From: Thermoproteota archaeon
GTDB lineage: Archaea > Thermoproteota > Thermoprotei > Thermofilales > B9-G17
Length of the DNA: 33,172 nt
NCBI GenBank assembly: GCA_029258885.1
Contig: JAPDJW010000025.1
Coordinates: forward strand, 1-33,172
Reading direction: 5' to 3'
Shown piece by piece: positions 1-33,172 of this stretch. Under the pieces are notes generated by a model. The model had not been told where the DNA came from and ran no database searches. It worked only from the letters and a program-made list of their open reading frames with translations. Position numbers and translations under genes: made by a program. Positions within the stretch are counted from its first letter, which is position 1. Every line of letters begins with the position of its first letter.

Positions 1-6994: not shown

Positions 6995-8677
6995 TCATTT
7001 CATCCTTATCTTCTCCGGCTTTACACCTAGGATATTTATTACCTTTTCATTTAGTGCCCTCCTATCCAGGATAACAACCTTTGTTAGTTTAGCATTGAAA
7101 TAAAGATCCTTTACTATATTGATAAGTCTCATAATGGTAGGTATGAATATAAGATATTCCCATGCCTTGCTTTTACCCCATAGAGACGCCATGCGCCTTA
7201 ATGTATCCTTAAGCACATTACTTAAAATCGGTATCGGAAGCCCTACAAAGACCAAGGTTATAGGCTTATCTGTAAAAATTTTTCTAATATTTTTTAGTAA
7301 CTTATTTCTGTACACTAAATGTATTAAAACTTTTCTTTCGGGGGGCTTTGTCCTAAGCATAAGTAAATCTTCGTATTTTGGATCAACCAAATCGAGGAAG
7401 TCTAAACTATACTTCTCCTTTTGCCGCGCATATACTTCAAGAATAGTTATCATTAACTTTTTAGAGGGATAGACTAAGATAACTGGCTCCTCTATGCTTG
7501 TTTCAGCTCTTATGTATAATTCATAAAGCGCTAGTTTTAACACCAACTCCTGGCTACTCGCGTAATTTTTGGTGGATACATCTGAAGCGACTATAAAGTT
7601 GATTTTATTCCGCATATTTGATTGTGATGAGTAAACAATCGATTTCCTTCCAAATACATCCTTTACGTAATAGCCTGGAGGGGGTGCTTTAGACACAATT
7701 ATTATCGGATTTATAGGATCTACTAATAATCTTATAAAACGAGGATCAACAGGAGCAGCTCTAATAATATTCCTTGAAATAAATGGTCTAAAATAGTTAG
7801 ATAGATCGCTTTTAAAGATCTTAGATATTATCTCTATGCTTTCAAAGGTTCTAGATAGTGTATACCTATCCTCCAAGAAACCATAGGAGAGAAAAACATC
7901 CAAAAATGATTGCCTGTGCCAATGTAGAAGTAGTTCGTCACGGATTATCTCGATAGTCGTCCCTATTTCCTCCCATGATACCTTTTTTAAATTATAGTTT
8001 CTCCCGGAAATTAATGATTCTATGGCATCTCTAACTCTATCGAATCCCTCCCAGCTTTTTCGCATCTTTTTAAGTTGAGTTATACCCCTATATAATTCTG
8101 GAATTCTTACCTTCACGGTAAAAATATTCTGAAAATCGGTTACGGTATGTGTATCAAATAGAAATGCCAGAGCTTTAGTTTCGTTTGTGTCTATCTCGTC
8201 AAACAGCCTAGCTATGAAAAATGTCTCAAAGTCATAGACTACTATTCCCTGATTGATTTTAGCATGAAAAGGACATAACTTGTGTCTGCTATAGTTTTCA
8301 ATTAGGTCACTTATATCAGCATACCTACTCCTCATTACGTCAGCGTACCTAATACATAAACCAAGCTCAGATAACTTTTGACATACAACGTTGAAGTCGA
8401 AATATCCTAAGCGTATACTACTACCTAAATTATATGTATGTAAACATATTCTATTTCGGCTGAGCCTTAAGGAGAACGGCATATTACTTTTTGAAAGAGA
8501 ACTAATTACTTCGTTTAACATATCATCATCAGCATAGTCGATAATTAATGCTAACTTACCTCTACCGATTCTAGCTATGGAGCTGTATATGCCAGCCAAA
8601 AATTGGGAAAGCTCGTCTTTAGAAGAAACATTAAAACATATTACCTGTTTTTCTGGTTTTATATACGTAAACGTCAT
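6995..8677 (-). CDS. Degenerate XPD/Rad3/DinG-like protein (FeS-type cysteines retained, helicase motifs lost)
   Basis: SRNRIC, C99, C108, LCPF, VILVYPSKKLM, LVFVGLPIP and VVILDRR appear in XPD order; no GKT, DEAH or QxxGRxxR. Confidence 0.7.
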   Translation of the reverse strand: MTFTYIKPEKQVICFNVSSKDELSQFLAGIYSSIARIGRGKLALIIDYADDDMLNEVISSLSKSNMPFSLRLSRNRICLHTYNLGSSIRLGYFDFNVVCQKLSELGLCIRYADVMRSRYADISDLIENYSRHKLCPFHAKINQGIVVYDFETFFIARLFDEIDTNETKALAFLFDTHTVTDFQNIFTVKVRIPELYRGITQLKKMRKSWEGFDRVRDAIESLISGRNYNLKKVSWEEIGTTIEIIRDELLLHWHRQSFLDVFLSYGFLEDRYTLSRTFESIEIISKIFKSDLSNYFRPFISRNIIRAAPVDPRFIRLLVDPINPIIIVSKAPPPGYYVKDVFGRKSIVYSSQSNMRNKINFIVASDVSTKNYASSQELVLKLALYELYIRAETSIEEPVILVYPSKKLMITILEVYARQKEKYSLDFLDLVDPKYEDLLMLRTKPPERKVLIHLVYRNKLLKNIRKIFTDKPITLVFVGLPIPILSNVLKDTLRRMASLWGKSKAWEYLIFIPTIMRLINIVKDLYFNAKLTKVVILDRRALNEKVINILGVKPEKIRMK

Positions 8678-8825
8678 CCATCGTACCTTGATTACCTACT
8701 TATGTAACATACATTACTATTTTAAAAGCTTACCACGGGATTATATGAATATTTCTTTGAAGAACTATAGGCGAGGTCCAGAGAAAAAGTAAAAGATATC
8801 TATTCAATGAACCTTCACAATAACT

Positions 8826-9824
8826 ATGACAATGATTGTCAAAGCTTCCGCCCCAGGTAAGGTAATAATCTCGGGGGAACATTTCGTTGTAGAAGGACAG
8901 CCAGCTATTGCAGCCGCAATCAATCTTAGAGCTAAAGTTTCAGTTTCCCCGACCTCCGAAAAAACAATAGAACTTTTCTCCAAAAACTATAATTTAGGCG
9001 TAAAACTTCACGACCTCGAAATAATTTCAACTATTGGTAGCAGAGAACTATGCGTGAAAATCTTCAAACCAAGTATCTTCCTGATAAAAAAACTGTGCGA
9101 TCTATCGGGAGAAAAGTACGGAGGCTTTAAAATAACGATAGATTCCAAAGTCCCTCCAGGATCTGGTATGGGTTCTTCTGCGGCTACCTCTGTAGCCTTT
9201 ACAGCCGCTTTAGCGAAATTCCTTAACCTTCAACTTAGTAAGAATGAGATTAATAGCATTGCATATGAGGCGGAGAAAATAGTGCATGGAAAACCCAGCG
9301 GCATAGACAATACAGTATCAACATTCGGAGGAATTATAGCCTATAGAAAAGGAGAAGGATTCATAAGGCTTAAGCCTAAAATTAGTGAAGCATATTTTGT
9401 GTTAGCTGACTCCGGTATCGAAAGAGTTACTGGCGACGTCGTAAGAAATGTCCTTAAATTAAAAGAGAGATTCCCCAAAATTTTTGATCCAATATATCAT
9501 GCCGCCGGAAGACTAGCAATTAGGACAGCACTGGCTATAGAGGAAGGAGACTTAGAGAAATTAGGACAGTTAATGAATATAAATCATGGTCTCCTCTCAG
9601 CAATAGGAGTCTCAAATCTAGTTCTCGAAAACCTAGTTTATACCGCGAGAAAAAATGGTGCACTAGGCGCCAAAATAACTGGCGCAGGCGCAGGGGGATT
9701 TATCATGGCGCTATGCGACAACTCCAGCCTAACTAATGTTAAGAAAGCTCTAAGAGCGATTAGCAGACGTGTTTACGTTGTTAAGATTTCTAAGCCTGGT
9801 GTTCTTGTACGAAAAGAAACATAA
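8826..9824 (+). CDS. mvk: Mevalonate kinase (GHMP family)
   Basis: ASAPGKVIISGEHFVVEG, PPGSGMGSSAA, HGKPSGIDN and AKITGAGAGG motifs. Confidence 0.93.
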   Translation: MTMIVKASAPGKVIISGEHFVVEGQPAIAAAINLRAKVSVSPTSEKTIELFSKNYNLGVKLHDLEIISTIGSRELCVKIFKPSIFLIKKLCDLSGEKYGGFKITIDSKVPPGSGMGSSAATSVAFTAALAKFLNLQLSKNEINSIAYEAEKIVHGKPSGIDNTVSTFGGIIAYRKGEGFIRLKPKISEAYFVLADSGIERVTGDVVRNVLKLKERFPKIFDPIYHAAGRLAIRTALAIEEGDLEKLGQLMNINHGLLSAIGVSNLVLENLVYTARKNGALGAKITGAGAGGFIMALCDNSSLTNVKKALRAISRRVYVVKISKPGVLVRKET

Positions 9825-10248
9825 CGTAACAGTCCTTACCGTCAGGATAATATCTTAAGATCTTATATTTTTCATGGAACCCTATTTTTCTGTATAGACT
9901 TATAGCGGGATAATTGTCACATGAAACTTCAAGCCTTATAATCCTTACTCCATGTCGCTTAAAGTAATCTATTAATTTTAACAATAACTTTGTGCCTATT
10001 CCACGCCCCCTATACGATGGATCCACGGCAATTGAAATTATATGTCCTAAATATCGATTAATTCTTCCAATAATATACCCGATGACCAGCTTATTATACT
10101 CGGCCACAAAGAAACTATCCCTATAAATATTAAAAAGCGCATCAATGTCACCTTTACTATAGGGATACTCAAACGATACGCTTTCTATGCGATATACGTG
10201 TACCAGATCTTCGCTCCTTGCCCTTCTAACGAGAATTTCTTTCTCCAT
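9790..10248 (-). CDS. rimI: RimI/Ard1-like GNAT N-acetyltransferase
   Basis: HIISIAVDPSYRGRGIG, RLEV, NYPAISLY and YYPDGKD motifs. Confidence 0.9.
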   Translation of the reverse strand: MEKEILVRRARSEDLVHVYRIESVSFEYPYSKGDIDALFNIYRDSFFVAEYNKLVIGYIIGRINRYLGHIISIAVDPSYRGRGIGTKLLLKLIDYFKRHGVRIIRLEVSCDNYPAISLYRKIGFHEKYKILRYYPDGKDCYVMFLFVQEHQA

Positions 10249-10280
10249 GCTAAATCCTTAAGTAAAAACTAGTTAAAACA

Positions 10281-10502
10281 TCATGAAAATAACTTACCTT
10301 CGCCAGTAATATACCTTAGCTGAACTATTCTATCCATTACCTCGATAAACTTTCTCTCGATTCTCTTTTTAGCTTCGTTAAATTCCTCTTCAGATATCTC
10401 CCCTTTATTGCGTTTTTCAATTAAAGCCTCCATTTCTTTCTCTAGTCGTTCCCTTTCCTTTTCTAATATGGATAGATACTCCTTAGGATCTTTCGCATGC
10501 AT
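10281..10502 (-). CDS. Small coiled-coil protein with SHOCT-like motif
   Basis: Probable start ATG 10502 (MHAKDPKEY); GEISEEEFNEAKKRI; upstream AAAAATATAAATA is promoter-like. Confidence 0.7.
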   Translation of the reverse strand: MHAKDPKEYLSILEKERERLEKEMEALIEKRNKGEISEEEFNEAKKRIERKFIEVMDRIVQLRYITGEGKLFS

Positions 10503-10744
10503 AGTTATCACTAGGTTACGCTCTTTTCTTTTATTTATATTTTTGGGTGGGGCTTGCTCATTGAGGGCTGCGGCGATTATCATGGCTTTGTGTCGGGCTT
10601 GGGCATATCATGAAAAAGTTATCATGAAAAACGGCTGCTCTCGAGGATATATGGAAACGTGTATATCCCTATATATCATTATAAAAATATCTGCTTACGT
10701 TCCACTATTAATCTATATATTGCGTAGAGAAAAATTACTTTGTC
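10503..10744. other. Candidate replication origin / cdc6 regulatory region
   Basis: 242-nt intergenic gap upstream of cdc6 with inverted ORB-half-like TGGAAAC (10652-58) and GTTCCAC (10699-705) flanking an AT-rich tract. No full ORB seen. Confidence 0.35.
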
Positions 10745-11953
10745 ATGTCGATTCTCAATGAAATATTCGAGAAAGCGCTTCATTCAAGGATATTTATCAA
10801 TAGAGAACTCCTATTGCCAGACTATGTTCCAGACGAATTGCCTCATAGAGATAAACAAATAGTACAACTTGGAAAAATACTAGCCCCTTCACTCGCAGGG
10901 TATAGGCCCTCGAATGTCTTTATCTATGGCCTCACAGGCACGGGTAAGACCGCTGTCACGAAATATGTGTTACGTAAACTCATAGAAAAAGCCAAGGGTA
11001 AGGTAATATCAGCTTACATAAACTGTAGAAACTCCGATACCAATTATAGAGTTCTAGCAGATCTTATTTTCTCTCTGGGAAAAAGCGTTCCATTTACTGG
11101 TCTTTCTACAGCTGAGGTTTTTAGTAGATTTAAGAATTACTTAGATAGCAAGAGGAAAATCATGATAGTTGTATTAGACGAAATAGATTATCTTGTTAAG
11201 AAAAGCGGCGACGGTGTCCTCTATCACTTAACGAGGATAAATAGTTGCCTAAAACATTCTAAGCTATCGTTAATTGGTATAACTAACGATTTGAAATTTA
11301 CCGAATACCTTGATCCGAGAGTTAAAAGTAGCTTAGGAGAAGAAGAACTTGTTTTCCCGCCTTACACAGGAAAAGAGCTAGAGGACATTCTTCGTATACG
11401 TGCAGAGAAGGCATTAAGAAAGGATGCACTTGCTCCCGGAGTAATACCTCTTTGTGCAGCTATAGCAGCCAAACAAAACGGGGATTGTAGATTAGCCTTA
11501 GATTTGCTTCTTAAAGCGGCGGAAATGGCCGAAAGAGAGGATGCAAACATAGTTACCGAAAGACATGTTAGGCTGGCTCAAAGAGAAATAGAGAAGAACC
11601 TCGTAATAGACGTGATAATTTCTATGCCCCTCCATGTTAAACTAGTCTTGCTAGCTATATATCTAGCTGAAGCATTTAATACACCCGAGCAGACAACTGG
11701 CGAAATTTTTAATGTATACAAGGACGTATGTAGAAAAATGGGTGTGGATCCTGTAACCCAACGTAGGGTAAGCGAGATAATAAGCGAGTTGGATATGTTA
11801 GGCCTAATAAATGCTAAAGTTGTCAGCATGGGAAGGTACGGGAGAACAAAGAAAATAAAGTTAGCAGCCTCCAAAACTAGTATTCTGGAGGGATTAAAGT
11901 CGGACAGAGAACTATATGATATATTAGAACATATAATTGAAGAGTTTAAATAA
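10745..11953 (+). CDS. cdc6: Cdc6/Orc1 replication initiator
   Basis: PDYVPDELPHR, Walker A GLTGTGKT, Walker B VVLDEID, GDCRLALDLL and winged-helix RRVSEIISELDMLG. Confidence 0.96.
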   Translation: MSILNEIFEKALHSRIFINRELLLPDYVPDELPHRDKQIVQLGKILAPSLAGYRPSNVFIYGLTGTGKTAVTKYVLRKLIEKAKGKVISAYINCRNSDTNYRVLADLIFSLGKSVPFTGLSTAEVFSRFKNYLDSKRKIMIVVLDEIDYLVKKSGDGVLYHLTRINSCLKHSKLSLIGITNDLKFTEYLDPRVKSSLGEEELVFPPYTGKELEDILRIRAEKALRKDALAPGVIPLCAAIAAKQNGDCRLALDLLLKAAEMAEREDANIVTERHVRLAQREIEKNLVIDVIISMPLHVKLVLLAIYLAEAFNTPEQTTGEIFNVYKDVCRKMGVDPVTQRRVSEIISELDMLGLINAKVVSMGRYGRTKKIKLAASKTSILEGLKSDRELYDILEHIIEEFK

Positions 11954-11958
11954 TATAG

Positions 11959-12588
11959 TTACGTTACTGGAGAGACTTTTGCTTCAAATTCCTCCACGGG
12001 AACAGGCATTTCAGCATCGGGTGGAAGATCTCCCCTCTCAACAAGTACTCTCCACGTGAGCAACCAATAAATTAAAGCTAGGGCTTTTCTCCCCCTATTG
12101 TTAGCTGGAATTATGAGATCTACGTAGCTAGGTACATTATCCGTATCACATAGCGCAATTACGGGAATACCCATTTTTGCTGCTTCTGTTAATGCTTGAC
12201 TGTCAGCCTTTGGATCGGTTACAATAAGTAGTTCGGCTTCAATATAGTGCTTTAACGCAGGATTAGTGAAAGTTCCCGGCAGAAAACGGCCAACTATTGG
12301 TATAACTCCCGTCAACGATGCAAACTTTTTAACAGGTGTTTGACCGTATTGCCTTGCAGAGACTGCAACAACCTTTGAAGGGTCGTATTGAGTAATGAAA
12401 CGAGCAGCTATTCTAATCCTTTCATCAGTTTTTCTAACATCAATCAAATATAGTCCATCTGGTCTAACTCCGTATATAAATTCCTGCATGAACTTATTTT
12501 TTGAATGTGTACCTATCCTTAGACCTGCAGCAAGGTATTTTTCCAACGGTATTAATAATTCCTCCTCCTTACCTTCTTTTTCGCTCAT
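11959..12588 (-). CDS. rps2: 30S ribosomal protein S2 (uS2)
   Basis: YLAAGLRIGT, GRFLPGTFTNP, DSQALTEA, CDTDN and IPANNRG motifs. Confidence 0.97.
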   Translation of the reverse strand: MSEKEGKEEELLIPLEKYLAAGLRIGTHSKNKFMQEFIYGVRPDGLYLIDVRKTDERIRIAARFITQYDPSKVVAVSARQYGQTPVKKFASLTGVIPIVGRFLPGTFTNPALKHYIEAELLIVTDPKADSQALTEAAKMGIPVIALCDTDNVPSYVDLIIPANNRGRKALALIYWLLTWRVLVERGDLPPDAEMPVPVEEFEAKVSPVT

Positions 12589-12817
12589 CCTACCACCATT
12601 AACTATTTCTATTTGCCCTACTTGTCCATAAAGACAAATACATCCTTATTTCTTTTTCTCAAGTTGTTGATTACGGCTGATAAAAGGCGCCATTATATCA
12701 CATTATCAATATAGCTGATTCATGTAGTACATTTGATTAAAAATTAACCTTAGGTACTTTCTAAAACGTAATAAAATTAATATATTTCATTTCGTCTATC
12801 TCTGCAGGTGAGCATGA

Positions 12818-13003
12818 ATGCCTAGAGTATACAAGTGTGCATTTTGTGGACACAATATAGCGCCTGGCACTGGAATGATATATGTTAAGAATGATGGAAC
12901 AATCTTTAGGTTCTGTTCCAGAAAATGTATGGTCAGCATGCTAAAGTTTAAACGTGATCCCAGAAAACTTAAATGGACAACGAAATACAAAAAGCCTACC
13001 TAA
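12818..13003 (+). CDS. rpl24e: 50S ribosomal protein L24e
   Basis: CAFCG, PGTG, FCSRKC and RDPRKLKWT motifs. Confidence 0.96.
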   Translation: MPRVYKCAFCGHNIAPGTGMIYVKNDGTIFRFCSRKCMVSMLKFKRDPRKLKWTTKYKKPT

Positions 13004-13054
13004 ATAACATAAAGTTAAACTAGTCAATAAACAAATTATTTTAGGGGGATCCTC

Positions 13055-14842
13055 GTGCCAGAATCCATTAGGTCACCTATAGTTGTAGTTCTCGGACACG
13101 TAGATGTGGGAAAAACCGCCCTGCTCGATAAGATAAGAGGAACAGCAGTCATGCTTAGAGAACCTGGAACAATGACACAACACATTGGCGCATCGTTTCT
13201 TCCATGGAATGTGCTAGAGAAAATGTGTGGTTCACTGGCGAAATTCATATCTAAAAAGGTCGTAATACCCGGCATACTTGTAATAGACACTCCGGGACAT
13301 GAGGCATTCGCTAACTTAAGGAGAAGAGGAGGAAGTATTGCAGATCTAGCACTACTAGTTATTGACATAAACGAGGGATTTCAAAGGCAAACCTATGAGG
13401 CATTAGAGATCCTGAAGGCGAGAAAGACGCCCTTCATAGTTGTTGCTAATAAGATAGATAAAATTCCCGGATGGAAATCGACTCCAGGAGCCCCATTTAT
13501 CGAAAGCATCAGAAAACAGGAACCATATATAGTAGCGCGCTTTGAAGAGCTACTCTATAATATAATGAATGAAATGCTGAGTCAAGGATTTAGATGTGAT
13601 AGATATGATAGAATCTCGGACTTTACTAAAACGGTAGCTATTGTTCCAACAAGTGCACTTACTGGGGAAGGAATACCGGATCTCCTGCTAGTTTTAGCTG
13701 GCTTGGCCCAGAAATATATGCTGAAGAGACTTAAGGTTAGCGTTGGACCGGGTAAGGGCGTAATACTTGAAGTTAAGGAGGAGAGAGGGCTTGGAACGAC
13801 TATCGATGTTATACTTTATGACGGTATAATTAGGCACGGCGACACGATAGTTGTCGGCGGTCTTGATAAGCCCATCGTAACTAAAGTCAAGGCACTATTA
13901 ATGCCCAAGCCCCTTGACGAGATGCGCTCTCCAGAGGATAAGTTTATGATGATGAAAGAAGTTACAGCAGCTGCGGGAGTTAAGATCGTCGCAACAGGTT
14001 TGGAAACAGCAGTTGCCGGTGCTCCAGTCATCGTAGTTGAAGACGCTAGTAAGCTTGAGGAAGTTGCTAAGAGGGTGCGTGAAGAAGTCTCCGGAGTTAA
14101 GAAAGCTAGACAAACAATAGGTGTAGTAGTCAAGGCAGATACTCTAGGAACTCTGGAGGCTCTCACTAATTACATTGAAGCAAGGGGCTTCCCCGTAAGA
14201 TATGCCGACGTAGGTCCCGTAGTTAAGAGAGATATTATGGAGGCTTTTATAGTAAAGCAATCCAATAGATATTATGGAGTAATACTAGCCTTCAATGTAA
14301 AGGTAACCGAAGAGGCAGAGGTAGAGGCTAAGGAATACGGCATTCCTATCTTTACAAACAACATAATCTATAGATTAATTGAGGATTTTGAGAAATGGTA
14401 TCATGTAGAAAAAGAAAAGGAAAAGAAAGCAATATTATCTAAGCTCATTCTTCCAGGTAAAATTATGATTCTTCCAGGCTACGTGTTTAGAAGAAGTAAC
14501 CCAGCAATAGTTGGTGTTCGCGTATTAAAAGGGAGAATTAGAGGAGGATATCCCCTAATCAATGAAAAAGGAAAAAGAATAGGAGAAATAATGCAAATAC
14601 AGGAACACGGTAAACCGTTAAAAGAAGCCCTTAAAGGAGCTGAAGTAGCAATCTCTATAAGAGGCAATATAATGATAGGTAGGCAAGTAAAGGAGGGGGA
14701 CATCCTTTACGTTGATGTGCCTCTGGATCATATAGACATTATACTTGAGAAGTTTAAGGACGAACTAGACGAGGAAGAAATAAAAATACTTAAAAACATA
14801 AGGCGATTTAAGTTAAAACTTTCTGATAAATTAACTAGATAA
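13055..14842 (+). CDS. infB: Translation initiation factor aIF5B (IF-2)
   Basis: RSPIVVVLGHVDVGKT, TQHIGA, DTPGHEAF, NKID and KADTLGTLEAL motifs; no intein apparent. Confidence 0.97.
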   Translation: MPESIRSPIVVVLGHVDVGKTALLDKIRGTAVMLREPGTMTQHIGASFLPWNVLEKMCGSLAKFISKKVVIPGILVIDTPGHEAFANLRRRGGSIADLALLVIDINEGFQRQTYEALEILKARKTPFIVVANKIDKIPGWKSTPGAPFIESIRKQEPYIVARFEELLYNIMNEMLSQGFRCDRYDRISDFTKTVAIVPTSALTGEGIPDLLLVLAGLAQKYMLKRLKVSVGPGKGVILEVKEERGLGTTIDVILYDGIIRHGDTIVVGGLDKPIVTKVKALLMPKPLDEMRSPEDKFMMMKEVTAAAGVKIVATGLETAVAGAPVIVVEDASKLEEVAKRVREEVSGVKKARQTIGVVVKADTLGTLEALTNYIEARGFPVRYADVGPVVKRDIMEAFIVKQSNRYYGVILAFNVKVTEEAEVEAKEYGIPIFTNNIIYRLIEDFEKWYHVEKEKEKKAILSKLILPGKIMILPGYVFRRSNPAIVGVRVLKGRIRGGYPLINEKGKRIGEIMQIQEHGKPLKEALKGAEVAISIRGNIMIGRQVKEGDILYVDVPLDHIDIILEKFKDELDEEEIKILKNIRRFKLKLSDKLTR

Positions 14843-14960
14843 TATAACAATTTATAATTTAACCAATACTTTACGAGGGAATGAAGACATTTATAGGAGA
14901 TATATTCATATTTAAAGCGACAGCTACGGCAATTTTGTCTCTCTTATATGGTGAAAAAAG

Positions 14961-15896
14961 ATGTCTGAACTTAAGTACTTCGCCTGGCAAGGAATTGAAC
15001 TAATGATCCCTAAGGACTGGGATCTTGCAGTTGATGCAGGTAATTTTGATAATGGATATTTTAGATTAGATGACTATGTGAAGCCTAGACTAGAGATTAA
15101 ATGGGAAAAGATAAAATTTGAAAAAGCACCTACGTCTGATAAGTTATTGGAAAATTTTATTAAAAGTATGGAAAAAAATCTAAAGAAAAGAAAAATTCAA
15201 ACAAAGGTAAGCATCCTCGAAAAACAGAATACTAAGGTAGCGGAACACGACGCAGTCTTAGCCTACGTTAGAAGTGTGCAGGATGCCTTAATAGTGGCAT
15301 GGTACTGTGAAAAAAGTGAGAGAGCCTTTATTGCTCAAACAGTTTTTCCAGCTAAAGAATATGATAACCAAAAAAAAGCATTCAATACGGTAATACAAAA
15401 ATTAATGTGCCATACCTCGGACGAAAATATTACGTGGTCTGCCTATGGTTTTAAGGTGAAGATCCCTGCTCTCTACAGACTCTCTAACAGGAAATTCACC
15501 TCCGGTCTCTCTTACCTATTCTTCATGGATCCAAAGGGGTATAATATTGTATCATTTGGATATAGCAGCATGGCTAACGTGATCCTTAAGGAATATTATA
15601 GTGATATAGAAGAGTGGTTCAATGAACTAATCTATAAGAAAAATCTAAAGAAAATAGGCAAGTTCAAACGGAAAAAAGAGGAAAACGCTCAGCTAAACAG
15701 ACAAAAGCACGAGGCTAGGGTACTATACTTGGAGACATATGGATTTATATCAAAATTTAAGAATTACATGGTCGTATATCTCTGGAACTGCGAAAATTTA
15801 AATAGACTCTACTTCCTGTTAACTATAATTAAAGGAAATAGAACAAAGGCTAAGGACCTTGCTACTTCTATTATGAAAGATTTTCAATGTCATTAA
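14961..15896 (+). CDS. Hypothetical protein with two internally duplicated domains (PsbP/DcrB-like fold suspected)
   Basis: FAWQGIELMIPKDW aligns with WSAYGFKVKIPALY; WYCEKSERAF aligns with WNCENLNRLY. Confidence 0.7.
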   Translation: MSELKYFAWQGIELMIPKDWDLAVDAGNFDNGYFRLDDYVKPRLEIKWEKIKFEKAPTSDKLLENFIKSMEKNLKKRKIQTKVSILEKQNTKVAEHDAVLAYVRSVQDALIVAWYCEKSERAFIAQTVFPAKEYDNQKKAFNTVIQKLMCHTSDENITWSAYGFKVKIPALYRLSNRKFTSGLSYLFFMDPKGYNIVSFGYSSMANVILKEYYSDIEEWFNELIYKKNLKKIGKFKRKKEENAQLNRQKHEARVLYLETYGFISKFKNYMVVYLWNCENLNRLYFLLTIIKGNRTKAKDLATSIMKDFQCH

Positions 15897-16522
15897 AATT
15901 GAGCTCTGGATTCCTTAGCCTCTGCTTCCACGGGAACTTTAAATGGAATTTCCATGATATTACTAAGTACCTTGATTTTCCTTACCTCAACCTTTTTCAG
16001 TGGATATATCTTTTTGGCACTATTGTATACTTCCGAAGCTATTTTACCTAACACAGCCTCCTGAACGAATTCATCTAAATCTAATTTTGCAGCCTTTTCC
16101 TCGACGATTTCTTTCGCTATCTTTCTTATAGCCCTTGCTTGGGAAGTCTTTATTCTATGCTTTGTAACCACCATTACAAAAACCCTTAACCTGACACCAT
16201 CCTTAGTTTCAACCTCAACAACACTATCTACCCTAGTAGTTCCCCTCCTCACGATGCTCCTAATGTAATCTCTTGTTAATTCAAATCCCTTAAACTGAGT
16301 AAAAGCTTTATTTCCTTCAACCTTTACTATTTGAAAACGCAGTTTTATTGCAAGCTGCGATATATCCTTCGTAATATCATATAGACTTACCTCCATAACT
16401 CTTCCCAGCAACTGCTTTTCGTTAAAAGCTGGAACCTCTCCTAGCTCAGCGAAGCCGAAAGCGCTTGAAGCATAGACAGTAAACCATTTTTTTAAGCTCC
16501 ACTTGTCCCTAGCTCTACTCAT
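15893..16522 (-). CDS. rps3ae: 30S ribosomal protein S3Ae (eS1)
   Basis: RDKWSLKKWFTVYA, GRVMEVSLYDIT, YIRSIVRRGTTRVD and IYPLKKVEVRK motifs. Confidence 0.96.
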   Translation of the reverse strand: MSRARDKWSLKKWFTVYASSAFGFAELGEVPAFNEKQLLGRVMEVSLYDITKDISQLAIKLRFQIVKVEGNKAFTQFKGFELTRDYIRSIVRRGTTRVDSVVEVETKDGVRLRVFVMVVTKHRIKTSQARAIRKIAKEIVEEKAAKLDLDEFVQEAVLGKIASEVYNSAKKIYPLKKVEVRKIKVLSNIMEIPFKVPVEAEAKESRAQF

Positions 16523-16649
16523 TTAACCACCTTGTCTCTCTTAATCAAACAAGCTCAGTATATAAAACTTATCTCAGCGCTCAAGCACAAACTATAAATT
16601 AATGTTTATTATAAAAGACACTACAGAGCTTTGGGAGGCCGAGGAAAAT

Positions 16650-16883
16650 ATGGGTAAAGTAAGGCCAGCGTACATAAAAAATGTTGCTAGACAACTCCTA
16701 GAAATGTATCCGGATAAGTTTACGACAGATTTCGAACATAACAAGCAGATGGTAAAACAATTAGCTGATATACCGTCGAAAAGAGTTAGGAATAGGATAG
16801 CTGGCTATATAACTAGACTAGTAAAAATCAGGATGAGAGAGGAGGAGGAAATAGCAATTGCTAGTAGCGAAAGTAAAAGTTAA
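16650..16883 (+). CDS. rps17e: 30S ribosomal protein S17e
   Basis: [19 protein letters not shown] and [13 protein letters not shown]; start moved to ATG 16650. Confidence 0.96.
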
Positions 16884-16917
16884 CTTTTATATACTAGAAT
16901 CTAGACTTCTCCATTAG

Positions 16918-16966
16918 ATGAAGAAACTGACCTGCTCTGACTAGTGAGGAAACGTACCTCCACTGA
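16918..16966 (+). ncRNA. Box C/D sRNA
   Basis: C-like ATGAAGA 16918-24, 12-nt guide, D' CTGA 16937-40, C' GTGAGGA 16944-50, 12-nt guide, D CTGA 16963-66. Confidence 0.82.
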
Positions 16967-17154
16967 TATAATTCTAACTAGGATATAGTTGGGGAGCTAA
17001 CCCAGGATACCTACTCATAGGATTAGGGGCTAAAAGTAGAGAAAACATGAAAATTACAGCAGAAATATACATTTCAAGAGACTGACAAAATTAAAATAAC
17101 TTACTTTAATTCTTATGGCGAAGAAAAGCGGTTGATTAGACTTTATCTTTTAAA

Positions 17155-20100
17155 CTAGGAAGCTATTTTGGAAATTTCTTCGTAAAAGTCCTCTAGTACT
17201 TCTCTATAATCTGCCTTTCCTTCTTCTATCATTTGCATTTTCCTTTCAACTATTCTTGTTCTCTCCTCTGAAATGAGGTCCTCATATTTTGATTTTAGGA
17301 AGTTTAATACTTTTATTCCAAGTTTTGTCGGAATTAATTTCTTTCTTTTTGTTTCTAGTACATAGCCTCTGTCTAGTAGAGTTTTTAATATTTTAGCATA
17401 GGTTGATGGTCTGCCTATGCCTCTCTCTTTCATTAAACTTATTATATCTGCTTGTGTGTATAGGGGTACGGTTATAATCTTCCGATATTTGACTTCCTTG
17501 ATCCCGTATTTGCCTTCCTTAAGCTTAAGTATTGTGAAAGGATTATACGATAAAGTAAATCCTTTTTCGATTATATCCACAACTCCATCTATCTCCTTTA
17601 CCAAGTTTCCTGCAGTAATTCTATATTTTCCGCGTTTTATCTTGGCCGGAGTCATTTGGCTGGCGATGAACCTACGGAAGATTAAGTCGTATAGGATATA
17701 ATGTCTTTTAGTTAGTGGCCTTGCCGTACGTAAAATACCGCTCATTATTAATTCCCTAATGCGGGAAGCATCGAAGGGGCGCGTAGGCCTTATACATTCA
17801 TGTGCTCCTTCTTTCATCCATTCTCGTCCTACAAAATAATTGGAACCATATTCCTGGGTTATGTATTCACGTGCAATATTTCTTCCAACAGCTGAAACAC
17901 GGGTGCTGTCGGTTCTATGGTAGGTTATAAGACCCATTTCGAAAAGGTCCTGAGCTAAGCGCATTACTTCATCGACTCCTACCTTGAGTATCCTAGAGGC
18001 TTCCTTTAACATGGAATCCGTTGAGTAGGGCGGAGGAGGATTAACCTTCTCCTCGGATACACTAGCTAGTACTATATTACAGATTTTCTTTTCAATTAAT
18101 TGTTGTCTTATATTTTTCGCTTCATTTCGATCCTTTATATCTAAGTTATCAAAAACTATGGTAACATCATTATCAAGAGTAACTAGAAAAACGTATTTCT
18201 TGCTCTCTTTTGCTTCCTCAAATCTACTAACTATCCAGTCAAGAACTGGCGTTTGAACTCTACCAGCCGATAGCCACCTGCTCTTAAACTCACTCCATAA
18301 TTTTTGACTTAAAACGAAGCCTATCCATCTGTCCTCAATTCTTCTCACAAGCTGGGCAGCAACTAAACGTTGGTCTATGCTCCTAGGAGCATTTAATGCA
18401 TGAGTAATAGCTCTCTTAGTTACTTCATGAAATTCTATTCTCTTTATTCTGCTATTATATGGTCTTAGGGATAACTCTATATCCCATGCAATCTTCTCAC
18501 CTTCGGTATCAGGATCGGTTCCTAGTAGTATTAAATCGACTTCCTCTGCTAGTTCTCTTAGGGATTGTACCACAGATATCTTATCTATAGCCTCCTTAGA
18601 TTTACACACAGGACAATGCTCATGATCGGTGTATTGCGCTCCACACTTTAGGCATTTCTTAATGGTCGTATATATGGGTATAAACTCTCCATTTAACTTA
18701 AGAACTCCGTGAAAGCCTTCCTTAGTAACTAGATCGAATATGTGTCCTCCAGTTGCCATTATATTTAAAATGTAATTTCCAGTGCTTACCTCGTAGACCA
18801 GGTATTCGCCCACCATTTTTCTCGACGGTTTTCCATAGAAACCGGAAATTGTTCTAGCTTTTGTTGGAGACTCCACCACAAGAAGTGCTGTTTTCACGGG
18901 CTCATGCTTCTTATCTAAAACTTTCCCCGAAAGTACGAGTTGTACTTTCTTTCTATCTTCGTCTATTTCCTCGAGTATTTTTTCAAGATTTATCTCGTCT
19001 AAACTCTTCCAGCTTATTTCCTCACTGTACCATTTCGTCTGTCTTATAAGTCCATTTAATAATTTATCATTGTCCACAATAACCAAGGATAATCCTTTAG
19101 TGATTCCTCCAGCGTACATTCTGGAAGTCCGCCCGGATGCCTGCAGGTACGTCATCGTATCTGGGACATATAAGTAAAGTTCGCTATTCCTTCTTTCAAG
19201 GTATAGATAGGGTGACTGTCTAATATTCTCAAGAACCTCTTCGTTTTGAAAAGCGTACGTAAGCAATTCCTGAAGTTTCACCGATAAATTCTTCAGAAAT
19301 AGTAGTTTTCCTCTTAGCTGAAGTCCCTTCTCGGTAGCTTCAGCTAAAAGCTGTAAAGCTTCGCCGGGGAGTTCGATCATCACGTTACGCATTTTTGCGA
19401 TAATTACATCGATTTGCTTAGCTAAGTCCTCTGTAAGGTAATCCCTTATGTTCATTGCAATTTGCATGAGCCTTATCGGATTGGTGTCCTCGAGAGATAA
19501 TGTGAATTTAAAGCGCGGTACGCCTACAAAGATCGCATATCTAACTCTTTGAGGTAAATCAATGCCCCTTACTAAAAGACCATAATATATGGCGACACCT
19601 ATTAGAACATCAATCTCACAATTTATAAACTTGTCTAGATCCTCCTTTTTACCAGCATGTACTATTCCAACCTTTAATCCCTTACTAGATAAATACTCAT
19701 GTAGCTTCTCAGCGTAGCTTATCCCTTTATCTACGGGTACAAATATTAAGCCTCCGGTACCAAGCTGCCTGACAAGGCTATCTACGATATCGAAAGTGAC
19801 GCCCTTCTTAGGTTTTAAATATACGTCTACAATATTACGCAATAGCTCTGCTCGGCTTCCAACGTCAAATCCCAGCAACTCTCTAAATAACCGAGGCCTA
19901 ATCCCTCGTACTCTTCCGGTGGCTGTTGAAACTACTAGTACTCCTAGCTTTTCACTATTGGATGAAATATATTTTTCAACTTTTTCCCTAAGCTCATTTA
20001 ATTCCCTTGAAATTTCTGGTGGAACATTTTTCCTACGCATTAAGTATTTGACTATAACCATTTTTAATTCTATTATCTTCAATGCATAGCCAATTATTTC

Positions 20101-20829
20101 CTGACTGAAACCTAAAAGCATAAGTACTCTATCAATATTTCGCGAAGACTTAAGAAGAGCATCCACATCGTCCACGAATATGAATTCAAGCTTATTCTCC
20201 CTAATTTTTTCAAAATTTCTGGAGAGAAATTTAGACGTTGTTATAAGAATAGAAAAGTTACCCTCCGTTATCTTCTTCATCATTTCATTTTTCTCCGCCT
20301 TCTTCATTCCAGTATAATAGTAAGCTATATCAACGTTTAATCCCAAATTACTACTGAATTTAACCATTTTCTCTAATACTTGCTTAACGAGGATAGTCGT
20401 CGGAAGAATGATATAACATTTCTGACCAGATTTAGCAAGATAGAGCGACATCAAAATGCCGAAAACAGTCTTACCTACTCCTGTGGGTGCTAATATGGCG
20501 AAGCTTTTCCGTTTAAATACGCGTTTAGCCCAGGTTAGTTGTGCAGACCAAGGTCTATTTCCTAGTGCTTTCTCAAAGAAACGAGAGAAATCATTTATCT
20601 TTTCATCAAACTTAACTATATCTTCATAGTATTTTAATGTGCCATACTGCTTAAGCATATCATAAACTCTTCTTCTAAATTCTATATCGCTCTCACAAGT
20701 CCTCCTTAATTCCTTTATTTTCTCGATAGAGAGGGGAAGACAGGAACTACAAGGGACTCCTAGGTATATTCTATCATACTCATTTCTACCCTTACAGTTT
20801 GGACAGGATAAATCGTAAATTACCTTCAT
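17155..20829 (-). CDS. rgy: Reverse gyrase
   Basis: N-terminal Zn finger, APTGVGKT, FVDDVD, YLQASGRTSR, VVESPTKA, second Zn finger, DPDTEGE, ITYHRTDS and GIGRPSTY. Confidence 0.98.
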   Translation of the reverse strand: MKVIYDLSCPNCKGRNEYDRIYLGVPCSSCLPLSIEKIKELRRTCESDIEFRRRVYDMLKQYGTLKYYEDIVKFDEKINDFSRFFEKALGNRPWSAQLTWAKRVFKRKSFAILAPTGVGKTVFGILMSLYLAKSGQKCYIILPTTILVKQVLEKMVKFSSNLGLNVDIAYYYTGMKKAEKNEMMKKITEGNFSILITTSKFLSRNFEKIRENKLEFIFVDDVDALLKSSRNIDRVLMLLGFSQEIIGYALKIIELKMVIVKYLMRRKNVPPEISRELNELREKVEKYISSNSEKLGVLVVSTATGRVRGIRPRLFRELLGFDVGSRAELLRNIVDVYLKPKKGVTFDIVDSLVRQLGTGGLIFVPVDKGISYAEKLHEYLSSKGLKVGIVHAGKKEDLDKFINCEIDVLIGVAIYYGLLVRGIDLPQRVRYAIFVGVPRFKFTLSLEDTNPIRLMQIAMNIRDYLTEDLAKQIDVIIAKMRNVMIELPGEALQLLAEATEKGLQLRGKLLFLKNLSVKLQELLTYAFQNEEVLENIRQSPYLYLERRNSELYLYVPDTMTYLQASGRTSRMYAGGITKGLSLVIVDNDKLLNGLIRQTKWYSEEISWKSLDEINLEKILEEIDEDRKKVQLVLSGKVLDKKHEPVKTALLVVESPTKARTISGFYGKPSRKMVGEYLVYEVSTGNYILNIMATGGHIFDLVTKEGFHGVLKLNGEFIPIYTTIKKCLKCGAQYTDHEHCPVCKSKEAIDKISVVQSLRELAEEVDLILLGTDPDTEGEKIAWDIELSLRPYNSRIKRIEFHEVTKRAITHALNAPRSIDQRLVAAQLVRRIEDRWIGFVLSQKLWSEFKSRWLSAGRVQTPVLDWIVSRFEEAKESKKYVFLVTLDNDVTIVFDNLDIKDRNEAKNIRQQLIEKKICNIVLASVSEEKVNPPPPYSTDSMLKEASRILKVGVDEVMRLAQDLFEMGLITYHRTDSTRVSAVGRNIAREYITQEYGSNYFVGREWMKEGAHECIRPTRPFDASRIRELIMSGILRTARPLTKRHYILYDLIFRRFIASQMTPAKIKRGKYRITAGNLVKEIDGVVDIIEKGFTLSYNPFTILKLKEGKYGIKEVKYRKIITVPLYTQADIISLMKERGIGRPSTYAKILKTLLDRGYVLETKRKKLIPTKLGIKVLNFLKSKYEDLISEERTRIVERKMQMIEEGKADYREVLEDFYEEISKIAS

Positions 20830-20955
20830 ATTCAGACCGTATATTCCGATAACACTAGTGTTTCATAAAAGTTTCGTAATAAATATTCTAAGACTAGAGT
20901 TATAGTATAAAAATCATATGATATTTAAAAAATACTAAAAAAAGTTAAAGGTTTT

Positions 20956-21906
20956 TTATGCTAGACCCGCTCTACGTAAAAGCCACTTCCAGTTTTCTTC
21001 AATGTCCTTCTTTAGTAGATCAAGCATCCATTTGTTTTCGGGCCTTAATAAATGCCTAAATCTACCCTGTTTCTCTAAGTATTCCTCTAGTGGTCTGGGC
21101 TTCTTAATCATTACGTTTATTTTATATTCGCCCTTTTCAACTTCGTATAACGGCCACACTCTAGTTAGCACTGCTAACCTTGCAATCTCTATGCTGAGAG
21201 AGGGGTCAAATCTCCACCCTGTAGGGCATGGATTAAAGTAGTGAATAACCGCCGGTCCTTCTACGGCATCGGCCTTAACGATCTTATTATACAAGTCAAC
21301 GGGATAAGCGGGGTTTGCTGTCGCAGCATATTCAATTCCGTGAGCTACAGCTATCTCGACTAAGTTCTTTTTCCTTTCAGGTTTTCCTGGAATAACCGTA
21401 CCAGCTGGACTTGTTGTGGTAGCAGCACCTCTGGGCGTTGCGCTGGATCTTTGAATACCTGTGTTCATATATGCCTCATTATCATAGCATATGTAAACAA
21501 AGTCATGCCCTCTTTCAAGAGCTCCACTTAATGCTTGGAGGCCTATGTCAAATGTTCCGCCGTCGCCTCCAAAGACGATTATGTGAGGCTTCTTTACGCC
21601 GAACTTTTTCTCCAGGATCTTAAATGCCGCCTCTACTCCTCCCGCTGTTGCAGCAGCGTTTTCGAAGGCGTTGTGCACCCACGGAATTTTCCAGCTACTA
21701 TATGGATATATTGTTGTGGCTACTTCAAGGCATCCAGTTGCATTAATGACTATCTTAGGATCGGGTATAGCTTTTAGAACTATCCTTACTAATTGTGGCG
21801 CGCCACACCCGGCACAGAGTCTATGTCCGGGTGCTAAGTATTCATATTTTTGACCTGGGATTTCTTTTATAGATTTAATTAACCTTAGTTCGGACATAAC
21901 CTTCAC
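20956..21906 (-). CDS. porB: Pyruvate/2-ketoisovalerate:ferredoxin oxidoreductase beta subunit
   Basis: GHRLCAGCG, TGCLE, GGDGGTFDIG, YDNEAYMNTGIQRS and PCPTGW. Substrate specificity not determinable. Confidence 0.92.
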   Translation of the reverse strand: MKVMSELRLIKSIKEIPGQKYEYLAPGHRLCAGCGAPQLVRIVLKAIPDPKIVINATGCLEVATTIYPYSSWKIPWVHNAFENAAATAGGVEAAFKILEKKFGVKKPHIIVFGGDGGTFDIGLQALSGALERGHDFVYICYDNEAYMNTGIQRSSATPRGAATTTSPAGTVIPGKPERKKNLVEIAVAHGIEYAATANPAYPVDLYNKIVKADAVEGPAVIHYFNPCPTGWRFDPSLSIEIARLAVLTRVWPLYEVEKGEYKINVMIKKPRPLEEYLEKQGRFRHLLRPENKWMLDLLKKDIEENWKWLLRRAGLA

Positions 21907-21909
21907 CTC

Positions 21910-23088
21910 CTACTCCCTAACACCTATCCATATTTCCTTCTTTTCTACGATACCCTTTCTGAGATACTCCTTAGCTATATTAAACACGAACTTAACATGA
22001 TCCGCTGTCAGGTCACGTCCACCCAAGCCGTATACAACGTTGAACAACATGGGTTTCTCCTCTACATTATAGAGCGTTGCAGCTATATCGGAAAATAGAG
22101 GAGCTCCCGGTGCGCCATAGCTGTATGCTCTATCCATTACTGCCAGTACTTTTACGTTTTTCACTGCATTCATTAATTCCTTCTCTGGGAATGGACGATA
22201 TAATGTTAAGCTTAAGACACCTACCTTCTCACCCTTGGATCTAAGATCTCTAACTACTGTTCTGATGGTTCCAGCAGCTGATCCTAGTACAACAATAGCC
22301 ACTTCTGCATCATCCATGAAATAAGCCTTTACAGGACTGTACTTCCTTCCACTCACCTCACTATATTCTCTCATGATATTGACGATTTTACCGTAAGCCT
22401 CCTTCACGGCTTCAGCTTGCTGTCTCTTCATTTCGATGTAATAGTCGTAAAGTGCTAGTGGACCATAGGTCGTAGGCTTCTCTACATCTATAGGATAGGG
22501 GTATATTGGCCTTTTATCTGGAAGGAACCTCTTTACATCATTATCATCTAATACTTCAACTCCCTCAAGAGAGTGAGTAAGTATAAAAGCATCGAGGTTA
22601 ACTATTGCTGGTAAAAGACAGCTTTCAGCAGACTTGAATGCTATCAATGTCAAATCATAGGCTTCTTGTACATTCTCGGAGAAGAATTCAATCCATCCGG
22701 CATCTCTGGCCGCCATAGCATCATCATGACTACAATGTATATTTATTGGTGCAGAAAATGCTCTATTACCAAGTGCCATGACAATCGGTAACCTTAAGGA
22801 CGATGCTATCCAGAGAATTTCGTACATTAACGCGAGACCTTGGCTTGCGGTAGCCGTAAATACTCGCGCACCCGTTAACGCCGCACCTACTGTTGCGGAA
22901 AGCGCAGAATGTTCCGACTCTACAGGTACGAACGCTGCCTCTAGCTCACCATTATGAACGTATTCGCTTAACCTCTCAACGATTATTGTTTGGGGCGTAA
23001 TAGGATATGCTGCGATAACGTCTACATTCGTTTGTTTAACAGCGTATGCAACAGCCTCATCACCATTTAAACCTATTATTTTACCCAT
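21910..23088 (-). CDS. porA: 2-oxoacid:ferredoxin oxidoreductase alpha subunit
   Basis: AYPITPQT, ESEHSA, TATASQGL and YGLGGRD motifs; start moved to ATG 23088. Confidence 0.93.
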   Translation of the reverse strand: MGKIIGLNGDEAVAYAVKQTNVDVIAAYPITPQTIIVERLSEYVHNGELEAAFVPVESEHSALSATVGAALTGARVFTATASQGLALMYEILWIASSLRLPIVMALGNRAFSAPINIHCSHDDAMAARDAGWIEFFSENVQEAYDLTLIAFKSAESCLLPAIVNLDAFILTHSLEGVEVLDDNDVKRFLPDKRPIYPYPIDVEKPTTYGPLALYDYYIEMKRQQAEAVKEAYGKIVNIMREYSEVSGRKYSPVKAYFMDDAEVAIVVLGSAAGTIRTVVRDLRSKGEKVGVLSLTLYRPFPEKELMNAVKNVKVLAVMDRAYSYGAPGAPLFSDIAATLYNVEEKPMLFNVVYGLGGRDLTADHVKFVFNIAKEYLRKGIVEKKEIWIGVRE

Positions 23089-23089
23089 C

Positions 23090-23377
23090 TCACTCTCCCT
23101 CCGGAACCATAACAATAGCTTTAACTGGACAAACATTAGAGCATATTCCGCATCCCTTACAGTAATCGTAGTCTATCTCAATGCTATCGTCGTCATGCCT
23201 AATTATAGCTGGCTCCGGGCAATGGATCCAGCAGAGCAAACATTTAATACATTTCTCCTTGTTGTGCACGGGTTTAAATGCTCTCCATGTGCCCGTTTTA
23301 TACTCTAAGCTTGTTGGGGTATTGGGTATTATACCTGCAAACGGGATCTCCTTCCAACCCAACAATTTCTTACTCAT
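23090..23377 (-). CDS. porD: 2-oxoacid:ferredoxin oxidoreductase delta subunit (2x[4Fe-4S])
   Basis: KTGTWRAFKP, CIKCLLCWIHCP and YCKGCGICSNVCP; start ATG 23377. Confidence 0.93.
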   Translation of the reverse strand: MSKKLLGWKEIPFAGIIPNTPTSLEYKTGTWRAFKPVHNKEKCIKCLLCWIHCPEPAIIRHDDDSIEIDYDYCKGCGICSNVCPVKAIVMVPEGE

Positions 23378-23927
23378 ACCTCTTAACCTCCTCATACGCC
23401 TTCTTTATAGCTATAATGTTCTTTTCGGCTATTTCAGCTTTAAATTTACTCTCTGTAACCTTAATTACGGAATCTAGCTTTACAAGTCCTGTTGCCTTAA
23501 CACATGCTCCAAGCATAGGAGTATTATAGAATGGCCTCTTGAAGATGTTTATAGCAATGGTGTATGCATCGACGTAGTATAGGTTGAGATCAAGGTCCTT
23601 AGCAGCCGATGCTAATTTATCCGGAACTCTTTTTGCGTTAATTACTATAGTTCCACCCTTCTTAATTCCTTCTAATATCATATCAATTCTCGTAAGTAGT
23701 GTAGGATCTATAACCACCACTATATCTGGCGTATATATTCCAGTGTGAATTTCTATAGGTTCATTTGAAATTCTCGTAAAAGCCCTGACAGGGGCGCCTC
23801 TCCTTTCAGGACCGAACTCAGGGAAGTGTTGCACATATTTTCCCTCTAAAAGAGCAGCTCTAGCTAGTAGTTCGCTAGAAGTTACTACTCCCTGACCGCC
23901 TCTACCATGCCAACGTACCTCGATCAA
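23370..23927 (-). CDS. porG: 2-oxoacid:ferredoxin oxidoreductase gamma subunit
   Basis: EVRWHGRGGQG, FGPERRGAPV, PDIVVVIDP and NTPMLGA; TTG start after GAGGTG SD. Confidence 0.93.
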   Translation of the reverse strand: MIEVRWHGRGGQGVVTSSELLARAALLEGKYVQHFPEFGPERRGAPVRAFTRISNEPIEIHTGIYTPDIVVVIDPTLLTRIDMILEGIKKGGTIVINAKRVPDKLASAAKDLDLNLYYVDAYTIAINIFKRPFYNTPMLGACVKATGLVKLDSVIKVTESKFKAEIAEKNIIAIKKAYEEVKRYE

Positions 23928-24111
23928 ACTCTCCACCTCAAAAAACACTTATACACATACTTAAATCAAATATATATTTTGTTACTAACACCTAGCTCTA
24001 AATCCAGTATTAAATATTGCAATTAATTCTACCAGATATGGTTAAATCCAGACATACTTGATCTAACTTCTTCTACTCTACTCAAAATAATAAAGCAAGA
24101 ACGTATCCAGG

Positions 24112-25050
24112 TTAATATCCTATAACATACCCTTTCATGAAGTTTAAGATTGCAAGTACTATAAAGATCGCTTCCTCTGTTCTCACTGTACGAACACCCT
24201 GTCTGTAGATGAAGTTAATGGTATATTCAGAACATTTATCTAGATCAAGTCCATATGACGAAAATATTTCATAAAGTCCTCGCTTAGGAGAACCGAATAG
24301 AATAAGGATCCTCCTTTTTGACTTCATCTTGTTTAGCACATCCTCCCATATCCTCCTCAGTTCAATACCGTATCTTGATGTAGCGATAATCCCCTTCCCT
24401 TCAGCCTTATATCTACGAAGCATACATTTCAGGTCGCTCTCTACAAATACTTTGTATCCCCAGTATATCCCGTATTTCCTGGGATCAATTACCGCAAACT
24501 CCTCCTTTTTCTTAACAATTAATAGAGTCAGTCTCCTGTTAGGCTTTAACCTCTTTCTAACACATAATACACGATCGAGCCCCGCCTCTAAAAGAGAAAC
24601 GCCCTTATTTGATTCCAGTACGATGCAGTCTCTTAAGCAAATATCGGGTAGATCTTCGAACCTCTTTTCTAAGGGATGATGCTGTGTTCTCAAGGGCGGC
24701 AATATACCTACGTATCTTAAATCTTTATCTAGCTTAAAAGCATGTTTTCTTAAATACTGTGGAGTTTCCATATACTGTAGTATCTTTTTAATAAGCCTAC
24801 TCTCGTCTTTATATGCAGGATCTCTAAAAATTATAACTTTTTGAACCTTAAATATCGCCGCTGCTCTGCCTATTTCACCTATTTTCCTAGTTTTACTCAT
24901 TAACTCAGTACAATCTTCCAATAAGGAGGATGGTATAGCTAGGTCAAATAGAGGATAAGATAGGGTATTATATGTTTGCTTTAAGCTATCAATTATTTTT
25001 TCTAAACTACGAAGCTCTCTAAGGAATACTTTATCCCTCACTTTATTCAA
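24112..25050 (-). CDS. SPOUT-family RNA methyltransferase (DUF171/COG2106-like)
   Basis: IGRAAAIFKV, YMETPQYLRK, GILPPLR, YWGY, LFGSP and TVRTEEA motifs. Confidence 0.88.
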   Translation of the reverse strand: MNKVRDKVFLRELRSLEKIIDSLKQTYNTLSYPLFDLAIPSSLLEDCTELMSKTRKIGEIGRAAAIFKVQKVIIFRDPAYKDESRLIKKILQYMETPQYLRKHAFKLDKDLRYVGILPPLRTQHHPLEKRFEDLPDICLRDCIVLESNKGVSLLEAGLDRVLCVRKRLKPNRRLTLLIVKKKEEFAVIDPRKYGIYWGYKVFVESDLKCMLRRYKAEGKGIIATSRYGIELRRIWEDVLNKMKSKRRILILFGSPKRGLYEIFSSYGLDLDKCSEYTINFIYRQGVRTVRTEEAIFIVLAILNFMKGYVIGY

Positions 25051-25061
25051 CGCTTATCAGT

Positions 25062-25169
25062 TTATTTACCCTTCTTCTTTTTCCCCTTTTCTTTCTTTTT
25101 TGATTTTTCCTCTCTTTCCTTAGCAAATTCCGTACCAAAGAAGATGGAAGTTTTTTGTCTACCACCCAT
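25062..25169 (-). CDS. Putative 35-aa lysine-rich basic microprotein (not in ORF track)
   Basis: MGGRQKTSIFFGTEFAKEREEKSKKKEKGKKKKGK*. Its ATG lies inside the last codons of the upstream wHTH gene and its stop is 11 nt before the SPOUT start. Confidence 0.55.
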   Translation of the reverse strand: MGGRQKTSIFFGTEFAKEREEKSKKKEKGKKKKGK

Positions 25170-25392
25170 GTTTCTCACCCTCGCTAACAAGCCTCCAGTA
25201 AGCAACCTTCCCTCTCTTTACCTCTTCGATCACACCCTCCCTTAACAACTGTCTTAATATATAAAATGTTTGTGAGTGAGTGAGCCCTACTTCTTCTACG
25301 ATCGTTACAGTGGGTAATTCTCCGTGCTTTTTAAGTAGTTCTATTATCTTATTTCTCCTCTCTTTTACCCGGGAAGTTGTCTGACGAGGCAT
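25159..25392 (-). CDS. Small winged-HTH DNA-binding protein (FaeA-like, crenarchaeal type)
   Basis: IIELLKKHGELPTVTIVEEVGLTHSQTFYILRQLLREGVI followed by VKRGKVAYW wing; GGTG SD upstream. Confidence 0.8.
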   Translation of the reverse strand: MPRQTTSRVKERRNKIIELLKKHGELPTVTIVEEVGLTHSQTFYILRQLLREGVIEEVKRGKVAYWRLVSEGEKHGW

Positions 25393-25628
25393 AAAAACAC
25401 CTTTAATTATCTCTTAAGTAATTCACGATAGTCCTTAATAATATTTACTTCATAATCATAAGATGTGCTAAATACGAACTGCCTGCAGCTTTGTATAATT
25501 CATTTCCTCAATACAAGCTAGTGTTATTTCCTCTGGAATACTTTAATCGGATATAAAAGAGAAAAAAGTATATTAATTCTTAACGCTATTAAGTTATTTA
25601 CTATAAACTTTTTTCGTAGATGTAGGGG

Positions 25629-26480
25629 ATGCAAGTGCGTGTTATGGATATAATGTCAAAAGACGTAGTTTATGCAGAAATCCCTGGTACGAGAAGGGAA
25701 GTTCTCGAGTTAATGAGCAGAACCGGGTATTCATCATTACCTGTAGTTAAGAAAGATACTGGAAAATATGTTGGTATGGTTTCTTTGTCTGATATGGTTG
25801 AGAAATCAGATGAAGAACAATTGGCGTTGCTTGTGAATAGAAGCGTGCCGAGCGTATCACCGGAGGACGAGCTGAAAAAGATAGCTGAAATTATGCTAAA
25901 AAAGAATATAAGAAAACTGCCGGTCGTAAAGGACGGCAAAGTGGTGGGAATAATATCAATTGCCGATATAGTTCACAAAGCGATTCCCCTCCTAAATATA
26001 AGAGAACCTATAAAGAACATCTTTAGAGAGAAAGTTTTGACAGTATGGGAGGAGACACCCCTTAACGTTGCCTTAAAGATTATGAAGTTAGCTAAAACAA
26101 ACGTGCTAATAGCATTAGATATTAACCTAAAGCCTTCAGGCATCATTACCGAGGCTGATATCATTACTCAAGCAAAGATTGTTTTAATAGAAAGATCATC
26201 AAGCTTAACAGCTCCCTCCGAGGGTACTGAATGGGACTGGGATGTTCAGACAATAATTTATGTTACAAAAGGCGAGCTACACATACCACGCGATATAAAG
26301 GTTAAAGATGTCATGACTAAAAAGATCGTAAGCGTAACCAAATATACTAGTATTAGCAGCTGTGCTAGGATAATGGCCAAGTACGACTACGATCAGCTAC
26401 CTGTCTTAGATGCCGAAGGAAACCTCATCGGAATAATATTTGATGTAGACTTGGTTAAGGCCGTCGTAAACAGACTATAA
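25629..26480 (+). CDS. CBS-domain protein (two CBS pairs)
   Basis: Repeated VMDIMS/VKDVMT and LPVV/LPVL...GKVVGIIS/GNLIGII motifs. Confidence 0.9.
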   Translation: MQVRVMDIMSKDVVYAEIPGTRREVLELMSRTGYSSLPVVKKDTGKYVGMVSLSDMVEKSDEEQLALLVNRSVPSVSPEDELKKIAEIMLKKNIRKLPVVKDGKVVGIISIADIVHKAIPLLNIREPIKNIFREKVLTVWEETPLNVALKIMKLAKTNVLIALDINLKPSGIITEADIITQAKIVLIERSSSLTAPSEGTEWDWDVQTIIYVTKGELHIPRDIKVKDVMTKKIVSVTKYTSISSCARIMAKYDYDQLPVLDAEGNLIGIIFDVDLVKAVVNRL

Positions 26481-26518
26481 AGCATTTTAGTAGGTCTTGT
26501 AAGTAGCAGGATGACAAT

Positions 26519-28699
26519 CTAAAGGTAAGTGTCTAGAGTTATTCTGTCGGGTAATGTCAATAAATTCTCCTCTTTTCCGCCCTCCAGGAAATTTTTAATA
26601 CTTTTAGCGATCTCTGGCCCGATTAATGGGACAGACCTTAAATCGTTTAATGATGCCTTCCTTAAGTCATCAAGAGTTTTAAAGCCGTATCTATACAGCA
26701 TTCTTGCCCTGACCCTACCTATTCCAGGTATCTTTACAAGTTCAAGCAACTCCTCTTTAACGCCATATTTTACTCTCGTCCTCAGCGTTGACAGAGGAAT
26801 TATATGTTCAATATAGCCTAAAGTTTTAGATAGTTCCAGACTTGCATATAGTAACCATTCGGCAGATTGAGTTATATTGTAAATATCCCCTGATCCCACA
26901 TTATATTTCTCGATTATAGCATCCTCGGGAAGTTCATTAATCCAGTCCATTATTAGGAGAGATGTTTTCATAAATGATGCTATGATGTACTCGTCATATT
27001 CATCCTGCGGCAATGCTACATTAATTCTATCGGCATGCGAATAAAAGAATTTGAGATACTTCTCCCTCTCTCCTCTTCTAACATATAGTTTAGGCATATC
27101 AGGTGTTTGGCTTATTGAGAATAAGTAGCTTATTATGTCGCCCGGATTTACACTTTTTAGCATATCTCTAATTATAACGGCAGAATATGGATCTATATAA
27201 AGCTGGGAAACCCTAATCCCCAACGGTGTCGCCTTGAGAATACTATCCTCGCTTAATACCATATCATGCTCAATTAAGAAAGTTAGAGATCTTTTCATGT
27301 TCAACATTATGTTGTTAATACCAAACTGGTATGAGAAGAAGGTATGAGAGAATATATCAGCTAATTTAGCCTTGCTTATCGACACATTCATGGCAACTGT
27401 TGCTAGGATATGTGATCTTAACGCCTTTTCAACAGAAAGTTTAGATACTATTGCTTCAGGCTCAGCCTTTACATATTCATTCATTAACATATCGAATTCA
27501 TCCATAGTTTTAGCTATAAGAACAGATTCCCCATACTTATCATACTTTGGTCTACCAGCCCGCCCCGCCATCTGCTTATACTCCAAAACCGGTATTAAGT
27601 CATAATACCCAAGTTCAACATTATACCTTCTATATGAGCTTATAATAACTCTTCTTGCTGGTAAGTTTACTCCAGCAGCTAACGTCGGTGTTGCAACAAT
27701 AACTTTTACAATATTTTCTCTGAAAGCTTTTTCTAAAATCCTCCTTGCCCCATAGGATAGACCTGCATGGTGAAAAGCAGCACCTCCCTCTATTAGTCTA
27801 GCTAACATTTTGCCTATTCTGTTAGGTTCCACTGAAAGTACATTCTTTGATATCTCCCTCAGATCCCTCTTATCGCTCCTAGAAAGTATTTCTCTCATAA
27901 AGTATTCGATTCTCTTGGCAGTAGCCATGGCGTTTAGCCTAGTATTTGAAAAGATAAGCACCTGGCCGCCTTCTTTTAAAGTATCTAAAGTTAGACTCAC
28001 TACTGGTGGTTCGCGACCATGAATATCCTTTACGCTTCCATCGTTAAAGTAAATAACCTTATCATAGAAAACTCCTTCCTTAAGTGGTACCGGCCGCCAA
28101 TTACTCTTAACCAGTGTCCCATTAAGCCAACTAGCTATATCTCCAGCATTTTTAATGGTTGCGCTTAAGGCCAATATTTGAATATCTCTATCCTCCGAGA
28201 ACAATCTCGCAATAAACATTTCTAACGTTGGTCCCCTGTCAACATTACTTATAAGATGTATCTCATCTGCTACTACCAATTTTATGTCCTTAAGCCAGGG
28301 AGCTCTATGCCTTACTAGGCTATCTGCCTTCTCATTCGTAGTCACTATGATATCATACTCGCTAAGCCATGGATCCGAAGAATCATAATCGCCTGTTGTA
28401 AGCCCAACTTTCAAGCCAAGTCTCTCATACAGTTTAAATTCATCGTACTTTTCATATGCAAGCGCTCTCAGTGGTGTTAGGTACAAAACTTTTCCCCTTT
28501 CCTCGTACGCCTTTTTCAGCATTGCCAACTCAGCTATCAATGTCTTTCCTGAAGCCGTAGGTGCACTTACAACTAAATTACGACCCTTAAGCAAACCCTT
28601 TTTAACGGCCTCCTCTTGCGGGGGATATAAGGTCGAATAACCTTTTTCCTTAAGTATTTGCTTTATTTTGTGATGCAAATCTAATTCGTCTATCTTCAT
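26519..28699 (-). CDS. hel308: Hel308/Hjm Ski2-like DNA helicase
   Basis: SAPTASGKT, VADEIH, LSAT, FHHAGL, TPTLAAGVNLPA, QMAGRAGRP and C-terminal HhH IPGIGRVRAR. Confidence 0.95.
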   Translation of the reverse strand: MKIDELDLHHKIKQILKEKGYSTLYPPQEEAVKKGLLKGRNLVVSAPTASGKTLIAELAMLKKAYEERGKVLYLTPLRALAYEKYDEFKLYERLGLKVGLTTGDYDSSDPWLSEYDIIVTTNEKADSLVRHRAPWLKDIKLVVADEIHLISNVDRGPTLEMFIARLFSEDRDIQILALSATIKNAGDIASWLNGTLVKSNWRPVPLKEGVFYDKVIYFNDGSVKDIHGREPPVVSLTLDTLKEGGQVLIFSNTRLNAMATAKRIEYFMREILSRSDKRDLREISKNVLSVEPNRIGKMLARLIEGGAAFHHAGLSYGARRILEKAFRENIVKVIVATPTLAAGVNLPARRVIISSYRRYNVELGYYDLIPVLEYKQMAGRAGRPKYDKYGESVLIAKTMDEFDMLMNEYVKAEPEAIVSKLSVEKALRSHILATVAMNVSISKAKLADIFSHTFFSYQFGINNIMLNMKRSLTFLIEHDMVLSEDSILKATPLGIRVSQLYIDPYSAVIIRDMLKSVNPGDIISYLFSISQTPDMPKLYVRRGEREKYLKFFYSHADRINVALPQDEYDEYIIASFMKTSLLIMDWINELPEDAIIEKYNVGSGDIYNITQSAEWLLYASLELSKTLGYIEHIIPLSTLRTRVKYGVKEELLELVKIPGIGRVRARMLYRYGFKTLDDLRKASLNDLRSVPLIGPEIAKSIKNFLEGGKEENLLTLPDRITLDTYL

Positions 28700-28876
28700 A
28701 TCAATGCCTATAACTTTCTATTCTCATTTAGGCGATGAGGAAGTATTACTACATTATCGTTACTTATTCTTCCTCTTAAAGTTTCTGAGCATAAAAAGAA
28801 TACAGGTACCAACTAGTTGATGCGAAAGTATATATAAGCCTGCTTTTCCTATAATTTACACTCGCGGGGGTTGCTC

Positions 28877-29158
28877 ATGCCTAGACCAGCGTATAGATCG
28901 AGGACTATTAAGAGAAAAGTTGTTCGTACACCAGGAGGACGATTAGTTGTCCATTATTTCAGAAGGAAATTGAATCCACCCCGATGCGCATTATGTAAGA
29001 AACCACTGCCGGGATTTCCGAAGATGAGGCTAAAAGATGCTAGAAAAGGCCATAGACCGCCGACAAGGATATATGGCGGATTTTTATGTGCTAGTTGTTT
29101 GAGATCACTTATCAAGAAAAGCGTAAGACAAGGTAAGGTAGCTGAGCATGAACTCTAA
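28877..29158 (+). CDS. rpl34e: 50S ribosomal protein L34e
   Basis: MPRPAYRS, RTPGGR, CALC and RIYGGFLCASC; start ATG 28877. Confidence 0.95.
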   Translation: MPRPAYRSRTIKRKVVRTPGGRLVVHYFRRKLNPPRCALCKKPLPGFPKMRLKDARKGHRPPTRIYGGFLCASCLRSLIKKSVRQGKVAEHEL

Positions 29159-29708
29159 TCCGCTGAAAATAGTTATTGCTATAAGTGGACAAGCCGGATC
29201 GGGAAAAACTACATACTCAAAGGCACTGGCTAAGACGTTTGGTCTTAGATATGTTTCTAGTGGTCTACTTTTTAGGAAACTTGCTAACGAGCTTGGCGTA
29301 AGTCTAGAGGAGTTCCATAAGATAGCGGAAAAAGAGCCAAAATATGATTTAATGGTGGATCAGAGAGCAATAGATGAAGCCGAAAGGGGAGGAGTGGTTA
29401 TAGAAGGTCATCTAGCTGCTTGGATACTAAAGGATTTAGCTGATATAAAGATATTCTTCAAAGCCCCGTTAGAAACAAGAGCTAAGAGAATAGCTGAAAG
29501 AGATGGAATAAGCTATGAAAATGCCCTAAGAGACATCCTCTTTAGAGAAGAGAGTAACAGGAAAAGAGGCCTAAAGCTATATAATATAGACATAACTGAT
29601 TGGAGCATATTTGATCTAATAATTGATACTGGTAATTTACCTGTAAACAGCATCATAAATATCGTTACGAACTATGTAACCCAGTACATTCTTGTTCATT
29701 ACTTTTAG
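29148..29708 (+). CDS. cmk: Cytidylate kinase (archaeal type)
   Basis: IAISGQAGSGKTT, SSGLLFR, VIEGHLAAW and RAKRIAERD; follows L34e as usual. Confidence 0.92.
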   Translation: MNSNPLKIVIAISGQAGSGKTTYSKALAKTFGLRYVSSGLLFRKLANELGVSLEEFHKIAEKEPKYDLMVDQRAIDEAERGGVVIEGHLAAWILKDLADIKIFFKAPLETRAKRIAERDGISYENALRDILFREESNRKRGLKLYNIDITDWSIFDLIIDTGNLPVNSIINIVTNYVTQYILVHYF

Positions 29709-29822
29709 GAATTGTTCTTCAAACAGTATTTTCAAACGTAGAATTAATGAGAAAAACTTCTAGAAAATAATCCTTTTACATTGAATGCCCCTCCGACAGA
29801 TGAATGTAGAGTTAAACATAGG

Positions 29823-29896
29823 TGGGGCCGCGGGGATTTGAACCCCGGACCACCTGGGCCCGAGCCAGGCATCCTACCAGGCTGGACTACGGCATA
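29823..29896 (-). tRNA. tRNA-Pro(CGG), intronless, with positions 1-3 encoded as TAT instead of GGG
   Basis: Minus strand: TAT-GCCG TA GTCC AGCCTGGTA GGAT G CCTGG CT-CGG-GC CCAGG TGGTC CGGGG TTCAAAT CCCCG CGGCCCC A. All arms pair except base pairs 1-3. Confidence 0.88.
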
Positions 29897-29918
29897 TTAA
29901 TAGACAAAAGTATTTTCT

Positions 29919-29930
29919 CATATACTTTTC
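29919..29930 (-). promoter_or_regulatory. BRE/TATA-like element of tRNA-Pro
   Basis: GAAAAG-TATATG; TATAT ends 23 nt before nominal position 1. Confidence 0.5.
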
Positions 29931-30002
29931 GATAAGGGAGCCCATCAATCAAGCCACTAGCTTTATTAAATTACACTACTATATTAACTCGTCTGATAAA
30001 GG

Positions 30003-31343
30003 ATGAGGGTCCAAAGCACTGATAGAATGATGAATAGTATGGAAATGCCGGTTAATATAGTAGACACATCCATGAAGATATTGAAGAAATATCCTTTATG
30101 TTCTAGGTGTTTGGGCAGACAGTATGCTCTTTTGGGCAAACAACTTAGCAATCTAGAGAGAGGTGAAGCGATAAAGACCGTACTTCTCATGGAGATACAT
30201 AACAAGCTGATGAGAAATAGCGATGCATATAGGGAGGAACTAAAGGCTTTAGCTAGAAGCCAGTTTAAAAGAGCCCAAATATTATACGAAAACCTATATG
30301 GAGAGAAAATATCGGAGGAAAAATGCTATATTTGTAGCAATTTATGGGAAAAACTTGATATAATTGCAGAAAAAGTAATTAATTTAATTGAAAATATAGA
30401 GTTTAATACGTTTCTAGTAGGCTGTCGAATTCCGGTCGAAATAATTGAGAAAGAAGATAATTTAAGGGCTGAATTTAAACTTGAATACGGTGAATCATTT
30501 AAAAATAACTTCAATAGAGAATTAGGTCGTCTCATTAGGGATAAGCTAAATAAAGAAGTAGATTTTCAGAAACCGGAGATAACGATTATTGTTGAACCAT
30601 TTACTGAAAAAGTTGAAATAGTTATATCTCCCCTCTTCATATATGGACGTTACAGGAAACTTGTTCGCGGTCTTCCCCAGACCCGCTATAGGAAACACGA
30701 TAAATTAGGCCGCGTGGTTTACAATACATCTATTGAAGAAATAATAGGCGAACCATTGCTAGAGGCCGCACATGGTGAGGAGTTTAAATTTCATGGAGCA
30801 GGAAGAGAAGACATAGACGTAAGAATGCTAGGCAATGGAAGACCCTTTATAGTGGAAATTAAAAGACCTAAGAAAAGAAACTTGGATTTAAAGAAGTTAG
30901 AAGAGGTTATTAATGAAAAAGCTAATGGTTTAGTAGAAGTAACGGGTCTAAGATATTCAAATAGACATGAGGTAAGGGAATTAAAGAAAATGGCTGAAAT
31001 ATCGAAAAAGATCTATAGGGCCATTGTGGAGTTCGAGAAAGCGGTCTCAGATGAAGATATAGAGAAAATACTTCGAGAACTAAATGACATAACAGTCTTA
31101 CAGAGAACGCCTTTTAGAGTTCTTCATAGGAGAAAAGATAAAGTAAGAAGAAAAAGGGTATATGATATTAAAGTAAGAAAATTAGGTGATAATGTACTGG
31201 AAATAATACTTACCTGTCAGGGGGGCTTATACATTAAGGAATTCATTCATGGTGATGAAGGAAGAACTAATCCGAACATAGCGGACATAATAAATAATAC
31301 CGTTACCAAAATCGAACTAGATGTCTTAGACATTATATATTAG
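30003..31343 (+). CDS. pus10: tRNA pseudouridine(54/55) synthase Pus10
   Basis: YPLCSRCLGR, YIYGRY-like FIYGRYRKLVRGLPQT, FHGAGREDIDVRMLGNGRPF, QRTPFRV and GGLYIKEFIHGDEGRT. True start may be a downstream Met. Confidence 0.95.
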   Translation: MRVQSTDRMMNSMEMPVNIVDTSMKILKKYPLCSRCLGRQYALLGKQLSNLERGEAIKTVLLMEIHNKLMRNSDAYREELKALARSQFKRAQILYENLYGEKISEEKCYICSNLWEKLDIIAEKVINLIENIEFNTFLVGCRIPVEIIEKEDNLRAEFKLEYGESFKNNFNRELGRLIRDKLNKEVDFQKPEITIIVEPFTEKVEIVISPLFIYGRYRKLVRGLPQTRYRKHDKLGRVVYNTSIEEIIGEPLLEAAHGEEFKFHGAGREDIDVRMLGNGRPFIVEIKRPKKRNLDLKKLEEVINEKANGLVEVTGLRYSNRHEVRELKKMAEISKKIYRAIVEFEKAVSDEDIEKILRELNDITVLQRTPFRVLHRRKDKVRRKRVYDIKVRKLGDNVLEIILTCQGGLYIKEFIHGDEGRTNPNIADIINNTVTKIELDVLDIIY

Positions 31344-31351
31344 ATTTAGCG

Positions 31352-31867
31352 TTATTTTAGTAGGGTTAGTATAATTTTCCATAATTTATCGTTGTAATAA
31401 TGTATATTTTTTATCGCCCTCCCCTTCTTAGACTCAAGAATCTGATCTTTATTCATTAACGCCTCTCCTATAGCGTAAACTTTAAACGATTTTTCTTCGC
31501 GGATTAAACATATATCGCCTTTCTTTAGCTCGCCTCTTATCTGAGTTATCCCTGGAACCATAACATCTGCGCCATTCAGTATATACTTTACCGCCCCAAC
31601 ATCAGTGATAACTGAAGGTATTTCTATGTTTTTAAACATCAATGGTAGAAAAAGCGTAGGGTAAACTTTTTCGCCCTTTTTCTTTCTGAAAAATAGTGGT
31701 TTACCATCACATCTATATACTACATATCCTACTCTAAGGAGAATATATTCTATAGAAGCAAAGCCTCTTACTATATCTAATGCATCATTGCTTAAGAACG
31801 ATAATTCATTTATGAACCTTCGCTTCTCTTTACTGCTTAGCCTGTAACTAGTGACTACGAACTTCAT
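31352..31867 (-). CDS. PUA-domain RNA-binding protein (DUF1947/MCT-1-like)
   Basis: YPTL, VITDVGAVKYILNGADVMVPGI and GRAIKNIHYYND motifs. Confidence 0.88.
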   Translation of the reverse strand: MKFVVTSYRLSSKEKRRFINELSFLSNDALDIVRGFASIEYILLRVGYVVYRCDGKPLFFRKKKGEKVYPTLFLPLMFKNIEIPSVITDVGAVKYILNGADVMVPGITQIRGELKKGDICLIREEKSFKVYAIGEALMNKDQILESKKGRAIKNIHYYNDKLWKIILTLLK

Positions 31868-31963
31868 GCTCCCAGAACTGTTAAACGTAAATGTTTATAT
31901 ATATCATTATACTCTATGAGGAGAAGAGGCTGGTGACTTAGACGCATCCTTGAGGTGCATTGT

Positions 31964-32185
31964 ATGGCTGGAGCGTCAGAGGTATTAATGGAGTCACTTG
32001 GCTCGATAGTATTAGTTAGGTTAAAAGGTGGAAGAGAAGTAAGAGGTATTTTGAAAAGTTTTGATCAACATTTGAACTTAGTCTTAGATAATGCTGAAGA
32101 GATAAGGAATGAAAAATCCAGAAAACTTGGACTAATAATTGTGCGGGGAGATAATGTGGTTTTAATAAGTCCTGTAAGCAGGTGA
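31964..32185 (+). CDS. Sm-like archaeal protein (SmAP1/Lsm)
   Basis: [26 protein letters not shown] and [13 protein letters not shown]; upstream of L37e as usual. Confidence 0.95.
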
Positions 32186-32189
32186 TAAC

Positions 32190-32378
32190 GTGGTAAAGGG
32201 CACTACTTCTTTCGGAAAAAGAGGAAAAGGCAAGACGCATATAAGGTGCAGAAGATGTGGAAGACATAGCTATAATATAAGGAAACACTATTGTGCTGCA
32301 TGTGGTTTTGGTAGATCAAGTAAAATGAGAAAATTTAAGTGGGCTAATAAAAAGGTTAATCGTGTTCGAATAGTATAG
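32190..32378 (+). CDS. rpl37e: 50S ribosomal protein L37e
   Basis: [22 protein letters not shown] and CAACGFG motifs; GTG start. Confidence 0.96.
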
Positions 32379-32487
32379 AGAGAATGAACGATAGGTACCT
32401 GCACGGCATAAAAAGAGGCAATATTAAAATCTGTCTTTGTGCATAATTTAATTTAGCTATCGTTATAGCTATATGTGGGGGGATATT

Positions 32488-32793
32488 ATGCCCAGAAAAG
32501 GTGTTAAGGGATTAGATATTACGTCGCTTCCCTATAGGATTAAAATATATTCAAATGGTCAAGTTCTAATACCTGCTAGACTAGTTAGAAGCTTGGGAAT
32601 AGAGCACCTAAAGTATGCCAACATTACCCTTAAAGTAAAGGGCGAGAAGATAATTAGTATTAAGAAAGCTAAACTGTTGAGAACAAAGCATACATCTTCG
32701 AGACAATTTACATTACCGAAATCCATAAGGCTAAAGTATAAACTACTACCCGAAGAAGAAATAGAGGTTCTTAATATAGTTCCTGCTAAATAG
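32488..32793 (+). CDS. Tandem AbrB/MazE/SpoVT-like DNA-binding protein
   Basis: Two swapped-hairpin-like motifs: KIYSNGQVLIPARLVRSLGI and TSSRQFTLPKSIRLKYKL. Confidence 0.75.
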   Translation: MPRKGVKGLDITSLPYRIKIYSNGQVLIPARLVRSLGIEHLKYANITLKVKGEKIISIKKAKLLRTKHTSSRQFTLPKSIRLKYKLLPEEEIEVLNIVPAK

Positions 32794-32891
32794 CGCCGGG
32801 GGTGGGATTTGAACCCACGAGGGCCTTCTGGCCCACCGGGTTTCTTGAAAGATCTCGAGCCCGGCGCCTTGGTCCACTCGGCCACCCCGGC
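32794..32891 (-). tRNA. tRNA-Ser(CGA) with 12-nt intron at 37/38 (32842-32853)
   Basis: GCCGGGG/CCCCGGC acceptor stem fully paired, CCGGG-CT-CGA-G[intron]A-CCCGG, long variable arm GGGCC-AGAA-GGCCC, T loop TTCAAAT, G73. Confidence 0.93.
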
Positions 32892-32944
32892 CCAAATATT
32901 TACTTCTTATGTAAATATATATTTACTTTGCTATGTCCTCGCTA

Positions 32945-33172
32945 GTGCTGATAACTTTATGCAATATGCATTACCTCACGTACAAGCCAGCATAATCTAG
33001 CAAACTCATCCAGAGGCTCTAAGCCTAAAGGCGGAAAACCTAAGCTTAAATAAGTTCTAACGTAATTGTAGAAGGCAAGCCAGGCGCTAATCCAGGAAAT
33101 AGCACTAGTAAAACACTTAAGGCTTAAACGCGGGAAACAAACGTCAAAGCCCCATCCTTCAACATTCAATGA
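32945..33172 (-). mobile_element. Right end of a second copy of the same IS-like element, inverted, truncated by window edge
   Basis: Frame encodes CFTSAISWISAWLAFYNYVRTYLSLGFPP...HIA*, resembling a DDE transposase tail; about 94% identical to 1-126. Confidence 0.7.

What the first reader, a model, noticed from the sequence alone, without database searches (positions are those of the whole stretch)
29823..29896. tRNA-Pro(CGG) gene lacks its first three G residues: candidate tRNA 5'-end rebuilding system
Seen: positions 4-73 form an intact cloverleaf, but positions 1-3 are T-A-T opposite C72-C71-C70, where archaeal tRNA-Pro has GGG. tRNA-Arg in this window has a similar 5'-strand defect, while tRNA-Ser is intact. 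Established: Thg1-like proteins polymerise 3'-5' using the 3' acceptor strand as template, repair 5'-truncated tRNAs in vitro, and perform 5' editing of mismatched mitochondrial tRNAs in protists. Inference: this archaeon may encode tRNAs with incomplete 5' ends, transcribed from the first paired G or trimmed back, and fill in the G residues enzymatically. Every missing base is a G opposite a C. No Thg1-like gene is in this window, and CGG is a dispensable isoacceptor, so early pseudogenisation remains possible.
Basis: partly seen in the sequence, partly recalled or inferred. Interest (0 to 1): 0.88.

Follow-up and report, generated by a model that had tools for sequence, protein, structure and literature searches.

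The report
Archaeal tRNA genes missing 5' ends
In an uncultured hydrothermal-vent archaeon, this proline tRNA gene and a dozen other mostly indispensable tRNA genes do not encode their first one to three bases. The cell must therefore supply them after transcription, most likely with its own reverse (3'-to-5') RNA polymerase, whose natural job in archaea is still unknown.

Summary
tRNA-Pro(CGG), minus strand 29823-29896, is a perfect tRNA from position 4 to 73, but reads T-A-T where GGG should face C72-C70. Contigs from three independent metagenome studies show the same letters.

It is not an isolated pseudogene. 13 of 45 tRNA genes in this genome lack a pairing nucleotide at position 1, 1-2 or 1-3 and nowhere else. 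They include the only decoders of 85% of Arg codons and 86% of Gly codons.

In every truncated gene a BRE/TATA promoter puts the first paired G where intact genes have their predicted transcription start. That G always follows a pyrimidine.

The genome encodes a Thg1-like protein close to the Methanosarcina enzyme that was crystallised on a 5'-truncated tRNA. It also encodes RNase P RNA.

The sister genus has five truncated genes, a different set. No multi-gene case turned up in the other 119 genomes of the class (screen for positions 1-2) or the 400 phylum genomes (screen for position 1).

An upstream GGG micro-exon, a viral integration remnant and a pseudogene are all rejected.

Best reading (about 0.6): leaderless, 5'-truncated transcripts are completed by templated 3'-5' polymerisation. 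No RNA data exist, so the enzymatic step is inferred.

The scan noted this before on other contigs of this genome and in the sister genome.

The parts
29823..29893 (-). Encoded body of tRNA-Pro(CGG): positions 4-73, with the anticodon at 29860-29862. The 3' acceptor strand CGGCCCC plus A73 is intact.
   Evidence: It matches positions 4-73 of the intact Pro-UGG gene at C3:217687-217760 except for nucleotide 34.
29894..29896 (-). T-A-T at the place of G1-G2-G3. These bases cannot pair with C72-C70 and are probably not part of the transcript.
   Evidence: The same letters appear in contigs of three metagenome studies.
29917..29931 (-). BRE/TATA promoter CGAAAAGTATATGAG. The same 15 nt precede the truncated Gly-UCC and Gly-GCC genes. 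The 13-nt motif ends 24 nt before G4.
   Evidence: motif search and spacing
29893..29894 (-). Predicted initiator: pyrimidine (T3) followed by G4, the likely transcription start.
   Evidence: In all 13 truncated genes the first retained G follows a pyrimidine, against 7 of 27 intact genes with a pyrimidine at -1.
29941..29943 (-). Upstream GGG. It was considered as a micro-exon and rejected.
   Evidence: It lies upstream of the promoter. No bulge-helix-bulge can be drawn at the required junctions (and manual check). A divergent strain reads GGA here (place 29941).
2397..2500 (+). tRNA-Arg(UCU) with two introns. The 5' strand GTGCCCG faces CGGGCCC, so the retained end starts at G3. Its BRE/TATA box is at 2363-2375.
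32794..32891 (-). tRNA-Ser(CGA) with a 12-nt intron and a fully encoded acceptor stem. It serves as an internal control.

Best explanation
tRNA-Pro(CGG) is a working gene of a genome-wide class of 5'-truncated tRNA genes. Its BRE/TATA promoter directs transcription to start at G4, the first base that pairs with the 3' strand. The primary transcript is therefore a leaderless, 5'-triphosphate tRNA lacking nucleotides 1-3. The organism's Thg1-like protein (G000 contig C2:186889-187683) then adds G3, G2 and G1 in the 3'-to-5' direction, using C70, C71 and C72 as template, and stops at a full 7-bp stem. Shown here: the gene anatomy, the genome-wide pattern, the promoter spacing, and the presence of the enzyme. 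Inferred: the exact transcription start and the enzymatic fill-in.
For: (1) 13 of 45 tRNA genes have non-pairing bases only at position 1 (7 genes), positions 1-2 (4) or positions 1-3 (2). Each keeps the same 3' strand as its intact isoacceptor paralogs.

(2) These genes are indispensable. They are the sole decoders of AGA+AGG (85% of Arg codons), GGU/GGC/GGA (86% of Gly), GCU/GCC (58% of Ala), CCU/CCC (50% of Pro) and AAA (43% of Lys).

(3) Promoter spacing. The gap from the motif to canonical position 1 is 20-23 nt in truncated genes against a mode of 24 in intact genes (Mann-Whitney p=2e-5). The gap to the first retained G is 22-24 nt, which does not differ from the predicted start of intact genes (median 24, p=0.17).

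(4) The retained 5' base is always G and follows a pyrimidine, an archaeal initiator-like step. This holds in 13/13 genes here and 18/18 with the sister genome (P about 0.001 and 7e-5 given that the base is not G).

(5) Truncation hits 11 of 20 tRNAs whose mature end starts GG but only 2 of 25 others (p=0.0008). This is expected if the new end must be a purine start site.

(6) At most three bases are missing, so at least 4 G:C pairs remain to hold the template.

(7) The genome has one Thg1-family gene (PF04446 100 bits plus Thg1C). Its best solved relative is the Methanosarcina acetivorans TLP (5AXK-5AXN, E=4e-54), a TLP crystallised to explain templated addition to 5'-truncated tRNA (PMC4820378). 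The catalytic D35, D82 and E83 are invariant.

(8) From the literature: archaeal TLPs prefer to repair 5'-truncated tRNAs in vitro and can add all four bases, while their natural substrates 'remain to be identified' (PMC6471195).

(9) The sister genus G001 also has a TLP and five truncated genes: Met-CAU, the three Val genes and Arg-GCG, all lacking G1 and G2. This is a different set, which points to repeated independent erosion in one lineage.

(10) The terminal helices of 5S rRNA and RNase P RNA are fully encoded, so the defect is specific to tRNA.
Against: There is no RNA evidence. No RNA run holds the stretch, and the transcription start is predicted from spacing, not measured.

Thg1-like genes occur in 23 of 41 genomes of the order (21 outside the family). 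In those, the screened GGGCCCG-class tRNA genes and all recovered Pro genes are intact. The enzyme's presence is therefore permissive and does not discriminate.

Two genomes without a PF04446 match (G101, G103) each carry one tRNA gene with N1xC72. A single position-1 mismatch can therefore exist without a detectable TLP.

In Gly-UCC the base at position 2 is a matching C, so its start site is ambiguous.
Confidence: 0.6

Rival explanations
1. Mitochondrial-type 5' editing. The mismatched bases are transcribed, RNase P cuts at canonical position 1, an unknown nuclease removes U1-A2-U3, and the TLP then refills the gap.
For: RNase P RNA is present. This is the known pathway in Acanthamoeba and Dictyostelium mitochondria (PMC5041481, PMC4284800). 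Predicted start sites carry an uncertainty of 1-2 nt.
Against: The promoter sits 1-3 nt closer to the tRNA body in truncated genes, by about the number of missing bases. The retained base is always G after a pyrimidine, and truncation is biased to GG-start tRNAs. Neither is required by an excise-and-refill route.
Confidence: 0.12
2. No repair. The tRNAs work with a mismatched or shortened 5' end, giving a 4-6 bp acceptor stem.
For: Single N1xC72 genes exist in two genomes without a detectable TLP.
Against: C70-C72 are kept identical to those of the intact isoacceptors in all 13 genes. A 4-bp stem in a vent thermophile, for the only decoder of GGU/GGC (Gly-GCC) among others, is implausible (inference from tRNA biology). 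G1:C72 and the 5' phosphate are used by synthetases and elongation factor (general knowledge).
Confidence: 0.13
3. The 5' bases are supplied by another route, such as RNA polymerase slippage or priming at initiation, or an unrelated enzyme.
For: Most missing bases are G next to a G run. Reiterative initiation at homopolymer starts is known for other RNA polymerases (own knowledge).
Against: Pro-CGG, Arg-CCG, Arg-UCU, Ala-CGC and Gly-GCC retain a single G before a C, so there is no run to slip on. The two Gly genes need G-C-G or G-C, which slippage cannot write.
Confidence: 0.08
4. A tiny 5' exon (leader plus GGG at 29941-29943) is spliced to G4 by the bulge-helix-bulge endonuclease, or the gene is split or permuted.
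For: The genome is rich in non-canonical tRNA introns. A GGG lies 45 nt upstream.
Against: The would-be intron contains the promoter at the standard distance. None of the three helices of a bulge-helix-bulge can form at the required junctions (manual check; the fold shows none). A divergent strain has GGA there. The model would need 1-nt exons in seven genes.
Confidence: 0.04
5. The gene is a decaying pseudogene, an integration remnant or an assembly artefact.
For: CGG is a dispensable isoacceptor, because Pro-UGG is intact.
Against: It has a strong promoter and a perfect body, and three studies show the same sequence. The neighbours are housekeeping genes with no integrase: L34e, cytidylate kinase, Pus10. 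Twelve other genes, mostly essential, share the defect.
Confidence: 0.03

Closest known systems
Mitochondrial tRNA 5' editing in Acanthamoeba castellanii, Dictyostelium discoideum (DdiTLP3) and chytrid fungi
   Same: The mismatches are confined to the first three 5' acceptor positions. The 3' strand is intact and serves as template. A Thg1-like 3'-5' polymerase is encoded by the organism.
   Different: This is an archaeal chromosome, not an organelle. The defective bases appear not to be transcribed at all, because the promoter starts the RNA at the first paired G, so no excision step is needed. The substrate would carry a 5' triphosphate.
Archaeal Thg1-like proteins characterised in vitro (Methanosarcina acetivorans TLP, PDB 5AXK-5AXN; Pyrobaculum aerophilum, Methanopyrus, Methanothermobacter TLPs)
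   Same: The enzyme here belongs to the same family (E=4e-54 to MaTLP) and keeps the catalytic carboxylates. The known in vitro preference is for 5'-truncated tRNAs.
   Different: No natural truncated substrate is known for those enzymes, whose host tRNA genes are complete. In this genome about a quarter of the tRNA genes would depend on the enzyme.
Leaderless tRNA transcription in Nanoarchaeum equitans (life without RNase P)
   Same: The promoter lies at a fixed distance, so transcription starts at the mature or retained 5' end, always a purine.
   Different: Nanoarchaeum starts at position 1 and lacks RNase P. Here the start falls at positions 2-4, and RNase P RNA is present.
Non-canonical introns and split or permuted tRNA genes of Thermoproteales and Thermofilum
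   Same: The lineage is the same, and other tRNAs of this genome carry several introns.
   Different: There is no bulge-helix-bulge, no conserved upstream exon, and the promoter abuts the retained body.

Membership tests
tRNA (Rfam RF00005), tRNA-Pro(CGG) | Cloverleaf with D, anticodon and T arms, and anticodon CGG | tested here: met
   46.6 bits against a 29-bit cut-off; ARAGORN calls Pro-cgg
tRNA (Rfam RF00005), tRNA-Pro(CGG) | Seven-base-pair acceptor stem encoded in the gene | tested here: not met
   Only pairs 4-69 to 7-66 are encoded. Positions 1-3 read TAT against CCC.
TLP-dependent tRNA 5' editing or repair | Mismatches confined to 5' positions 1-3 with the 3' template strand intact | tested here: met
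   13 of 45 genes in this genome and 5 of 39 in the sister genome; none elsewhere in the stems
TLP-dependent tRNA 5' editing or repair | A Thg1-family 3'-5' polymerase with catalytic carboxylates in the same genome | tested here: met
   PF04446 100 bits, Thg1C 34 bits, E=4e-54 to 5AXK; D35, D82 and E83 invariant
TLP-dependent tRNA 5' editing or repair | Mature tRNA carries the restored, templated 5' bases | not testable with these tools
   No RNA run holds the stretch. Exact searches of metagenome contigs found nothing.
TLP-dependent tRNA 5' editing or repair | The cognate enzyme extends the cognate truncated tRNA | not testable with these tools
   This needs biochemistry.
Bulge-helix-bulge intron or split tRNA | A bulge-helix-bulge motif at the exon-intron junctions and a conserved upstream exon | tested here: not met
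   No helix can form. The upstream GGG is changed to GGA in a strain variant. The promoter lies inside the would-be intron.
Leaderless tRNA genes (Nanoarchaeum type) | Promoter at a fixed distance, so the transcript starts at the retained 5' purine | tested here: met
   A gap of 22-24 nt to the first paired G, with a pyrimidine-purine step in 13 of 13 genes. The start site itself was not measured.
Leaderless tRNA genes (Nanoarchaeum type) | Absence of RNase P | tested here: not met
   A full archaeal RNase P RNA scores 153 bits.
tRNA pseudogene or integration remnant | An intact copy of the same isoacceptor, an adjacent integrase, and loss of the promoter | tested here: not met
   The only paralog is Pro-UGG. 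The neighbours are housekeeping genes. The promoter scores among the best in the genome.

The most novel reading that the evidence does not exclude
In one family of vent Thermoproteales/Thermofilales-like archaea the Thg1-like reverse polymerase has become an obligatory tRNA maturation enzyme. A quarter of the tRNA genes are transcribed as leaderless 5'-triphosphate RNAs that begin 1-3 nucleotides inside the acceptor stem, and each is completed by templated 3'-5' synthesis. This would be the first natural substrate set for a prokaryotic TLP, and a form of 5' 'editing' that needs no excision step.
Probability: 0.5. Interest if true: 0.9.

Novelty: new variant of a known kind. Interest (0 to 1): 0.82.

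Why it matters
Thg1-like 3'-5' polymerases are widespread in Archaea and Bacteria, and they repair 5'-truncated tRNAs in the test tube. Reviews still state that their natural substrates are unidentified (PMC6471195).

This genome offers a concrete, testable substrate set: 13 defined tRNAs, each with a known number of missing bases. It comes with a matching enzyme and an internal control set of intact isoacceptors.

If confirmed, it would show reverse polymerisation as a routine step of cytoplasmic tRNA biogenesis in a prokaryote. It would also be an archaeal parallel to organellar tRNA editing that arose independently, and an example of how a repair activity lets genes erode until the repair becomes essential.

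It matters for annotation too. Covariance-model and tRNA-finder calls truncate or down-score these genes, and ARAGORN misnames the intron-containing tRNAs of this genome.

Tried and rejected
Upstream GGG micro-exon with a bulge-helix-bulge intron: rejected. No helices form, the promoter lies inside the would-be intron, and a strain variant reads GGA.

Integration remnant or duplicate: rejected. The only similar gene is the intact Pro-UGG isoacceptor, and there is no integrase nearby.

Reading CGGC-C-CCA as a 4-bp stem with an encoded CCA: rejected. The intact paralog has the same 3' end with a 7-bp stem, and the genes lacking only position 1 do not fit that reading.

RNA evidence: no RNA holder was listed for the stretch. 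One metatranscriptome run from a sample that holds part of the DNA laid no contig.

Exact searches of metagenome contigs for the Pro-CGG body found nothing.

A genome-contig search with the single TLP protein found nothing. The search with the alignment named the sister genome only as an uncultured Thermoproteales archaeon.

Pattern hits for a mismatch at positions 1-2 outside the family (three Pyrobaculum-like genomes) were artefacts: a chance match to the pattern within or beside tRNA genes whose 5' ends are intact.

5S rRNA and RNase P RNA were checked for the same terminal defect, and neither has it.

Full report
**The observation**

On the minus strand, 29823-29893 encodes positions 4-73 of a canonical tRNA-Pro. 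The anticodon CGG lies at 29860-29862. The Rfam tRNA model scores 46.6 bits but aligns only model positions 4-67, and ARAGORN calls tRNA-Pro(cgg). The 3' acceptor strand is CGGCCCC followed by A73. The 5' strand reads T-A-T-GCCG, so positions 1-3 (29896-29894) face C72, C71 and C70 without pairing.

Contigs from three independent metagenome studies of hydrothermal vents and sediments cover the junction with no differing letters (X2 record 8, X6 record 24, X3 records 12 and 14). An assembly error is therefore excluded.

tRNA-Arg(UCU) at 2397-2500 reads GTGCCCG against CGGGCCC. tRNA-Ser(CGA) at 32794-32891 is fully paired.

**Not a remnant or a lone pseudogene**

The only similar sequence in the 2.1-Mb genome is C3:217687-217760. 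This is an intact tRNA-Pro(UGG) that begins GGGGCCG and differs from the window gene's positions 4-73 only at nucleotide 34. There is thus no second Pro-CGG gene.

The neighbours are housekeeping genes: a Hel308-type helicase, ribosomal protein L34e, cytidylate kinase, a divergently transcribed Pus10, and a PUA-domain protein. There is no integrase.

**A genome-wide pattern**

I took all Rfam tRNA hits in the genome and resolved the introns by hand. 13 of 45 tRNA genes have non-pairing bases at the 5' end of the acceptor stem and nowhere else.

| Missing positions | Genes |
|---|---|
| Position 1 only | Met/Ile2-CAU, Lys-UUU, Gly-UCC, Arg-CCU, Val-CAC, Arg-UCG, Ala-GGC |
| Positions 1-2 | Ala-CGC, Arg-CCG, Arg-UCU, Pro-GGG |
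| Positions 1-3 | Pro-CGG, Gly-GCC |

Each keeps the same 3' strand as its intact isoacceptor paralogs. Gly-GCC would need G-C-G, so the missing bases are not all G.

These genes cannot be dispensable. In 492 long ORFs, the codons served only by truncated genes are as follows:

| Amino acid | Codons served only by truncated genes | Share of that amino acid's codons |
|---|---|---|
| Arg | AGA, AGG | 85% |
| Gly | GGU, GGC, GGA | 86% |
| Ala | GCU, GCC | 58% |
| Pro | CCU, CCC | 50% |
| Lys | AAA | 43% |

The terminal helices of 5S rRNA and RNase P RNA are fully encoded, so the defect is specific to tRNA.

**Promoter geometry**

A motif search on the 60 nt upstream of 39 tRNA genes recovered a BRE/TATA element with consensus GAAAAGTTTATAA. 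In intact genes it ends 24 nt (mode) before position 1. In truncated genes it ends 20-23 nt before canonical position 1 (Mann-Whitney p=2e-5) but 22-24 nt before the first paired G.

I then predicted the start of intact genes as the nearest pyrimidine-purine step at or before position 1. This gives leaders of 0-3 nt in 26 of 27 genes (one of 7 nt). The motif-to-start gap has a median of 24 nt. The gap to the first paired G in truncated genes has a median of 23 nt, and the two do not differ (p=0.17).

For Pro-CGG the element CGAAAAGTATATGAG lies at 29917-29931. The same 15-mer precedes both truncated Gly genes. G4 is the 25th base after the 13-nt motif.

In all 13 truncated genes the retained first base is G and the base before it is a pyrimidine. 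The same holds for the five truncated genes of the sister genome. The probability is about 0.001 for 13/13 and 7e-5 for 18/18, given that the base cannot be G. In contrast, 20 of 27 intact genes have a purine at -1.

Truncation affects 11 of 20 tRNAs whose mature end begins GG but only 2 of 25 others (Fisher p=0.0008). This is what one expects if the shortened gene must still begin with a purine start site. Together these results indicate that the transcripts begin at the first paired G, without a leader. The start sites were not measured.

**The candidate enzyme**

The genome holds one Thg1-family gene at C2:186889-187683, coding for 264 aa. It scores PF04446 100 bits plus the Thg1 C-terminal domain. 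Its best solved relative is the Methanosarcina acetivorans Thg1-like protein (5AXK-5AXN, E=4e-54), a TLP whose structures were solved to explain templated addition to 5'-truncated tRNA (PMC4820378).

The catalytic carboxylates D35, D82 and E83 are invariant in an alignment with nine relatives. A full archaeal RNase P RNA is also present (153 bits).

A 2019 review states that all bacterial and archaeal TLPs tested prefer to repair 5'-truncated tRNAs. It adds that they can add all four bases in a templated way, and that their natural substrates remain to be identified (PMC6471195). Two literature searches found no report of genome-encoded truncated tRNAs in Archaea.

**Distribution**

All Pro genes recovered from 29 relatives begin GGGG or GGGC. 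The sister genus G001 is an uncultured Thermoproteales MAG whose TLP is 55% identical. It has five truncated genes, all reading TTGCCCG or CTGCCCG against CGGGCCC: Met-CAU, Val-CAC, Val-UAC, Val-GAC and Arg-GCG. This set differs from the one in the window's genome, which points to repeated, ongoing erosion in one lineage.

Pattern searches for the GGGCCCG acceptor class gave these results:

- No other genome of the order (41 genomes) had a position-1 mismatch.
- Apart from this family, no genome of the class (120 in all) had a genuine position-1-2 mismatch. Three hits were a chance match to the pattern within or beside tRNA genes whose 5' ends are intact.
- In a 401-genome sample of the phylum there were only three single-gene position-1 cases. 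One is in a TLP-positive genome, G225, with the same promoter spacing. Two are in genomes without a PF04446 match, G101 and G103.

Thg1-like genes are present in 23 of 41 genomes of the order. In the 21 of these outside the family, the screened GGGCCCG-class tRNA genes and all recovered Pro genes are intact. The enzyme is therefore permissive for the trait but does not predict it.

**Alternatives**

- **Upstream micro-exon.** An exon consisting of a leader plus GGG at 29941-29943, spliced by the bulge-helix-bulge endonuclease, fails. The required exon-exon, central and intron helices cannot be drawn (and the fold). The would-be intron contains the promoter at the standard distance. A divergent strain in run X3 reads GGA at that site.
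- **Polymerase slippage.** This cannot write G-C-G for Gly-GCC or three G's from the single G of Pro-CGG.
- **Use of unrepaired tRNAs.** This would leave 4-bp stems in a vent thermophile, and it does not explain why C70-C72 are kept.
- **Mitochondrial-type transcribe, excise and refill.** This remains possible, but it is disfavoured by the shifted promoters and the strict pyrimidine-G rule.

**Verdict**

The best-supported mechanism has two steps: leaderless transcription from the first paired G, then templated 3'-5' completion by the organism's Thg1-like protein (confidence about 0.6). It works like mitochondrial tRNA 5' editing, but apparently without the excision step and in an archaeal chromosome. 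I class it as a new variant of a known kind.

The decisive missing evidence is the 5' sequence of the mature tRNAs and the activity of the cognate enzyme.

Earlier notes of this scan recorded the same defect on other contigs of this genome and in the sister genome. I re-derived those observations here from the sequences.

Noticed in passing
window 2397-2500 (+): tRNA-Arg(UCU) carries two introns, about 22 nt in the D region and about 15 nt after the anticodon, and it encodes its CCA end. ARAGORN miscalls it as Val(aac).
   Followed up: partly
window 29917-29931 (-); G000 C2:380808 and C3:260500 upstream regions: The identical 15-nt promoter element CGAAAAGTATATGAG precedes three truncated genes: Pro-CGG, Gly-UCC and Gly-GCC.
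   Followed up: partly
window 29895-30036: A divergent strain in metagenome run X3 has 14 substitutions and one insertion between 29925 and 30036, but none in the 30 nt next to the tRNA (29895-24). This may reflect constraint on the region between the TATA box and the start site, or a recombination boundary.
   Followed up: no
window 30003-31343 (+): Pus10, the tRNA pseudouridine-54/55 synthase, is transcribed divergently from tRNA-Pro. The TATA-like boxes at about 29952-29985 probably belong to it.
   Followed up: no
G225:C64:109-183 (L171): A distant TLP-positive genome of the same phylum has exactly one tRNA gene, Arg-UCG, reading CGGCCCG against CGGGCCC. It has the same promoter spacing and the same pyrimidine-G step.
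   Followed up: partly
L077 (G101) and L078 (G103): Two Pyrobaculum-like genomes without a Thg1 Pfam match each have one tRNA gene with N1xC72: Val TGGCCCG and Arg-GCG CGGCCCG. This is unexplained. It may be a tolerated mismatch, a tiny intron or a missed enzyme.
   Followed up: partly
G000 whole genome: No tRNA-Leu(GAG) gene was found among 45 tRNA genes in a genome that is 99.9% complete. It may be heavily disrupted or lie in an assembly gap.
   Followed up: no
L080, L081, L148: The closest Thg1-like proteins outside the family (51-52% identity) come from Methanomethylicota/Culexmicrobium and Baldrarchaeota vent MAGs, not from the same order. This hints at gene transfer among vent archaea.
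   Followed up: no
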